A program made the position numbers and the translations under genes. A stretch of DNA of 64,000 nucleotides from Promethearchaeota archaeon. GTDB taxonomy: Archaea; Asgardarchaeota; Thorarchaeia; Thorarchaeales; Thorarchaeaceae. The stretch's first letter is position 1; every line of letters starts with the position of its first letter. The stretch lies in assembly GCA_048939765.1 (NCBI GenBank), contig JBHLPF010000018.1, positions 1 through 64,000 on the forward strand, written 5' to 3'. The notes below the pieces were generated by a model, which did not search any database, was not told where the DNA came from, and saw only the letters and a list, made by a program, of their open reading frames with translations. This document shows, piece after piece, positions 1 through 64,000 of the stretch.

Positions 1-588
1 GGGGCAACTATCCGCAAGCTTGTGGAAAATGGGGTTCAGGTTAAGTCCATTGTCTTCAGTGATTGCAAAAAGAGCGTGGATACATCGAAGTACCCAATCG
101 ATGTGCTGCGAAAGGAATGCAAAGCCGCATCTGGCCATCTGGGCATTGATGATCCTACGATTCTGGAGTTCCCAGTAAGGGAGTTTCCGAAATATCGACA
201 GGAAATAGAGGAAGAAATCTATAAACTGAGAGAAACCATGAAGCCCGACTTGGTTATCGCTCCATGGAGTAAAGACCTCCATCAAGATCATCGTACAGTC
301 GGAGAAGAGGCAATTCGAGCTTTCATGAGATTGAGCATCAATTTATGGGCATATCAACTGCCGGGCACATGTTTCGGCTTTATTCCGCAAGTATTCATTC
401 CAGTTAGCGATGATGAAGTCGACAAGAAGATTGAGATGCTTCATAGCTATCAATCTCAAGTTGAAAGAAGAGATTATTTTAGACCTGAGAAGATCAGAGC
501 TTTTTTGAGTCAAGTTGGTTCATTCATCAATTCCGACTATGCTGAAGGCTTTGCTAGTGTAAGATTAGTCTTTAATGATGTTGCCTGA
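1..588 (+). CDS. PIG-L/LmbE family deacetylase (5'-truncated by the window edge)
   Basis: Frame is open from base 1 (GATIRKLVENG...). Motifs D-L-H-Q-D-H, 'KKIEMLHSYQSQ' and terminal 'YAEGF' are typical of the family. Confidence 0.85.
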   Translation, partial: GATIRKLVENGVQVKSIVFSDCKKSVDTSKYPIDVLRKECKAASGHLGIDDPTILEFPVREFPKYRQEIEEEIYKLRETMKPDLVIAPWSKDLHQDHRTVGEEAIRAFMRLSINLWAYQLPGTCFGFIPQVFIPVSDDEVDKKIEMLHSYQSQVERRDYFRPEKIRAFLSQVGSFINSDYAEGFASVRLVFNDVA

Positions 589-824
589 CACGTTTTCTTA
601 CAATTCATAGATACAGAGGATCCTTCGTTCATAATCAACGGGAATCCGATATCCCTGCAAAAAGCAATTCTCATTTCATTGGCAATTCTATGTCAACGCG
701 AGAGTATTAATGAGCCAAATAACCTGCTGTATTGAATGGCGAAGATAGAAGGTTGCTAATTTCACAGCATGAGCGTTCGCGATGATTCATAAGTCTGTCC
801 GGTCCGATAAATGCCTGAGCTTCA

Positions 825-1484
825 ATGAATGACAGACTAGAACTGAAACTGGCAGAGATTATACGCAAGGAATCTGATGAAGCTGCGCTTATCGAATGGC
901 GGAATGCTCAACTAGAATCATCAAAGCCGCTCTATAACTACAGATATGACCATGTCAAGGAAGTTGTCAAGCTAACCAAATACTTGGCAAAGAGATGCGG
1001 AGCAGACATCGAGGTAACAACATTGGCGGCTTGGCTCCATGATCTATCGAAGCCTGGCATTAGGGGGATATCGAACCACGGAGAAGCCAGCGCATTGGCG
1101 GCAAGGAATCTGCTTGCAGATGAGGGGATAGAGTCCGAGATTATTGAACGAGTCTATGATACAATAGAAAAACATGTGGGTCTCACATTGGAAGACCCAG
1201 TTCAGCCACTCGAAGCCCAAGTCCTCTGGGATGCTGATAAGATTGTGAAACTGGGAGCGATTGGACTGATTCACTTCATGATTAATGGCATCAAGATAAA
1301 TCCAGGATTCTTACTCGATGAGGTTTCGGCGGCTACCAGTGAGTTTCTGAAACTGGCGGAGAGGATTGTTGAGAGTATGAACACTGAGCCAGGGAAGGAA
1401 CTGGCAAGAAAGAGATTTGTAGCACTGAAGCACTTCGCGAAGGAATTGGAAACTGAACTTGAAATGGCTGATGCTGCAATGTAG
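825..1484 (+). CDS. HD-domain metal-dependent phosphohydrolase
   Basis: H...LAAWLHD...H...DADK motif set. Confidence 0.85.
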   Translation: MNDRLELKLAEIIRKESDEAALIEWRNAQLESSKPLYNYRYDHVKEVVKLTKYLAKRCGADIEVTTLAAWLHDLSKPGIRGISNHGEASALAARNLLADEGIESEIIERVYDTIEKHVGLTLEDPVQPLEAQVLWDADKIVKLGAIGLIHFMINGIKINPGFLLDEVSAATSEFLKLAERIVESMNTEPGKELARKRFVALKHFAKELETELEMADAAM

Positions 1485-2309
1485 GTGATGCTAGTGAAGG
1501 CAGGGATTCTCACAATTGGAAACGAAGTTCTTGATGGACTAGTACTTGACACCAATGCGAACTGGATGGAAATACGTCTGACCGCACTTTCCGCAGAAAT
1601 CCACCGCTTAGTTGGTGTTCGAGATGTCATAGAGGAAATCGGCGCTGCGCTCGATTTCTTAGTCGGGAATTGTCAATTGGTTATCACATCTGGCGGTTTA
1701 GGTCCAACACATGACGATATGACCTTAGAAGCTATTGCATCTCATCTTGGTCTACCATTGATTGAGGACAAGGATGCTCTGGCAATTGTTGAGAGGCAAT
1801 ATAAAATGCTGAGCGACAAGGGCATCGTTGCAGACTCAGATATTTCTGAACCAAGAAAGAAGATGGCGAAGATACCAGAAGGTTCAGTCCCACTGGATAA
1901 TGCCGTGGGGGGAGCTCCAGGAGTTATGCTTGAGGTCAAAGATACAACGATCTTCTGTCTACCAGGAGTTCCTGCAGAACTGAAATACATCTTTGGAAAT
2001 TCTGTAAAGCCTTGGGTGGAAGAACGAGTTTCTGAGATGTATGTTGAGAAGATAGTTGAATTTGGATTCAAGGATGAATCCGTGTTTGCGCCCTATATTG
2101 ATAGAGCAATGAAGAAGGTGCCTGGCGTGTATATCAAATCAATGCCAAGAAGGTATGGGACTACCGACGTCCTCAGAGTCTGGATCTCGGCGAGAGGAGA
2201 GGATAAGAAAGCCCTGGAGGACCTCGTAATAGCCGCAATTGAACTCATTGAAGCAGACTCGGGGCAGAGCCCAACATATGTCGAGAAACGGCAGGAAACA
2301 AGCCGATAA
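1485..2309 (+). CDS. CinA-like molybdopterin-binding (MoCF/COG1058) protein
   Basis: TIGNEVLDGLVLDTNA, TSGGLGPTHDDMT, GGAPG and LPGVPAEL motifs. No C-terminal NMN-deamidase domain. Confidence 0.88.
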   Translation: MMLVKAGILTIGNEVLDGLVLDTNANWMEIRLTALSAEIHRLVGVRDVIEEIGAALDFLVGNCQLVITSGGLGPTHDDMTLEAIASHLGLPLIEDKDALAIVERQYKMLSDKGIVADSDISEPRKKMAKIPEGSVPLDNAVGGAPGVMLEVKDTTIFCLPGVPAELKYIFGNSVKPWVEERVSEMYVEKIVEFGFKDESVFAPYIDRAMKKVPGVYIKSMPRRYGTTDVLRVWISARGEDKKALEDLVIAAIELIEADSGQSPTYVEKRQETSR

Positions 2310-2355
2310 GTATAAGCAGATGTTTCAAAGGCAAACACATTCGGATGGTATATCG

Positions 2356-3126
2356 ATGCAAGTGGAATTCGCAATCGAGTTTGGCGATATTCTAGTCTAT
2401 TTCATTGCAGTAATCTATGCAGTGATTGTACTTACAGTCGCTGATCTGGCCAGGCGCAAGATGAATTGGGGATCCGAATTCACGAGGAGAATCGTTCATC
2501 TATTTGCAGGGATTGCCGTATGGACCGTCCCTTACTACCCACATCCATGGGTAGCAACACTTGTTGCTCTCACATTTGTAGCGATGCTAGCTCTTGCCAA
2601 TCACGACCGATTCAGTAGATTCTTTGAAGCAATGGCGAGGCCAGAGGATCTTGAGCATGGCAGCGTTCGCGGTCCTCTATGGTATGCCGTGTCTATTACT
2701 ATCTTGACCGCGGCATTCACAGTCACAGGCTATGACAATCTCTACTTCGTCGCAGCAGCTGCCATTCATATTATGATGTTTGGAGACGGGATGGGTGCAC
2801 CTATAGGCATGCGATATGGAGCGAATTCGACTCGAGTCATCTTTGGGTCAAAACGTAGCTTGCAGGGATGCGCCGCAGTGTTTGTCTTTGGCCTTCTGGG
2901 CGCGCTATTGGCATTCTGGTTCTTTGGCATCGTGAACTATGGTGTCTTTGTAAGTGGCGGTAATATCTTGTGGATTCAAATGATGGTGCTAGCGCTTATA
3001 GGTGCGTGCACTGCAACCATTGTGGAAGCCATTAGCCCAAAGGGGATGGACAACATACTCCTACCACTCATTACCTGCATTGTTATGTTATTTGCTGGAA
3101 TGACACTGAACCTAGTAGCTTTCTGA
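2356..3126 (+). CDS. Dolichol/phytol (polyprenol) kinase family membrane protein
   Basis: RRIVH, GDGMGAPIG..YG, KRSLQG and E..S..GMDN motifs with about 8 TM segments. Start moved to the ATG at 2356 to avoid overlap with the previous gene. Confidence 0.85.
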   Translation: MQVEFAIEFGDILVYFIAVIYAVIVLTVADLARRKMNWGSEFTRRIVHLFAGIAVWTVPYYPHPWVATLVALTFVAMLALANHDRFSRFFEAMARPEDLEHGSVRGPLWYAVSITILTAAFTVTGYDNLYFVAAAAIHIMMFGDGMGAPIGMRYGANSTRVIFGSKRSLQGCAAVFVFGLLGALLAFWFFGIVNYGVFVSGGNILWIQMMVLALIGACTATIVEAISPKGMDNILLPLITCIVMLFAGMTLNLVAF

Positions 3127-3129
3127 ATC

Positions 3130-3690
3130 TCATCGCCCTGGATCAACAATAAGGCGGTAGTAATAGGAGAGTCCGGCTGTATCACTGGCACGTTGGATTC
3201 GAATCACTTGACCTGCTTTTGCACCCAGCACTTTTACAGCGGCATCATCCCGATAAATTCGAGGCAGCTGTGATTTGGTGATACCATAGTGGTCAAGGAC
3301 AAGTTGAACTTCATCCTCATTTGCGACCACATGTTTTGGCACAAGATTGTGGCCAAAGAGGTCAAACGATGAATAGCCTCCTTCCACAAGTTCTATCCGC
3401 ATTTGACGAGCGAGCTTCTTCGATGCTGGTGTGACTCTGGAGCCACCTACAAGCATACCCTCGTGTGCATGAGCCTCTTCGATATCTTTCACCAGTTCTC
3501 TAACGACAGCGACTCCCACTACCTTTGGTTCCTTGAAAATCCATACCACGGAATTAACGGTGACATCTTCAGATTCCCTTGATGGATGCATGACATACCG
3601 GTTCTCGTATTCCAACAATTCATCCACATGATATCCTCTCAGCGTAAGTAGACCTCTGGTCTTCATGACAAGCATAGGGAATTCAACCAC
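3130..3690 (-). CDS. rpo5: RNA polymerase subunit Rpo5/RPB5, eukaryote-like two-domain form, copy A
   Basis: C-terminal HNLVPKH...LPRI...GQVIRI.R.SDTAG..YYYR.I is the Rpo5/RpoH signature. The ~105-aa N-terminal extension (LRGY; KEPKVVGV; GSRVTPAS) resembles the RPB5 jaw domain. Confidence 0.88.
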   Translation of the reverse strand: MVEFPMLVMKTRGLLTLRGYHVDELLEYENRYVMHPSRESEDVTVNSVVWIFKEPKVVGVAVVRELVKDIEEAHAHEGMLVGGSRVTPASKKLARQMRIELVEGGYSSFDLFGHNLVPKHVVANEDEVQLVLDHYGITKSQLPRIYRDDAAVKVLGAKAGQVIRIQRASDTAGLSYYYRLIVDPGR

Positions 3691-3731
3691 GAGAATGCAC
3701 CCTAAATTGTGACACAGTTTTAAGCGGGAGT

Positions 3732-3741
3732 TATAAAGATT
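3732..3741 (-). promoter_or_regulatory. TATA-like promoter element for rpo5 copy A
   Basis: AATCTTTATA on the minus strand, about 42 nt upstream of the GTG start. The same 10-mer lies upstream of copy B, and an AGGTG SD-like site precedes the start. Confidence 0.55.
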
Positions 3742-3792
3742 CCCAACTAGGGATTTATGAAAAGGTTGCAGGGTTTGAAAGATGTGTTGAGT

Positions 3793-4347
3793 CTAGGATG
3801 TGACTACTAATCTGTAGTAATAGACTGCTCCAGCAGTATCACTATCTCGTTCGATTCTTACTACTTGTCCAGGTTTGGCTCCCAACACCTTCACAGCTGG
3901 GTCGCTTCTTAGAATTCGAGGAATTTGGTCCCGAGTTATGCCATAATACTCCATGACCAAAGACACTTCATCTTCCTCGGCAATACTATGCGGAGGGACG
4001 AGCTCATGTGAGAACAGATCAAAGGATGCGTAGTTTCCCAGAACAAGTTCCACCCTCATATCCATTGCATGCTTCTTTGCAGCTGGTGTGAATCTAGAAC
4101 CCCCTACCAAGATGCCTTCCTGTGCCTGAGACTCCTCCATCTTTTTAACTAAATCCTTGACAAGCGCAATTCCTACAACGCGAGGCTCTTTCAGAATCCA
4201 AACAACGGACCTGACTGTCGTATCTTCCATTTTCTTAGTCGGATGCATCTCAAATCGATTCTCATATTCGAGCAATTCCTCAACTGCATAGGCTCGAAGG
4301 TTGAGGAGGTTCCTAGTCTTTATCACATTGCTTGGGAACTCTATCAT
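3793..4347 (-). CDS. rpo5: RNA polymerase subunit Rpo5/RPB5, eukaryote-like two-domain form, copy B
   Basis: HELVPPH...IPRILRSDPAVKVLGAKPGQVVRIERDSDTAG..YYYRLVV. Aligns to copy A without gaps, about 121/184 identical by hand count. Confidence 0.9.
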   Translation of the reverse strand: MIEFPSNVIKTRNLLNLRAYAVEELLEYENRFEMHPTKKMEDTTVRSVVWILKEPRVVGIALVKDLVKKMEESQAQEGILVGGSRFTPAAKKHAMDMRVELVLGNYASFDLFSHELVPPHSIAEEDEVSLVMEYYGITRDQIPRILRSDPAVKVLGAKPGQVVRIERDSDTAGAVYYYRLVVTS

Positions 4348-4394
4348 GGAAACACACCCGAAGAAGGTCTAGCAGTCGCCGATTCAGCTTGTCA

Positions 4395-4404
4395 TATAAA
4401 GATT
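4395..4404 (-). promoter_or_regulatory. TATA-like promoter element for rpo5 copy B
   Basis: AATCTTTATA on the minus strand, about 48 nt upstream of the ATG at 4347. Confidence 0.55.
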
Positions 4405-4448
4405 ATCAAGCAGCCCTCTTCTAAATGACCGTATTGCAGGCCAGTCTT

Positions 4449-4571
4449 CTAGTCTTCTTCAAACAGCCTCATTGGTTGACCACAGCAAACGAGGGTTCCA
4501 ACACCGTATTTCACTACTCTTACTACCTGCTGACAGATGTCACATACGTACAGTTTTCCTTCTTTTCCCAT
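4449..4571 (-). CDS. Desulforedoxin-like FeS4 iron-binding small protein (40 aa; not in the ORF track)
   Basis: Manual translation: MGKEGKLYVCDICQQVVRVVKYGVGTLVCCGQPMRLFEED*. Carries the CxxC...G.G.L.CCGQPM signature. Confidence 0.88.
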   Translation of the reverse strand: MGKEGKLYVCDICQQVVRVVKYGVGTLVCCGQPMRLFEED

Positions 4572-4720
4572 GATTCATAGGTCTCCTTGTAGATTGGTAT
4601 TGCAGCAGCCTCAGCTCCTGATTTATGGCTTTCTGAATTCATTCTACTCATGGATATAAGCAAGACGAAGACTCAAATACACCAGTGCATTCATCCAGTT
4701 ACTAGACAGAGGCGATTGGC

Positions 4721-5146
4721 GTGGCCGGGCTAACGAAAGGTATGATTGCAGATGTCAAGAAGAAACGGGCAATAGCTCTCCCAGATGACTTCTTCAACAA
4801 TCCAGAACTGGGCGACATGAAAGCTGCAATGGTAATCTATTTTGAGAGATCGGGCGAGATAAGACTCATTCCGATGATGAAGGAGGGTGGAGCACGTGTC
4901 AGGCTTGAGGTCGAGAAGGTCAATCCGGCCCTCATGCAGACTATGACTCAACTGTTCAAAGCTCATGACCTCAAAGTGCTGTTCACAACAGGATTCTGTT
5001 TCGAAGAGAATCGATGTGTCTACGAAGTCTATTTTGCAGCAGACGAAATCAGGCAGAAGGAGCCAACCATTAGAAGCACTATAGAAAGCATTCCAGGATT
5101 ATATGATGCAGAGTTCGAGATACTTGAACTTGGTGAAGAATGGTAA
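4721..5146 (+). CDS. Hypothetical regulator (AbrB-like N-terminus, ACT-like C-terminus)
   Basis: N-terminal beta-hairpin 'VKKKRAIALP' and a C-terminal beta-alpha-beta-beta-alpha-beta pattern. The domain call is tentative. Confidence 0.45.
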   Translation: MAGLTKGMIADVKKKRAIALPDDFFNNPELGDMKAAMVIYFERSGEIRLIPMMKEGGARVRLEVEKVNPALMQTMTQLFKAHDLKVLFTTGFCFEENRCVYEVYFAADEIRQKEPTIRSTIESIPGLYDAEFEILELGEEW

Positions 5147-5169
5147 GCTGCTGATGGGCAAGACTCGAG

Positions 5170-5814
5170 CTACTTGAATCGAAAAGCGGCAGTATCTTTC
5201 CCTGCAGTGTCAACCAGTTCTAGCTTGACCTTTAGCAATGCTTCAAGATATCCTTGTATGAAAGGAGCAGGATAGAATGGACTTGTTATGACAAGAAGAT
5301 CATCACTTTGCATTTTTAGAAAGCCCCATCCGAAGTTCTGAAGCAGGGTGAGAATAAGACCTCGACTTTCCTTCTCTGTTGGATCAGTTCCATGATATAA
5401 TGTAATAACATCCCCGATTGCTGATTGACTGCCTGATGTTATACCTAGCTCATATTGATCAGACGGAGTTAGCTTTGAGAAGAAGAATGAATTCATGGTT
5501 TCCGATTCCAATACAACTCTGGAACCGGATACATATAGGCCCAAGTCAGTCCATCTGTGAACGGAATAGTCCAAGAACCATCGCACTGCATCTTCGATGA
5601 GTTGAGCTCGAGATCTGCCGACAGTCTCATGAACAAGCTCATCAATGCGATTCACCAGCGCTTGACTCATAGTTACACTGATAATTTTCTTCTTAAGCAA
5701 ATCATTGATTTCCTGCAACCTCTCCTTTTCCTGCTTGGTGCGGCTAGCTTCATCTTTTTTCTCGATTGCAGCTTTCTCTTTCATGAGTGTGGATTGCTCG
5801 AACCTGAGTGCCAA
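5170..5814 (-). CDS. CopG/NikR-type ribbon-helix-helix regulator with V4R-like C-terminal domain
   Basis: IISVTMSQALVNRIDELV...SRAQLIEDAVR is an RHH motif. YELG...G, 'NFGWG' and 'FIQGYLEALL' resemble V4R/heme-NO-binding folds. Confidence 0.7.
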   Translation of the reverse strand: MALRFEQSTLMKEKAAIEKKDEASRTKQEKERLQEINDLLKKKIISVTMSQALVNRIDELVHETVGRSRAQLIEDAVRWFLDYSVHRWTDLGLYVSGSRVVLESETMNSFFFSKLTPSDQYELGITSGSQSAIGDVITLYHGTDPTEKESRGLILTLLQNFGWGFLKMQSDDLLVITSPFYPAPFIQGYLEALLKVKLELVDTAGKDTAAFRFK

Positions 5815-6005
5815 TTTAGCCTATCCTCCGTATCGCCTACCCTGTGACACATTCATCTATCATAGATTGTATTTGGTTCTACTGGGTCTTGTTAGTTTCA
5901 CATGACTCCTTCTATTTGAACTCTTTGGGACGCCTTTCTATGACACATTTGCACAGGCAAACCTTAATCTTCTAAGCAGGGAAAATTCGGCAGAGTTGTG
6001 AATGA

Positions 6006-6266
6006 ATGTCGTATTGCGAACTTTGGCTTGAAACCAATAAAAGTGAGTTTAGGGTAGCGATGTTTGTGCCTGTGGGATTCGAGGTGCCTGACGGATTCAC
6101 GCGACTAGCATCGGGCGACCTTGGTGAGAAAGGATTCTATGTTTCTGATTGGTACTCTGGAATCACTGAGGCAAAGAAAAGCATCGACAATGCAGCCAAG
6201 TTCTACTCCGATCTCTCAATCAAGTTCCTGTATATTAGAGAGATAAGACGCCCTCGGGCTATGTGA
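6006..6266 (+). CDS. Hypothetical protein
   Basis: 86-aa ORF that fits the gene layout, divergent from the RHH gene. Confidence 0.7.
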   Translation: MSYCELWLETNKSEFRVAMFVPVGFEVPDGFTRLASGDLGEKGFYVSDWYSGITEAKKSIDNAAKFYSDLSIKFLYIREIRRPRAM

Positions 6267-6292
6267 GTCATTCCAGAGAAAAAAGATGAATG

Positions 6293-6311
6293 GAGGGGAA
6301 GATTTCCCCTC
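6293..6311. terminator. Hairpin between convergent genes
   Basis: GAGGGGAA-gat-TTCCCCTC, preceded by an A-tract (a U-tract on the minus strand). Confidence 0.5.
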
Positions 6312-6317
6312 AAGATA

Positions 6318-6980
6318 TTATGGCGTTGGCCAAGGAATTCCGAGTCCAACAATCGTTGCATCATAGAATATGATGATACCAATGCCCAGTGCTGCGAGTC
6401 CAATCAAGACAATGACTGGAGTTGCTGCAAACACCTTCCCTATAAGTTGGATCAACTTGATCAGAAGACCGCTAAGAAGGTATACCACAGCAAAGATAAC
6501 GAAGGCTATAACTGCCATCCATTTCAAGGAGATTATCTGTGTGACATATTCGCCGATGAATGGGTCGCTCGCATGTGGCGCGAGGACTCCATACAGCGTA
6601 AATGTCCCGAACAAAGCTAAGCCTAATGACAACAGAAGGGCGATAGGGAATTTAGAGAGCATTCTCATACTCAAGGCGAAGCCGATGAGAATGAGTAGCC
6701 CAGCTACAATCACTGCGTTTGGATTCGCTGCCCAAACAACATAACCTACACACATATCCAGAATGCCTACGAAAAAGCCCAGATAGCTGCCGATAGCCAC
6801 TAGCCCATCAAATATTGTTCCGAGTAGTGGAATAGGATCTGTGATATTCTCTAGCAGCCATGCTGCAGCAAGAACACCAGAACCTATCAGCACCCAAGCG
6901 ATAACAACATCATTCTGGAAGTAGGCAACAATCTCAGCTAGGGTGAAGTCGAAAACTCCGAATTGAAGCATGGTTTGCAC
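6318..6980 (-). CDS. Polytopic membrane protein, unknown function
   Basis: About 6-7 hydrophobic helices; GAGGTG precedes the start region. Confidence 0.75.
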   Translation of the reverse strand: MQTMLQFGVFDFTLAEIVAYFQNDVVIAWVLIGSGVLAAAWLLENITDPIPLLGTIFDGLVAIGSYLGFFVGILDMCVGYVVWAANPNAVIVAGLLILIGFALSMRMLSKFPIALLLSLGLALFGTFTLYGVLAPHASDPFIGEYVTQIISLKWMAVIAFVIFAVVYLLSGLLIKLIQLIGKVFAATPVIVLIGLAALGIGIIIFYDATIVGLGIPWPTP

Positions 6981-7028
6981 CTCTTGCTTACTGAGACGAA
7001 CTTTAGCATCGCTTCTAAAAAACCTATG

Positions 7029-8555
7029 TCACACAATTTCTATCCCCAGAATGGCAGATGAAAGCATGAAAGCTGCCCAGAAAAGAAGGCCGCAAACCGC
7101 GCCCATTAGAATCGGACGCCTACCTCCAACCATGCTTGTGTTCTGATAGCCCGTGGATACAGTCGTGATAAGCAAGGTGACAAATAGAGGCAATATGCTC
7201 AGTAAGGACAAATCGGCAGCGCTCCAAGTTGGTCCCTCAGTCAGCAAAGAACCGATGTATAGGAATGGAGAGAGCGCGGATAGCAGACCCAGGACAAGTG
7301 AGCTGGTGATACTCAGTAGATAGACCTTGAGACGCTGAGCCGCGATAATTGACTCACGTTCCTTTGCAACGGCTGACCGCTTCACTAGACGAGCAGCAAT
7401 CCTTGAGAGTCGGTCTCCTGCATCAGTGGCGGAGGCCTCACACATCAGTGTTATCATCTTGATCATATTTGCCACCCGCTGACCCAACGCCATCGTAGCT
7501 GCTTCAGCCATAGCTTCCTCAATACTTCTCCCTCCCCATGTAATGGCTTTAATGACAGGATCAATAAGCTTCTGAATCTCCAGTGCCACGTCGTCGCGGA
7601 CAGCTTGGATAGCGACCTCCAGAGTGTCGCCGGACCTCAGACGTTCTGATAACAGCATGAGGAAGTTCAGGAATTCATCATATTCTGCGACAATATGGCT
7701 TTGATGAAGGAACAACGCATTCTCGCGATTGGGCCTATCAAAATACGCAGAGAACTGACTCGAGAATCTTGTCTTCAAGAGCGAGTTGAGTCCTATGAGG
7801 ATCGGTGCCAACAGAAGAACAATGAGATTGGTAGCATGTCCCGCGAGTGAAACTGCCAGAGTGAGCATTATTGGTATGTAGGTGGCAAGTGCTGCTACAA
7901 CCAAAAGACGGCTCTCAAGCTCCAGATTCTTCTGGCGCAATGTCATGTCGGCTTCAAAGGACTCTCCTGAAAGGAGGCCAAGGAGTTCAGTCTTCTTCTC
8001 AAGTGCTGAGAGGATGCCCATTATGTATCTCCTTAAATCATCAGAGGGCTGATTCTTGGCAAATTCCATCAGGCAAGTTTCAGGAGGCGTGCCATCTTGA
8101 ATCTGCACCATAATGTTTTGGAAGACCTTTGACAAGAAGGGGTGTTCGGATAGAGCTACCATCTCAATTGCATCAAAGATTGTGCCTCCCGTTTGAAAGA
8201 CAAGGATGAATTGCTCGAAGACGAGGTCCGCTTCTTCGGATAAGCTGAGCTTATAGCTGTTCATGGTTGATACAGGATACGACACGATGGCGTAGTATGT
8301 TATCGCAGATGCGATGGCGGATATTGGCAGAGCTATCAGTATGCTTGCGCCAAGAATAATGAAGACTACGAGCGAAATGGCCAATACCGAAGTTGAAGTG
8401 AAATATGACGCCGCATAGACACCCTGTGTACTAACTTGCATCCTTGTTTCAAGGAATTTGACTGCTTTTGCAAGGTCTCGATCTTCTCTCCGGGCGCCCA
8501 GCGAGGAAAACGGGGGAATTCGAGCACACAGATTGCATAGCCGCTCGTATATCAC
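7029..8555 (-). CDS. Type II secretion/type IV pilus platform (T2SSF; TadB/TadC/ArlJ-like) membrane protein
   Basis: Two T2SSF-like cytoplasmic repeats (TGGTIFDAIEMVA...L.K.F; LRSGDTLEVAI) alternating with TM blocks. Confidence 0.7.
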   Translation of the reverse strand: MIYERLCNLCARIPPFSSLGARREDRDLAKAVKFLETRMQVSTQGVYAASYFTSTSVLAISLVVFIILGASILIALPISAIASAITYYAIVSYPVSTMNSYKLSLSEEADLVFEQFILVFQTGGTIFDAIEMVALSEHPFLSKVFQNIMVQIQDGTPPETCLMEFAKNQPSDDLRRYIMGILSALEKKTELLGLLSGESFEADMTLRQKNLELESRLLVVAALATYIPIMLTLAVSLAGHATNLIVLLLAPILIGLNSLLKTRFSSQFSAYFDRPNRENALFLHQSHIVAEYDEFLNFLMLLSERLRSGDTLEVAIQAVRDDVALEIQKLIDPVIKAITWGGRSIEEAMAEAATMALGQRVANMIKMITLMCEASATDAGDRLSRIAARLVKRSAVAKERESIIAAQRLKVYLLSITSSLVLGLLSALSPFLYIGSLLTEGPTWSAADLSLLSILPLFVTLLITTVSTGYQNTSMVGGRRPILMGAVCGLLFWAAFMLSSAILGIEIV

Positions 8556-8616
8556 GGTGTCCTTCCTCTAATAGCTAGGCCACCTGCTCATCTCTTAAAT
8601 TGCCCGAAAAGATGCC

Positions 8617-9891
8617 TCATTCAATGAAGTCTGTGACCAACGTTTGAGTTGTGAACTCCCTATAGAGCTTACTCACCTTGAGCCATCTCTCAATTGGATT
8701 CCTCAAATGTTTGCCAATCTCACCTATTGCTTCATGGAGAGAGGAGAACTTCTTGGCTTGGGATTGGAGAGCTCTTCTTGCGATTTCCCTGAAACGCCAG
8801 ACTCCTAGTGGGACCCATAACTGTGGGTCAATCTCCATAAAGACTATCACGCCTGCCTGTCTGCGAATCTTTCTGAGATGCTGAAGAGCAGGTAGTCGTG
8901 TTGCATAATACGCCCCAACCACTGAGCTGGCATAGTCCTTTCTTCCTCGAAACCATTCATTATCAGTGATGATTGGAGGGTTCAGGCCGCCAAGCCACGA
9001 CTCCATTGCCTCGAATTGCCACCCACTTGGCAGAAAGAGGAGCGCAACAGTGTTTCCAAGAGCATGATCGACAAAGACTAGATAGTCATTGATCCATGGC
9101 AGGCGAAGGACTTGCTTGTGGAGCGCTTTGCCAACGATATCATCAACGGCAGTAATACTCCATTTTGTGGGTACCAACCGACGATTTCTCTGTTCACCCA
9201 AGAGACCAACAGATAAGAGGCGAGTCATCTGTTGCTGGTGAACACCATCTTCAAACATCTCCATTACTCCGCCCACAGCCTTCAGGTCTGTGTCTGAGGT
9301 CACCTTGTCCACGGCTTTGGGTACCTTGGGATTGTCCTCAAGTACGAATAGCTGAAGCGGAGCAGATGGCCCAGTTGGGAGTGTTCGGTCTGAGAAAACA
9401 CTGGTAAAGCTAGGTCGTTTCAGAAGCGTGGCTTCTGAAGATGTGGGAGTTTCAGAAAGCGCAAGTGTTTGGGTCTCTGAGAGAATTCTTGGCGGATCAG
9501 CTGCCGCATTCACCTGAATTAGTTTCTTCGTTCTCACAAGATTGAAACGGAGAGAGAGAATCTCGTCAATAGTCTTGTCTAGCCACAAATCAGGACGCTC
9601 CATGATGGCTGCATCCGGCCCTGTAATTGGAGGGATGAGAGGGCCAGCTAGGACTTTCGGGTATCCCTGCTCGCCTACAAAAACGGATGGAGGCGATGAC
9701 CCGGCTAGATCCAAGCCAGTAACAGCACTCTCGATGCTACTCAAAGCCTTGGCGCGCATTAGAAGCGGGCATGGATTGATACCGCAAAGATGCCTGTGAC
9801 CCATACACCTGGAACAGACTCGCTCATCATATGACATCTGCTTGGCTCCACTAGGAACCTTTTCGAGACGCGTCTGCGCCAGCATCTTCAC
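8617..9891 (-). CDS. nreA: Nre family DNA repair protein with C-terminal PIP box
   Basis: CSRCMG..LCG..PCP, GSSPPSVFVGE.GYPKV..GP, RRLVPTKWSITAVDD, GAYYA.RL, PLGVW..RE and terminal QTLVTDF. True start may be 9837. Confidence 0.92.
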   Translation of the reverse strand: MKMLAQTRLEKVPSGAKQMSYDERVCSRCMGHRHLCGINPCPLLMRAKALSSIESAVTGLDLAGSSPPSVFVGEQGYPKVLAGPLIPPITGPDAAIMERPDLWLDKTIDEILSLRFNLVRTKKLIQVNAAADPPRILSETQTLALSETPTSSEATLLKRPSFTSVFSDRTLPTGPSAPLQLFVLEDNPKVPKAVDKVTSDTDLKAVGGVMEMFEDGVHQQQMTRLLSVGLLGEQRNRRLVPTKWSITAVDDIVGKALHKQVLRLPWINDYLVFVDHALGNTVALLFLPSGWQFEAMESWLGGLNPPIITDNEWFRGRKDYASSVVGAYYATRLPALQHLRKIRRQAGVIVFMEIDPQLWVPLGVWRFREIARRALQSQAKKFSSLHEAIGEIGKHLRNPIERWLKVSKLYREFTTQTLVTDFIE

Positions 9892-9941
9892 CTTCTACTA
9901 GACTCAAGATTAGTAGGGACTTTCTCTCATCCGTTATAGGA

Positions 9942-10310
9942 TTGAACACATTTAGACCTCTTGGAGAGGACACCGAAACTATATCACGTTCTCTCGTTAT
10001 CAACGAGCTAGATATGCCTACTAGACGAGAGAGAATCTCTGAGCTTTTGGAGCAAACGGACATTCCTCTTACAGCTCAAGACATTTGCAATGTGCTGGAC
10101 ATTAGGAATCGAGCAACTGTCTATGAAGACATTGAGCATATTGCCATATCAGTGAAAAACAAAGGCAAAGAACTGCTCATTCGCCCAGCTAGCTGCGGTA
10201 AGTGTGGATATACATTTGCCAAGCGCAAATCGGCCAAACGTCCTTCAAAATGCCCCAAGTGTCGCTCAGAATGGATTCTTCAGCCGGCGTATGTTATCAG
10301 AGAGAACTAG
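9942..10310 (+). CDS. HTH plus Zn-ribbon transcriptional regulator (COG3357-like)
   Basis: TRRERI..LL...LTA, VYEDIEHIA, P..C.KCGY.F...PSKCPKCRSEWI..P. Confidence 0.85.
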   Translation: MNTFRPLGEDTETISRSLVINELDMPTRRERISELLEQTDIPLTAQDICNVLDIRNRATVYEDIEHIAISVKNKGKELLIRPASCGKCGYTFAKRKSAKRPSKCPKCRSEWILQPAYVIREN

Positions 10311-10618
10311 TCCTGATCGAACTTGTGGATGCGCTTGACATCTGCGCCTTCCCTCTTGATGTCAGTCACTCTAGAAACAACAAAGTCTGACAATCCAAAC
10401 TCCGCCTCTTCAACATATCCGTGAATTATGACTGGCATCCCGACGCGAGGCAGAAACCGACACTTGTCCATTATCCCAGCTGAGAGGCGAACATCATACG
10501 TTTGTCCGGTTTCTTGATTCTGCACCACGATGGTTGTTGATCCGTACCATCTCCTTGCGCTAATGCGAGTTGTCTGGCTCCTGCCGACCTCGCGGATAAC
10601 GCCTCTTACAACTGTCAT
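10307..10618 (-). CDS. Hypothetical protein, probable OB-fold
   Basis: Beta-rich: VRGVI.EV...PRVGMPVIIHGYV. The ATG at 10618 lies just after the EndoQ stop. Confidence 0.55.
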   Translation of the reverse strand: MTVVRGVIREVGRSQTTRISARRWYGSTTIVVQNQETGQTYDVRLSAGIMDKCRFLPRVGMPVIIHGYVEEAEFGLSDFVVSRVTDIKREGADVKRIHKFDQD

Positions 10619-10620
10619 GA

Positions 10621-11892
10621 TCAAGAATCCTCCCAAGGAGCAACCAGTGTTCCATATCGTCCACCTCCGCCGGGGATGTAGCCTATCGATCCATCTCGAT
10701 ATGACCCAATCATCATTGAAAGCTTCTGATTGACCTCATACAGTTCTTCCAGGGCGGTTTCAGTGAGGATAGTTGTTTCTGGCCCAAATGATTCCCTTAA
10801 AGCGGAATACATGTCGCGCAGCTTCTTCGAAGCTTTAGACTTGATACCCATTGCAGATGTCATAAGGTCCAGAAGAGGCGGAATATGCAGGTATGGAGGG
10901 CGATGTGATGGGGAAATGCTCACTCCCTCGCCAATCATCATTGCACGATCTCTGACTCCTAGTCGAAGTGCACGACCATCTGAGGGACACTTGACCTTTC
11001 GCCGATGAATATCTCTCAACAGTCGGGAGCGATCCTCTGCATCAGAGCATGAGATGTAGATGTTCAGGTCATCAAATTCAGGTGGTTTGGATCCTTCTCT
11101 CAATATCAATGTGCGTCTACACTTCGAACAAAATGAGAGATAGTATTTTCCAAGTCGCGGATTGAACCCTACATTGAGAATTGGCTTCCTCCTATTGGAT
11201 CTGAGGATAGCTTGGCGAATCTCATTAAATGTTGGAGAGTTCATTGATAGTCTGACAAACTCCCTGCCTAGCTTGTCCGGAGAAGGAGAATGAGCATCGC
11301 TAGATGTGATGTAAGTGAGGTCTCTAAGTTCTGGTATGCAATCAGCAACCTCGGTGTCCGCTGATAAACCGAGCTCAATGAATCGCACATATGGGGTTTC
11401 CTCCTTGTAGCAGTCCTTTAGACTGTCATATCGACCTTCTCTGAAGATGGACCTATAGGGTGTGAATGCGTGGGCAGGGCCGATTAACCCCTCGCAGTCC
11501 CGGACGATACCAGCTATCTCATCTCCCTTCAAGTGGACTCTAGGACGACCGCCCCATTCATGATCCAAGTTAGGAGATGAGTGTTTGAAAAACCTGCGGA
11601 GATGATCAACAGCTTCAAAGTCACGAAGAAGCACAAGATGATGTATTGATTCTGCATCCTCAATTTCAACAGTGAGTATGAAGCTTATTGAATTGTGAAA
11701 AAGCCCATCATCATTTTCTTTGAGGTGGGTGCGTAAATGATGCAACCATTGCGGCTGGGTGGCATCGCCTGTACCAATCACATCCAGACCCTTTTCTTTT
11801 GCACCTTTTGCAAGCCTGGGGATTGTCATAGATTTACTGACACCGATTGAATGCAAAGAGTGTATGTGCAAATCGACATCGAATTGTTCCAT
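10621..11892 (-). CDS. endoQ: Endonuclease Q (TIGR00375 family; PHP domain plus Zn ribbon)
   Basis: DLHIHS, GTGD, GPAHAFTP, ELGLSADT, SDAHSP.P.KLGRE, LGKY..C..C, GV.DR, HRPPY and GGGG.YG motifs. Confidence 0.92.
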   Translation of the reverse strand: MEQFDVDLHIHSLHSIGVSKSMTIPRLAKGAKEKGLDVIGTGDATQPQWLHHLRTHLKENDDGLFHNSISFILTVEIEDAESIHHLVLLRDFEAVDHLRRFFKHSSPNLDHEWGGRPRVHLKGDEIAGIVRDCEGLIGPAHAFTPYRSIFREGRYDSLKDCYKEETPYVRFIELGLSADTEVADCIPELRDLTYITSSDAHSPSPDKLGREFVRLSMNSPTFNEIRQAILRSNRRKPILNVGFNPRLGKYYLSFCSKCRRTLILREGSKPPEFDDLNIYISCSDAEDRSRLLRDIHRRKVKCPSDGRALRLGVRDRAMMIGEGVSISPSHRPPYLHIPPLLDLMTSAMGIKSKASKKLRDMYSALRESFGPETTILTETALEELYEVNQKLSMMIGSYRDGSIGYIPGGGGRYGTLVAPWEDS

Positions 11893-11903
11893 TCACGAAC
11901 TCC

Positions 11904-12893
11904 TCATATGTTGATGACGACTTTCGTTGTGTTTGGCTCAGATGCAAACTCAAAAGCTTTTGGACCATCCTCCAGTTTGAATTCCCTGGTAACAAGTCGT
12001 TTGACCTCAATACGACCCTTGTTCAGCATATCCACTGCCTTCTTGAATGGACCTGAGAAGTTACCAAACATTGTAATCTCGTGTTGCACGAGTTCGGATG
12101 GATTGAAGCTGAGTTTCTCACCATGAATGCTCTTCAGTCCAATAATCCCTCCATCCCGAATGATATCTAAGGCCATTCTTATGCCTGCGGGATTACTTGT
12201 AGATTCAATTGCGATCCTGGGTCCGACATCTGTTGTCAAGTCGAGGACTCGCTGCTTCCAATCAGGATTGCTGGTGTTCACCGTATTTTGAATACCTAGT
12301 TGCCTCACAAGGCCGAGTCGCCATCGGTTTCGGTCAACTACAATGACGCTTGCTCCAAACGCATCATAAACCTGAGCCGTTAGAATGCCAGTCTTTCCAC
12401 ACCCTATGATAACGACTGGCTCATCATGTTCAGCGGGAGCTCTTTCGTAGGTTTCAATGGCTGATGCCAACGGCTCCACAAATATCCCTGAGGAAACATC
12501 AATGCCTTCAGGAAGTGGATGCACTAGTTCAGCTGGTACGCTGAGGAACTCAGCAAGCCCACCATCAGTGGTAATTCCCAGCAACTCCTTTTCCCTGCAA
12601 TGCGCAGGCTTGCCATGTCTGCAATACCAGCACATCCCGCACGGGACATCAACCTCCGTAGTCACTGCTGTGCCTTGTCTTAGGTCAGGCACTGAGCTTT
12701 CATGAATGACACCCGCTATTTCATGACCCAATACAAGGGGTAGATTAACTTCATAGTCTCCCTTCCAAATGGCGATGTCCGTCGAACATATACCAACACT
12801 GCGAACTTCAATTCGGACATTACCTGGCATTAAGGGGGGTCTGGGAGTATCAGCTAACTGAAGGCCATCTCGCGTGAGAACTAACGACTGCAT
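11904..12893 (-). CDS. Zinc-dependent medium-chain alcohol dehydrogenase
   Basis: GICSTD, LGHE, structural Zn site CGMCWYC......C and IIGCGKTG. Likely start is the ATG at 12893. Confidence 0.9.
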   Translation of the reverse strand: MQSLVLTRDGLQLADTPRPPLMPGNVRIEVRSVGICSTDIAIWKGDYEVNLPLVLGHEIAGVIHESSVPDLRQGTAVTTEVDVPCGMCWYCRHGKPAHCREKELLGITTDGGLAEFLSVPAELVHPLPEGIDVSSGIFVEPLASAIETYERAPAEHDEPVVIIGCGKTGILTAQVYDAFGASVIVVDRNRWRLGLVRQLGIQNTVNTSNPDWKQRVLDLTTDVGPRIAIESTSNPAGIRMALDIIRDGGIIGLKSIHGEKLSFNPSELVQHEITMFGNFSGPFKKAVDMLNKGRIEVKRLVTREFKLEDGPKAFEFASEPNTTKVVINI

Positions 12894-13149
12894 CTCTTCA
12901 GCCACTCCCTTTGCATGGACTTGCAGGCGCCTCAATAAACCCTTCGATAGACTCCACTAGGAAAGCAAAGCATCACAACATCAAAGAAAGCAAGAAGGCA
13001 GAATGCTCTGAATCTAACCTTCGTCAGGTGCAACACAATTCCTTTGTCAGAATGATAGCACATATTTCGACTCCTTCCAAGTTTTCAGAAAATCGATAGG
13101 TTATTCTATTGGGAAGCTTCCAAGCCGTGATTTGTAGGAGATACATCAC

Positions 13150-14208
13150 ATGCGAATCGGAATTGAATTCGTACCTGACAAACCCATTGAGAAGTTGGTC
13201 ACATGGACAAAGCTTGCAGAAGAAGCAGGATTTGATAATGTTTGGATCACGGATCACTATAACAACCGAAACGTCTGGTCTACGCTGACTGCCATTGCTC
13301 TCAATACAGAAAAGATCATGTTGGGGCCAGGTGTCACTAATCCATTTCACATTAGTCCCGCATTGACAGCCTCAGCAGCCGTTACAATCAATGAGCTAAG
13401 CAATGGTCGAGCTGTGATAGGTATTGGTGCAGGAGACAAGGTCACTCTGAGCGGTCTAGGGATTAAGTGGGACAAACCTGTATCGGCTGTTGTTGAGTCA
13501 ATCGAGTACATGCGAAAGCTCACAGAAGGCAGCAAATACAAGGCTGATGGTAAAGCCTTCAAAGTCAAGAGCGCGAAGCTGGCTATTGTCAAGAAGGAAC
13601 CAGTCCTTGATGCTGATGGCAATCCGAAGATGAAAGACGGAAAGCCCGTGAAACGGGGACCCAAGATTCCAATCTATGCTGGCGCACAGGGCCCAATGAT
13701 GTTGAAGAAGACAGCTGCAGTTGCAGATGGCATCCTCATCAACGCCAGTCACCCCAAAGATTTCGAAATTGCGATGGAGAAGATTAAGGAAGGCGTCGAG
13801 GATGCTGGTAGAGACCTCAAAGAGATTGATGTCACTGCCTATGCATCATTCAGTATTGGAGATACAAGAGAGGCTGCTCTGGAGGGTGATGCGAAAATTG
13901 TCGTCGCCTTTATCGTAGCTGGTTCGCCAGACGTTGTACTTGAACGACATGACTTGGATTTGGATGCATGCAACAAGGTAAGGGGACTCCTAGCGGAAGG
14001 GAACTTCAAGGATCTCCCTGGGGCTATCACTGACGAAATGATTGATGCCTTTGCTGTTGTCGGAAACAAGAACCAATGTATCAAACGGATTGAGGATCTA
14101 TCGAAGGTGGGTGTGACTCAGTTTGTAGTTGGTTCGCCGATTGGTCCAAAGAAGAAGGCTGGAATCAAGCAGATAGGTGAGGAAATCATTCCTCATTTCA
14201 AGAAATGA
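13150..14208 (+). CDS. mer: F420-dependent 5,10-methylene-H4MPT reductase
   Basis: WITDHYNNRN, GPGVTNP, GIGAGD, GAQGPMML, DGILINASHPKD, VAFIVAGSP and GSPIGP motifs. Confidence 0.93.
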   Translation: MRIGIEFVPDKPIEKLVTWTKLAEEAGFDNVWITDHYNNRNVWSTLTAIALNTEKIMLGPGVTNPFHISPALTASAAVTINELSNGRAVIGIGAGDKVTLSGLGIKWDKPVSAVVESIEYMRKLTEGSKYKADGKAFKVKSAKLAIVKKEPVLDADGNPKMKDGKPVKRGPKIPIYAGAQGPMMLKKTAAVADGILINASHPKDFEIAMEKIKEGVEDAGRDLKEIDVTAYASFSIGDTREAALEGDAKIVVAFIVAGSPDVVLERHDLDLDACNKVRGLLAEGNFKDLPGAITDEMIDAFAVVGNKNQCIKRIEDLSKVGVTQFVVGSPIGPKKKAGIKQIGEEIIPHFKK

Positions 14209-14238
14209 CCCAGCCAAGAAGATAACAAGTGCTATGCC

Positions 14239-15126
14239 ATGAGTTCAAGGAATCTATACACTAGACGGATGTCGAGGAGAGAGCTCGGCATCTGGCTAGA
14301 ATTGATAGGAGACGTATCTCCGTTAGATAATGAAATGGCTAAGAGATTCTCAAATCTCGAAGACAGTATGTTTTTTCTTTCTAGCATTGAAGAGGAGATA
14401 GTTGGCGGGACCGCGATATTCAGAGATAGAACTAGACTTGCTTTGGCTCTGGTCGCAGCAAATTACAAAGCGACTCTGAAGAAACCTGCTCAGCTCCAGC
14501 TCCTGAAATCCTCACTTCCATTTTTCAGAAGTGTCACGATTCATCACGTCGATGCCATTGTTGACAAATCTGAGCAGAAACCAAAATTGCCATTTCCAGC
14601 TGCTTTTGCATTGGAGAAGAGATTGCAGCCAATGCTTGAAAGCCTAGGATTTGGTCTAGAGGAGAGGATATTTCGTTATGACATCGAGGTGAGTGGAAGC
14701 CAATCAAAGGAATCCAGCAGGATAACATGGAAGACAACGAATGACCATGAAGCAGTTAGAGATCTCTTTTGGAGACAGAATAGGACTTCAGGAGTTGATA
14801 GCTCTCTTGTGACGCTTGGATGGCAGATGGCATCTGCAAAAGGCCTTCTGCAAACGCTGGAAGATGACACAGGAATAACAGCTGCTGTGGGGCTTGACAT
14901 TACGAATGATATAACATTGGTTTGGCCAATAATTGCAGATTTCAGGCTTATTGATATTGACACATTGGCGCATGCTATTCATGAAAGAGTCCTGCAAACT
15001 GAAGCACACAAGATCGCAGTTCCAATTCTAGGAACTGGACAGAAGGAGCTGATGGGCAGAATAGCAGATTTATTCAATGGAAAGGTATCAGCAAGTGAGT
15101 TATTGCTCCTAAGAAGACAACTGTAG
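14239..15126 (+). CDS. Hypothetical protein, possibly a degenerate tandem GNAT fold
   Basis: 'EEIVGG' strand and 'LESLGF' motif. Weak evidence. Confidence 0.45.
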   Translation: MSSRNLYTRRMSRRELGIWLELIGDVSPLDNEMAKRFSNLEDSMFFLSSIEEEIVGGTAIFRDRTRLALALVAANYKATLKKPAQLQLLKSSLPFFRSVTIHHVDAIVDKSEQKPKLPFPAAFALEKRLQPMLESLGFGLEERIFRYDIEVSGSQSKESSRITWKTTNDHEAVRDLFWRQNRTSGVDSSLVTLGWQMASAKGLLQTLEDDTGITAAVGLDITNDITLVWPIIADFRLIDIDTLAHAIHERVLQTEAHKIAVPILGTGQKELMGRIADLFNGKVSASELLLLRRQL

Positions 15127-15170
15127 CTGGCATCCGCACTCGGTGGGAAACGCTTTTCTGACTGTAGCTG

Positions 15171-16196
15171 ATGAGCGAGGCAGGTTCTCTCATGTCCACA
15201 CTCAAGCTCAAGAAGCATGCAGATGGTTTTATCCTAGACTACGGTCATGTCAGACTCGCACTGGATACTGGGATTAAGGGAGAAACCACTCTGCTAACTC
15301 ATGGACATACTGATCATCTCAAAGGTATTGAAAAAGCCCATAGAGTTGTGGCAACAAAAGCGACGGTAGACACACTAAGAGCTCGGGGGCATCAGGTAGT
15401 AGGACGAGTGGAATTACTTGAATATAACCAGCGGATAGGACAGCTTGGAGTTGTTGTGACTGCTCTCAATGCTGGACATGTCTTGGGTTCCTCAATGTAT
15501 CTTATGGAGTTCGACGAAGGATTATCCGTCCTTTTCACAGGAGACTACAATGTTGTGGACAGCATGGTCCATACGGCAGCGAAACCAGTGTCAGCAGATG
15601 TATTGATTACTGAGGCGACATACGGAACACCAGAATGGGTGTTTCCGTCCCGCAAGAGTATCTATGATGATATCTTGGCCACGGCAAGCGAATCAATAGA
15701 AAATGGGCGAATACCTGTATTCCTAGCTTATTCACTGGGGAAAGCCCAAGAGGCTATCGCACTTCTTCAATGGGGAGGATTCAATATTGTGACTGGAAAC
15801 CATAGAATCGAAGAGGTGTGCAAAGTCTATAACAAGCACGGGAGCGATTTGCGTCATACTTCATTAAGGCATAGAGATGCCAAAAACCTGCTTTCAGATG
15901 GTTGTGCGATCGTCAGTTCCTCCTTTCATCATACGCGACACAACATTCGAACTGTCTTGGGCAACAGTGCGGCAAATGACATTATCAATAGAATGGAGCA
16001 TTATTCGCTTTCGGGGTGGACTCTGGGTGATTCCACCAAGACTGGGTTCCCTCTAAGTGCTCACTCCGATTTCAAAGGCTTGATGAGCTTTGCAAAGAAG
16101 GTCAATCCAAGAGTAGTCTATTGTTACACAGGAAATGCATCACATTTCTCGGGACACCTAGTTGATGATGGACTCAATGCAGTCCCACTGGAATAG
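15171..16196 (+). CDS. Metallo-beta-lactamase/beta-CASP nuclease (COG1236-like)
   Basis: THGHTDH, AGHVLGS, FTGD, ITEATYG, YSLGKAQ and SAHSD motifs. Confidence 0.88.
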   Translation: MSEAGSLMSTLKLKKHADGFILDYGHVRLALDTGIKGETTLLTHGHTDHLKGIEKAHRVVATKATVDTLRARGHQVVGRVELLEYNQRIGQLGVVVTALNAGHVLGSSMYLMEFDEGLSVLFTGDYNVVDSMVHTAAKPVSADVLITEATYGTPEWVFPSRKSIYDDILATASESIENGRIPVFLAYSLGKAQEAIALLQWGGFNIVTGNHRIEEVCKVYNKHGSDLRHTSLRHRDAKNLLSDGCAIVSSSFHHTRHNIRTVLGNSAANDIINRMEHYSLSGWTLGDSTKTGFPLSAHSDFKGLMSFAKKVNPRVVYCYTGNASHFSGHLVDDGLNAVPLE

Positions 16197-16206
16197 GTGA
16201 AGGAAA

Positions 16207-16782
16207 ATGGAGAAATTCATGTCAGAGATGGTTGAACCAATTCATGCAGACTCCTTGTTTTCTGTTTCACACTCGGGAGAAATCCATGAACGTCTCTGCT
16301 ATGAGTACCTTGATCCGGAGGGGTATTATAGACGAGTCATACGTGATGATGACTTGCTCAGAGATGAGATTGTTAAGCTAGTTGACAACATGCAATGGTT
16401 TTTGGATAAGGAGAGAGTAGAGATTAACAAGCAGAAAGTGAGGTCTCAAGTCAGCTATGCTGATATCTTTATGAAAGGAAGCTCGGAAGTCGTGTCAGTT
16501 GTATACCTGATTGATTTCGCCACTCAATTCAAGCCGGACATTAATCGGATAGAAACATGGCTTGAAGAAGAGGAGGCTCCATACGACTTTGAGATTCTTT
16601 GGAGATTCCCCGTCGGCACTAAGATTATTGAGATAGATACGATGCTCCAGTACGAAATCTATGACGATGTTGTCACGCTTTGGGCATTCGAAGGCGAGCT
16701 AGTTGGAGGCTATGAGCGGATGGAATTCAAACTACCCTTTGAAAGACTTGACACAAGGACAAAAGCCGCTCAAGAGCAGTGA
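16207..16782 (+). CDS. Hypothetical acidic beta-rich protein
   Basis: 191-aa ORF in operon context with an SD-like AGGTGA. Confidence 0.75.
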   Translation: MEKFMSEMVEPIHADSLFSVSHSGEIHERLCYEYLDPEGYYRRVIRDDDLLRDEIVKLVDNMQWFLDKERVEINKQKVRSQVSYADIFMKGSSEVVSVVYLIDFATQFKPDINRIETWLEEEEAPYDFEILWRFPVGTKIIEIDTMLQYEIYDDVVTLWAFEGELVGGYERMEFKLPFERLDTRTKAAQEQ

Positions 16783-16809
16783 TTATATGAGATTGAGCCG
16801 GGGGTTCTT

Positions 16810-17058
16810 GTGATTCAAACATTCAATACGCTGCAACTGCTTGGCTTTCTAATCTTAGGACTAGGCATCCTCCTAGTCCTAGCTGGTTGTCTTACAAAGC
16901 AAAGGGAATCGCCTTCTGAAGACGTTCGTCGTGAGAGTAAAGGCGTGATACTCATTGGACCGATTCCCATTGTGTGGGGATTTGGAAAAAGAGGATGGCT
17001 TGTGGCGGGAGCAATTGGAGTCATCTTGATTCTAGTCTGGATAATCGGATTTCTCTAG
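16810..17058 (+). CDS. DUF131/TIGR00304 family membrane protein
   Basis: GVILIGPIPIVWG signature flanked by two TM helices. Confidence 0.85.
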   Translation: MIQTFNTLQLLGFLILGLGILLVLAGCLTKQRESPSEDVRRESKGVILIGPIPIVWGFGKRGWLVAGAIGVILILVWIIGFL

Positions 17059-17321
17059 CTGGTCCAGCCGCATTCTGGACAAACAGAGCCTGCAATTGTG
17101 CGAACAACCTTGCCATTGATGAGACATTCAGGGCAGATTTCAAGATGCCTTCCACAAGTTGGACATTCATTCTTGTGGTTGAGGTCTCGGATACATGTGA
17201 TTGTCCCGCATGACTGACACTTAATCGCGTGGTCGTGGCAAAATTCGTTCCTGCATCGGTCACATCGAATCTTTGACTTGGCACGGCATGCAGCACAGGA
17301 TTTTGCCATCTGATTCGTCAC
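17055..17321 (-). CDS. Small multi-zinc-finger protein
   Basis: Six CxxC pairs plus FCHDH in 88 aa. Confidence 0.75.
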   Translation of the reverse strand: MTNQMAKSCAACRAKSKIRCDRCRNEFCHDHAIKCQSCGTITCIRDLNHKNECPTCGRHLEICPECLINGKVVRTIAGSVCPECGWTS

Positions 17322-17443
17322 GCCCCTAAAATCAAGCGGGAATATGTGATAGATAAGTGTAGTCCCTTTCCCAGTATGCGTGTAATACGCATGGAGTACT
17401 AAGGCTCATAGACAGTTGACCCCACGAACTCTGGGAAACAACA

Positions 17444-17698
17444 ATGATTTTCCAATGTAGGAATTGCGGCAAGACTACTGATGACATTGACATTGTCCTT
17501 GATGGCGCTTGCACCTGCGGGTGTTCACATTTCAAAATGGCAACCGAAAGGCCCCTTGAACTTCCACCGGAATTGGCTCAGAAGGAAGCCATCAGAAGAG
17601 ACCTTCACTATTGGCTTGACTTGAACCTCGATACAATGGATCCAGAGTCAATTGATAATATCAGAGTACGGTTTGAGATAGATAGGCCCAAGAAATAG
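17444..17698 (+). CDS. Zn-ribbon protein (OapC/DUF2072-like N-terminus)
   Basis: QCRNCG....I.L.G.C.CG..HF. Confidence 0.55.
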   Translation: MIFQCRNCGKTTDDIDIVLDGACTCGCSHFKMATERPLELPPELAQKEAIRRDLHYWLDLNLDTMDPESIDNIRVRFEIDRPKK

Positions 17699-17700
17699 AT

Positions 17701-20412
17701 TTACACTCCCTGCTGATTCTTGGTGGATTTCAAAGGACGCTCAATTCTAGCAATTTGGCTGTCGACTTCCACGGTGATATCAGTTTCTCCTGCGACCTCA
17801 GCAATTCTACGAACGGCCTTAAGACTGTGAATCAAGGAGTCAAGCCAAGAGAAAATATCGCCAGGGTAAACCCACAGCTCGAAATCCTTTCTTAATAGAC
17901 GAGCAATCCCGGACGGATTCAATCCACCCTTCCTCTCATCCACTATCCATCGACCAAATGCAATCTTGCCATGATCACATTCAGGATATTCTTTGCACTT
18001 GCAATTGAAGAATTGGCTTATCCATCGTGAGAATACATCAAACACCCATTTCGGCAACCTTCCAGCCGCGCCATGACTTCCACTAAGACTCGTGACATCA
18101 GAGAAAATGCCCGAGAATAACCTAGTCGGCATGAAGGTTCTGAATGCTGCGTTAACTTCAGCTTGGAGCTTGTTTGTGAGATATACATTCTCAAAAGGCT
18201 CTAGCGAGATGGCCATCTCCAGCACATCATATCGACCAGCCATTTTCTGAATGTCATAACCTTGGCTCGGAGTCAGGAATGAAAGCGAAGTGGCTCTTCC
18301 TAGTTTGGTGGGATGTGCGCCACCCTGCCCAATTCGAATCATATGGGTCTTAACTAGGTGCTTTAGAGCATCTGAGGGTGGAACTGATGAGGAGAGCATC
18401 TTCAAATAAGAACGTGCAATTTCCTTCAAATCAACAAGCCCGGTTGAACAAATCGTAGCAAGAATCTGCTCTGCACACATTTCAGTATCCGCAAATGGTT
18501 CCACAGCCTCAATATCTCCATTAAGCAGTTTGGCCGCGATTTCATCCTCATACCCATCGAGGCCTGCATGGTATTTCTTTTCTGGCTGAACGATGAGGTA
18601 TACACGGCCGCGGTCATGTTTGCCTAGACGGCCTGCACGACCGAGCATCTGCTCGAACTCAGCTGTCGAGAGCCATTCTGCACCCATCGCCAATGATTCA
18701 AAAATCACTTGTGAGGCAGGTAAGTCGACTCCAGCACCAAGTGCGGCAGTAGTCACAACACATGCATACCTCTGCTTGGCGTAAGCTCTCTCAATCCTTC
18801 GTCTGTGTGAATACGATAATCCACCATGATAGATCGTGCTTGATACCCCGTGCTCGTGCAGCCAATCACTTAGAGAATGGGCTCTTCTTCTAGAATAAGT
18901 GAATATGATAGACTGGCCTTTATTGCCCATACTGCTCTTATGCCTAAACTCTTCTTTCACCAGCCGCTGGATGATTCTGCGTTTATCATCATCACTTCTC
19001 GAAAAGACTACATGTCGTTCAAGAGGAACGGGACGACCAGTATAATTCACGAAACGCAAACCAAGCTCTTTGCCAAGTTGGTTCGGCTCGCCCACAGTAG
19101 CAGATAATGCAAGTATCTGAGCCTTCGGAGCATGAAATCTCAGTCTTGAAATGAGCCCATCAAGCTCTGGACCTCTTTCAGGGTCTCCAAGCATTTGAAT
19201 TTCATCAACTACAACTGTTCCAATTTGACCTAGCTTCCCAGTATCTCCTGATCTGAAAAGCAGGTCGAGAGCCTCATACGTGGCACAAATGATGTCCGCT
19301 TTTGTGACATCGGTATCAACGATTACACGCTCTTCTTTTCCGACATCAAGTCGAGACATGCCTACCCTAATACCGACGCGTACTCCAAGATTCTTGTAGC
19401 GTTTCCTGAATAGCTCGTATTTCTCATTGGTTAGAGCTACCAAGGGCGATAGGTAAATCATCTTCTTCTTCTGCAATGCTTTCGGAATCCCTGCTAGTTC
19501 GGCGAGGAGTGTCTTTCCAGAGGAGGTGGAAGAAACAATCAAGAGACTTTCCCCTTTCAGAAGGCCAGCATCAATTACTAGTTCCTGAACTGGCAAGAGT
19601 CGCTCTAAACCCTCAGATGTAATGACTTTGGCCAATTCAGGAGGAATGGGCAGTGAGTCAATCTTGCGACCCTCTCCAATTTCCTCACCAGAAATCTGAT
19701 CAAAGAGAGTCAGGTCAGTTTCTCTTGCAGGATCGAAGTTTGGTGAAAGCACCTCAAGTAACCTAGGTACTGACTTCACATTCGAGAGCTGTCTCTCAAG
19801 ATGCTGAATCATAACCTTCGACAAATTAACCCCCATACTCTTCAGGTCGGTTCGCAGATCTGTTCTGGCACAGGTCGCACAAGACACCTCAGTTTCAGAG
19901 ACCTTCACTGCGTTGCGGCGAGTCAGAATCGTGAGCCTATTGTCCCGCACACAGCTCTCGCAAACAGGAATGATACGAAGCTTGGATGCATCGAGCCGCT
20001 TTACCAAGGCTGTGAGGTCCTTCGTGAAGGCAGGCTTTTGAGAGCGGGGAACGATTATGTTCTTTGCTTTCCTGATAATCTCATGCGCTTCCTTTGGCTG
20101 GTAGTAAACAGGCTTGTTATACTTGACAAACCAGAACCGCTTGATTTCCAAAAGGCCCGATTCTTTGTAGCCATACTCAATCAATCCTGTAAGCTTAGCT
20201 CTTTGTCTATCCAATAGAACATCTGAGAACACCTCAAGTCGAGTAGTCATATCTTGCTTGCCAGCACGGAATAGAATGGTGTAGGGCTTAGCAAGCTGCT
20301 TCTGAATGTCCGCATCTGCTACTTCCAATTGGGAGTCCTCGAATCTATGGGTTGATGATGCATCAAAGACTCTTTCGGTGTAATCACGCTTCGAAAATGA
20401 ATGCTTGCTCAT
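17701..20412 (-). CDS. Archaea-specific SF2 Ski2-like helicase (COG1202/ASH-Ski2 type)
   Basis: SSTSSGKT, PLVAL, DEIQ, LSATVG, RPVPLERH, YHGGL, TTAALGAGVD.PAS and QMLGRAGR motifs. N-terminal CxxC pairs and C-terminal CKCKEYPECDHG. Confidence 0.9.
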   Translation of the reverse strand: MSKHSFSKRDYTERVFDASSTHRFEDSQLEVADADIQKQLAKPYTILFRAGKQDMTTRLEVFSDVLLDRQRAKLTGLIEYGYKESGLLEIKRFWFVKYNKPVYYQPKEAHEIIRKAKNIIVPRSQKPAFTKDLTALVKRLDASKLRIIPVCESCVRDNRLTILTRRNAVKVSETEVSCATCARTDLRTDLKSMGVNLSKVMIQHLERQLSNVKSVPRLLEVLSPNFDPARETDLTLFDQISGEEIGEGRKIDSLPIPPELAKVITSEGLERLLPVQELVIDAGLLKGESLLIVSSTSSGKTLLAELAGIPKALQKKKMIYLSPLVALTNEKYELFRKRYKNLGVRVGIRVGMSRLDVGKEERVIVDTDVTKADIICATYEALDLLFRSGDTGKLGQIGTVVVDEIQMLGDPERGPELDGLISRLRFHAPKAQILALSATVGEPNQLGKELGLRFVNYTGRPVPLERHVVFSRSDDDKRRIIQRLVKEEFRHKSSMGNKGQSIIFTYSRRRAHSLSDWLHEHGVSSTIYHGGLSYSHRRRIERAYAKQRYACVVTTAALGAGVDLPASQVIFESLAMGAEWLSTAEFEQMLGRAGRLGKHDRGRVYLIVQPEKKYHAGLDGYEDEIAAKLLNGDIEAVEPFADTEMCAEQILATICSTGLVDLKEIARSYLKMLSSSVPPSDALKHLVKTHMIRIGQGGAHPTKLGRATSLSFLTPSQGYDIQKMAGRYDVLEMAISLEPFENVYLTNKLQAEVNAAFRTFMPTRLFSGIFSDVTSLSGSHGAAGRLPKWVFDVFSRWISQFFNCKCKEYPECDHGKIAFGRWIVDERKGGLNPSGIARLLRKDFELWVYPGDIFSWLDSLIHSLKAVRRIAEVAGETDITVEVDSQIARIERPLKSTKNQQGV

Positions 20413-21154
20413 TCTCCTTCACTTGCAGAAAGGTTGCGTCGTACTCATCTCTTATCGCTTCGATCCCTGTTTTACTATCGATACCCGCTTTCTCAACAAT
20501 CATCCAATCAGACATGATCTCGATGTCAACAAAGCTGCTGAACTTCAGAAATGGTGTTGCCATTACTTTTAGACGATCGGCCTGGATATAGCCTCGCTTC
20601 TGGAAAGAATCTGCAAAGGGTCTATACATCGGGCTATTGGTGCCAGCCAGGATGAACCTGGCCCGCTGTACACCAGAAACATGCGAAACATCGATTTTTC
20701 GTATCATTTCATCATAATGTGCTGTCTGAGGAACGCTCCCTCTCTGCTCAACCTTGGCGAGAAGGTCTGCGGCCATGACATTTCCCTTCTCAACAACAAG
20801 TTTGCGTATGATAGTAACTATCTCCTCCCGTTTCTTGGCTCCAAGAGGGTCAATGACTTCCGGATTGATGATATCAACTGTCGGTACGGGTTCGTCATAC
20901 CTCATCTGAGTTGGGTCAAAAATAAGAGCGCCAAGTTTCTCTACGACATCAACACGAATGTTACCGTTGACTGCAGTCCCTTTGAAAATTCCAGGCCCTA
21001 TCAACACAGACAGCACCTTGTCCTCACGAATCACAGACCATAGCTGACGGGAAACCATGAGAGCCTTCCCTTTCAGATCGGTGCCCTTTAGAACCCCGAC
21101 ATTGAAATCATAGGCCTCGACATCCAGAAGCCAGTACAACGCCTCATTAGTCAT
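20384..21154 (-). CDS. Hypothetical protein
   Basis: The ATG at 21154 overlaps the upstream stop (ATGA), and the 3' end overlaps the helicase start. Confidence 0.75.
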   Translation of the reverse strand: MTNEALYWLLDVEAYDFNVGVLKGTDLKGKALMVSRQLWSVIREDKVLSVLIGPGIFKGTAVNGNIRVDVVEKLGALIFDPTQMRYDEPVPTVDIINPEVIDPLGAKKREEIVTIIRKLVVEKGNVMAADLLAKVEQRGSVPQTAHYDEMIRKIDVSHVSGVQRARFILAGTNSPMYRPFADSFQKRGYIQADRLKVMATPFLKFSSFVDIEIMSDWMIVEKAGIDSKTGIEAIRDEYDATFLQVKENEQAFIFEA

Positions 21155-22341
21155 GATGGTGGCATCTCCCCGTATGCGTAAATGGTGATGTAGTTGAGTA
21201 CCTGCTTGACAGCGACTTCCTCCTGCATGTCTACCGAAACATTGGCGAGCTCTGCTTGGCATTTTTCTACGATTTCGTCCATAGGGACAGCTTTCAGGTG
21301 TAATCGATCTTCAAGTTCCTTTAGCACATGCTCAACTCCTTCGGACACCGTGCTTCCCTGATGTTGCAGAAATCGAAGAACGCGTCCAATCCGGTCCCTC
21401 AAGAATTGATTCCGGTCTTCTGAGGGTCGCCTCTTGGCTAGAAGAGCATCTCGTTCCAAGAAGTCAAAAGGAGAACTGAGATCTGGTTCAGCTTTGTTGC
21501 CCCTAGTCGATGCCGCACTCACAGCGACATAGGCAGACTTGTCGCCTCTACCGATTTTTCTTGGCGCGATATGCACCAGAAGATGTGCAGCTGCTTTGAC
21601 AGACATCTGATTGAGCGGTTTTCCCAACGCCTCAACCAATTCATTCAACCTCTTTGTCCAGAGATCGACTGTGGCAGACTCTGAGGTGTCTGAAGAGAGA
21701 ATCACACCAAGCTTCCTGAAGAATGCTTGACTACGTCTTTGTAGATGTGACAGTTTTCCTTTGAGCGTGCTCTTTTTCCATTTTGTAAGGGCGGGACCAA
21801 CCAGCATCAACATATCTTCACTGGTGGACTTCTTATGTTCGCTCAGCCATGCCTCCACAAGAGGAGCGACGAATGTTTCAGCTACCTTGCTACGCGACAA
21901 TATGAGCGCAACTGCTTTTTCCACCGCAGGTGATTCCTCTTCTAAGAATCCCTCTGCATTTGCCAACTCCCGAACTCTTACTTCCATTTCCCTGATGAAC
22001 TTGCCATAGATATACTCGATCCATCGTCCTTCCGCAAGGGCAAACTCCATAACATTTCCAGGCAGGTTGGGAACTTCCTCACCAACAGCTGCAAGCCGCT
22101 CAAGCTCTGCTGAGAATAGATTCACAGCTTCTCTTGCACCTAAAATGCCATCCATGTCGATGAGATAGGCAAGAGTTGCTATCTGAAAAGGACAGGACAG
22201 ATTGTCTGCAAGTTGCTGAGCCTCGCTTGTGGGGATCCTACGTGACCGCTCACGAAGATCCGCATGAGTCTCTGCAAACTCCTGAACCAATCTCTGGCGT
22301 GATTCTACTGCAAGTTTCTCGAGATCAGGATCTTGTAGCAA
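21151..22341 (-). CDS. Hypothetical alpha-helical protein
   Basis: 396-aa ORF with GAGGAG SD before TTG. First gene of an overlapping trio that ends in the helicase. Confidence 0.8.
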   Translation of the reverse strand: MLQDPDLEKLAVESRQRLVQEFAETHADLRERSRRIPTSEAQQLADNLSCPFQIATLAYLIDMDGILGAREAVNLFSAELERLAAVGEEVPNLPGNVMEFALAEGRWIEYIYGKFIREMEVRVRELANAEGFLEEESPAVEKAVALILSRSKVAETFVAPLVEAWLSEHKKSTSEDMLMLVGPALTKWKKSTLKGKLSHLQRRSQAFFRKLGVILSSDTSESATVDLWTKRLNELVEALGKPLNQMSVKAAAHLLVHIAPRKIGRGDKSAYVAVSAASTRGNKAEPDLSSPFDFLERDALLAKRRPSEDRNQFLRDRIGRVLRFLQHQGSTVSEGVEHVLKELEDRLHLKAVPMDEIVEKCQAELANVSVDMQEEVAVKQVLNYITIYAYGEMPPS

Positions 22342-22489
22342 TTGAGAACTCCTCTATCAGGCGATTTGCATGGTTAGGTGGATGGTCTAACAGTGAGAAC
22401 TCAGGAAGAGGCCAAATATGTGTTATGCGGACCAATAGATTCTCAAATAGCGAATGAAATCATACGCATCGAAACGTCTAATCGATGGA

Positions 22490-22690
22490 CTAAAGCCCAG
22501 AGGCTATTAGGAAGAAATGAAGACCAAACCCTATCAGAATTGCGCCCAAAATTAGTGCAAGTGCAATTTTAAAGGTCGAACGGTGTCGGCTGTGTTCCAC
22601 GTGTACGACAAGCCAACCGAAAGCGAAGACCCCGAAGATGATGAGTATCAAGGAAACCATGAGTAGATTTGATAGTGCAGCCTGCAGCAT
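22490..22690 (-). CDS. Small two-TM membrane protein
   Basis: Two hydrophobic helices separated by HVEHSRH. Confidence 0.65.
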   Translation of the reverse strand: MLQAALSNLLMVSLILIIFGVFAFGWLVVHVEHSRHRSTFKIALALILGAILIGFGLHFFLIASGL

Positions 22691-22762
22691 TAGTCCGACC
22701 TCTCTCTGTACGTTTTCGCCTCCGCCGATGGGTGTGACAATAAAAAGGTCACGGTCAATCGC

Positions 22763-23545
22763 TCAAACAAGGAAGTCGACCTCGTTTACATGTTCCTCAT
22801 CATCGATAGTGACTTTTCGTATGATTTTGCCACGTTTCTTTGCGAGCCTCCTCTTCTCGGCGAAGGAAAGACCAGGATCATCAGGAGGTATGATATCCTC
22901 AATGACAATTGTATTGGCGACCGAGATCTTCTTGTTATTGGGACTTACCTGACCTTTGAAATCGGGTATGACTTCCCCAACTACATAATCTAGGATTTCT
23001 GGAGTATTTCCTAGAGCACCCTTAGTGAAGACAGGATCTTTCTCCTTCGCGCCTTCCTCCTCATCGTCATCTTCTCCTGGAGCTCCTCCTTTTGGAAATG
23101 AGGTCTTTGTGGTAAGCTTCCATGGCTTTGTGCCATCTCGTGGATTCAATGATACGAGGAAGAAAGTTGTAGGTCCATCAACATCAATCAAATCACGGAT
23201 ATGCTCGAGAGGCGCCACCTCATCTAGCTTGGCATTATATATGCTAGCCAGTTTTCCCTTAGAGCGTTTCCAGGACAAAGGCATCATTATCTGGTCGAAT
23301 TCTGCAGTACGATCAGTGTAGCTTCTCACAATACCTTTGATTTTATGACTGCCTTCTGGTGCACCTTTTATGTACGCCCGCATGAATATTTTCTCGTAAT
23401 CAAGGTCGGCCTTGAATGTTATCCTGCCCTTGCTCAATGCAATCTTTGCACGAGGGCCAGGATGAGTCCCAATTCCATATTTGACAAGCTTTGCGTGGGA
23501 GTACTCATCAGCCGTTCCAGAGATTAGCTTCGCCAACCAATTCAT
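22763..23545 (-). CDS. Conserved archaeal hypothetical protein
   Basis: 260-aa ORF with H..LVKYG.G and a basic C-terminal AKKRGKIIR. Confidence 0.75.
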   Translation of the reverse strand: MNWLAKLISGTADEYSHAKLVKYGIGTHPGPRAKIALSKGRITFKADLDYEKIFMRAYIKGAPEGSHKIKGIVRSYTDRTAEFDQIMMPLSWKRSKGKLASIYNAKLDEVAPLEHIRDLIDVDGPTTFFLVSLNPRDGTKPWKLTTKTSFPKGGAPGEDDDEEEGAKEKDPVFTKGALGNTPEILDYVVGEVIPDFKGQVSPNNKKISVANTIVIEDIIPPDDPGLSFAEKRRLAKKRGKIIRKVTIDDEEHVNEVDFLV

Positions 23546-23618
23546 CCTTCGTCACGAATTGGTGGTGGGCGGTTCTCTCGATTTAAACCTGCCGTGAATT
23601 TGTCAATTGTACCACCAA

Positions 23619-25433
23619 TCAGAAGAGAACAAGCCCGAATATACCCCAGAGCCATACAACAAGGATTGTGATGATTAGAACAGCCATTAAGTCTACCACT
23701 AGACCTGCAGTAATCATCTCTCTCATCTCCACCTTTCCAGTACTGTAAGCAATTGTGGACGGAGGCGTTCCTGTCGGAAGGGCGAAGTCCATTGATACTG
23801 CGATTGCGATGATCATTGTAATCAGGATTGGGTCAATCTCCAATCCCGTGGCCAAGGGTATAGCTATTGGAATGAGAATCACTGCCGCTCCAGTGTTTGA
23901 TGCGACCATTGTCACAAGCACTGCTATGCCGCCTACAGTGACTATAACCAGTGTCGGGGGCAAAACCAGAAGGCCACTCATCTGACTAGCAAGAAATGTC
24001 GATAGGCCTGTATCTATCATAGCGCCTCCCAACGCAATGCCGCTTCCCAATATCATCAATGACCCCCAGTTGATCTCAGATGAAACATCTTTCTCATCCA
24101 AGAGGCGAAGAATGAGTAGCGATAGACCGCCTATTAGAGCAACTATTGAACTGTGGATGCCATGTCCGCCCCATCCGATAAAAGATGCCACAAAGTCAGG
24201 AATCTTCTCTGTGAGCCATAGAGTGACAACACTGGCAAATACCACAACGACTAGCTTTTGTTGTGTTGATAGAGGGCCGAGTTTGAGATACTCCTTGAGT
24301 GAAACATCCTTCAAATCAAGAATCTCGTCAATAGCCCTCGGTACTTTGAATCTGAAGAGTATCCATTGCCATATGAGCGGAAGCATGATGAGAACAACAG
24401 GCACTCCAAAGGGTAGCCAGCTCATGAATGAGAACTCAACGCCCAGAAAAGACGTGATGTACGTAGCTGCAAGTGGATTTGGTGGAGACCCCACTAGACT
24501 TGCCACGCCTCCGAGCGTGGCAGAATATGCTACTCCTAGGACCAGCGCTTTCCCGTATTTCTCTTGAACTTCCATGTTCCGAATTCGAGATATGACTGCG
24601 AGTGCTATTGGAATCATGATTGCGGCTGAAGCGGTGTTGCTTATCCACATGGATAGGAAGGCAGTTATAGCCATGACTGTAAAGAGCAATCCGGAGCCTG
24701 TGCCCTCTCCTTTTGAAAGGATGAGAAGAGCCAGTCGCTTGTCCAGTTCATACTTCGTCAGAGCTCTGCCTATCAAGAAACCTCCAAAGATAAGTGCCAC
24801 AGCTGGATCAAAGAAAGGTGCAAGAGCAGCACTAGGTGTACGTATATCAGATAGAACGATTAGGATAGGGATTAGTAGAGAGGTTGCTATAAGACTGATG
24901 CCCTCAGTGAACCATAGTATCGCAACAACTCCCAGAATCATTACAGCATTTTGCGATCGAACAAGTGGTTGATATTCAAGATGGAATACTTGACCAGATT
25001 GCCGTGAACACCTCACAGTTTCAATGAAACCCTCATTATTGGACAAGACCAGATGAATCATGTGGGCATTTATTGGACTGCCCTCAGCCTCAACTACCAC
25101 GGACAGCTTGCTCGTAGGTGCGATTGGGATCTGTGTGGTCACAGATACTGACAGATTCGTATAAGCACCTGTCACGAAATAGGTGGAGTCGGAGGTGTCA
25201 CCATCCAAGGTAAATGAAACATTAAACGTGTACTCGACTCTATCTTCAGGAGCATCCACAACTAGAAGTACATCGTAATCACCGGGTTGAATCTCAGAGG
25301 GGGCTGCAAAGAACAGAGCTGCACCAACGATTGCAGCCACAAAGAGAATGATGGCAGTCTTCCTCGAAATCGTGTAGGACATAGTGAGCCTCCAGATACT
25401 CCTAGAATCACTCCGGTTTCCAAGATCAGTCAA
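23619..25433 (-). CDS. DASS/SLC13 family Na+:di-/tricarboxylate or sulfate symporter with an N-terminal extracellular insert
   Basis: ILWFTE, SMWISNTA, GSPPN, SNTGA and LPTGTPP motifs. Confidence 0.92.
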   Translation of the reverse strand: MTDLGNRSDSRSIWRLTMSYTISRKTAIILFVAAIVGAALFFAAPSEIQPGDYDVLLVVDAPEDRVEYTFNVSFTLDGDTSDSTYFVTGAYTNLSVSVTTQIPIAPTSKLSVVVEAEGSPINAHMIHLVLSNNEGFIETVRCSRQSGQVFHLEYQPLVRSQNAVMILGVVAILWFTEGISLIATSLLIPILIVLSDIRTPSAALAPFFDPAVALIFGGFLIGRALTKYELDKRLALLILSKGEGTGSGLLFTVMAITAFLSMWISNTASAAIMIPIALAVISRIRNMEVQEKYGKALVLGVAYSATLGGVASLVGSPPNPLAATYITSFLGVEFSFMSWLPFGVPVVLIMLPLIWQWILFRFKVPRAIDEILDLKDVSLKEYLKLGPLSTQQKLVVVVFASVVTLWLTEKIPDFVASFIGWGGHGIHSSIVALIGGLSLLILRLLDEKDVSSEINWGSLMILGSGIALGGAMIDTGLSTFLASQMSGLLVLPPTLVIVTVGGIAVLVTMVASNTGAAVILIPIAIPLATGLEIDPILITMIIAIAVSMDFALPTGTPPSTIAYSTGKVEMREMITAGLVVDLMAVLIITILVVWLWGIFGLVLF

Positions 25434-25803
25434 TAGGTCGGCTTTCCAAAATCCTCTGGAATTTGTCAGTGGGCAAAGCTAGGCCCTTGCTCCCAATGAT
25501 GGTCTTTGTCTTTTCAACAACATCTCCGGTGTGGCGCCTGAGGATGGACATCAACTCCTCGAACTTGTTGATTGGCCCTTCATATACAGTGAATCCTGTA
25601 TACTCCGTTCCAAATGCGTGACCAGCTTCAGTGACTATCTTGATTCCTTGAGGAAGCTTGCTACGGATATCTGCCCATCTTCTAAACCAGTCTTTCTTCT
25701 CTTCATCACTCATTGTCTTGAGTCTGTAGAATGAGAGATAGACGAATTCTGGTGAGCCTCGCTCCTCCGGGATTTTTCCGACGCCCATGGCTGATGTACA
25801 CAA
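25426..25803 (-). CDS. Hypothetical protein (possible dimeric alpha+beta barrel)
   Basis: Overlaps the DASS start; alternating beta/alpha pattern. Confidence 0.6.
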   Translation of the reverse strand: MCTSAMGVGKIPEERGSPEFVYLSFYRLKTMSDEEKKDWFRRWADIRSKLPQGIKIVTEAGHAFGTEYTGFTVYEGPINKFEELMSILRRHTGDVVEKTKTIIGSKGLALPTDKFQRILESRPID

Positions 25804-25858
25804 CTAGCTATCTTATAAGCTAGCTTCAGAAACATCCGGAATCAACGGAGGCACGAAC

Positions 25859-27079
25859 TTGGGCCTGAGAGCATCGGAACATCGACTGACCTTGATCGCA
25901 TTGTACCTCGTAACGATAATTATGCGCGCATCGTTCTATGTCACAATTGCCGTGATTCAGAGCCAATCATACTTGGGGGGCTTAACAGAATGGGATGTTG
26001 CAGCGGTGCTCATCGTATATCCTGTAACAGAATTAGCCACAGTTTCTTTCTTTGGATCATATAGCGACAAGATTGGAAGGAAGCCGATATTGATTGCTAG
26101 CCTCTTTATAACCGGAGCTGCTGCATTTCTGTTCTCGATAGCTCCAAGTGCCGCAGTTCTATTGCCATTCGCAGCAATCTTTGGGCTTGGTGCGGCTTCG
26201 CAAGTGACGACATCTCTCTCAATGATTGCTGATGCCTCTGCCGAAGATAACAGAGCGCGGCTTATGGGATACTATGACCTCTCAACGCTCATGGGACTTG
26301 CTGGAGGATATGGTCTGGGGATAATCCTCCTGCAGTTTGGCTACGAAGCAATGCTGATTCTATTGATGGCAGCTGCAGCAGCTACCGGAAGTGGAGTAAT
26401 CGGCTACTTCGCATTGCAAGAAACACGCAAGATCGTGCAGACCGAGGCTAAGATGACAGAGCTACTGAAAATGGTTGCTGCTGACAGAAGAATCCAGTTG
26501 ATGTTACCGGTCTATGTACCAATCATCTCTTTGTATGGTCTTCTCATTGCCAATGTTGAGAGAATCATTGAAGAGCATTTCTCATTGTCAAACACAGAGA
26601 TGTTGATTCTCTTTGGGATGCTCGCCGTTTCGCTTGTACTTGGAATCATCATCATGGGACATCTGTCTGACTATGTAAGAAAACGAAGGCCGTTCATCGT
26701 CACTGGATTGATTGGCTTCGGGGTTCTGGCCTATCTCCTTGTCGGAGGCGCGGGAGAGGGTGGAATTGCCAATCTCTGGGCAGTTTGGCCTCTCTTGCCA
26801 GCTTTTGGATTCATCGCAGGTGCATTCCCGCCGGCTGCGATGGCGTACTTGACTGACGTATCACATGAAGAGGCTAGAGGCAGCACCATGGGTGTGTATA
26901 GCATCTTCTTCGGGTCAGGAATGATCATTGGACCAGCCACAGGTGCCTATGCCTACTCAACATTCGGGCTAATGGGACTTGCACTTCTTGTAGCAGTTCT
27001 AATTGGAATTGCTTGCATTGGTACGTACTTCATGCCAGAAGCTTACGGTGTTGATGCTCATAGCGCCGACCAGCAATGA
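25859..27079 (+). CDS. MFS transporter
   Basis: GSYSDKIGRKP and GHLSD..RKRRP motif A repeats; 12 TM. Confidence 0.92.
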   Translation: MGLRASEHRLTLIALYLVTIIMRASFYVTIAVIQSQSYLGGLTEWDVAAVLIVYPVTELATVSFFGSYSDKIGRKPILIASLFITGAAAFLFSIAPSAAVLLPFAAIFGLGAASQVTTSLSMIADASAEDNRARLMGYYDLSTLMGLAGGYGLGIILLQFGYEAMLILLMAAAAATGSGVIGYFALQETRKIVQTEAKMTELLKMVAADRRIQLMLPVYVPIISLYGLLIANVERIIEEHFSLSNTEMLILFGMLAVSLVLGIIIMGHLSDYVRKRRPFIVTGLIGFGVLAYLLVGGAGEGGIANLWAVWPLLPAFGFIAGAFPPAAMAYLTDVSHEEARGSTMGVYSIFFGSGMIIGPATGAYAYSTFGLMGLALLVAVLIGIACIGTYFMPEAYGVDAHSADQQ

Positions 27080-27145
27080 TTGAGCAAGAGTTAATTAGAA
27101 GCCAGTATACACTTGGCCTAGTCACTCCTAACGGGGAGATTCAAC

Positions 27146-27766
27146 ATGGTCAGAATTACTACCATAAGCAACATTATGGCTGGTATCGGCATTGCCATTC
27201 TTGCCTTTTCAGCCATCCTCAAGTATCTGCTTGAGGGACTTGGTCAAACAGGTACTGCATATCCATTCTATGCATGGGTTGTTGGTGCAGTGCTTTTGGG
27301 AATTGTCATTCTTGCGAGTGCTGTGAACACGTTCACAGAACGCACAGGATTTGTTCATCCGGAAGACAAACTTGTAAGCAACATGTTTGTGTTCCTCATG
27401 GCTATTGCAACCATCCTCATATTAGGGCTACTTGACGAGGGCGTGATTTACCGGAGGAATCTGTTTGACATGGGAGCAATGATTGTCATTGCCTATATTT
27501 TCCTGTTCATATTCGTCTTCTTCAGTGGAGAGATAACAGAAGCCGGTGAAATGGGGCAGGTCAAGGAGATGACAGCTCGCTTCATGCTGGTTTCCCTGCT
27601 GCTTGGTGCGATAATGGCAGGTGTCAAGGTTGGTCTTGACATAATCTGGGACGCAACTAATTCATACGAATGGGCTGCAGGTTCTCTAGGCCTCTTTGCC
27701 TTGGTGCTGGTAGTACTTATCGTAGCGTTTCTTGGACGCAGGTATGAGCCAGTCGGCCAGGAGTAG
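27146..27766 (+). CDS. Six-TM membrane protein, unknown function
   Basis: Hydrophobicity pattern; GGGGAG SD. Confidence 0.8.
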   Translation: MVRITTISNIMAGIGIAILAFSAILKYLLEGLGQTGTAYPFYAWVVGAVLLGIVILASAVNTFTERTGFVHPEDKLVSNMFVFLMAIATILILGLLDEGVIYRRNLFDMGAMIVIAYIFLFIFVFFSGEITEAGEMGQVKEMTARFMLVSLLLGAIMAGVKVGLDIIWDATNSYEWAAGSLGLFALVLVVLIVAFLGRRYEPVGQE

Positions 27767-27775
27767 TTCTATAAC

Positions 27776-27797
27776 GGGATGGATTGGCCTCCATCCC
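27776..27797. terminator. Hairpin between convergent genes
   Basis: GGGATGGA-ttggcc-TCCATCCC followed by a pyrimidine/T-rich tract. Confidence 0.5.
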
Positions 27798-27833
27798 CTT
27801 CCTATGTTTTGAAACCTCAGTCATTTGTGCTGA

Positions 27834-28646
27834 CTACTTGTGTTTGAACTTGGGTTCACGCTTCTCAAGAAATGCTGCGACACCCTCCCGAATATCTTGC
27901 GTATCAAATGTCTGACAAAAAGCATCAAGTTCATGCGCCAAGTGCTCATGGAGCGGCGTTTGCCAAGCATTGCTTATTGACTGATTTGCGAGTCCAACAG
28001 CAACTCCGGGTTTGCTCGCAATTGCTGTGGCAAGATCTCTAGTACGCTCCCTGAGTATTTCTACTGAATCAAATACCTCATTCACTAGTCCTATTCTGAG
28101 TGCCTCTTCTGCCGGGATCATCCCTCCGGTCAGGATAAGTTCTTTGGCGATTCCAAGGCCAACGATTCTAGGAAGACGTGCAGTACCACCATTACCCGGC
28201 AATGTTCCCAAGTTTATCTCGGGAAGGCCAAATCTAGCATTTGCAGAGGCGTATCTGATGTCACATGCCATTGCAAGCTCACATCCCCCTCCGAGAGCAT
28301 ATCCATTCACTGCCGCGATTACTGGTTTCCTCATGGAGTCAATAAATCGGGAAATGTCACGGCTGGCCTCAACAACAGGTCGGATAGTCTTCGAGTCCTT
28401 GCCGACGAAGTCATTGATGTCCGCACCAGAAATGAAGGCTTTCTCGCCTATGCCAGTGAGAATGACCGCTCTCACAGAGGGGTCATCTTCAGCCCGTCTG
28501 AACAGTGTGCAGAGAGTCTTCTTGACCGACATGTTCAATGCATTGTACTTCTCCGGTCGATTCACAGTGATTGTGGCAACCGCCTCCGTTGTATCATAGA
28601 GAACTTCATCATCGGGCATTACAGCAATCCTCCAGAGAGAATTCAT
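27834..28646 (-). CDS. Enoyl-CoA hydratase (crotonase family)
   Basis: NRPEKYNAL, AFISGADI, AVNGYALGGGCELAMACD and PEINLG..PG.GGT.RLPR motifs. Confidence 0.95.
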   Translation of the reverse strand: MNSLWRIAVMPDDEVLYDTTEAVATITVNRPEKYNALNMSVKKTLCTLFRRAEDDPSVRAVILTGIGEKAFISGADINDFVGKDSKTIRPVVEASRDISRFIDSMRKPVIAAVNGYALGGGCELAMACDIRYASANARFGLPEINLGTLPGNGGTARLPRIVGLGIAKELILTGGMIPAEEALRIGLVNEVFDSVEILRERTRDLATAIASKPGVAVGLANQSISNAWQTPLHEHLAHELDAFCQTFDTQDIREGVAAFLEKREPKFKHK

Positions 28647-29770
28647 TGAAGCATTCTGGGGAGACTATAGCAATCGCCAAACTCACTGTGAAGCTTCTTC
28701 ATCTCTTCGCGGATCTTGTCGAGTCCTAGACGCTCGATTGTATCGAAAGGACCTTCTCTGTAATTGGTGCCAAGAATCATTGCTTTGTTGATGTCCTCCT
28801 TTGTGGCAATCTCCTCTTCGACCTCAATCATTGCTTCCCTCAGATAGGGGAGTATGATGCGCAGAGTGAGCCATTCTGGATCGACACCCTTTGGTTCTTC
28901 GCGCTCAGACTCCTTGCCCTCCCTATATTCATAGAAGCCACTACCAGTCTTTCTGCCGAGGGTACCAGCTTCTACAAGGCGTTTCAGAGTGTCAGGAGGT
29001 TTGAAACAATCACCCAATTCCTGATAGAGTGTAGTCGAAGTACCCATTGATACATCTAGACCAACAAAGTCTGATAGCTCGAATGGTCCCATCGGTACCC
29101 CATACACCTCCTTCAAAGCTGCATCGATTTCCCTAAGCGTTGCAATGCCCCTCTCATAAGTTAGAATGCATTCTCTACCTAGTTTTGCTCTTATCCTGTT
29201 GACAATAAACCCAGGACTGTCCTTCGCCTTCACCGTGGTTTTACCTTGCTTTTCACCTACTGCTATTGCAGTACTAGTCGTATCTTCACTGGTTTGATCC
29301 CCAATGACAATCTCAAGCAACTTCATCGCTGGGACAGGAGAGAAGTAATGCATCCCGACCACTTTCTCAGGTCTTCCTGTAACTTTGCCAAGCTCAGTTA
29401 TACTGAGGGATGATGTGTTAGATGCAAGAATTGTGCGTTGATCCGCAGCAGCATCCATTCTCCTGAACAAATCCCTCTTCACATCCATGTTCTCATAGAC
29501 CGCCTCGATGACTAAGTCAACATCACCTACTGCAGCTTCTGCACTTGTCGTAGTCCTCACACGTCCAAGGAGGCCTTCAGCATCCGAGTCCGTCAATTTG
29601 CCTCTTTTGACTCCTGACTCTACATAGGAGCGCAACCTATCCAGTCCTTTTCCCACAGCCTCATCGTCTATGTCCATCATCATCACATCATACCCAGATG
29701 CTGCGGAAACATAGGTGATTCCCGAGCCCATCAAGCCAGCGCCGACCACTGCAATCCTCTTTATACTCAA
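28643..29770 (-). CDS. 3-hydroxyacyl-CoA dehydrogenase (duplicated C-terminal domain)
   Basis: GAGLMGSGI, EAVYE, ASNTSSL, GMHYFSP, PGFIVNR and PMGPFEL motifs. Confidence 0.95.
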   Translation of the reverse strand: MSIKRIAVVGAGLMGSGITYVSAASGYDVMMMDIDDEAVGKGLDRLRSYVESGVKRGKLTDSDAEGLLGRVRTTTSAEAAVGDVDLVIEAVYENMDVKRDLFRRMDAAADQRTILASNTSSLSITELGKVTGRPEKVVGMHYFSPVPAMKLLEIVIGDQTSEDTTSTAIAVGEKQGKTTVKAKDSPGFIVNRIRAKLGRECILTYERGIATLREIDAALKEVYGVPMGPFELSDFVGLDVSMGTSTTLYQELGDCFKPPDTLKRLVEAGTLGRKTGSGFYEYREGKESEREEPKGVDPEWLTLRIILPYLREAMIEVEEEIATKEDINKAMILGTNYREGPFDTIERLGLDKIREEMKKLHSEFGDCYSLPRMLQ

Positions 29771-29772
29771 TT

Positions 29773-30543
29773 TCAGATCTCCTCCTTATTTCGAAAGGCC
29801 AGTCTCTTGTATGGATATCCCCACCGTTCATGATATAGTAGACTCTCAAGAGGGGGCCTGCTTGGTCCAAGTGGCCTTGCCGTTATTGGTACGCCAATGC
29901 AGAATGCGGTAAGAGGCGTCCAAGTAGGGGGAATTCCCAGTCTGTCGCGGATAAGCTGAGTGTGCCTAGCATCCGAACAGACAAGGGCTTCATAGCCACA
30001 GCCATAGCCCATTGCGGTTGCTACCATCCACATGTTTTGGACAGCCATTCCAGCTGTAACAGAGCCAAAGAGCTCGTTGGGATACAACTTGGTCGCATCA
30101 TTCCAGGCATCACTGGCACAGACTATAATGACAGCGTCGCTCTTCTCAGGATACCTGAATAACTCGCCCTCACGCAGTCGTGAATAGATGGCTGCTCTGA
30201 ATTCATCCGCCACGTACCAATTCCGTCCGCTTGTGAGTTCGAAAGGAGATGACCCGAAGACTTTCTGAGCGTTCTCCTGAGCGATATCGGATAGGAATTC
30301 CTTCATTTCCTGATCATCTCGAATTACTACAAGGCGGATTGATAGCATATTCTCAGGACTTGGTGCATGGCGAGCTGCTTCTAATATTAGCTCCAGGTGG
30401 TCATCGGGGATTCGTTGCCCTGTGAAGTGCCGAATCGACCTTCTTGTTCTTATATGCTTCAAAGCTTGAAGTCCGAGAGCTATTCTTGTATCCTCTCTAG
30501 ATTCAACAGAAGCTTTCTCTATTTCATCGGATTCGGTGGTCAT
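29773..30543 (-). CDS. Nitroreductase family flavoprotein
   Basis: RRSIRHF, AARHAPS..N and AVQNMWMVA.AMGYG motifs. Confidence 0.9.
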   Translation of the reverse strand: MTTESDEIEKASVESREDTRIALGLQALKHIRTRRSIRHFTGQRIPDDHLELILEAARHAPSPENMLSIRLVVIRDDQEMKEFLSDIAQENAQKVFGSSPFELTSGRNWYVADEFRAAIYSRLREGELFRYPEKSDAVIIVCASDAWNDATKLYPNELFGSVTAGMAVQNMWMVATAMGYGCGYEALVCSDARHTQLIRDRLGIPPTWTPLTAFCIGVPITARPLGPSRPPLESLLYHERWGYPYKRLAFRNKEEI

Positions 30544-30714
30544 TGTTGCCCCTCATTTCTTGAACAGCTAGTTGAGGACAACATCACAACTGGGAAATAA
30601 AGAGCTCTGTTTCAAACGACACTTATAGGCCTCCCAGTAAATGAAATAAGGGTCTGAAAGGAACCTCACTGCAGTCCTTGAGAGGAATCGCTAGGTAGTC
30701 CAAGGTGGCAACAA

Positions 30715-32682
30715 ATGGCAGACAAGAAGCTCTGGCTCGGCAACTATCTTGACAACGATGGTAAGAGAACGGATAAGAGATTCGAGATTTCTGTGGACCT
30801 ACTTCGCCGTCATGGGGGAATCTTTGGTTCGACAGGGTCGGGAAAGACAGTTCTAAGCAAGGTAATCCTCGAGGAGGCAGCTCTCGAGGGAATTCCAGTC
30901 ATCGCATTTGACCCACAGGGCGATATTGCATCACTGATGCTGCCCGGAGATCCTAAGCAGCTGAATGAGAAAGGAGTTCCAGATAGCTTGCTAAAGGAGT
31001 ATATGGATAAGGTAATTGTGCGAGTCTACACTCCCGCAAGTAGCAAGGGTCTGGCTATCTCAATCAATCCATTGAAGCTGCCAGATTCGAAAGCCGACCA
31101 AGATGACATTATTCGGCTTTTAGATAATTGCTCAAGAACTTTGACAAAGGTGCTAACCAAAGTCGGGGGTCTCTCTCGTTCTTGGGAGGGCAAGTCTTTT
31201 GCTGTGCTTTACGAGCTTCTCCGGACAATCTGGGAGAGCGGAAGAGATGTTGAAGATCTAAAAGAACTGGCAGATCTCCTGACTGCTCCGACTGAAGAAA
31301 TAGGAATTGATTTGGAGCCATATATGAAGTTCACTGAGAGACAGACGCTGGCTACAAGAATCAGAACATTGACAGTTGGTTCATCGCAGCTTCTATTCAA
31401 AGAAGAAGGGCAAATTGATTTCGACCACCTTACCAAGAAAGTAGATGGTAAGACACCAATCAACGTAATTTTCCTGAAGACACTCAGAAGCGAGGAAGAG
31501 AAACACTTCTTCATCTCGATAGTCCTGAACCAGCTCTACTCTTGGATGCTACGTCAAGGATTCACTGATGACCCCAGAATGATTCTGTTCCAGGACGAGG
31601 CGGCACCGTTCATTCCCGCGGGCATGCGTGCACCTGGCCCAAAAGAAACCTTCCTGCTCCTGTTTAGACAGGCCAGAAAGTATGGAGTTGAATGCCTGAT
31701 TGCTACGCAGAGTCCAAAAGATATTGACTACAAAGCCTTTGAGCAGTTCAACTCAATTGCCTCAGGGAGAATCAGTAGTGAACAGTCGCTAAAGGTTTTG
31801 GAGAGAATCCTAGAGCCAATCGCTGGTGAAAAGGAATCTGAAGAGATTATAGGCGCCTTGCCTGGTCAACAGACTGCGAATTTCATCTTCTCCTCTGCGG
31901 ACCACAAACCAAAGGTCAATCATATTGGTGTTAGATGGCTTCTCACAAAGCATATCACTCTCACAGAGAAAGATGTTCAGAAACACATGTCGGTCTTGAG
32001 GGAAGAACAGGAGAAGGTCTTGAAGAAGCTCGAGCAGGAGCGGCTCGCCAGAGAAGAGGAAGAGCGAAAGGAGCGAGAGAAAAAGGCTGCTGAAAGAAAA
32101 GCTGAACAAGAAAGAAAACGCAAGGAAGCCGAGAAGGCCAAGGCAGAAGCTGAACGTCTGAAGAAGGAAGAGGAAGAGCGGAAACGTCTGGAACAGGAGT
32201 TGGCTGCCAAGAAGGCCAAGTTCAAGAGCGCCAAGAATGATGAGAAGGTGTTTGACACAAGAGGACAAGCGGGAATGGTTTCGTATGAGGACCTCATGAA
32301 CGGATTTGTGGCGAAAATCGAAAAGGTTGCCAAGACTGCATTTGGCCTGCCATTCCTCAAAGAGCTGGTCAAGGTAGGCGAGTTGAACTATGAGAAGGCG
32401 CTGACCTATTACCTCAAAGAAACCAGGGCTGCAATCAAACAAGGTCTGGCAAGGAAGCTCAAGAAAGAAGTCACGAAGCGTGGCAAGACAAAGAAAATCG
32501 AATTCATCATCTACGACTTTGATTTCGTGATGATGCAGGTTATAAAAGCCATGGGCATCAAACAGCCAGAATACGTTGATGAGGCACGCCTTAAGAAGAG
32601 ATTCGAAGAGATCGTGAAGAAAGCATCCAAGACTAGCCTGCTTGAGCGAATCGTCTTAGGAGAGCCGTTCCTACAGTTCTAG
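30715..32682 (+). CDS. HerA/FtsK-superfamily ATPase (DUF87/DUF853-like) with a charged helical linker and C-terminal domain
   Basis: RHGGIFGSTGSGKT, FDPQGD, FQDEA and ARKYGV...ATQSP motifs; E/K/R-rich stretch at about 32000-32220. Confidence 0.85.
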   Translation: MADKKLWLGNYLDNDGKRTDKRFEISVDLLRRHGGIFGSTGSGKTVLSKVILEEAALEGIPVIAFDPQGDIASLMLPGDPKQLNEKGVPDSLLKEYMDKVIVRVYTPASSKGLAISINPLKLPDSKADQDDIIRLLDNCSRTLTKVLTKVGGLSRSWEGKSFAVLYELLRTIWESGRDVEDLKELADLLTAPTEEIGIDLEPYMKFTERQTLATRIRTLTVGSSQLLFKEEGQIDFDHLTKKVDGKTPINVIFLKTLRSEEEKHFFISIVLNQLYSWMLRQGFTDDPRMILFQDEAAPFIPAGMRAPGPKETFLLLFRQARKYGVECLIATQSPKDIDYKAFEQFNSIASGRISSEQSLKVLERILEPIAGEKESEEIIGALPGQQTANFIFSSADHKPKVNHIGVRWLLTKHITLTEKDVQKHMSVLREEQEKVLKKLEQERLAREEEERKEREKKAAERKAEQERKRKEAEKAKAEAERLKKEEEERKRLEQELAAKKAKFKSAKNDEKVFDTRGQAGMVSYEDLMNGFVAKIEKVAKTAFGLPFLKELVKVGELNYEKALTYYLKETRAAIKQGLARKLKKEVTKRGKTKKIEFIIYDFDFVMMQVIKAMGIKQPEYVDEARLKKRFEEIVKKASKTSLLERIVLGEPFLQF

Positions 32683-32694
32683 GTGCAGTTCGAC

Positions 32695-33447
32695 TCATTC
32701 AATTCTGAAGATGCGATGGTCAACCATAGAGCAATCGACCCAGCGGTCAATCAAATCTAGTGTAGTTTTGATTGCCGACTCCATTATTTGCTTTGTAACA
32801 GCTTGAGCACCATAGACAAGAAGGAGGACATCTTTGGTCTCAGGAGCAACTTTGGTTAGTTCCGAATCATGCGTCGCATACCCGAAACAGATTATTTTCT
32901 CATCGTCAGCAAGAACAATCTCTCTTCCTCGACACTGAATAGATTTGCCACCTATTCTAACAAACTCCTCACCCTTCCTGGCTGTCCTGACTCTCAACGC
33001 CCCTTCTCGCTTTGCATCATCGACAAGCCCGATTGGGAGCTTATGATAAGCTGACGCCAAATTCGCCACATCAACCAAATCGGAGATTCTCCAGAGATTC
33101 AACCCGCGCAGAATACGTCGCCTTAATGCTTCACTAGAAACACGCAGCTTCGTTGGATCCATGCCGAATGTCCAATAGAGGTCTCTATAGGATCGAAACA
33201 GGGCGTCGTCCTTCATGCTTTCCAGGTCATCCTGAGATCGAATCTCATTGAAGATATCCTGTTCATAGACCTCAAACTCCTTGCTGGATTTTCCAAGCTT
33301 TAGGTTGCTCAGCTTTGCCATCCAGACGCTGAGCTCATCTCGATCAACCTCAAAACTTAGTCTGGGTAGGAGGCTCATGCTCACCGAAATCAGAAAAGCT
33401 TCTGCGTCCTTTGAGTCTTGCGTGTAATTGGACGCCCCGGAAGCCAC
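32695..33447 (-). CDS. Stand-alone B3/4 (PheRS-beta editing-like) domain protein
   Basis: YRDLY..FGMDPTK.R.SSEAL.RR, LVD..N..S and LPIG..D motifs. Confidence 0.88.
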   Translation of the reverse strand: MASGASNYTQDSKDAEAFLISVSMSLLPRLSFEVDRDELSVWMAKLSNLKLGKSSKEFEVYEQDIFNEIRSQDDLESMKDDALFRSYRDLYWTFGMDPTKLRVSSEALRRRILRGLNLWRISDLVDVANLASAYHKLPIGLVDDAKREGALRVRTARKGEEFVRIGGKSIQCRGREIVLADDEKIICFGYATHDSELTKVAPETKDVLLLVYGAQAVTKQIMESAIKTTLDLIDRWVDCSMVDHRIFRIE

Positions 33448-33501
33448 AAACCTTATGCCTCAAATCCTCTTTCGCACTACATAGCGAGATGAATTGATAC
33501 G

Positions 33502-34143
33502 ATGGAGCCCACCATAATCAGATCCAAGTATGTCTACAAAATATGCATCATTGGAGCTGAAAGCGTAGGAAAGACTAGCACTGTGAATCGATGGGCTCAT
33601 GGTTGGTTCAGACATGACTACAAATCAACAGTCGGGGTCCAGCATTCTAGTCGCACGCTAGCCTTGGGGAAGGGCAAGAATAAAGCGACAATAAAGCTGA
33701 TTCTATGGGACATGGCAGGCCAAGATGTCTTCAAAGAATTACGCAAGTCGTTCTATGATGGGGCTACGGGGCTCGTACTCATGTGCGACATCACTCAAAA
33801 GCGAACCTTCAATCAATTGCCAAAATGGCTCAACGAAGCAGATGAGAATATTGGCGGAAGAGTCCCAGTAGTGGTTGTCGCCAATAAGGTGGACAAGAAA
33901 CCGCATCGTGTTAAGGAGGAGGACATAAGCAAATATGCCAAGAGGATAAAAGGCCCCTATGTTCTCACAAGTGCCCTCGACGGTTCGAATATCACGGATC
34001 TTTTTGAAATCGCTGGCAGGATGGTTCATGAGGAAGCTCAAGGCATAGTTCCAAAGATGCATGATTGGTCTAAAGAATTAGTGAAAAAGACGGTAGCAAA
34101 GAAGTCAAAATCCTCAAAGAGAAGGAGTTCAAAGAAGAAGTAG
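33502..34143 (+). CDS. Rab/Ras-superfamily small GTPase with a polybasic C-terminal tail
   Basis: G1 GAESVGKT, G2 YKSTVG, G3 WDMAGQ, G4 NKVD, G5 TSALDG; RabF-like KLILW and FY.GA.G. Confidence 0.92.
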   Translation: MEPTIIRSKYVYKICIIGAESVGKTSTVNRWAHGWFRHDYKSTVGVQHSSRTLALGKGKNKATIKLILWDMAGQDVFKELRKSFYDGATGLVLMCDITQKRTFNQLPKWLNEADENIGGRVPVVVVANKVDKKPHRVKEEDISKYAKRIKGPYVLTSALDGSNITDLFEIAGRMVHEEAQGIVPKMHDWSKELVKKTVAKKSKSSKRRSSKKK

Positions 34144-34144
34144 T

Positions 34145-34960
34145 CTACAAGAACTTGATGACATCTTCCAGGCTGTCTACTTCAATATCGGGCTTCTGGT
34201 CATACCCTTGGGAATCAAATTGAACAACATCATCCGGATTGCGCTTCACAAGAATTGTGGTCATTCCAGCGGCATTGCCACCTGCTACGTCTGAAGCTGG
34301 ATTATCACCCACCATCACGGCTTCATCGGCTTTAAAGCCAAGGATGGTCATCGTTTCTGTGAATATCTCAGGCAATGGCTTTCCAACAACAACGGAGGTG
34401 ACACCAGTGGCATGTTCAATGGCTGCTACAATCGACAGCTCTCCAATATAGACATCCTCGGTTCCAAGATAGACGCCCCCATAATCGTAACTGCCACTGA
34501 TGCAGATGAGTTGTGCACCTTCTCGAACCATCTTCGTTGCAAAGTTGAGTTCTGCATAAGTGAGACCTCGATCTGCTGCGACAGCCACAAATTCAATTGG
34601 CGGATTGTTGGTCACATTCAGACCTCTTGCCACGAAGTCCTCGGTGGCTCCACCCTCGCTGATTACGAAACATCGCGCACCAGGTGACCGATTATGTACG
34701 TAAGCCGCTGCTGCTGCGCCAGCGCTGAAGGTCTTCTCGAGCTCAATCCCAAATCCGACTGAATCCAATACATCGTGAATCTGTCGAGAAGATTGACGCC
34801 CTACATTTGTGAGGATGGCAATCGTCTTTCGTTTTTCCCTTAAGGCATTCCAAAGACTCAATGCATCTTCGAAGACTTCGGGATGGTCGATATCCCGAAT
34901 GAGGGTATTGTCCACATCAAATAGCCATAGATTCTTCTCACGAATATTCATCCTGGACAC
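34145..34960 (-). CDS. HAD-IIA (NagD-like) phosphatase
   Basis: FDVDNTL, LTN, VGKP and MVGDNPASDVAGG motifs. Confidence 0.92.
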   Translation of the reverse strand: MSRMNIREKNLWLFDVDNTLIRDIDHPEVFEDALSLWNALREKRKTIAILTNVGRQSSRQIHDVLDSVGFGIELEKTFSAGAAAAAYVHNRSPGARCFVISEGGATEDFVARGLNVTNNPPIEFVAVAADRGLTYAELNFATKMVREGAQLICISGSYDYGGVYLGTEDVYIGELSIVAAIEHATGVTSVVVGKPLPEIFTETMTILGFKADEAVMVGDNPASDVAGGNAAGMTTILVKRNPDDVVQFDSQGYDQKPDIEVDSLEDVIKFL

Positions 34961-35015
34961 ATCAACTGTTTCAATTAGCCAGTAAAAGAATGTGACTCAT
35001 AGGCTCAACAGCCTT

Positions 35016-35366
35016 CTATTTTTCATCTCGCAATGGAATAACACAGATGAAACTGAATACCTCTGTTCCCTGTGTGTTATCATAGCCATGAGGATGATTT
35101 GGCGGAATGAAGACCACATCGTCTTTCTTCGCCACATCTTTGTTGCTTTCTCCCAACACTTTGGCTTCCCCACTCAGAATGAATATCTCATGTTCTTCAC
35201 CATGAGAGTGAATTGGGATTATGCCTCCAGGCTGCATCTCAAAGAGTCTCATAGCATATGTCCTAGCACCTGTACGTTTCCCAATTAGCCAACGCATCGT
35301 TGTGTTGGTAACTCCCGGCAATGGAACTTCAGTTTGTTCACGTTCTTCATAATTCACAACGTACAA
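35016..35366 (-). CDS. Cupin domain protein
   Basis: PGG.IP.HSH..EHEIFILSG and IPPNHPHGY motifs. Confidence 0.9.
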   Translation of the reverse strand: MYVVNYEEREQTEVPLPGVTNTTMRWLIGKRTGARTYAMRLFEMQPGGIIPIHSHGEEHEIFILSGEAKVLGESNKDVAKKDDVVFIPPNHPHGYDNTQGTEVFSFICVIPLRDEK

Positions 35367-35536
35367 TAGTTGCAGCCTCCAGAAAGATGCGGTTATTAGA
35401 GTGTCTGAGCAAATTGTCCTATAAAGGTCTTAAGTTAGGTACTGCTTTCACTTGCACCACAGAAAGCTTAATGTGATGAGCCCTTCAATCACCACCATAC
35501 CGACGATAATCCCGAACGACCAATATAGCAGAAGGG

Positions 35537-36064
35537 ATGCGAATGAGTGACGATGATACGTATGTTAGAGCCAAGCTAACTGAAATCAATGGAGCAATCG
35601 ATAGGCTCACACAGATGCTTAACAGAATGATCGATGTCCTCTCCAAAATAACGGAGGTCCAGGACTCCAACTCCGAGATTTCGCTAGCAGTTGCATCCAA
35701 TAGTGAAAAGCTCGACGAACTCTTGGCAAAGATAGAGAATGTATCCGCTTCTGGTCTGGCGAGACCCGCAGAAGCTGCAACCCTTCAACAGAAAGGAGCT
35801 GTTTCAAGTCTGCACGCAGTACTTGATACTCTGGATTCGCAGGTTCGAGAAGGAGTCATTGCCAGCGACTTGTCTATCAAAATAGCTCAAGCAGCAAGCA
35901 CTCTCGAGCAAAGAGGTGGACTAGGCCAGCTTGTTGTGAAAATGCAGAGATGGGTGAGAATCCTAAAGACATACGGGAGAGTTGATCCTATCAATCCATC
36001 CGACGTTCAGAAACTCAGGAATGACCTCAAGGACTGGCAAAAGGAAGTGGCTAAAGTACGATGA
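35537..36064 (+). CDS. Coiled-coil protein with a C-terminal helical bundle (possible Vps28-CTD-like)
   Basis: Heptad N-terminus; C-terminal K.xxW...L......D.I....V..L..DL pattern. Confidence 0.55.
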   Translation: MRMSDDDTYVRAKLTEINGAIDRLTQMLNRMIDVLSKITEVQDSNSEISLAVASNSEKLDELLAKIENVSASGLARPAEAATLQQKGAVSSLHAVLDTLDSQVREGVIASDLSIKIAQAASTLEQRGGLGQLVVKMQRWVRILKTYGRVDPINPSDVQKLRNDLKDWQKEVAKVR

Positions 36065-36177
36065 AATGCGCATTTTGAGATGCGCGCGCTTCCAGAACTA
36101 CAGCTTTATCACCCTTTAAAAGTGGACCAAATCTGGTGAATACTTAATAGCAGTCCCCACGAGATTGAACTATCCCT

Positions 36178-36543
36178 TTGCCGGGAATAAAGGGGTGCGA
36201 ATTGATGTTGCCTAACGACTGGGAAAACAGCGTAAGAAAAAGCATTGAACAGTTCCCTGAACCGCACAGAGAGAAGATACTGGCGGCCTGGTATGAATGG
36301 CTCCAGACAAATCCTGAAGCACCTTTTTACCAGAGCTGGTCTGAGTATTCAACCAGAATTGATGACCAAGAAGCGCTCTACACAGAAACTAGAGTCTATC
36401 TCAAACGGGTCACAAATGAGCTTCGAGATTTTGAAGTCCCATTGACTAACTGGCAAAAGGTAGCAAAGGCATTGGCAGCTGTGGCCAGTGTTTTTTTGGT
36501 GATATTTCTAGCCCTTTCAAGAGTGATGCGCGGAGCCGAGTGA
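36178..36543 (+). CDS. Hypothetical tail-anchored membrane protein
   Basis: Soluble helical N-terminus and a single C-terminal TM (ALAAVASVFLVIFLAL). Likely start 36205. Confidence 0.7.
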   Translation: MPGIKGCELMLPNDWENSVRKSIEQFPEPHREKILAAWYEWLQTNPEAPFYQSWSEYSTRIDDQEALYTETRVYLKRVTNELRDFEVPLTNWQKVAKALAAVASVFLVIFLALSRVMRGAE

Positions 36544-36553
36544 GCAGACGAAA

Positions 36554-38155
36554 TTGCTCAGCCTTCCAGAGAGGCCTACTTATATTGGTGCTTTGAAGAG
36601 ACTTACAAGAACAAAGGTGTCAATATTAGCAGTACTACCAAGTTCCATGCAAAAGAGAATTAGTGAGGCAGTTGGAGCAATTCGTGCCTCGAACAAAGTC
36701 CTCGCAGTTTCGCATATTGACGCCGATGGAATTAGTGCTCTCTCAATTGTCGTGAAAATGCTGGAGAGAGAGGGCAAGGATGTCGTTTGGCGAAACATCC
36801 ACCAACTGAACTCGGAAACTATCGTCGATGTTGAAGAGCTAATCAAAGAAAACAAGCCGGACCTCTTGGTTTTCAGCGATCTTGGAACGGGACAGATGGG
36901 GCTAATCCAAGAATCAATCGTCGCAAAGAGCAGTGTGCAACGAATAATCGTGCTTGATCATCATCTGCCGCATGAAGATCTTGAGATGGAGAGAAGTGTT
37001 GATTCAGTAATTGAGATCAATCCAAATAGGCACGAGCTCGACGGAGGATATGACATATCTGGAGCAGGGATTGCGTTCTTGGTAGCATATGCCCTATCTA
37101 ATGAAAATGTGGACCTCACAGAATTGGCAGTTGTAGGTGCAACAGGAGACCTGCAGGATTATTACGGCAAAGGATTCCAAGGAATAAACCAAGAGATTGT
37201 CCAGTTAGCAGAAAAATCGGGATACATCAAGGTAGGAAAGGACCTCACCTTCTTTGGCATTAATACGAGGCCTCTGCCCTATTTGCTTGAATATGCCACA
37301 GAACCATATCTACCGGGAATTACCGGAAATGAGGCAGCGTGTTACGGCGTCTTTGAACAGCTCAAGATTCCAGTGAAGGATCCTGATGACAATTGGCGGA
37401 TTTGGGCTGGATTGCCAAAATCGGAGAAGCAGGTAGTCATTCAATATCTTATTGACTATATCATTGAGGTCTACGGCGACCCAAGAATTGCAACAGGAAT
37501 AGTCGGGGACGTCATCACATTAATCGGTCGGCCGGAAGAGACTGAGATGCGTTCTGCAAAGGAATTCTCAACTCTTCTGAATGCTTGTGGCCGGAATAGA
37601 CAGCCACATGTTGGAGTCAAGATTTGCCTAGGGGATGAAGATGCATATCAAGAAGGTACGGCGCTTCTGCAGCAACATCGTGCGAATCTTGCAGCTGCTT
37701 TGAGAAGGCTGGAAGAAAATAAGTATAGTGAGATGGAGGGAATGTACGTCGTGAGGGACCCACTCACTTCTGATACAATCATTGGAATTGTCATAGGTAT
37801 GGCTCAAAGCTCTAGAATCGTGCCAATAGATAAGCCAATCATTGGAGTCAGTACTAACAGCACGGAAGAAAGCCAACTCATCAAGATATCAGGTCGGGCA
37901 AGACAGAGTCTAGTGAACAAAGGCATCAATCTCAAAGAATCATTTGTCCGCGTTGGTGAGCAAATTAGCAAGGCAGCAGGGAAGGAAGTTGTGGAGGCCG
38001 GCGGGCATCCAATGGCAGCTGGTGCATTTGTCCACGCGGACTACATCGATGATTATCTGGACTTGGTATCAATTGATCTTGTTCTTTCAAGAATCCTTCA
38101 AAGAAAAGATACTCTCATGAAGGAAATTGCAGAAAAAAGGCAGGAAGGGGGATAG
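36554..38155 (+). CDS. DHH family RecJ/Cdc45-like nuclease (GAN/HAN type)
   Basis: SHIDADG, SDLGTG, LDHH, GATGDLQ, EFSTLLNACGR and GGHPMAAGA motifs. True start is probably downstream (about 36647). Confidence 0.9.
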   Translation: MLSLPERPTYIGALKRLTRTKVSILAVLPSSMQKRISEAVGAIRASNKVLAVSHIDADGISALSIVVKMLEREGKDVVWRNIHQLNSETIVDVEELIKENKPDLLVFSDLGTGQMGLIQESIVAKSSVQRIIVLDHHLPHEDLEMERSVDSVIEINPNRHELDGGYDISGAGIAFLVAYALSNENVDLTELAVVGATGDLQDYYGKGFQGINQEIVQLAEKSGYIKVGKDLTFFGINTRPLPYLLEYATEPYLPGITGNEAACYGVFEQLKIPVKDPDDNWRIWAGLPKSEKQVVIQYLIDYIIEVYGDPRIATGIVGDVITLIGRPEETEMRSAKEFSTLLNACGRNRQPHVGVKICLGDEDAYQEGTALLQQHRANLAAALRRLEENKYSEMEGMYVVRDPLTSDTIIGIVIGMAQSSRIVPIDKPIIGVSTNSTEESQLIKISGRARQSLVNKGINLKESFVRVGEQISKAAGKEVVEAGGHPMAAGAFVHADYIDDYLDLVSIDLVLSRILQRKDTLMKEIAEKRQEGG

Positions 38156-38188
38156 GACCCCCTCTGGAGCGATTGCCGATTGCTGGAA

Positions 38189-38662
38189 CTAGTATTCCTC
38201 AGCGGTGAGTGAAGCTCCAATAATGCCTGGTACGAAAAGGAGTGCGAATGATACACCAAGGTCGATTGCTATGTTCCGTGCTAATGTAGCCATCGCATCT
38301 AGGTCGGTTGCAGAATAGCCCATGGTGAGAACTACATATCCAACAAAGAATAGACCGATTGCTATTAGAGAAACAAAAAGCATTCTCACGCCGCTCTTTG
38401 AAATCAGCCCGGCAATGAATCCAGCGACTCCGAGAGCAACAAGCGGTGTATAGATGCCGCTAATTGCGAAAGTGTATGGAAAGATGAGCTGTCCGAAAAG
38501 GACTCCGCCTTGGTATGCCACGATATCAGTGAGATCTGTGGACCCAATAATTGCCTGTAGGTCTGCAATTGTCAAACCAAGGATCTGAAAGACGCCAATT
38601 ACGATAGCAACAACCAGTGCAATCACAAGCGCCATAATAGTTCTGAACATTGTCGATAACAC
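38189..38662 (-). CDS. Membrane protein, unknown function
   Basis: Four to five TM helices. Confidence 0.75.
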   Translation of the reverse strand: MLSTMFRTIMALVIALVVAIVIGVFQILGLTIADLQAIIGSTDLTDIVAYQGGVLFGQLIFPYTFAISGIYTPLVALGVAGFIAGLISKSGVRMLFVSLIAIGLFFVGYVVLTMGYSATDLDAMATLARNIAIDLGVSFALLFVPGIIGASLTAEEY

Positions 38663-38764
38663 ATCCTATGTGGGTGAAGTAATAGGTACATTTAGCGTGG
38701 CGCATCTATGCTTTTATATTTCATGGACAATGACATTCACTGCTTATAACCAAAATTGAGAAGC

Positions 38765-39217
38765 TCACTCTTTTTGCGCCATGATCGAGGCGATATCGTT
38801 CATATTGTCCATCAATAATCCAAGAACTCGTGGAGGAATATCATACTCTCGAAGAGTTTCTGGTTCTATCCACATAGGCTGAGCATCCGGACTCTCAGCC
38901 CGTAGATTGGAAGTCAGCGCTTTGCATAGATAATGGTTGAGAATGAAGTGGAATTCAATAGCTCCTTCATCGTCCGGAATAATCAGGTCCGCGGTAGTCA
39001 CGAATTTGATGACTTCACAGTCTATTCCTGTTTCTTCACACACTTCCCTCACTACAGCTTCTTCCTGAGTTTCGCCCACGTCAACTCCGCCCCCTGGCAG
39101 ACTTAGACGCCCTTTGGCAGGTTCTTTGTCCCTTACAACAAGGAGTATTCCCTTGGGTCCTACCACAATTCCGCCAACGCCTGGAATAGGATACTTTGGA
39201 TATCGACGACCAGTCAA
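38765..39217 (-). CDS. NUDIX hydrolase (ADP-ribose pyrophosphatase-like)
   Basis: Nudix box LPGGGVDVGETQEEAVVREVCEETG. Confidence 0.92.
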   Translation of the reverse strand: MTGRRYPKYPIPGVGGIVVGPKGILLVVRDKEPAKGRLSLPGGGVDVGETQEEAVVREVCEETGIDCEVIKFVTTADLIIPDDEGAIEFHFILNHYLCKALTSNLRAESPDAQPMWIEPETLREYDIPPRVLGLLMDNMNDIASIMAQKE

Positions 39218-39242
39218 GAGTTACACCTCATATGCGAATACC

Positions 39243-40403
39243 CTAGAACTCTGCCAGACCGGCAGGCATCAGAATTGCTTCACCGCATCTCTGACAAATC
39301 TGTTTTGCATAGATGTCAAATCCCACGGTCGCGTCATATGGAAGTCGGACTTCATAGCCACATGCATTGCAGAGAATCTTAACATATTCACGTAATTCAA
39401 ACGAAACTCGCCAAGCATTTCTAGAATACTCCAGCATCCCCATTCGGTCATAATGCTTTGCGAGAGCGACCCAGGGAGCCGCAGACGTGGGATCTACACG
39501 GGTCCATTCTATAAGGCAATTAACAAACTCTTCATCACGCCCAATCATGGACAACGCATAACATAAACCACGCCAGCCTTCGGGAGCTGAACTGACCAGG
39601 GATTCCGCACGCTCCAAATAATCATCACAAGTGGCTCTATCAAGTAAATGATTGTAGAGGATTGCTAAGCGAGACAATGCTTCCACATTATCTGGATCTT
39701 GCTCCAAGACCTTCTGGAAACACTCCCTGGCACCCTCATGCTCTCCTGACTGAAATCGCAATTCTCCTAGAAGTATCAAGGACCTATAGTCCTCTGGCGC
39801 TAGCATATTCGCCCGTCCAACAAAAGGCGCCGCTTCATAGGAGCGACCTAGAGTGAGCATGAGGAAAGCGTAGTTCGAGATTGCCGACATGAACTCGGGC
39901 TCTTGGCGATGCATCTGTGCCCACTGTTCTGCGGCAGCAGTGAAGTCGCCTAATCTGTAGAGCGAGAGTGCAAATATCGCTCGGACATCAAGGTCCTCAG
40001 GGAAGGTTTCACAGGCCGAGGCCAATGTCTTGACAGTCTTGGCATATTCGCCTTTCTTATAGAGAATCCATCCAAGGTCAGCATAAGGCTCAGGAGTCTC
40101 CGGATCGAGAGAGATTGATCTATTCAACTCGTTTTCAGCGTCGTCAAATCGTGCAAGTGCCCGGTAGGCGCGACCCAGAAACATCGAGAGTACACAGTGC
40201 TCTTCGACAAGATCATCAGCTCTCTCAAGTACTTCAACTGCTTTTCGCGGCTGCTCGGTTTGAACATAAGCAATGCCAAGATACATGAGAATATCTGCTT
40301 CATTATCAGAAGCTTCATCAACCAATGGTTCCAGTATCGAGATAGCATCATTGGGCCGTCCTTCCTCCAAGGCGTCCAGTGCGAGCTTGATACTTTCATC
40401 CAT
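39243..40403 (-). CDS. TPR-repeat protein with C-terminal Zn ribbon
   Basis: About 9-10 TPR-like units; terminal CNAC...CQRC. Likely start is the ATG at 40403. Confidence 0.85.
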   Translation of the reverse strand: MDESIKLALDALEEGRPNDAISILEPLVDEASDNEADILMYLGIAYVQTEQPRKAVEVLERADDLVEEHCVLSMFLGRAYRALARFDDAENELNRSISLDPETPEPYADLGWILYKKGEYAKTVKTLASACETFPEDLDVRAIFALSLYRLGDFTAAAEQWAQMHRQEPEFMSAISNYAFLMLTLGRSYEAAPFVGRANMLAPEDYRSLILLGELRFQSGEHEGARECFQKVLEQDPDNVEALSRLAILYNHLLDRATCDDYLERAESLVSSAPEGWRGLCYALSMIGRDEEFVNCLIEWTRVDPTSAAPWVALAKHYDRMGMLEYSRNAWRVSFELREYVKILCNACGYEVRLPYDATVGFDIYAKQICQRCGEAILMPAGLAEF

Positions 40404-40498
40404 CAACTCATGATCACCAGTCAAATTTGGCAATGAGCTCTAACATTCGCAGTGGCTCATATCATATTATAAGAACCTCTGGATATGGCAATTTAACG

Positions 40499-41374
40499 AT
40501 GGACGAGCACGAAAATTCCACTCCATTCTCGATATTGCATGCTGCTGGACTCTTGAGTCAGAGGTCTAGGCTCTCCAAGTTTGAACAGGCGTTGCAGCAG
40601 ACTGTCACAGAAGAGTCGTATGTTGTGGATCTTGGCACTGGCACTGGAGTGTTAGCCATGCTGGCGGCTAAGGCTGGTGCTCGAAAAGTCACTGCCATAG
40701 AGATAGATAGATTCTCAGCTAAATACGCCACACAAGCCATCAAAGAAAATGGGTTAGACGACATTGTTGAGGTGGTCAGAAGCCACTACACAGATTTCAG
40801 GCCCGATGAACGAGCAGATATTGTCACATGCGAGATGCTCTCTTCAGTTATGCTTGTTGAACCGCAGATACCCGCTAGTCAATGGGCCGTTCATAACATA
40901 CTAAAGGAGCAGGGCATTCTCCTGCCACGAAGTGTGACTGTCTACGCAACGCCCGTACAATGCTCTGACATTTGGGAGAGATTCCAGAGCTGTGGCTTCG
41001 AATTCCCCAAAGTCCCTCAGACAATGGAGAGAGACCCTTCAGGAGACCTTGCCAATCTCACTGTATTGGAGGAGTTCGACTTCCAGATCCAAAAGAGTGA
41101 ATGGAACGTTGACAAGAAGCTTGAATTCGTGGCTCTGAAGAATGGCATTGTTCATGGGCTTGTTGGAATGTTTGAAGCTACGCTTATGGACAAAATAAAA
41201 CTGACAATGGAGGATGGCTGGAGAGACCTCTTTCTTCCTCTGGATAATCCAGTGAGTGTTTCTGAAGGCGATATTCTCGGTTTTGAAGTGAGATACTCTC
41301 CTGCTGTGGTTGATTCGCTCAGACTGCGTTGCCAGGTAATAGAATCAGAGAATGGGATTAAGTATCAGCAATGA
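40499..41374 (+). CDS. SAM-dependent methyltransferase with protein arginine methyltransferase (PRMT)-like architecture
   Basis: VVDLGTGTGVLAM, VTAIE, double-E loop EMLSSVMLVE, LKEQGILLP, then beta-barrel motifs VHGLVGMF and W..LFLPL..P. Likely start is the ATG at 40499. Confidence 0.8.
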   Translation: MDEHENSTPFSILHAAGLLSQRSRLSKFEQALQQTVTEESYVVDLGTGTGVLAMLAAKAGARKVTAIEIDRFSAKYATQAIKENGLDDIVEVVRSHYTDFRPDERADIVTCEMLSSVMLVEPQIPASQWAVHNILKEQGILLPRSVTVYATPVQCSDIWERFQSCGFEFPKVPQTMERDPSGDLANLTVLEEFDFQIQKSEWNVDKKLEFVALKNGIVHGLVGMFEATLMDKIKLTMEDGWRDLFLPLDNPVSVSEGDILGFEVRYSPAVVDSLRLRCQVIESENGIKYQQ

Positions 41375-41972
41375 AAGTGCCAGGCGGATAGACTTTGAAA
41401 AACTCCTCCCGAGTAATGTCCATGATTAGAAGATCTTCATACCTGCCCTCACGAAACTCTGTGTTCCTCAAGAGTCCAACATCTTTGAAGCCAACCTTCA
41501 CATAGGCACGATGAGCTTCTGTGTTATCCGGGAAAGTATCTAGGTAGATGCTCTCAAGGCCAAGGATGTGGAATCCGATCCATAGCATTACTCGCGTGGC
41601 ATCAGTTCCATAGCCCTTTGAGCGGTCCTTGGGGTCGTGAATGGAAATACTGAATTCTGCTCTTCGATGGGGGAAGGCTATGTCTCTTAGACCAATTGTG
41701 CCTAGGAATTTGCTTGTCTTCTTCTCAACAATAGCGAAGTTAAGCTCGCCATCCTTCCAAGGATTAGCCTTGGTCGCAAACTCAAGCCACTCACGTCGGG
41801 ATCCTGGAAGTGGGACCCCAATGGTCCTTCGGAGCTCCCAGCTGTTCCAGTGCTCCTCGATTGCAGTGAGATCAGACATCTCCAAAGCTCTCAAAGTAAC
41901 GAGATTACCATCATACATATTATGGAAATCAAGGCTGAACAGATAAAGGTCACCCCAAGAGGACTGAGTCAA
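41358..41972 (-). CDS. GNAT acetyltransferase, RimJ/RimL family
   Basis: VTLRALE..DL, RSKGYGTDA, N..A...Y.KVGF..VG.LR motifs. Confidence 0.9.
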   Translation of the reverse strand: MTQSSWGDLYLFSLDFHNMYDGNLVTLRALEMSDLTAIEEHWNSWELRRTIGVPLPGSRREWLEFATKANPWKDGELNFAIVEKKTSKFLGTIGLRDIAFPHRRAEFSISIHDPKDRSKGYGTDATRVMLWIGFHILGLESIYLDTFPDNTEAHRAYVKVGFKDVGLLRNTEFREGRYEDLLIMDITREEFFKVYPPGTFIADT

Positions 41973-42028
41973 TAGCTAATCTCGGAAGGGGCATACTTTT
42001 ATCATGTATTTGCAGGCCGATTGACTGG

Positions 42029-42712
42029 TTGGTGTTTACTATGGAACTCAAGGGCCCCTTATGTTACATTCTTGATTGGGATGATATCTATAGCTACGCA
42101 TATCAGACTTCTTTGAAGATTAAGGAGTCTGGCTGGCAACCAGATGCAGTTGTTGGAATTGCCCGAGGTGGCTGGGTACATGCCAGAATCCAGTGTGACT
42201 TCTTGGGAGTCAAGGACCTCTACAGTGTCAAGGTCGATCATTGGGGAGTGACAGCAACAAAGGATGGAAAGGCGAAACTCTCAGTTCCACTTGTCGGGAA
42301 GGTAGATGGCAAGAAAGTCCTCGTTGTGGATGATATTACAGATACTGGCCAGAGCCTCACAATGGCTGTAGATCACATCAAAGAAAAGGGAAATCCTGCT
42401 GATGTGAGGACAGCAGCCCTCATGCACATTGATGGTTCAAAGTTCATACCAGATTACTATGGAGTAGAGATTACTTGGGCCTGGGAAATCTGGCCTTGGA
42501 ACTTCTATGAAGACATCTCATCACTAATCGCCAAAATCTTTGAGGGCGAAGACGCGAAGGAGATGACCACAGCAGAACTCAAGAAACATCTTAGAGAATA
42601 CAACAATGTGGTTCTATCGGACGACCAGCTATCTAAGATCAAAGCGCATCTTGGTTTTCTGGGGAAGATAGTCTACCCTCTAGACAAAGTCTGGAAGCTA
42701 ACGGAGGCGTGA
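42029..42712 (+). CDS. Purine phosphoribosyltransferase (type I PRT)
   Basis: GIARGG, VLVVDDITDTGQS and W..WPW motifs. Confidence 0.92.
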   Translation: MVFTMELKGPLCYILDWDDIYSYAYQTSLKIKESGWQPDAVVGIARGGWVHARIQCDFLGVKDLYSVKVDHWGVTATKDGKAKLSVPLVGKVDGKKVLVVDDITDTGQSLTMAVDHIKEKGNPADVRTAALMHIDGSKFIPDYYGVEITWAWEIWPWNFYEDISSLIAKIFEGEDAKEMTTAELKKHLREYNNVVLSDDQLSKIKAHLGFLGKIVYPLDKVWKLTEA

Positions 42713-43578
42713 AGAATATGGCCTTCGAAGCTAATCTTGAATATGTACCAGTTGACCGCACTCAGAAGGAAGAGATAGAGAGCCTACTTCCAATTGAGAT
42801 TGGGATGTTTGGCGGCAGTGGCAACTATGACCCTACAGTCATTGAGAATCCCATGGAAGTCAAGGTGTTCACTCCATATGGCAAAGCCTCAGACAACTAT
42901 ATTGTTGGAAAAGCAAAGGGACGCTCCTTTGTCTTTCTGGCAAGGCATGGTAGAGGGCACACAATTCCACCTCATGCGATCAACTATCAGGCCAATATTT
43001 GGGGCCTCAAAGCTCTTGGTGTCACAAGGATAATCAGTCCTGCCGCGTGTGGGAGCCTGCAACCGGATAAAGTGAAACTTGGCGAATTCGTGATTGCGGA
43101 CTCAATCTTCGACAGGACTTTCGGAAGGCGAAAAGACACATTCTTTGAAGGTGGGCCTATCGCGCACCTACCATTTGCGGAGCCTTTCTGTCCAGAACTT
43201 CGAAAGGTTGCAGTAGACACAGCTGGGAAGCTGAAGTATAAAATACATGACAAGGGAACTTATGTCTGCATCAACGGACCTCGATTCTCCACAAGAGCTG
43301 AATCAATGTTCTATCACAATCAGGGATGGGAGGTCATTGGAATGACCGCATATCCAGAAGCAGCCCTTGCAATGGAAGCAGGAATATGCTTCGTAAATGT
43401 GAGCATGCCCACGGACTATGATGTCCATGGTGAAGAAGTCGTCACGCACGAGGCGGTACTGAAGACCATGGCAGACAACGTTGATCGTGTGAGAAAGCTC
43501 ACTTTTGAGATGATTGATAATATCCCAAAGGACGCAGGATGTGACTGTCAGACCAAGATGAAAGGCGGTCTGTTCTGA
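42709..43578 (+). CDS. mtnP: S-methyl-5'-thioadenosine phosphorylase
   Basis: GGSG, RHGRGH.IPPH.INY.ANI, GPRFSTRAES, GMT..PEA and TDYD motifs. Confidence 0.92.
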   Translation: MKNMAFEANLEYVPVDRTQKEEIESLLPIEIGMFGGSGNYDPTVIENPMEVKVFTPYGKASDNYIVGKAKGRSFVFLARHGRGHTIPPHAINYQANIWGLKALGVTRIISPAACGSLQPDKVKLGEFVIADSIFDRTFGRRKDTFFEGGPIAHLPFAEPFCPELRKVAVDTAGKLKYKIHDKGTYVCINGPRFSTRAESMFYHNQGWEVIGMTAYPEAALAMEAGICFVNVSMPTDYDVHGEEVVTHEAVLKTMADNVDRVRKLTFEMIDNIPKDAGCDCQTKMKGGLF

Positions 43579-43658
43579 AAATAAACAAGAGGCATGAGCC
43601 CTCTCAGAAACCCGAACACTTAGTCTACTAGGCACGAGAAAAGGCAGACATGCATATA

Positions 43659-43739
43659 CTACCAGTCATCGTCGTCTTCCCACTCATCATCTTCCCAGTC
43701 CTCTTCGGTGTCATACCAATCATCATCATCGAAGAACAC
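43659..43739 (-). CDS. Putative 26-aa acidic, Trp-rich microprotein (not in the ORF track)
   Basis: GTG start 6 nt after GAGGTG; translates as MFFDDDDWYDTEEDWEDDEWEDDDDW*. Mixed GAT/GAC and GAA/GAG codons. Confidence 0.65.
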   Translation of the reverse strand: MFFDDDDWYDTEEDWEDDEWEDDDDW

Positions 43740-43819
43740 TGAGTTCACCTCTGCATTCGTTTAGAGGTCCAGACCAAGAAAAGGCTTACTGGCCGACCCT
43801 ACCGAAGCAGTGATAGCAT

Positions 43820-44653
43820 ATGACTCGGCATGAAAAATCAGGTGCCATTATGCCAGTTAGAATAGGTGTTGGTCAGATGGAGCCTATCATTGGCAACGCG
43901 GAAGGTAATCTGACCAAGGTGAACGATATTCTTGCTTCCGCATCCGACAACAAGGTCGATGTTCTTGTCCTGCCCGAGCTGGTCAATTCGGGCTATGTTT
44001 TTTCCAGTCGCGAGGAAGCAGATTCTCTCTCGGAAAGCATCCCAGAGGGAAACTTCTCAAGACATCTTTTGGAGTGGTCGAGGGGAGGAAGACTAGCCGT
44101 CGCAGGACTATGCGAAAACACAGATGGGGGTCTCTACAACTCTGCGGCAATCTTTGGTGGTGGCAAACATCTCACCACCTATCGTAAGATTCAGCTGTTC
44201 GATAAGGAGAAGGACTGGTTTCTTCCAGGAAATGAAGAGCCGCCAGTCATTGAGCATAACGGGTATCGTTTTGGAGTAATGATATGTTTTGACTGGGCAT
44301 TCCCTGAGATTTCCAGGATACTGGCCATCAAAGGAGCTCAGATTATTCTCCATCCTGCGAACCTCGTCCTGCCTTTCTGCCCAGATGCAATGATCACAAG
44401 ATCAATTGAGAACCGCGTGTTCACTGCCACATCAGGACGGATAGGGGAGGAACGAGCCGTGCGTTTCATTGGCGGCTCACAAATCACTACACCGAAAGGG
44501 CAAGTCCTTCTTAGAATGGATGAAGGACAAAGCGGTCTATATTGGGCTGATGTGGACCTTACCGAAGCAGATGATAAGACTGTGACTGCTCGCAATGATG
44601 CAATGGGTGATAGGCGTCCAGACCTCTACAAACGAATTACTGAGAGCCCCTAG
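43820..44653 (+). CDS. Nitrilase-superfamily carbon-nitrogen hydrolase
   Basis: Catalytic E-K-C triad in LPEL, YRK and MICFD. Likely start 43850. Confidence 0.92.
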   Translation: MTRHEKSGAIMPVRIGVGQMEPIIGNAEGNLTKVNDILASASDNKVDVLVLPELVNSGYVFSSREEADSLSESIPEGNFSRHLLEWSRGGRLAVAGLCENTDGGLYNSAAIFGGGKHLTTYRKIQLFDKEKDWFLPGNEEPPVIEHNGYRFGVMICFDWAFPEISRILAIKGAQIILHPANLVLPFCPDAMITRSIENRVFTATSGRIGEERAVRFIGGSQITTPKGQVLLRMDEGQSGLYWADVDLTEADDKTVTARNDAMGDRRPDLYKRITESP

Positions 44654-45008
44654 TCTTACTCGGTATTCGCGAATGCCATTTGTCTGAAGGGTATTTCTTC
44701 TCATTTTCTTTCATCTTCCTCAGAATGGCATCAGAAGGACTGATTCCAGTAACATCTGCAAGCCTCAGTATGTAGATCATAACATCCGCTATCTCTGAAG
44801 CAAGCTTGGAACGATAGGCTTCATCTTTGAGATAGCCGTCAATCTCTTCATCATCGAGCCATTGGAAGAGTTCCAGCAATTCCCCAATCTCAATGGATGC
44901 CGAAACTGCCAACGACGCAGGCTTTTGATACTTCTCCCATCCACGTTCTTCAACGAATTCGCGGATTCGCAGGACAAGGTATTCTAGTGAGCGCATATCC
45001 TGGCTCAC
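44637..45008 (-). CDS. MazG-like nucleotide pyrophosphohydrolase (dCTPase-like)
   Basis: F..ERGW..Y..P..L, EIGELLELFQW, EIADV and KM..N..KYP motifs. Confidence 0.9.
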   Translation of the reverse strand: MSQDMRSLEYLVLRIREFVEERGWEKYQKPASLAVSASIEIGELLELFQWLDDEEIDGYLKDEAYRSKLASEIADVMIYILRLADVTGISPSDAILRKMKENEKKYPSDKWHSRIPSKTRGSQ

Positions 45009-45018
45009 TCGCCAACAC

Positions 45019-45576
45019 CTAATCCTCAGTTTCGGGTGCCATGAACTGACTACGCATAATCCACAAAGTGTAGATCAGAAACACCTCAACCACGATGAAA
45101 AGAACCACCAGGGGCGTTTGTAGGGCAGGAATGAATGAGTAGCCAGTTAATGCCCATGCAATAGTGTCAATGAATCCGACGACCAGACTTACAATCGAGA
45201 TTATTATGAATAGCATACCTATGAAGCGAATTCTAGTGCTAGAGGCTATCCATGCCTTCAGCGAGTAGATAATTGCAACAACGCCCAATATGCTAAGTGC
45301 GTATAGTGCAATTATGTGATACAACCATGTGAACCAGATAACTTCGGGCCAAGGTAGAATAATGGCAAAGCCAACTAGAATCAGAATGAATGCAGTCTTT
45401 GGCCAAGGATCCTCCAAGAAATTCGTAAATCGAGACTTCCGCTGTTGCATGAAGACGCGTTCAACCTCTTCAGGGAAACCCTCTTCATCCTCATAGTAAT
45501 CGTCGTCATCCTCGTAGTCCTCTTCATCATCAGACTCGTCATACTCATCCTCGGAATCGAAATCTTCACCTGGCAT
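45019..45576 (-). CDS. Four-TM membrane protein with a highly acidic N-terminus
   Basis: About 35 aa D/E/Y tract followed by four TM helices. Confidence 0.75.
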   Translation of the reverse strand: MPGEDFDSEDEYDESDDEEDYEDDDDYYEDEEGFPEEVERVFMQQRKSRFTNFLEDPWPKTAFILILVGFAIILPWPEVIWFTWLYHIIALYALSILGVVAIIYSLKAWIASSTRIRFIGMLFIIISIVSLVVGFIDTIAWALTGYSFIPALQTPLVVLFIVVEVFLIYTLWIMRSQFMAPETED

Positions 45577-45722
45577 TTTATTCCCTCACGGGTTGAGTGG
45601 ACTGTCGTGGTTGCGTGTGAGTTAAAACAGTTGTTGTTTGTGGTTCCAGGATTCGAGGGTTGTCATTCTATTCACTGTCCACAGGAAATACCATTAAAAC
45701 ATGAAGATTCGGGAGAAGGTGT

Positions 45723-46301
45723 ATGTCATCTAGTGCGGAACTCCTAGACAACGCAAGAGCGTTGCGTCAGCAGGGAGAATACCAGAAAGCACTGGATGCA
45801 TACAGACAGGTAATAGAACTGGACAACTCAAACCTCGATGCGTTGAATGAGATGGGGCTCGTCCACATTCTCATAGGGGAACAAACATTCGCAATAAATG
45901 CCTTTGATCTTGCCATCTGTATTGATCCCACTGACTCTAGAGCCTATAGTCACAAGGCAGAAGCATTTCTGACTCTGAGTCAGTTTCAGGAAGCCTTGGC
46001 AGCCGCAGAACAAGGACTTGTAGAAGCACCTGAGGACCCTAATCTCTGGGCGAAGAAAGCGCGGGCTCTTGAAAGCGTAATGAGAATCGACGATGCTATA
46101 GCGGCATACAATGAATCAATCAAGTACGACTCGGAAAATCCTGCAACTTGGAAGGCACTTGCACTCTGTCTTGATGCTCAAGAAAAGTGGTCAGAAGTTG
46201 CTCGCGCGTACAGGATAGCAGGAGCACTCCATGAGAAGCGAGGCGAAGCTCAGGACGCAGAGAGCTGTTTCAAGTTCGCTGAGTTCGCAGAGAAGTCATG
46301 A
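45723..46301 (+). CDS. TPR-repeat protein
   Basis: About five TPR units. Confidence 0.88.
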   Translation: MSSSAELLDNARALRQQGEYQKALDAYRQVIELDNSNLDALNEMGLVHILIGEQTFAINAFDLAICIDPTDSRAYSHKAEAFLTLSQFQEALAAAEQGLVEAPEDPNLWAKKARALESVMRIDDAIAAYNESIKYDSENPATWKALALCLDAQEKWSEVARAYRIAGALHEKRGEAQDAESCFKFAEFAEKS

Positions 46302-46366
46302 AAAGAGATGAACATGGTCTCGCTCCCTGCGATATGCAGAGCGGAGAGACCAGTTCTCTTCGGATT

Positions 46367-48022
46367 CTACCGTTTTCTGAACACAACTGCTAATACCACC
46401 ACAGCAACTGCGGCTATGATATAGATTCCATATTCAGCTAATAGTCCAACTATTCCGTCAGGTGGGGGAGGCGGAGTTGTTGGTGGAGTAGTAGGTGTTG
46501 TAACACCTAGGTCATCACGTACTGGTATAACTAGCTGAATTCCCCGATACCATAAACCCGCCGCTTGCACAAATGCTTGGACTGTAATGTTTGTACCATC
46601 AGGTTGAGGAGAAAGGACATAGAAGTAGTTCTCGTCGACTCCCTCACTGGATTCATAAACATTGGAGGTTATTGTGTAGTTTGACCACGCTCCATCGTCA
46701 ATCTTCACCCCCAATTTGACATCTTCAACACCAGGGTACAGCATTTGAGCGTACACAGTTACATTGATCTGCGAGGCGCTTGATGGAATGTAAGGATTCC
46801 AGCCAACATTGACCTGTCCTGTTGCATCGCAATCAGCAATGCCCCAATCATAGTTGTACACTTGTAGGTACCATGCTGCAACACCTTCATGCTGAATTAT
46901 TACGCCTGCCTCACGATTGTCATCTATGCTTGTGCCGCTCCAATTTATGCTGCAGATAAGCACCATCCGTCCATCCACAATAATCGCCTTATTATGGTTC
47001 AGATAGAAGAATCGAGTGTCCATCCACAGGACGGGTATATTCTCCTTTGCCAAGTCCTCAGCTAATTCCTCATTATTTCCTTCACCTTCGTCGGTGATGA
47101 TGCGAACCGTGACTCCACGATGTTTTGCCGCGATGATTGCATCGATGATTGATCTTACCGATGCAGAGCCATTGTTCATATAGGGTATCTGAATATCCAG
47201 CGTCGCCTGTGCACTGTTTATACACCATAAAATGCCTTCTAGGCTAGTATCAGGGCTAAATACAGGCGTCACTTTCATAGTCCCTGAGAAGGTTCCTTCT
47301 TCGCTAAATGGACGAGGATAATAGCTGGTTTCAATTGGTAACCAGGTCAAGGGAGTCCCTGTGCCGTCTGTGCTCTCATTATAGTCAGTCCCTATTGACC
47401 AATCGTAATCAAATACATCGCGATAGTAGCCTGTTACCTCAATATCGGTCATAGCAATTTGCCACTCACGATTGCCTCTGTAATTCTTCTGTGTGAACCC
47501 TCCAGGGGAGGAACCAGGAGTCCACTCATCACGTGGAAAGCTATTCTTAGCCCAATTTCCGGATTGCACAATTGTGGTCTTGTTGTCTATTATAATGAAC
47601 TTCTGATGAGAATATGTGAATGTGTCTGATGTCCAGCGAACGGGTATTCCCAATTGGGTCAGATTCCAAGCGGTATGGATATTGTATTCTCCAAGACTGA
47701 CAACTCCTTCGCTGATTAGAACCTTGATACCTAGAGATGGATTCGCAGCGTATAACTCATGCATCTTATCCAGAAATGCAGGACTGTTGAATTGATATAT
47801 CTCGACATATATGCTCTGCTGAGCAGAATCCAGAAAGTGAAATATCGCATCCATGCTATTGTCCGGAGTGACGAATGTTGTCACATTCATATTCCTTTCA
47901 AAAGTCTGAAGGGTGAATTGACTAGGTATGAAACTGTTTTCGACTGGCGTGCCAAGGGGCACTGCTATGACTGTCACGGGCATAATCAGCACTATTAACA
48001 TGAGTATGGATAAATGACGCAA
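46367..48022 (-). CDS. Secreted, C-terminally anchored phospholipase D-superfamily protein
   Basis: Signal peptide; two HKD motifs (HQKFIIID...SGN and HNKAIIVD...SIN); T/P linker; TM plus RKR. Confidence 0.9.
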   Translation of the reverse strand: MRHLSILMLIVLIMPVTVIAVPLGTPVENSFIPSQFTLQTFERNMNVTTFVTPDNSMDAIFHFLDSAQQSIYVEIYQFNSPAFLDKMHELYAANPSLGIKVLISEGVVSLGEYNIHTAWNLTQLGIPVRWTSDTFTYSHQKFIIIDNKTTIVQSGNWAKNSFPRDEWTPGSSPGGFTQKNYRGNREWQIAMTDIEVTGYYRDVFDYDWSIGTDYNESTDGTGTPLTWLPIETSYYPRPFSEEGTFSGTMKVTPVFSPDTSLEGILWCINSAQATLDIQIPYMNNGSASVRSIIDAIIAAKHRGVTVRIITDEGEGNNEELAEDLAKENIPVLWMDTRFFYLNHNKAIIVDGRMVLICSINWSGTSIDDNREAGVIIQHEGVAAWYLQVYNYDWGIADCDATGQVNVGWNPYIPSSASQINVTVYAQMLYPGVEDVKLGVKIDDGAWSNYTITSNVYESSEGVDENYFYVLSPQPDGTNITVQAFVQAAGLWYRGIQLVIPVRDDLGVTTPTTPPTTPPPPPDGIVGLLAEYGIYIIAAVAVVVLAVVFRKR

Positions 48023-48111
48023 GCGTCCTCACTCTCCTACGGCAAGAGTGCCACATCATTGCTTATCAGTTGTTTGATAAGTACACACTATGAACTCAAC
48101 AAAATTGGAGG

Positions 48112-48381
48112 ATGGTGATAATTCGGAAAGTCAAAGCCCAATATGTCATAGCATCAGGGAAACGTGATGAAGTCATAGAAGCAGTTCAGACAAGATTCGG
48201 ACGCGCACCCAACTACATGGAATCATCTATCCTGATGTACGGTGAGGAAGATAGCGGACTGGAAGTAGTCAAACTGAGTCTTGAAGGAGAGGAAATCAAG
48301 GTACTGGTCACAATCACCGATCAGGATCTGCTTCAGTTCTTCAATGATTTGCTGGGAGAACCAATCAGATTAAAGGGATAG
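48112..48381 (+). CDS. Hypothetical protein
   Basis: 89-aa ORF with GGAGG immediately upstream. Confidence 0.7.
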   Translation: MVIIRKVKAQYVIASGKRDEVIEAVQTRFGRAPNYMESSILMYGEEDSGLEVVKLSLEGEEIKVLVTITDQDLLQFFNDLLGEPIRLKG

Positions 48382-48467
48382 AAAGATTCAGAAGTGGAAT
48401 GTCGAAGACAGGGGATCTACCACAGGAACTGCAGAACTCCCCTGTCTGATTCCTTGTCGCACGGACG

Positions 48468-48650
48468 CTATGCTTCTTCGATAGCGCCCTCTGGGCAACT
48501 GTCGACACAAGCGTAGCATTCAGTGCATTCATCAGCACGATCCACCTGATATTCCGCCTTATCGTTCACAACATATAGAGTTGGATCGACTGGGCAGACG
48601 TCGGCGCATGTGCCGCATGCAGTGCATGCATCAGTTACTTTCCAAATCAT
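48468..48650 (-). CDS. 2x[4Fe-4S] ferredoxin
   Basis: CTACGTCADVCP and CTECYACVDSCP. Confidence 0.93.
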   Translation of the reverse strand: MIWKVTDACTACGTCADVCPVDPTLYVVNDKAEYQVDRADECTECYACVDSCPEGAIEEA

Positions 48651-48829
48651 GGTCAGTCACTTCGCTATCGGACTTCCATGAAAGTCCTACAGGTGAGTGC
48701 CGCCACATGTTACATTTAAACTTCGGGGTTGGACAGAAGTGCCCTTCGCAACTTTCAAAAGGATTCTGTGAAGCCGGGCTGAGAACAGTCAAATAGGCAG
48801 CCAGAGGGCGGATTTGAAAGCTAGGCCAG

Positions 48830-50323
48830 GTGAACATGATGTCGGAAGCCACAGAGCAAGGACCTTCAGAGGGGAAATTTGCTCGGAAGCTCGGGCTCTT
48901 CGGATCGGTCAACCTAGGACTAAGCGCAATGCTCGGGGGTGGTATCTATGTCATCTCTGGCATTGCAGCAGGAATGATCGGCCCTGGGCTGATATTTGCG
49001 TTTCTGGCAACTGGACTGCTGACTGTCTTCACTGCAGTTAATTATGCAGAGTTGGCTTCCTCAATCCCCAAGCAGGGAGGCGGTTATGCCTTTGCTCATG
49101 CCACGTACGGAGGATTTCCTGCATTCTTGACCGGATGGTTTCTCCTGGTAGGCAATGTCGTGGCTTGCGGACTCTATGCGTTGGCTGTGGCACATACCCT
49201 CACGCTATTCATACCATCAGCTACAACCGAGGTGGTGGGCATCTTTGCACTGATAATCATTGCATTTACTCTTGTGACAAACCTAGTGAGTGTAAAGAGT
49301 GTTAGCGGCGTGTTGGGCGTATTCAACATTGCCCAGTCCGTTGTGCTATTCTCGTTCATTGCATTGGGCTTATTTTTCGTACAGCCAGCCAATCTCGATC
49401 CATTCTTTGCTCCAGGAACAGGGTTCTTTGAATTCATGGCCACGGTTTCGTTCATCTATATCAGCTTCATTGGATACCAGCTTATCACTACAGCCTCGGA
49501 GGAGATCAAGGAACCAGCGAAGAATATACCACGAGCGATCCTACTCACTCTTCTCATTGCCACCGCGATTTATGTGTCAGCAGCATTTGTCATGGTGGGT
49601 GTGGTTCCATATACTGAGATTGCGAGCCTTGAGTCGCCTGTTCCAGTGGCTCATGTGTACGGAGCCATGATGGGCCCAGTTGCGTTCTACTTCGGATTGG
49701 CAGGAATGGCTGCTTCGAATTATGCAGCACTCAATGCTACATTCTTGTCAACTGCAAGAGTTGCTTACGCATTAGGGAAAGACCGCTATCTTCCAGCGTT
49801 CTTTGAGAGAGTCAGTCCAAGATTCAAGACACCAATCCCAGCGCTGCTTGTGAGTTTCGTCGTGGTGAGCGCGTTTGCTCTAACAGAGAGAGTTGACCTA
49901 GTAGCTGCGCTCTCAGGACTGGCATATCTTGTTACGCAGACCATCGTGAACTCATCTGTGATTGTGATGAGAATCAGAAGACTGAATGTGCCAGGCACTT
50001 TTAGGGCTAGATTCTTCCCTGCATTTCCTATCCTTGGGATGGCAACCTGTATCTTGTTCATTATCTACCAGTCTTTCGAAGCTCTGCAGATGGGATTTTG
50101 GCTAGCTGTACTGGGCCTCCTGATCTATCTAGGTTATGGCAGAAGTGGGAGTATGAAGAGGCTTCAACAGAGTCGTACTAAGAAAATGGCTGATACTGTG
50201 TTTGCGCCAGAACTGAATCAAGAACATGAGGGGGAAGTCGGGAGATCCATTCCAATTGCAGACACAACGGTTCCACGTATCGAGAAGTCAGTGCCGCGCG
50301 ACGAGGAAATACAAGACGACTAG
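48830..50323 (+). CDS. APC family amino acid permease
   Basis: GAMLG.GI-type TM1, YAELAS.IP..GG.Y, EEIKEP.KNIPRAI and ARVAYALG.D motifs. Confidence 0.93.
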   Translation: MNMMSEATEQGPSEGKFARKLGLFGSVNLGLSAMLGGGIYVISGIAAGMIGPGLIFAFLATGLLTVFTAVNYAELASSIPKQGGGYAFAHATYGGFPAFLTGWFLLVGNVVACGLYALAVAHTLTLFIPSATTEVVGIFALIIIAFTLVTNLVSVKSVSGVLGVFNIAQSVVLFSFIALGLFFVQPANLDPFFAPGTGFFEFMATVSFIYISFIGYQLITTASEEIKEPAKNIPRAILLTLLIATAIYVSAAFVMVGVVPYTEIASLESPVPVAHVYGAMMGPVAFYFGLAGMAASNYAALNATFLSTARVAYALGKDRYLPAFFERVSPRFKTPIPALLVSFVVVSAFALTERVDLVAALSGLAYLVTQTIVNSSVIVMRIRRLNVPGTFRARFFPAFPILGMATCILFIIYQSFEALQMGFWLAVLGLLIYLGYGRSGSMKRLQQSRTKKMADTVFAPELNQEHEGEVGRSIPIADTTVPRIEKSVPRDEEIQDD

Positions 50324-52134
50324 CCATTTTCATCCAGCCATTTCCTGAGTGCTTCAGATGATTTCTGAGTCATCCCCTTGACCTTCGCCATCTCATCCAC
50401 ACTGGCATCTTTGACCTTGTCGAAGCTCCCAAATGCCTCAAGAAGCGCTTGTCGTCTCTTTGGACCAATACCTGGTGCTTCCTCTAGAATCGACCCTGTG
50501 AAGCGCTTCTCTCTTAGCTTGTGATGATACCTCTGAGCAAATCTATGAGCCTCATCTCTGATAGACTGAACCAATCTCAACGCGGCCGATGAAGCCTCAA
50601 GTTCAATCCCATCCTTATCATCCCTTGTGAACAGCAGTTCCTCTCTCTTAGCGAGGGCAACAAGAGGCAAATACTCAAGGCCATGTTCTGCCAGCGCTTT
50701 GTGGGCCGAACTAAGCTGACCCTTACCACCATCGACAAGTATCAAATCCGGCAGGGGATCACCACGAGCTAGTACACCCTTATATCTACGGAATATGACT
50801 TCGTTCATCATTGCATAGTCATCAGGGCTTGTTTTCCCGCGCACCTTGAACATTCTATACTTGGAATTGTCCGGATCTCCATTGATGAATACAACGCAGG
50901 ACCCAGTAGGATCAGTACCTTGGATGTTCGCGATATCAAAGCCTTCGATGTGCATCGGTGCTTGAGTCAGATGAAGCGCTTCCTTCAACTGCTTCACACC
51001 ATCATGAACAATCTCCTCACTGCTTTCACCAAGAATCAGGATCTTCCTTAACGCGCGGTAGGCGTTCTTATTGGCCATTTCCACCAGGTCTTGGGATTTT
51101 TGATCTGAAGGGAGCAGGAACTCAACTACATGCTCGTCTGTTTCTGTGAGCCACTCACCGAGCTTGTCCATCTCAGGAATATCTGTTGGAAGAATAATCT
51201 GGTCTGGGACTCGAGGGATCGTGAAATAAAACTGTCCGACAAACGCTGTCAGAATATCCTGGTCAGGAGTGTCCAAGTCAACATCGAAGTAGAAATTGTC
51301 TTGACCTATCAGTCTGCCATTTCTAACGATTAGCATCTCTACTAAGGCAGCTTGTTCTGTTCTTGAGATACCCAAAATGTCGCGGTTGGTACCCCTGAAC
51401 TCTACCACCTTCTGGCGACTCATCAGAATCTGCATATCAGTGAGCCGGTCTCTTAACTCTGCAGCTTTCTCGAATTCCGTGTTCTCGGATGCCTCTTTCA
51501 TTTGATCCTCTAGCATCTCAGCTACTTCATCGGACCGACCCTCGAGATACATACACATCTGTTCTACCAGAGAGCGGTAGTCTTCTTCGCTAATGTGATC
51601 CTCGCACGGACCCGTACATCTGTCCAGATGATAGTCCATGCAGGCTCGTTTGACCTTAGCGGGATCCTTGCACATTGCAATCGGAATGAATTTCCTTACT
51701 GTGTCCAAGAACCGTTCAAGGCGCTTGGTGCTTCCATATGGTCCAAAGTAGACTGCTCCATCCCGTACTGCATCACGCGTGATTTCAAAAACAGGGTATT
51801 TCGAACCTAGGTCGACTCTAATCCAAGCATGTCGTCTATCATCCTTCAGCTTGATGTTATACGGTGGTCGATGTTTCTGAATCAATGTTGCTTCAAGTAC
51901 AATTGCTTCCTTTTCGGTGTTGGTTACTATAGTATCTAGATCTCTTGCTGCGAACATCATTTCAGCTGTTCTACGATACAGACCATTAGGATTCAGATAG
52001 GAGCTTACCCTTCGCCTGAGGTATTTGCTCTTGCCAATGTAAAGTATCCGCCCATTCTCATCCTTCCAGAGGTATACTCCTGGACCATCGGGCAGGTCAT
52101 TTACAAGCTCGGCAAGGTCAACCATCATAGTCAC
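50320..52134 (-). CDS. uvrC: Excinuclease ABC subunit C
   Basis: GIY-YIG (PGVYLW...YIGKS), Cys cluster, UVR domain (FEKAAELRD), IEGFDIA, LVDGGKGQ, RDEAHRFA and HhH PGIGPKR. Confidence 0.97.
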   Translation of the reverse strand: MTMMVDLAELVNDLPDGPGVYLWKDENGRILYIGKSKYLRRRVSSYLNPNGLYRRTAEMMFAARDLDTIVTNTEKEAIVLEATLIQKHRPPYNIKLKDDRRHAWIRVDLGSKYPVFEITRDAVRDGAVYFGPYGSTKRLERFLDTVRKFIPIAMCKDPAKVKRACMDYHLDRCTGPCEDHISEEDYRSLVEQMCMYLEGRSDEVAEMLEDQMKEASENTEFEKAAELRDRLTDMQILMSRQKVVEFRGTNRDILGISRTEQAALVEMLIVRNGRLIGQDNFYFDVDLDTPDQDILTAFVGQFYFTIPRVPDQIILPTDIPEMDKLGEWLTETDEHVVEFLLPSDQKSQDLVEMANKNAYRALRKILILGESSEEIVHDGVKQLKEALHLTQAPMHIEGFDIANIQGTDPTGSCVVFINGDPDNSKYRMFKVRGKTSPDDYAMMNEVIFRRYKGVLARGDPLPDLILVDGGKGQLSSAHKALAEHGLEYLPLVALAKREELLFTRDDKDGIELEASSAALRLVQSIRDEAHRFAQRYHHKLREKRFTGSILEEAPGIGPKRRQALLEAFGSFDKVKDASVDEMAKVKGMTQKSSEALRKWLDENG

Positions 52135-52209
52135 ATCTAGGGTTCTACCTATCCATAGAAAAAGACCTGCAAATCAGTGATTCGGAAGGTGCCAGATTTC
52201 ACTCGGATT

Positions 52210-52665
52210 TTATTCTGATGCCCGGAGCAAATGGGCACGCCAACTGAGGAGAGCGTCACAGGACGCCCCCTTTGAGCATCCATAATATGTGTAGTGCTCG
52301 CATGATACGCAAGGCGAAACATCTGATGAGATTCCGGAGGGTTTCGTTCCATCAATGCTCTCTTCGAGCTTCTTCAATCTATCAATTCTCTGATCTATTT
52401 CTTCAACAATACTGGTCTTCTTGAGGAGTGACAGAACTTCCTCGAGTTCTTCCCAGTATTGCTTGGGTCGAGGATTCAGGGAGATGGCTTTTCGAATCGC
52501 TTCTTCAGCCTCAAGGTGTCGTCCTCTGGAATTGAGATATTTGCCCAAGGAGAACCAAGTGTGCGCATCTCTGGGAAAAGTCGCTATTCGTCTACGAAGG
52601 TCAGATTCGTAAGCTGACATTTTGAGTGGTGAAACAGAGTCCACTCTTCGTCTACTTGAAGTCAT
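52210..52665 (-). CDS. Small TPR protein with a C-terminal four-Cys motif
   Basis: TPR (WFSLG...EAEEAIRKAISLNP); CVSC.....GC....C. Confidence 0.7.
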   Translation of the reverse strand: MTSSRRRVDSVSPLKMSAYESDLRRRIATFPRDAHTWFSLGKYLNSRGRHLEAEEAIRKAISLNPRPKQYWEELEEVLSLLKKTSIVEEIDQRIDRLKKLEESIDGTKPSGISSDVSPCVSCEHYTYYGCSKGASCDALLSWRAHLLRASE

Positions 52666-52780
52666 TGATGCCTGTCCTCCCGACTGACTAGAGACACTCG
52701 GGAATTTCCACTAATATAAGATTTGGAGACGTATGATAATTTGAAAGGGTCTACGAGAAATCGGCAATAGTTGGCGCGGT

Positions 52781-55639
52781 TCAATTCAGTGGTCCATACC
52801 TGACTGTTCCGCCATACAAAGCATCCCGTAGATGATTGCCTGTATATGACTCCACCGCGTCACAGAGGTCTTCAGGCGTCCCCACTGCGACAACCTGACC
52901 TCCTGCATCTCCACCCTCGGGTCCGAGATCTATCAACCAGTCAGCTGTCTTGATGACTTCTAGATTGTGTTCCACCAAGATGACAGTGTTGCCTCCCTCC
53001 ACTAGTCTATTCAGAACCCTGAGCAGGACATGCACGTCAGAGGCTGAGAGACCGGTAGTTGGCTCGTCGAGCAGGTAGAGAGTCTTCCCGGTGCTGCGTC
53101 GCGAGAGCTCAGAGGCGATCTTCATTCGTTGGCTCTCGCCGCCCGAAAGAGTTGTAGCAGGCTGACCAAGTTCCAGATATCCAAGTCCAACGTCGACCAA
53201 TGTCTGAAGTCTGTCTGCGACCTTTGGGATATCACGGAAGAAATCTAGAGCCTCTTCGATTGTCATTGAGAGGACTTCTGTGATGTTCTTGCCCTTGTAG
53301 GTCACCTCAAGGGTCTCTCTGTCGAAGCGGTTTCCCTTGCACACGTCACAAGTCATGAACACATCACTCATGAAGTGCATCTCAACTCTCAGTACTCCAC
53401 TTCCCTGGCACTTCTCGCAGCGACCCTCACGCGTATTGAATGAGAATCGGCCTTTACTGAATCCTCTTGCTTTGGCCTCAGGCATCTGAGCGAAGAGTGC
53501 TCTTATCGATGCAAAGGTCTGGGTATAGGTTGCCGGGTTGGACCTGGGCGTTCGTCCGATTGGCGACTGGTCAACAAGCACCAATCTATCGATGAACTCA
53601 ATGCCCTCTATTTTATCATGTGCTCCTGGAACTGGAGCAGCTCCACCCATACTCCTACTTAGTGCCTTGTACAGGGTTTCATAGGTCAGGGTGCTCTTCC
53701 CACTTCCAGAAACGCCTGTTACGCAAATGAGCTTGCCTAAGGGGAACTCCACTGTAATATTCTTGAGATTGTGCTGCCTGGCACCTCTCAGTACAATCTT
53801 CGCGCCATTCCCTTCTCGTCTCTCGTTTGGAACGGGGATCTGCTTCTCTCCAGCAAGATACTGCGCGGTGAGTGACTTTGGATCTTTCAGAACATCATCT
53901 GGAGACCCTTCAGCCACCACTTGCCCGCCATGTATGCCGGCAAGGGGACCAAGATCTATGATGTGATCAGCCGCCTGTATTGTATCGCGGTCATGTTCTA
54001 TCACTACCACAGTGTTGCCGAGAGACCTCAGGTGATAGAAGGTTTCGATGAGGCGGTTGATATCGCGAGGATGGAGCCCAATCGAGGGCTCATCTAGACA
54101 GTAAAGCACTCCAGTCAGAGCAGAGCCAATCTGAGTCGCAAGTCGGATTCTCTGGCTCTCACCACCCGAAAGGCTCATTGAGAGCCTGTCAAGATTGAGA
54201 TATTCAAGACCCACAGAGATGAGGAACTTAAGTCGAGCCCGAATCTCCTTCAACACGAGTTCTGCAATCTTCATCTCACGTTCAGTGAGGTCGATTCTCT
54301 CGAAGAAGTCAGCAGCCTCTTCAATTGTCATTGATGTAACAGCATCAATCGGCTTGCCACTCACTGTCACGGCCAGACTCTGAGGCTTTAGCTTTCGACC
54401 ACCGCATGACTCACATGCCATCTTCCTGGAGAGGACATTGGCGATATAGCCTGCACGATATTGGTACCACTGCTTCTCGCTAGTCCTCCCGTCCTCAAAC
54501 ACTTTTTCCAGCCAAGGAATAAGGCCTAGCCATTTCCGTGTTATTTCCCACTGTGATGAATCAGTATATTGAATGTAATGCAATGTTATCTCTGGCTTGC
54601 CCCACATCAAGATATCACGTTGGGAATTGGTGAGCTGGGAATAGCAGTCATCAATTGAAAAGCCAACATGTTCGCCAAGTGCCTCAAGGCGTTCAGTGAA
54701 CCAATGGCGTTCAGCGCCATTGACCCTTCTCCCTATCTCATGAATGGTCATTGATTCATTCGGAACTACAAGTGCAGGGTCAATCGCCATTGTGACTCCA
54801 AGACCATTACATGTTGTACAGGCTCCATCAGGACGGTTGTAGGAGAACGCCTTTGGATCTAGCTTCTCATATTGAATACCACACTTCGGGCACATCAGCT
54901 GTTCAGCGAACATGAGATCAGGTTCTCCTTCGCGTGCAATGACAGCAGCACCTTCACCGGTCTCCAGTGCGGTCTCTAGAGACCCTATGAGTCGTTCTCG
55001 GACCTTCTGGCTTATCTCGAGTCGATCAACAACGACCTCGATGTCATGCTTCTTTCGGCCATCAATCTCAATGCCATCGATGTCATATATTTCACTATCT
55101 ACCCGCACTCTAGCAAAGCCGTTCTTGAGAAGCCCCTCAAGGATTTCCTCGTGCTTTCCTGCCTCGCCTCTCACAACAGGCGCCAGAACAAAGATTCGAT
55201 GACCACCATTCTCACTCAGGAGAAGTCGTGCTGCTGACTCAGCTGTCAGCTGTTCCATTGCACGACCACATTCGACACAGTGAGGCACACCGATGTTGGC
55301 GTAGAGAAGCCGCAGATAGTCGTGGATCTCTGTTGACGTACCAACAGTCGATCTCGGGTTCTTGGTCCTTCCCTTCTGCTCAATCGAGATTGCTGGAGGA
55401 AGTCCCGTAATCTTGTCAACCTTAGGCTTGTCCAGCCTGCCAAGGAAACGCCTGGCATATGAGGAGAGTGACTCAACGTATCTTCTCTGCCCTTCAGCAA
55501 AGATGGTGTCAAAGACTAGGGTAGACTTGCCTGAGCCCGAAGGTCCCGTTACCACTACCAAGCGGTCTCGAGGGATGTCTACGTCTATCTTCTTGAGGTT
55601 GTGTTCCTCAGCTTGACGTACTTTGATGTAGCCAGTCAT
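52781..55639 (-). CDS. uvrA: Excinuclease ABC subunit A, second copy (UvrA')
   Basis: [33 protein letters not shown] twice, [24 protein letters not shown] and Zn fingers. Confidence 0.96.
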
Positions 55640-58524
55640 CCCCTCACACCTCCCTCCGCGAGCAATTCCTTCAGATATCTCCCTGTGAAGGAGGTCTTCT
55701 TTGCTACAATGTCCTCAGGAGTTCCTTCGGCGACGACATATCCACCCTCATCGCCTCCCTCAGGTCCAAGATCTATCACCCAATCGCTTGTCTTTACGAC
55801 ATCCAGCTGATGCTCGATCACAAGTACGGTGTTTCCTAAGTCAACTAGTCTATGCAGGACCTCAAGGAGCTTCTTGATGTCTGCAAAATGAAGCCCAGTT
55901 GTGGGCTCGTCTAGCATTATCAGAGTTTGTCCAGTTGCAGGTCGCGAGAGGAACTTGCTCAGCTTCACACGTTGTGCTTCGCCGCCTGAGAGAGTTGTTG
56001 CAGGCTGTCCAAGTTTGACGTAGCCCATCCCCACTGCGCACAATGTTTCGAGTCGTCTATGAATCGAAGGCACACCTTCAAAGAACTTCACTGCCTCGTC
56101 TATCCTCATGTCTAGGACGTCTGCTATGTTCTTCCCCTTGAATCGGACCTGAAGGGTTTCTCTGTTGTACCTCCGCCCCTTGCACTCGGTGCATGTCACC
56201 TGAACCGGTGGGAGAAACTGCATCTCGATGATTTCCACTCCTGCACCGCGACACTTCTCACAGCGACCGCCCTTGACATTGAAGGAAAAACGCCCTGGCT
56301 TGTATCCTCTGATCTGTGACTCAGGAAGACCGGAGAATAACTCTCTAAGTGGAGTCCACAGTCCAGTGTACGTCGCAGGATTCGACCGAGGTGTCCTGCC
56401 GATGGGACTCTGGTCAATGACAATTACCTTATCGAGCTGACTCGCCCCAACGATGTCATCATGGTCGCCGGGTTTCTTCTCAGCCTTGTGGAACCTGCGT
56501 GCCAGCTCTCTCTGAAGAGTTTCGACAATAAGGCTCGACTTGCCGCTGCCTGACACACCTGTTACTGAGATGAACAGCCCAAGTGGAAACCGGACATTGA
56601 TATTCTTGAGGTTGTTATGTCGAGCTCCACGTAATTCGATATAGCGACCATTGGGCTGTCTTCGCTTCCTAGGGACCGGAATCTCATCCTCACCACGAAG
56701 GTACTTCGCGGTGATTGAGTCCTCAGCCCCGAGAATTTCACTCAGTTCTCCAGCAACAACGACCTCTCCACCCTCTGCCCCGGCGCCGGGTCCAAGATCG
56801 ACTATGTAATCTGCGCTCTTCATGGTCTCTTCATCATGCTCGACCACCAAGACAGTGTTTCCGAGGTCTCTCAGCCGCATCAAGGAATTCAGTAGTCGCT
56901 TATTGTCACGTGCATGAAGCCCGATCGAAGGTTCATCGCATACATAGGTCACTCCTACAAGATTGGAGCCTATCTGACTGGCTAGTCGTATGCGCTGCGC
57001 CTCGCCACCTGCAAGAGTTGGAGCAGTTCGGTTCAGGGTCAGATAGTCGAGGCCTACATCTCTCAGGAAGCCGATTCTACCCATTATCTCTCTAAGGATG
57101 GGATCAGCTACTGGTCGAAAGCGCGGATCTATCTTGACACTCTTGAAGAACTCCTGTAGTCCCTTCACTGACAAGACATCAAGCTCAGCAATTGACTTTC
57201 CCCCAAAGGTCACGGCTCGGGACTCGGGGCGCAAACGGCTACCATTGCATGATGGGCATGTGAGCTCTGACATGTATTGTTGCTCAACCAGCTTCCTACT
57301 GATTTCAGATTTCGAAGTGCTATAGACTCGCTGTGCCCTCTGCATCCAACCTTCAAACGGCCGCTGGAATCTCCCAGAGTAGGTTACACCATAGTCCTCG
57401 TTCCCGCCTTCCCAGGTCGATTCAAACCTTTCCGAACCAGATCCATGCAGTAGTACGTTTTTCTGCTTCTTCGTTAGGTCGTTCCACTTCGTATCAAGGG
57501 TAAAGCCATACTTTTCAGCAACTTTCTTCAAACGGGTCCGTTTCAGCTTCCACTCATATCCCCTCAGAGCTCCTTCACGAATACTCAGCTCTGGATTCTC
57601 TATGAACTTATCAGGATCAAACTCACGGACCGAACCGATACCTGTACATTGAGGACATGCACCTTGGGGCGTGTTCCATGAGAAGATACGTGGCTCCATC
57701 TCAGGCAGACTGATACCGCAGTCCACACAGGCGAACTGCTCTGAGAGAGTGATATCCCCATCTGGCTTCGAGATGACCACGACACCGTCAGCCATATTCA
57801 GAGAGGTTTCAACCGCCTCAGAGATTCGACCCCTCTCTGACGGCTTGGCACGTACTCTATCAATGACCACCTCTATAGTGTGCTCAAAGTAGCGGTCGAG
57901 CGACATTCCTTCCTCAATGTCCTTTAGCTCGCCATCCACACGAGCTCTGATGTAGCCCTTCTTCAGAAGGTCCTTAAACTCTCTACGGTACTCCCCTTTT
58001 CGACCCCTCACTATGGGAGCCATAATCATAATGCGGGTGCCTTCCTCAAGCTGGAGGACGTTGTCTACCATCTGTTGCGACGTCTGGGGCTCAATCTTCT
58101 TTCCGCATTGGGGACAGTGAGGCTCACCCACTCTGGCGTACAATAATCGCAGGAAGTCGTAGATCTCTGTTATTGTTCCAACTGTTGAACGAGGGTTCCT
58201 CCCTACACTCTTCTGGTCTATCGATATCGAGGGTGAAAGACCTGACATGAAGTCCACTTTTGGTTTCTCTAACATGCCAAGGAATTGACGGGCATAGGGC
58301 GAGAGCGACTCCACGAATCTTCGCTGACCTTCTGCGAAAATGGTATCAAAGACCAAGCTGGACTTCCCACTGCCTGAGACCCCAGTTACGACTGTCAGGC
58401 TGTTCTTCGGAATCTCCACGTCGATGTGCCGGAGATTATGCTCTGCAGCACCCATAACGACGATGGACCTCGGTCCGTCGAACTCTGTCGAGTCACCATT
58501 GCGTTTCTTTGTCGCAGCCTTCAC
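55636..58524 (-). CDS. uvrA: Excinuclease ABC subunit A, first copy
   Basis: [12 protein letters not shown] twice, AEGQRRFVESLS, LAGGEAQR and LSGGEAQR, FSFNVKGGRCE.C.G.G. Confidence 0.96.
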   Translation of the reverse strand: MKAATKKRNGDSTEFDGPRSIVVMGAAEHNLRHIDVEIPKNSLTVVTGVSGSGKSSLVFDTIFAEGQRRFVESLSPYARQFLGMLEKPKVDFMSGLSPSISIDQKSVGRNPRSTVGTITEIYDFLRLLYARVGEPHCPQCGKKIEPQTSQQMVDNVLQLEEGTRIMIMAPIVRGRKGEYRREFKDLLKKGYIRARVDGELKDIEEGMSLDRYFEHTIEVVIDRVRAKPSERGRISEAVETSLNMADGVVVISKPDGDITLSEQFACVDCGISLPEMEPRIFSWNTPQGACPQCTGIGSVREFDPDKFIENPELSIREGALRGYEWKLKRTRLKKVAEKYGFTLDTKWNDLTKKQKNVLLHGSGSERFESTWEGGNEDYGVTYSGRFQRPFEGWMQRAQRVYSTSKSEISRKLVEQQYMSELTCPSCNGSRLRPESRAVTFGGKSIAELDVLSVKGLQEFFKSVKIDPRFRPVADPILREIMGRIGFLRDVGLDYLTLNRTAPTLAGGEAQRIRLASQIGSNLVGVTYVCDEPSIGLHARDNKRLLNSLMRLRDLGNTVLVVEHDEETMKSADYIVDLGPGAGAEGGEVVVAGELSEILGAEDSITAKYLRGEDEIPVPRKRRQPNGRYIELRGARHNNLKNINVRFPLGLFISVTGVSGSGKSSLIVETLQRELARRFHKAEKKPGDHDDIVGASQLDKVIVIDQSPIGRTPRSNPATYTGLWTPLRELFSGLPESQIRGYKPGRFSFNVKGGRCEKCRGAGVEIIEMQFLPPVQVTCTECKGRRYNRETLQVRFKGKNIADVLDMRIDEAVKFFEGVPSIHRRLETLCAVGMGYVKLGQPATTLSGGEAQRVKLSKFLSRPATGQTLIMLDEPTTGLHFADIKKLLEVLHRLVDLGNTVLVIEHQLDVVKTSDWVIDLGPEGGDEGGYVVAEGTPEDIVAKKTSFTGRYLKELLAEGGVRG

Positions 58525-60506
58525 GATCCGTTGCCCTCAACCTTCTTTCTCAAATCCAGAATCTGATCTCGCAGTTTAGCCGCTCTTTCGAACTCGAGGT
58601 TCCTGGCAGCCTCCTTCATCTGTTCCTCCAGGTCGATTATGTAGTCCATCATATCTTCGATCTCCAATGGATCGAAGTCCCCAATCTCTGTCTGAACTGT
58701 CTTCTCCAACCTCACAATGCCTTCAGCAATATCGCGAATGTCTTTCACAATGGTACGTGGTTCGATGTTGTGTTCCTCATTGAACTTTATCTGATAGCTT
58801 CGTCTGCGATTGGTCTCATCTATTGCACTCTGCATGGCAGTGGACACATGATCTCCATACAGGACAACTCGACCACGAATGTTTCGTGAGGCTCTTCCCA
58901 TGGTCTGAATGAGGGCCCAATCAGTACGTAGGAATCCTTCCTTGTCGGCATCAAGGACCGCTACCAGACCCACTTCTGGAAGGTCGAGTCCCTCACGAAG
59001 CAGATTGATGCCAACAAGAACATCGAACTTGCCCTGCCTGAGCTGCCGTATTATCTCAATTCTCTCAACCGTCCCAATGTCTGAGTGGAGATATCTCGCC
59101 CTAATACCAGCCTCAACAAGATACTCCGCCAACATCTCAGCTGTCTTCTTTGTGAGTGTCGTCACCAGGACTCGGTCACGGTCCGCAGTAGTCTTCTTTA
59201 TCTCTCCCAATAGATGGTCGACCTGCCCTACGACAGGACGAATTGTGATGCCAGGATCGAGGAGGCCTGTGGGTCTCAGGAGCTGCTCAACGATTTGCCC
59301 ACTCACTTTGCGTTCATGAGGCCCAGGAGTTGCACTTGTGTAGACAACATGCTTCATGTACTTCTCGAATTCGGGGAACTTCAGTGGTCGATTATCAAAA
59401 GCAGATGGCAGTCTGAATCCATAATCAACCAAGTTCTGTTTTCTTGAGAGGTCTCCGTGGTACATGCCCCGAATCTGAGGAATGGTCATATGAGACTCGT
59501 CGATAATCATCAAGAATTCTTCAGGGAAGTAGTCCAGCAATGTATACGGTTTCTCCCCCTTCTTTCTCCCATCTATGTACCTTGAATAGTTCTCAATCCC
59601 TTGAGTCCTACCGGTTTCCCTCATCATCTCCATATCATATAGGGTGCGTCGTTTCAAACGGTCTGCTTCCACGAGCTTCCCCTGGTTTCTGAACCACTCT
59701 ACTCTCTCTCTCATTTCCTGCTCGATGGCATCTAGTGAATCCGTGATTCGTTCATAGCGTGCAATATGATGCCTGGCTGGAAACAGCTCAATCCACTTCA
59801 AGCGTTCTAGGTGCCTTGAGGTAAGAGCCTCGAGTACAGAGATTCTTTCAACTTCATCTCCATCGAGCTCAATCCTGATGAGGTTTCTTGAGGCTGCTGG
59901 ACAGACATCAATCACATCGCCCCTCACCCGAAATGATCCTGGCTTTACATCCATGTCATTTCGGTCATACTGCATAGCTACGAGCTTCTCAAGTAGACTT
60001 CGTCTGTCTATCTCTTTTCCAACCTCCACCATCATCCGGAAGTAGTCGTACTCAGACGGATTGCCAACTCCATAGATGCAAGACACCGAAGCGACCACAA
60101 TAACATCCTCTCGAGACCTTAACGAATGCGTGGCTGAATGCCTGAGGCGTTCGATCTCTTCATTGATGTCAGACTCTTTCTCGATGTACATGTCTTTCGA
60201 CGGAACATAAGCTTCGGGCTGATAGTAATCGTAGTAAGAAACAAAATACTCCACAGCTGCATCTGGGAAGAACTGACGATATTCTGAGGCTAGCTGCGCT
60301 GCAAGAGTCTTGTTGTGAGAGATGACCAGAGTTGGCTTATTGTACTTCTCGATTACATTTGCCATGGTGAACGTCTTGCCGCTTCCCGTGACCCCTAGGA
60401 GAGTTTGATGCTGCAGTCCATCTTCGAGACCCTCCACTAGTTTGTCTATCGCCTGGGGCTGATCGCCTGTTGGCTCAAAAGGGGCCTCAAGTTTGAACTC
60501 TGCCAT
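58521..60506 (-). CDS. uvrB: Excinuclease ABC subunit B
   Basis: PTGDQP.AI, GVTGSGKT, YFVSYYDYYQPEAY, DESH, GINLLREGLD.PEV and C-terminal UVR domain. Confidence 0.98.
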   Translation of the reverse strand: MAEFKLEAPFEPTGDQPQAIDKLVEGLEDGLQHQTLLGVTGSGKTFTMANVIEKYNKPTLVISHNKTLAAQLASEYRQFFPDAAVEYFVSYYDYYQPEAYVPSKDMYIEKESDINEEIERLRHSATHSLRSREDVIVVASVSCIYGVGNPSEYDYFRMMVEVGKEIDRRSLLEKLVAMQYDRNDMDVKPGSFRVRGDVIDVCPAASRNLIRIELDGDEVERISVLEALTSRHLERLKWIELFPARHHIARYERITDSLDAIEQEMRERVEWFRNQGKLVEADRLKRRTLYDMEMMRETGRTQGIENYSRYIDGRKKGEKPYTLLDYFPEEFLMIIDESHMTIPQIRGMYHGDLSRKQNLVDYGFRLPSAFDNRPLKFPEFEKYMKHVVYTSATPGPHERKVSGQIVEQLLRPTGLLDPGITIRPVVGQVDHLLGEIKKTTADRDRVLVTTLTKKTAEMLAEYLVEAGIRARYLHSDIGTVERIEIIRQLRQGKFDVLVGINLLREGLDLPEVGLVAVLDADKEGFLRTDWALIQTMGRASRNIRGRVVLYGDHVSTAMQSAIDETNRRRSYQIKFNEEHNIEPRTIVKDIRDIAEGIVRLEKTVQTEIGDFDPLEIEDMMDYIIDLEEQMKEAARNLEFERAAKLRDQILDLRKKVEGNGS

Positions 60507-60888
60507 CTGCTCGGACCTCTACGTCAGTGTCGCTCACACCTGACTACAAGTAACTCTTTGGATTTGTGCTATGCCTCGACAACACCTGAACGACTCGCAC
60601 TTCTACTAGGAGTTTGTCGTTAAGATGGGTTCGGTCGATGAAACATCAACGTCTGAGGGAGATGGTCGAAAGTATCAGGTGAAGCATCAAAGCAAACCGA
60701 AGAAGCTCGATATATCAATGACACTCGGAAACACCGAGTTTGGGAATCAGAGTTCTCAACGTATGGTTCTCGATGCTTGGATTTTCATCGATAAGTCTGT
60801 ATCACACAGAAAACACAGCTTCTCAAGTTCACTGTTTTCGCACTAATCTATTGGAGTTGCTGAAAAGAAACACCAAGGAGATAGGTCA

Positions 60889-61377
60889 ATGTTCTTGAGA
60901 TGCAGTAGATGCGGCTCAACAGACAATGTTCAGCTCGTATACGATTCCTTCTCTGAAGAAGGCAAGTATAGATGCAGTGGATGTGTGAATCAGCTCTTTA
61001 AGCACGGTGCGCATATCGTCAAGTTTACTGATACTTCACACCCACTCCGCCCTGCGTACTACCTCAACCTGGAATCCGAGGAGGACCTAGACCTAGTCAT
61101 GACTCTGGGGAAGCGTGCTCAACAATTCAAAGCCAAAGGGTTCCAGGCGAGCTTCTTCAAGGCGCATGAGACGGGGAGGCGCATAGGTCTTGTTTCAATG
61201 TCATTAGGACAGATGGACAGCATCATCCAACTTAGAGGACATGTGGATAAGCTGAGAATGTGGATGGAAACATCCACCGTTTTAGAGAACGAGCAATTGC
61301 GTAGCAGTCCTGTAAAGGACGAGGACGATATGCCCGCTCTATTCTCTCCAATTAATCGACCTAAGCAAGCGATGTAG
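60889..61377 (+). CDS. Hypothetical protein with N-terminal zinc finger
   Basis: CSRC...CSGC; AGGAG SD. Confidence 0.7.
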   Translation: MFLRCSRCGSTDNVQLVYDSFSEEGKYRCSGCVNQLFKHGAHIVKFTDTSHPLRPAYYLNLESEEDLDLVMTLGKRAQQFKAKGFQASFFKAHETGRRIGLVSMSLGQMDSIIQLRGHVDKLRMWMETSTVLENEQLRSSPVKDEDDMPALFSPINRPKQAM

Positions 61378-61458
61378 TGACCACCAATGTCAAATGAGTG
61401 AAATCTGTAAGATTTTAGACAATCAATTCTCACCGTGGTCTAAAAGGGACATGCTGTT

Positions 61459-62247
61459 ATGATTGAGAATGAGCGTTCGAGAAAGCATGAAGAAAGGATT
61501 AATGCCATGGATAGCGACAGCTCCCTGAGAGGCCTTCCATACGGAGACAGCATCATCTTTCCAGATGGCGAGAAGCAATTTCTTGCTGTTGCAATTGGAG
61601 ACCGCGTGGTTGTGAGAGAGTTGAGCGAATACCCAATCAATTGGGAGACTAAGAACTTACTTGCAATGACTGTTGCAGCGGTCGAGAGGCTGAAGGATGC
61701 ACCTGACTCATTGTGGAGACATAGGGCACAGATCAATTGTCTGCTTGACCTTCGCGTCTATTTGCCATGCTATCGCGGGCTCAATTCAAGTATTGTGCCA
61801 GCACTTCGTGCCGGCTTGACTGAATCCAACTATGAGAATCTCAGATCCTATATCCGAGCTGAACTCCTTAGATTACTGAAGGAACAAGTGATGCAAGGCG
61901 GTCCAACTCATTTCTTTGACATAAATGAAATGAAGGAAATCCCGGAACTGGCAGTACATGTACCAAAGGTTCTCGAGTTGCGAAGGAAAGAGATCCAAGG
62001 AGTCACACTAGTTGAAAAAAAAGGTGTCATCGACCTCACACCGATCATCATGACAGCGTGGGGCTTTGAGCTGGTATATGCTTTGGGTTTAGGCATTGAA
62101 ACTGATGCAGAGGGGTGCGATGCGATTCAGAGGCGGCTCTATGAACTTGATCTGGAGATTAACATCTCAAAAGATGAAGTGGAGGCTTCAATTCCAGTAG
62201 AAATGGGTGTAGGTCTCAGTCAGTACATCCAATCCCTTTTCAAGTAG
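61459..62247 (+). CDS. Hypothetical protein
   Basis: 262-aa ORF; GGPTHFFD and DLTP...T.WG motifs. Confidence 0.7.
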   Translation: MIENERSRKHEERINAMDSDSSLRGLPYGDSIIFPDGEKQFLAVAIGDRVVVRELSEYPINWETKNLLAMTVAAVERLKDAPDSLWRHRAQINCLLDLRVYLPCYRGLNSSIVPALRAGLTESNYENLRSYIRAELLRLLKEQVMQGGPTHFFDINEMKEIPELAVHVPKVLELRRKEIQGVTLVEKKGVIDLTPIIMTAWGFELVYALGLGIETDAEGCDAIQRRLYELDLEINISKDEVEASIPVEMGVGLSQYIQSLFK

Positions 62248-62287
62248 GACTATCACATACCTCTGGTTTGCGAAGAAAAAGATGTGA

Positions 62288-62307
62288 AGGGGATTCTGAA
62301 ATCCCCT
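62288..62307. terminator. Hairpin between convergent genes
   Basis: AGGGGAT-tctgaa-ATCCCCT preceded by AAAAAGATG. Confidence 0.5.
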
Positions 62308-62884
62308 AAGGCACCCAGTTGTATCTAAGAGTCAGCGTGATATCGACATCCCACACAACTGTCTTGTTTGATGCCTCAAACCAAAGGACCCATGTGTATG
62401 ATGAAACGTAGTTGTAAAGATCAATCCGTTGGGAGAATGGACTCGGGTAGGTTCCTTCGTCCACCAAGTACGTGTCTAAATCTCCCCAGGTGGATGCGCC
62501 GTCAACCACACTTACTGATGCTTCATACACAGCGATATGACCTGATACTGAAACGCTGTCAGTTCCGGTATCACGCACATAGATATCGAATAACAAATCA
62601 GGCACAATGGTTGTTTGTACCTCACTGCTAGATACCGAAAAGCCTCCACGATAGTAGGTGGGAGTCAACTCGATGTCTTGATTCATGTAATCTGCGATTT
62701 GTCGCTCATCGTGGCTTCCTGATGCGGGCCCGTTGCTAAGACCAGACATCAGTACTACGACAACACCAGCCACGACAATAATCGCGATGACTAGTACAAT
62801 AATGAATGTCGTGCCACATCCTCGCCCCTTCCTTTGAGCAGGCGGCGCTTCATAGTCACTAGGAGGTAATGGTATTTCTGTCAA
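62306..62884 (-). CDS. Single-pass membrane-anchored protein with a beta-rich extracellular domain
   Basis: Pro-rich N-terminus, basic patch, TM helix, then a beta-sandwich-like region. Confidence 0.75.
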   Translation of the reverse strand: MTEIPLPPSDYEAPPAQRKGRGCGTTFIIVLVIAIIVVAGVVVVLMSGLSNGPASGSHDERQIADYMNQDIELTPTYYRGGFSVSSSEVQTTIVPDLLFDIYVRDTGTDSVSVSGHIAVYEASVSVVDGASTWGDLDTYLVDEGTYPSPFSQRIDLYNYVSSYTWVLWFEASNKTVVWDVDITLTLRYNWVP

Positions 62885-62973
62885 AATTCATTCCCCTTGG
62901 AAATGTACAAGGTGGCTCCAGTGCGCAGACCCTCTTATTACGGTTTTCGCGTTATCCTCGTCAATGAGCGATT

Positions 62974-64000
62974 TCACCATCCCTCGACCGCGAAAGAGAA
63001 GAAATCCTTGACTCTCTCGGCAAATTCGCCTAGGACTATGACATGGTGATTTGCCAATGATTCTTCTAAAAAGTAAGACACCGAATCCTGCAACTTCACA
63101 CGTATTTGGGTTCTGCATCCGGTTTTGTTCTCAAGATTCTCAATTATATCTCCGCTAGAAGCCCAATATTGTGTGAGATCCTTACCGAACACCTTCATTA
63201 TAGTGATCTTCTGGGGGCTAATTGTTCCTCTCAGACCCAGACTCATTCCAGTCTCATAGTGGGTCATTATTCTATACTCTGATGCAAGAGAAGTTGGAAG
63301 TGTGCAGTGTGCAAATGTAGCAGTGTTTGACTCCAGATTGACATCAGCAACATTAGCCATGAAAACCGGCTCTTGAGACAGATGTTTTGCCAATAGCATT
63401 GTGAATGTTGAGGGGATATCTCCTTCACATCCTGCAACGAAGCCATCTCGCTCATTGAGAGTAGATAATGCGTAGCAGCCTGAGATCTTTGTCTGCATCA
63501 GAAGTTCAAAGCATTCTATGGTTACTGCATCCAAGTGTTCAGAATCGACAATCTGTGACACACGCCGAGCAACTCGTGCAGCTTTCGCGACTTCTTCTTC
63601 CGAAACGTCGCTGCATGATGCGTTACTCAAGAATTCCTTGAGTTGAGCTTCAGATTCTTCATCCAAATCCGGAGCCATATTATCTAGCAAGGTTTCGATT
63701 GGCAAATGCTCAATATCAAGTCCCCATCGCTCTTTCACCTGAGCATCATCTACTCTAGAGGCAACTAACCAATTTGAGGACTTGCCGATGACTCCCAGCT
63801 TGCTTGCCCCAATCTTCTCAATAACCGCAGCAAATTTCGCCCTCCTCCTAAGCTGTTCAGCTAGCTTCGTCAGCGGCCCATGAATTATCCTTGACGGAAT
63901 TCCTTGTTGCTCCAAAGATGCACGAGTTTCCATCGCAGCAGGGAGGGAGTTATTTTGAGGGTGACTGAGTAGGAAGATGGAGCCGAGTGAAGTCTTATTG
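62974..64000 (-). CDS. L-fucose/L-arabinose isomerase-like protein (5'-truncated by the window edge)
   Basis: Frame is open to the window end (..LLSHPQNNSLPAAME..). Motifs S.WLVAS, T.ECF, GC, CEGD, AHCT, THYETG and CRTQ. Confidence 0.85.
   Translation of the reverse strand, partial: NKTSLGSIFLLSHPQNNSLPAAMETRASLEQQGIPSRIIHGPLTKLAEQLRRRAKFAAVIEKIGASKLGVIGKSSNWLVASRVDDAQVKERWGLDIEHLPIETLLDNMAPDLDEESEAQLKEFLSNASCSDVSEEEVAKAARVARRVSQIVDSEHLDAVTIECFELLMQTKISGCYALSTLNERDGFVAGCEGDIPSTFTMLLAKHLSQEPVFMANVADVNLESNTATFAHCTLPTSLASEYRIMTHYETGMSLGLRGTISPQKITIMKVFGKDLTQYWASSGDIIENLENKTGCRTQIRVKLQDSVSYFLEESLANHHVIVLGEFAERVKDFFSFAVEGW

What the first reader, a model, noticed from the sequence alone, without database searches (positions are those of the whole stretch)
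3130..4347. Tandem pair of eukaryote-type, two-domain RPB5 genes with separate promoters: possible alternative RNA polymerase subunits in an archaeon
Seen: two adjacent ORFs (186 and 184 aa) align without gaps at about 66% identity (hand count). Each has a complete Rpo5 assembly domain plus about 105 extra N-terminal residues, and each is preceded by the same AATCTTTATA element (3732-3741 and 4395-4404). Established: typical archaeal Rpo5/RpoH is about 75-85 aa, lacks the jaw domain and leads the rpoH-B-A operon. Eukaryotic RPB5 has the N-terminal jaw that contacts downstream DNA, and RPB5 paralogs mark specialised polymerases (plant Pol V NRPE5, trypanosome RPB5z). The N-termini here (LRGY.V; KEP.VVG; G.R.TP.A/SK) match the pattern I recall for the jaw (RGY; EPKVG; GMTPSAK). 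Copy A has lost the conserved 'DP' (DAA) and has KAG in place of KPG. Neither copy is next to rpoB/A. Inference: two diverged, retained, independently transcribed subunits could build distinct RNAP isoforms, a prokaryotic precursor of polymerase specialisation.
Basis: partly seen in the sequence, partly recalled or inferred. Interest (0 to 1): 0.82.

Follow-up and report, generated by a model that had tools for sequence, protein, structure and literature searches.

The report
Paired jaw-bearing Rpo5 genes, Thorarchaeota
This Asgard (Thorarchaeota) archaeon has two old, intact, separately promoted copies of the small RNA polymerase subunit Rpo5, and both carry the extra N-terminal "jaw" domain (a dead nuclease fold) that the papers I could read describe only in eukaryotic RPB5; nothing yet shows that the two copies do different jobs.

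Summary
Window 3130-3690(-) (copy A, 186 aa) and 3793-4347(-) (copy B, 184 aa) are 66% identical without gaps. Both pass the Rpb5_C and RpoH models, and they are the only Rpo5 genes in this 88.5%-complete Thorarchaeota MAG. The rpoB-A'-A'' operon has no rpoH.

The N-terminal 105 residues are a nuclease-dead Mrr-type PD-(D/E)XK domain homologous to the eukaryotic Rpb5 jaw:
- An N-domain-only profile hits only RPB5 jaws in the PDB (E 3e-7).
- The full model superposes on human RPB5 over both domains (Z 18.2, 177 of 184 residues).

The domain fails Pfam Rpb5_N, lacks a ~20-residue eukaryotic insertion, and taken alone is geometrically as close to archaeal nucleases as to the jaw.

The duplication is old. 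A and B each form a 100%-supported clade across the genus, dN/dS is 0.06-0.08, and synonymous sites are saturated. Each copy has a conserved AATCTTTATA promoter-like element and a GGGTG ribosome-binding motif.

Functional specialisation is not shown:
- Only six conservative residues differ consistently between A and B.
- All Rpb1-contact residues are kept in both.
- There is only one Rpo1, one Rpo2 and one Rpo6.

This scan has already reported the same pair and the jaw-bearing form on other Thorarchaeota and Asgard genomes.

The parts
3793..4347 (-). Copy B (upstream paralogue), long-form Rpo5/RpoH, 184 aa, ATG start, tail ...VVTS
   Evidence: ORF. Rpb5_C 88.9 bits and RpoH NF007129 92.8 bits. 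AF2 model pLDDT 87.2. Superposes on full RPB5 with Z 18.2. Member of the genus-wide 'UP' clade, support 100/99.
3130..3690 (-). Copy A (downstream paralogue), long-form Rpo5/RpoH, 186 aa, GTG start, tail ...DPGR
   Evidence: ORF. Rpb5_C 88.1 bits and RpoH 91.5 bits. A GTG/TTG start at the same aligned codon in all 11 genus members. Member of the 'DOWN' clade, support 100/99.
4033..4347 (-). Copy B N-terminal domain (residues 1-105): nuclease-dead Mrr-type PD-(D/E)XK domain homologous to the Rpb5 jaw
   Evidence: Pfam NA-iREase1 27.6 bits and Mrr_cat 23.4 bits. N-only profile hits RPB5 jaws at 3e-7. N-only model pLDDT 93.6. Catalytic DGGxD and QCK columns lost.
3376..3690 (-). Copy A N-terminal domain (residues 1-105), same kind
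   Evidence: Pfam Mrr_cat 25.5 bits. 63% identical to the copy B N-domain. Has LRGY and TPAS motifs.
3793..4032 (-). Copy B C-terminal Rpo5 assembly domain (residues 106-184) plus stop
   Evidence: PF01191 over residues 110-181. H114, P118, D149, R167 and R179 correspond to yeast H147, P151, D182, R200 and R212.
3130..3375 (-). Copy A C-terminal Rpo5 assembly domain (residues 106-186) plus stop
   Evidence: PF01191 over residues 110-181. The same five Rpb1-contact residues are present; P150 is replaced by A in this subclade only.
4395..4404 (-). Promoter-like BRE/TATA element of copy B (AATCTTTATA; 47 nt between the TTTATA and the ATG)
   Evidence: Exact 10-mer. Conserved at a fixed distance in 8 of 10 genus members, with AATG in place of AATC in the other 2. 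A similar element is present in single-copy genera.
3732..3741 (-). Promoter-like BRE/TATA element of copy A (AATCTTTATA; 41 nt between the TTTATA and the GTG)
   Evidence: Exact 10-mer. TTGGGAATCTTTATA is conserved in all 11 genus members while the flanking intergenic sequence varies.
4355..4359 (-). Shine-Dalgarno-like GGGTG, 7 nt before the copy B ATG
3698..3702 (-). Shine-Dalgarno-like GGGTG, 7 nt before the copy A GTG
   Evidence: Conserved in all A copies of the genus.

Best explanation
The two genes are old tandem paralogues of the long, jaw-bearing form of RNA polymerase subunit Rpo5 (RpoH), and they are this archaeon's only Rpo5 genes.

Domain roles. In each protein the C-terminal 80 residues are the universal Rpo5 assembly domain. 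It docks on the single Rpo1 (A'/A'') through the same five contact residues as yeast Rpb5. The N-terminal 105 residues are a catalytically dead Mrr-type PD-(D/E)XK domain. [quoted passage not shown]

Origin and expression. The duplicated unit included the promoter, so each copy has its own BRE/TATA element and ribosome-binding site. Both proteins are therefore made and compete for one site per polymerase. This gives two polymerase populations that differ only in the lower jaw.

Most likely meaning. The pair is sub-functionalised mainly through expression: different BRE context in a genome with six TFB paralogues, plus modest surface differences. It is not a pair of re-engineered subunits with different chemistry.

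What is shown: gene structure, homology, the age of the duplication, purifying selection, and conserved promoter-like elements.
What is inferred: incorporation of both proteins into RNAP, independent transcription, the position of the jaw, and any functional difference.
For: Identity and uniqueness:
- Rpb5_C and RpoH models are passed by both copies.
- These are the only two Rpb5_C matches in the genome.
- rpoB-A'-A'' on contig C12 has no rpoH.

Jaw homology:
- phmmer alignment to human RPB5 is collinear, query 41-181 against chain 66-209.
- The N-domain-only profile's top 11 PDB hits are all RPB5 jaws (best 3.3e-7), with no nuclease at E<=10.
- Foldseek gives TMq 0.80 and rmsd 2.5 A to 8uhd_E.
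- VIA-align gives Z 18.2 with 177 residues aligned, model 1-182 on chain 4-210.
- The same profile retrieves proteins that pass PF03871 (P0175, P0260, P0164) as well as Mrr_cat nucleases.
- The invariant R18 aligns with the R of the DRGY motif, where R26E is lethal in yeast (PMC1802627).

Docking residues: H114, P118, D149, R167 and R179 are kept in A and B.

Dead nuclease: the DGGxD and QCK columns are lost and variable.

Age and selection:
- The A and B clades each have 100/99 support with congruent inner topology.
- dN/dS is 0.074 for B and 0.056 for A, and is similar in both domains.
- A-versus-B dS is saturated and dN is about 0.27.
- The stem branches are similar, 0.22 and 0.20.

Expression signals:
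- AATCTTTATA is conserved 41-48 nt upstream of both starts across the genus, with GGGTG 7 nt before each start.
- The BRE context differs systematically: GATAATC for B and GGGAATC for A.
- The genome has six TFB genes and one TBP.
Against: - No transcript or protein data exist, so promoter use and incorporation of both proteins into RNAP are inferred.
- Only one TTTT run lies between the B stop and the A promoter, so read-through co-transcription is not excluded.
- The window proteins do not reach Pfam Rpb5_N at all.
- Taken alone, the N-domain is structurally nearer to AF1548 (Z 11.0) and NucS (Z 10.1) than to Rpb5 jaws (Z 8.8 and 8.0).
- The RG(Y/F) and FT..A motifs are shared with Mrr_cat. 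An independent fusion of an Mrr domain to Rpo5 in archaea is therefore not strictly excluded.
- The linker (residues 101-120) has pLDDT 65-67. The predicted inter-domain orientation may also reflect AlphaFold's training on Rpb5 structures.
- Only six conservative substitutions are fixed between A and B, which gives no positive sign of different function.
Confidence: 0.62

Rival explanations
1. Functionally specialised isoforms. A-type and B-type polymerases have different promoter, template or factor preferences because their jaws differ. This would be a prokaryotic precursor of the division of labour seen with plant NRPE5 or trypanosome RPB5z.
For: - Both copies are retained in every genus member with data, and similar pairs occur in four other genera of the family.
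- Both are under strong purifying selection.
- They show 34% protein divergence and separate conserved promoters.
- Clade-specific conservation patterns exist: 5 sites are invariant only in B and 6 only in A.
Against: - There is a single Rpo1, Rpo2 and Rpo6, so no dedicated catalytic core exists.
- The six fixed A/B differences are all conservative: R/K, K/R, D/E, F/V, S/G and I/L.
- Docking residues and jaw motifs are identical in kind.
- Five or more genera of the same family manage with one copy.
Confidence: 0.25
2. Plain redundancy or dosage. The two copies are interchangeable and are kept only to raise or buffer the Rpo5 supply.
For: - Divergence is symmetrical and the fixed differences are conservative.
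- All functional landmarks are the same.
- The copies lie in tandem with a duplicated promoter.
Against: - Redundant copies rarely persist until synonymous sites are saturated with dN/dS of 0.06-0.08 in both.
- There is no sign of gene conversion, which usually homogenises dosage duplicates; nucleotide identity is only 63%.
- Rpo5 is needed at one copy per polymerase, and the other subunits are single-copy.
Confidence: 0.1
3. The archaeal N-domain is not the ancestor of, or an orthologue of, the eukaryotic jaw. It would be an independent fusion of an Mrr-like domain to Rpo5, and the resemblance to Rpb5_N would come from shared descent from Mrr nucleases plus convergence.
For: - PF03871 is not reached, whereas Mrr_cat and NA-iREase1 are.
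- The N-domain alone is closer in geometry to AF1548 and NucS than to jaws.
- The shared motifs also occur in Mrr_cat.
- The form is patchy within Asgard: the largest family sampled and several others have the short form.
Against: - Among PDB sequences the N-only profile finds only RPB5 jaws.
- Domain order, linker position and predicted inter-domain packing match Rpb5.
- Metagenomic relatives grade into proteins that pass PF03871.
- One fusion in the Asgard-eukaryote lineage is more parsimonious than two identical ones.
Confidence: 0.12
4. One copy has left the polymerase and acts elsewhere, for example as an assembly factor, a decoy or a regulator that uses the jaw as a protein- or DNA-binding module.
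For: In eukaryotes Rpb5 also binds non-polymerase partners such as Bud27/URI (title and abstract of PMC6690254, listed). The N-domain fold is a versatile binding module.
Against: Both copies keep every Rpb1-contact residue, and C-domain dN/dS is equally low at 0.06-0.08. No extra domains or tails are present.
Confidence: 0.05

Closest known systems
Eukaryotic Rpb5 / RPABC1 / POLR2E (Pfam PF03871 + PF01191; e.g. PDB 7vba_E, 8uhd_E, 1dzf), shared subunit of Pol I, II and III
   Same: - Two-domain order: jaw, then assembly domain.
- Collinear sequence alignment, about 30% identity.
- Full-length fold match at Z 16-18.
- The R of DRGY, the T-P-x-A motif and all five Rpb1-contact residues are present.
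- The jaw is a nuclease-dead PD-(D/E)XK fold (PMC3424549).
   Different: - About 25 residues shorter, and lacks the ~20-residue helical insertion after helix 1.
- Does not reach the Pfam Rpb5_N model.
- Still scores as Mrr_cat.
- Serves a single archaeal polymerase.
- Present here as two tandem paralogues.
Canonical archaeal Rpo5 / RpoH (77-84 aa; e.g. PDB 8cro_H, 4qiw_H, 7ok0_H), first gene of the rpoH-rpoB-rpoA cluster
   Same: The C-domain is 38-55% identical and superposes at rmsd 1.3-1.8 A (Z 12-14). It meets the NCBIfam RpoH equivalog cut-off.
   Different: - Has an extra 105-residue N-domain, whereas the papers read state that archaeal RpoH has no N-terminal extension (PMC3906176) and call this module eukaryotic (PMC1802627).
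- Is detached from the rpo operon.
- Is duplicated.
Mrr_cat / NA-iREase1 PD-(D/E)XK domains (Pfam PF04471, PF22722; structures AF1548 1y88, NucS/EndoMS 2vld)
   Same: - Same compact fold: Z 10-11 with 93-95 residues aligned.
- Shared scaffold motifs RG(F/Y), VG..VR(E/D)L, GIL and FT..A.
- Marginal Pfam hits of 23-28 bits.
   Different: - The catalytic DGGxD and (Q/E)xK residues are lost.
- The domain is fused to an RNAP assembly domain.
- Its sequence profile prefers RPB5 jaws over any solved nuclease.
Specialised eukaryotic RPB5 paralogues: plant NRPE5 (Pol V; PDB 8hyj_E, 8hil_E) and trypanosome RPB5z
   Same: A second, diverged, retained Rpb5-type subunit gene in one genome.
   Different: - NRPE5 is solved as a subunit of Pol V (8hyj_E, 8hil_E), a polymerase separate from Pol II; that such paralogues pair with their own largest subunits is background knowledge.
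- Here there is one Rpo1, one Rpo2 and one Rpo6.
- The A/B differences are mild.

Membership tests
Rpo5/RpoH/Rpb5 assembly domain (PF01191; NCBIfam NF007129) | Profile score above the curated cut-off | tested here: met
   PF01191 scores 88.1 and 88.9 bits against 23.5. NF007129 scores 91.5 and 92.8 against 83.
Rpo5/RpoH/Rpb5 assembly domain (PF01191; NCBIfam NF007129) | Quasi-invariant Rpb1-contact residues (yeast H147, P151, D182, R200, R212; PMC1802627) | tested here: met
   H114, P118, D149, R167 and R179 are present in both copies. The offset of 33 comes from the alignments. All but P118 are invariant in the 25-sequence Asgard alignment, and P118 is nearly invariant.
Rpo5/RpoH/Rpb5 assembly domain (PF01191; NCBIfam NF007129) | Physical incorporation into RNA polymerase | not testable with these tools
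   Needs purification, reconstitution or multimer modelling.
Eukaryotic Rpb5 N-terminal jaw (Pfam PF03871) | Pfam profile above the gathering score (27 bits) | tested here: not met
   No PF03871 hit at E<=1 for either protein. The genome-wide search found no match at this locus and none above cut-off anywhere; its one hit, on another contig, had E 0.93 and 11.9 bits. Some metagenomic relatives do pass: P0260 at 82 bits and P0164 at 166 bits.
Eukaryotic Rpb5 N-terminal jaw (Pfam PF03871) | Detectable sequence homology of the N-domain alone to solved Rpb5 jaws | tested here: met
   The A1 profile's top 11 PDB hits are all RPB5 jaws, with E from 3.3e-7 to 3e-3. The Arabidopsis NRPB5A match covers query 12-92.
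Eukaryotic Rpb5 N-terminal jaw (Pfam PF03871) | Fold and packing against the C-domain as in Rpb5 | tested here: met
   Z 18.2, rmsd 2.8 A, 177 residues aligned, model 1-182 on chain 4-210. TMq 0.80. Caveats: it is a predicted model, and the linker has pLDDT 65-67.
Eukaryotic Rpb5 N-terminal jaw (Pfam PF03871) | Helical insertion after helix alpha1 (about 20 residues) typical of eukaryotic jaws | tested here: not met
   Absent from all Asgard sequences aligned. Present in the PF03871-positive P0260 and P0175.
Eukaryotic Rpb5 N-terminal jaw (Pfam PF03871) | Invariant Arg of the DRGY motif in helix alpha1 (R26E lethal in yeast) | tested here: met
   R18 is invariant in the 25 Asgard N-domains and aligns with the R of DRGY. 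The RG(F/Y) motif also occurs in Mrr_cat proteins, so it is not jaw-specific.
Eukaryotic Rpb5 N-terminal jaw (Pfam PF03871) | Position beside downstream DNA in the polymerase | not testable with these tools
   Needs a complex structure or crosslinking.
Mrr_cat restriction-endonuclease domain (PF04471) | Pfam profile above the gathering score (21 bits) | tested here: met
   25.5 and 23.4 bits, but covering only profile positions about 58-108 of 115.
Mrr_cat restriction-endonuclease domain (PF04471) | Catalytic D ... (E/Q)xK residues | tested here: not met
   The DGGxD and QCK columns of six Mrr_cat proteins align with N-RFE / N-RYV and WIL / WIF in copies B and A, and these columns vary across Asgard.
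Specialised-polymerase RPB5 paralogues (NRPE5 / RPB5z type) | A second largest-subunit set for the paralogue to pair with | tested here: not met
   One Rpb2 match, one A'/A'' pair and one Rpo6, in an 88.5%-complete assembly.

The most novel reading that the evidence does not exclude
Thorarchaeota of this genus build two versions of their single RNA polymerase that differ only in a jaw-bearing Rpo5, and they use them for different promoters, templates or conditions. That would be the first case of subunit-isoform specialisation of a prokaryotic RNA polymerase. Together with the archaeal origin of the Rpb5 jaw from a dead Mrr nuclease, it would be a living model of the first step towards multiple eukaryotic polymerases.
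Probability: 0.25. Interest if true: 0.8.

Novelty: new variant of a known kind. Interest (0 to 1): 0.6.

Why it matters
The Rpb5 jaw is described as a eukaryotic module in the papers I could read: PMC1802627; PMC3906176, which says archaeal RpoH has no N-terminal extension; and PMC3424549, which lists the distribution of PF03871 as Eukaryota. Finding the same two-domain subunit across many Asgard families moves the origin of this part of Pol I/II/III into archaea. The Asgard sequences still score as Mrr nucleases, so they also point to the jaw's likely source, a disabled Mrr-type restriction nuclease.

The tandem pair adds a testable question: can one archaeal polymerase core be diversified by swapping a peripheral subunit? 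Both proteins are small and could be tested in existing systems. These are reconstitution of RNAP lacking subunit H (PMC2847245) and yeast rpb5 deletion complementation (PMC3906176).

If the two copies turn out to be interchangeable, the pair is an ordinary old duplication, and only the archaeal jaw remains of interest.

Tried and rejected
- Pfam Rpb5_N (PF03871) on the two proteins and on the whole genome gave no usable hit.
- An active nuclease is rejected because the catalytic motifs are lost.
- A strain-specific duplication is rejected.
- Relaxed selection on one copy is rejected.
- A further short rpoH in the rpo operon was not found. The assembly is 88.5% complete, so a missed copy cannot be ruled out absolutely.
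- DP->DA and KPG->KAG as paralogue-defining changes are rejected.
- Dating the duplication within the family was inconclusive. The backbone is unresolved, and the AU test does not reject a single clade of all upstream copies (p 0.43). One ancient duplication with losses and several independent duplications both remain open.
- Literature searches (Asgard with Rpb5, Rpo5 or RpoH; Lokiarchaeota with Rpb5; Rpb5_N; TPSA motif) found no description of a long archaeal Rpo5. The library lacks most subscription journals and supplements, so this is not proof of absence.
A genome-contig scan with the triple-jaw protein P0164 found nothing. Alignment A1 was too diverse for a pattern scan. The listing of cluster members gave no organism names. 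I therefore could not name the lineages of the eukaryote-like and multi-jaw relatives.
- Earlier scan notes say the long form also occurs in Bathyarchaeia. I could not test that here.
Full report
OBSERVATION

Copy A is 3130-3690 (GTG start, 186 aa). Copy B is 3793-4347 (ATG start, 184 aa). They align at 121/182 identities (66%) with no gaps.

Both pass Pfam RNA_pol_Rpb5_C (88-89 bits, residues 110-181) and the NCBIfam RpoH equivalog. Each therefore carries about 105 extra N-terminal residues.

The 10-mer AATCTTTATA occurs only twice in the 64 kb window, upstream of each gene (0.13 expected).

ORGANISM AND GENOME CONTEXT

Close homologues are annotated as Candidatus Thorarchaeota RpoH. The assembly is a 3.37 Mb MAG that is 88.5% complete.

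These are the only two Rpb5_C matches in the assembly. The rpoB-rpoA'-rpoA'' operon on contig C12 is preceded by a divergent thioesterase gene, not by rpoH. This agrees with a published note that in Asgard genomes the conserved core of this cluster starts at rpoA1 (PMC10833476).

The assembly has a single Rpo2, a single A'/A'' pair and a single Rpo6. It has six TFB genes and one TBP.

WHAT THE N-DOMAIN IS

Pfam gives only marginal Mrr_cat and NA-iREase1 hits and no Rpb5_N hit. Even so, several results tie the domain to the Rpb5 jaw:
- phmmer against PDB sequences aligns copy B collinearly with human RPB5, query 41-181 against chain 66-209, which runs well into the jaw.
- A profile built only from N-domains of 25 Asgard proteins (alignment A1) has RPB5 jaws as its top 11 PDB hits (3.3e-7 to 3e-3). 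No nuclease appears even at E<=10.
- The AlphaFold model of copy B (pLDDT 87.2) superposes on complete eukaryotic Rpb5 chains over both domains. Foldseek gives E 2e-15 and TMq 0.80. VIA-align gives Z 18.2, rmsd 2.8 A and 177 of 184 residues aligned.
- Short archaeal Rpo5 chains match only residues about 106-184.

The picture is not one-sided:
- The N-domain modelled alone (pLDDT 93.6) is geometrically closest to compact archaeal PD-(D/E)XK proteins: AF1548 at Z 11.0 and NucS at Z 10.1. Rpb5 jaws follow at Z 8.8 (Arabidopsis) and 8.0 (ASFV).
- Searched against 1.8 billion representative proteins, the N-profile first finds two-domain Rpo5 proteins. It then finds bona fide Mrr_cat nucleases, and among the hits are proteins that pass Pfam Rpb5_N.
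- An alignment with Mrr_cat proteins shows a shared scaffold: RG(F/Y), VG..VR(E/D)L, GIL and FT..A. The catalytic DGGxD and QCK motifs are lost in the Asgard N-domains.
- A bridge alignment shows that eukaryote-type jaws have a ~20-residue insertion after helix 1 that Asgard forms lack. This explains why the Pfam model misses them.

The domain is therefore a nuclease-dead Mrr-type domain that lies between Mrr_cat and Rpb5_N in sequence space. The PD-(D/E)XK nature of the eukaryotic jaw is already established (PMC3424549).

FUNCTIONAL LANDMARKS

Zaros et al. (PMC1802627) identified three sets of landmarks in yeast Rpb5: the invariant DRGY motif (R26E is lethal), P118 facing the DNA cleft, and H147, P151, D182, R200 and R212 contacting Rpb1.
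- In the Asgard alignment only R18 and T87 are invariant in the N-domain.
- R18 aligns with the R of DRGY. T87-P88 aligns with the T-P of TPSA, which corresponds to yeast P118.
- H114, P118, D149, R167 and R179 are present in both A and B.

Both copies therefore look competent to dock on Rpo1. This is an inference.

AGE, SELECTION AND SPREAD OF THE DUPLICATION

Spread:
- In 40 relatives, ten of the 16 other genomes of the window's genus have a match. Nine of those ten have the tandem pair, and the tenth has one copy about 65 bp from a contig end.
- Three other genera of the family have a pair, and five genera have one copy.
- In a 301-genome Asgard sample, 293 have Rpb5_C. Two or more copies occur almost only in this family (genera g1, g3, g5, g9, g29), with two isolated cases elsewhere.

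Age:
- In the tree, the upstream (B) and downstream (A) copies of the genus each form a clade with 100/99 support. Their inner topologies are congruent and their stem lengths similar, 0.22 and 0.20. The duplication therefore predates the genus radiation.
- The family backbone is unresolved. An AU test does not reject one clade of all upstream copies (p 0.43), so a single older duplication with later losses remains possible.

Selection:
- NG86 dN/dS within clades is 0.074 for B and 0.056 for A, and is similar in the N- and C-domains.
- Between A and B, dS is saturated and nucleotide identity is 62-65%, which argues against recent gene conversion.

EXPRESSION SIGNALS

Across the genus both copies keep a TATA-like TTTATA 41-48 nt upstream of the start, while the flanking intergenic sequence varies. 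The full AATCTTTATA is present upstream of all 11 A copies and 8 of 10 B copies; the other two B copies read AATGTTTATA. Each copy also has a GGGTG motif 7 nt before the start.

The context differs consistently between the copies: TTGATAATC before B and TTGGGAATC before A. Single-copy genera have a B-like element in the same place.

Copy B lies directly downstream of a desulforedoxin gene (4449-4571). The same gene end is visible upstream in other genera. The shared promoter core suggests that the duplicated unit was promoter plus gene.

Only one TTTT run separates the B stop from the A promoter. Read-through is therefore not excluded.

DO A AND B DIFFER IN A MEANINGFUL WAY?

Of 182 aligned positions, 78 are invariant and identical in both clades. 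Only six are fixed differently, and all six changes are conservative: R56K, K64R, D65E, F86V, S113G and I142L. A few sites are constrained in one clade only.

DP->DA is confined to one subclade of A, and the P of KPG varies in both clades and in single-copy genera.

With one catalytic core, any isoforms would differ only in Rpo5. That is unlike plant Pol V (NRPE5; PDB 8hyj_E, 8hil_E), which is a separate polymerase.

VERDICT

The observation and the architectural reading are correct. The pair is ancient, maintained and probably independently transcribed, so two polymerase populations are a fair inference. Functional specialisation is neither shown nor suggested by the residue pattern.

In the papers I could search, the jaw is treated as eukaryotic or as absent from archaea (PMC1802627, PMC3906176, PMC3424549), and I found no description of a long archaeal Rpo5. 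That library is incomplete.

This scan has already reported the same tandem pair on other Thorarchaeota genomes and the jaw-bearing form in other Asgard lineages. My tests agree with those notes. New here:
- the N-domain-alone fold ranking;
- the Mrr motif inheritance;
- the AU test;
- the single-core and six-TFB context.

Noticed in passing
L039:1957-3351 (-) (genome G039, family f14); also proteins P0129, P0146, P0152, P0164: Some Asgard and metagenomic Rpo5 proteins carry two or three tandem copies of the jaw-type N-domain before a single Rpb5_C domain. The G039 frame is 465 aa with N-domains at 58-113 (weak), 150-249 and 266-376, and the C-domain at 378-451. P0164 has three PF03871 stretches totalling 166 bits. 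I did not find 'multi-jaw' Rpo5 described in the papers searched.
   Followed up: partly
L004:1195-1848 (+) and L005:1399-2025 (-) (genomes G030, G040, family f7): Long-form Rpo5 with an additional strongly acidic (Glu-rich) C-terminal tail of about 25-35 residues after the assembly domain.
   Followed up: no
window 4449-4571 (-): A 40-aa desulforedoxin-type gene (Pfam Desulfoferrod_N, 1e-12) lies immediately upstream of copy B. Its 3' end (..CGQPMRL(F/Y)E..) is visible upstream of Rpo5 in G004, G006, G012, G020 and the single-copy G023, so the synteny is conserved.
   Followed up: partly
G000 contigs C71, C60, C34, C50 (two adjacent genes at C50:88549-90140): Six TFB (TFIIB-type) genes but only one TBP in this genome. 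Two of the TFB genes lie in tandem.
   Followed up: no
G302:C1:150104-150322 and G302:C1:254160-254378 (family f30): An independent case of two long-form Rpo5 genes outside the Thorarchaeota family. The copies are unlinked, about 104 kb apart on one contig. G277 (family f9) also has two matches, and G185 and G227 (genus g5) have three.
   Followed up: no
window 7029-8555 (-) and 6318-6980 (-): A 508-aa and a 220-aa predicted multi-pass membrane protein, neither with any Pfam match. A two-domain Nre gene (Nre_N + Nre_C) follows at 8617-9891 (-).
   Followed up: no
window 3691-3745 and 4348-4410 (-), and the same regions in the L017-L030 relatives: The sequence between the TATA element and the start codon is strongly conserved within each paralogue class: ..CG(G/C)CGAC..TAGA(C/G)CTTCT.. 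before B and ..ATTGC(G/A)..TTTAGGGTG.. before A. This is more than a bare promoter and ribosome-binding site would need, and it may hold a regulatory site.
   Followed up: no
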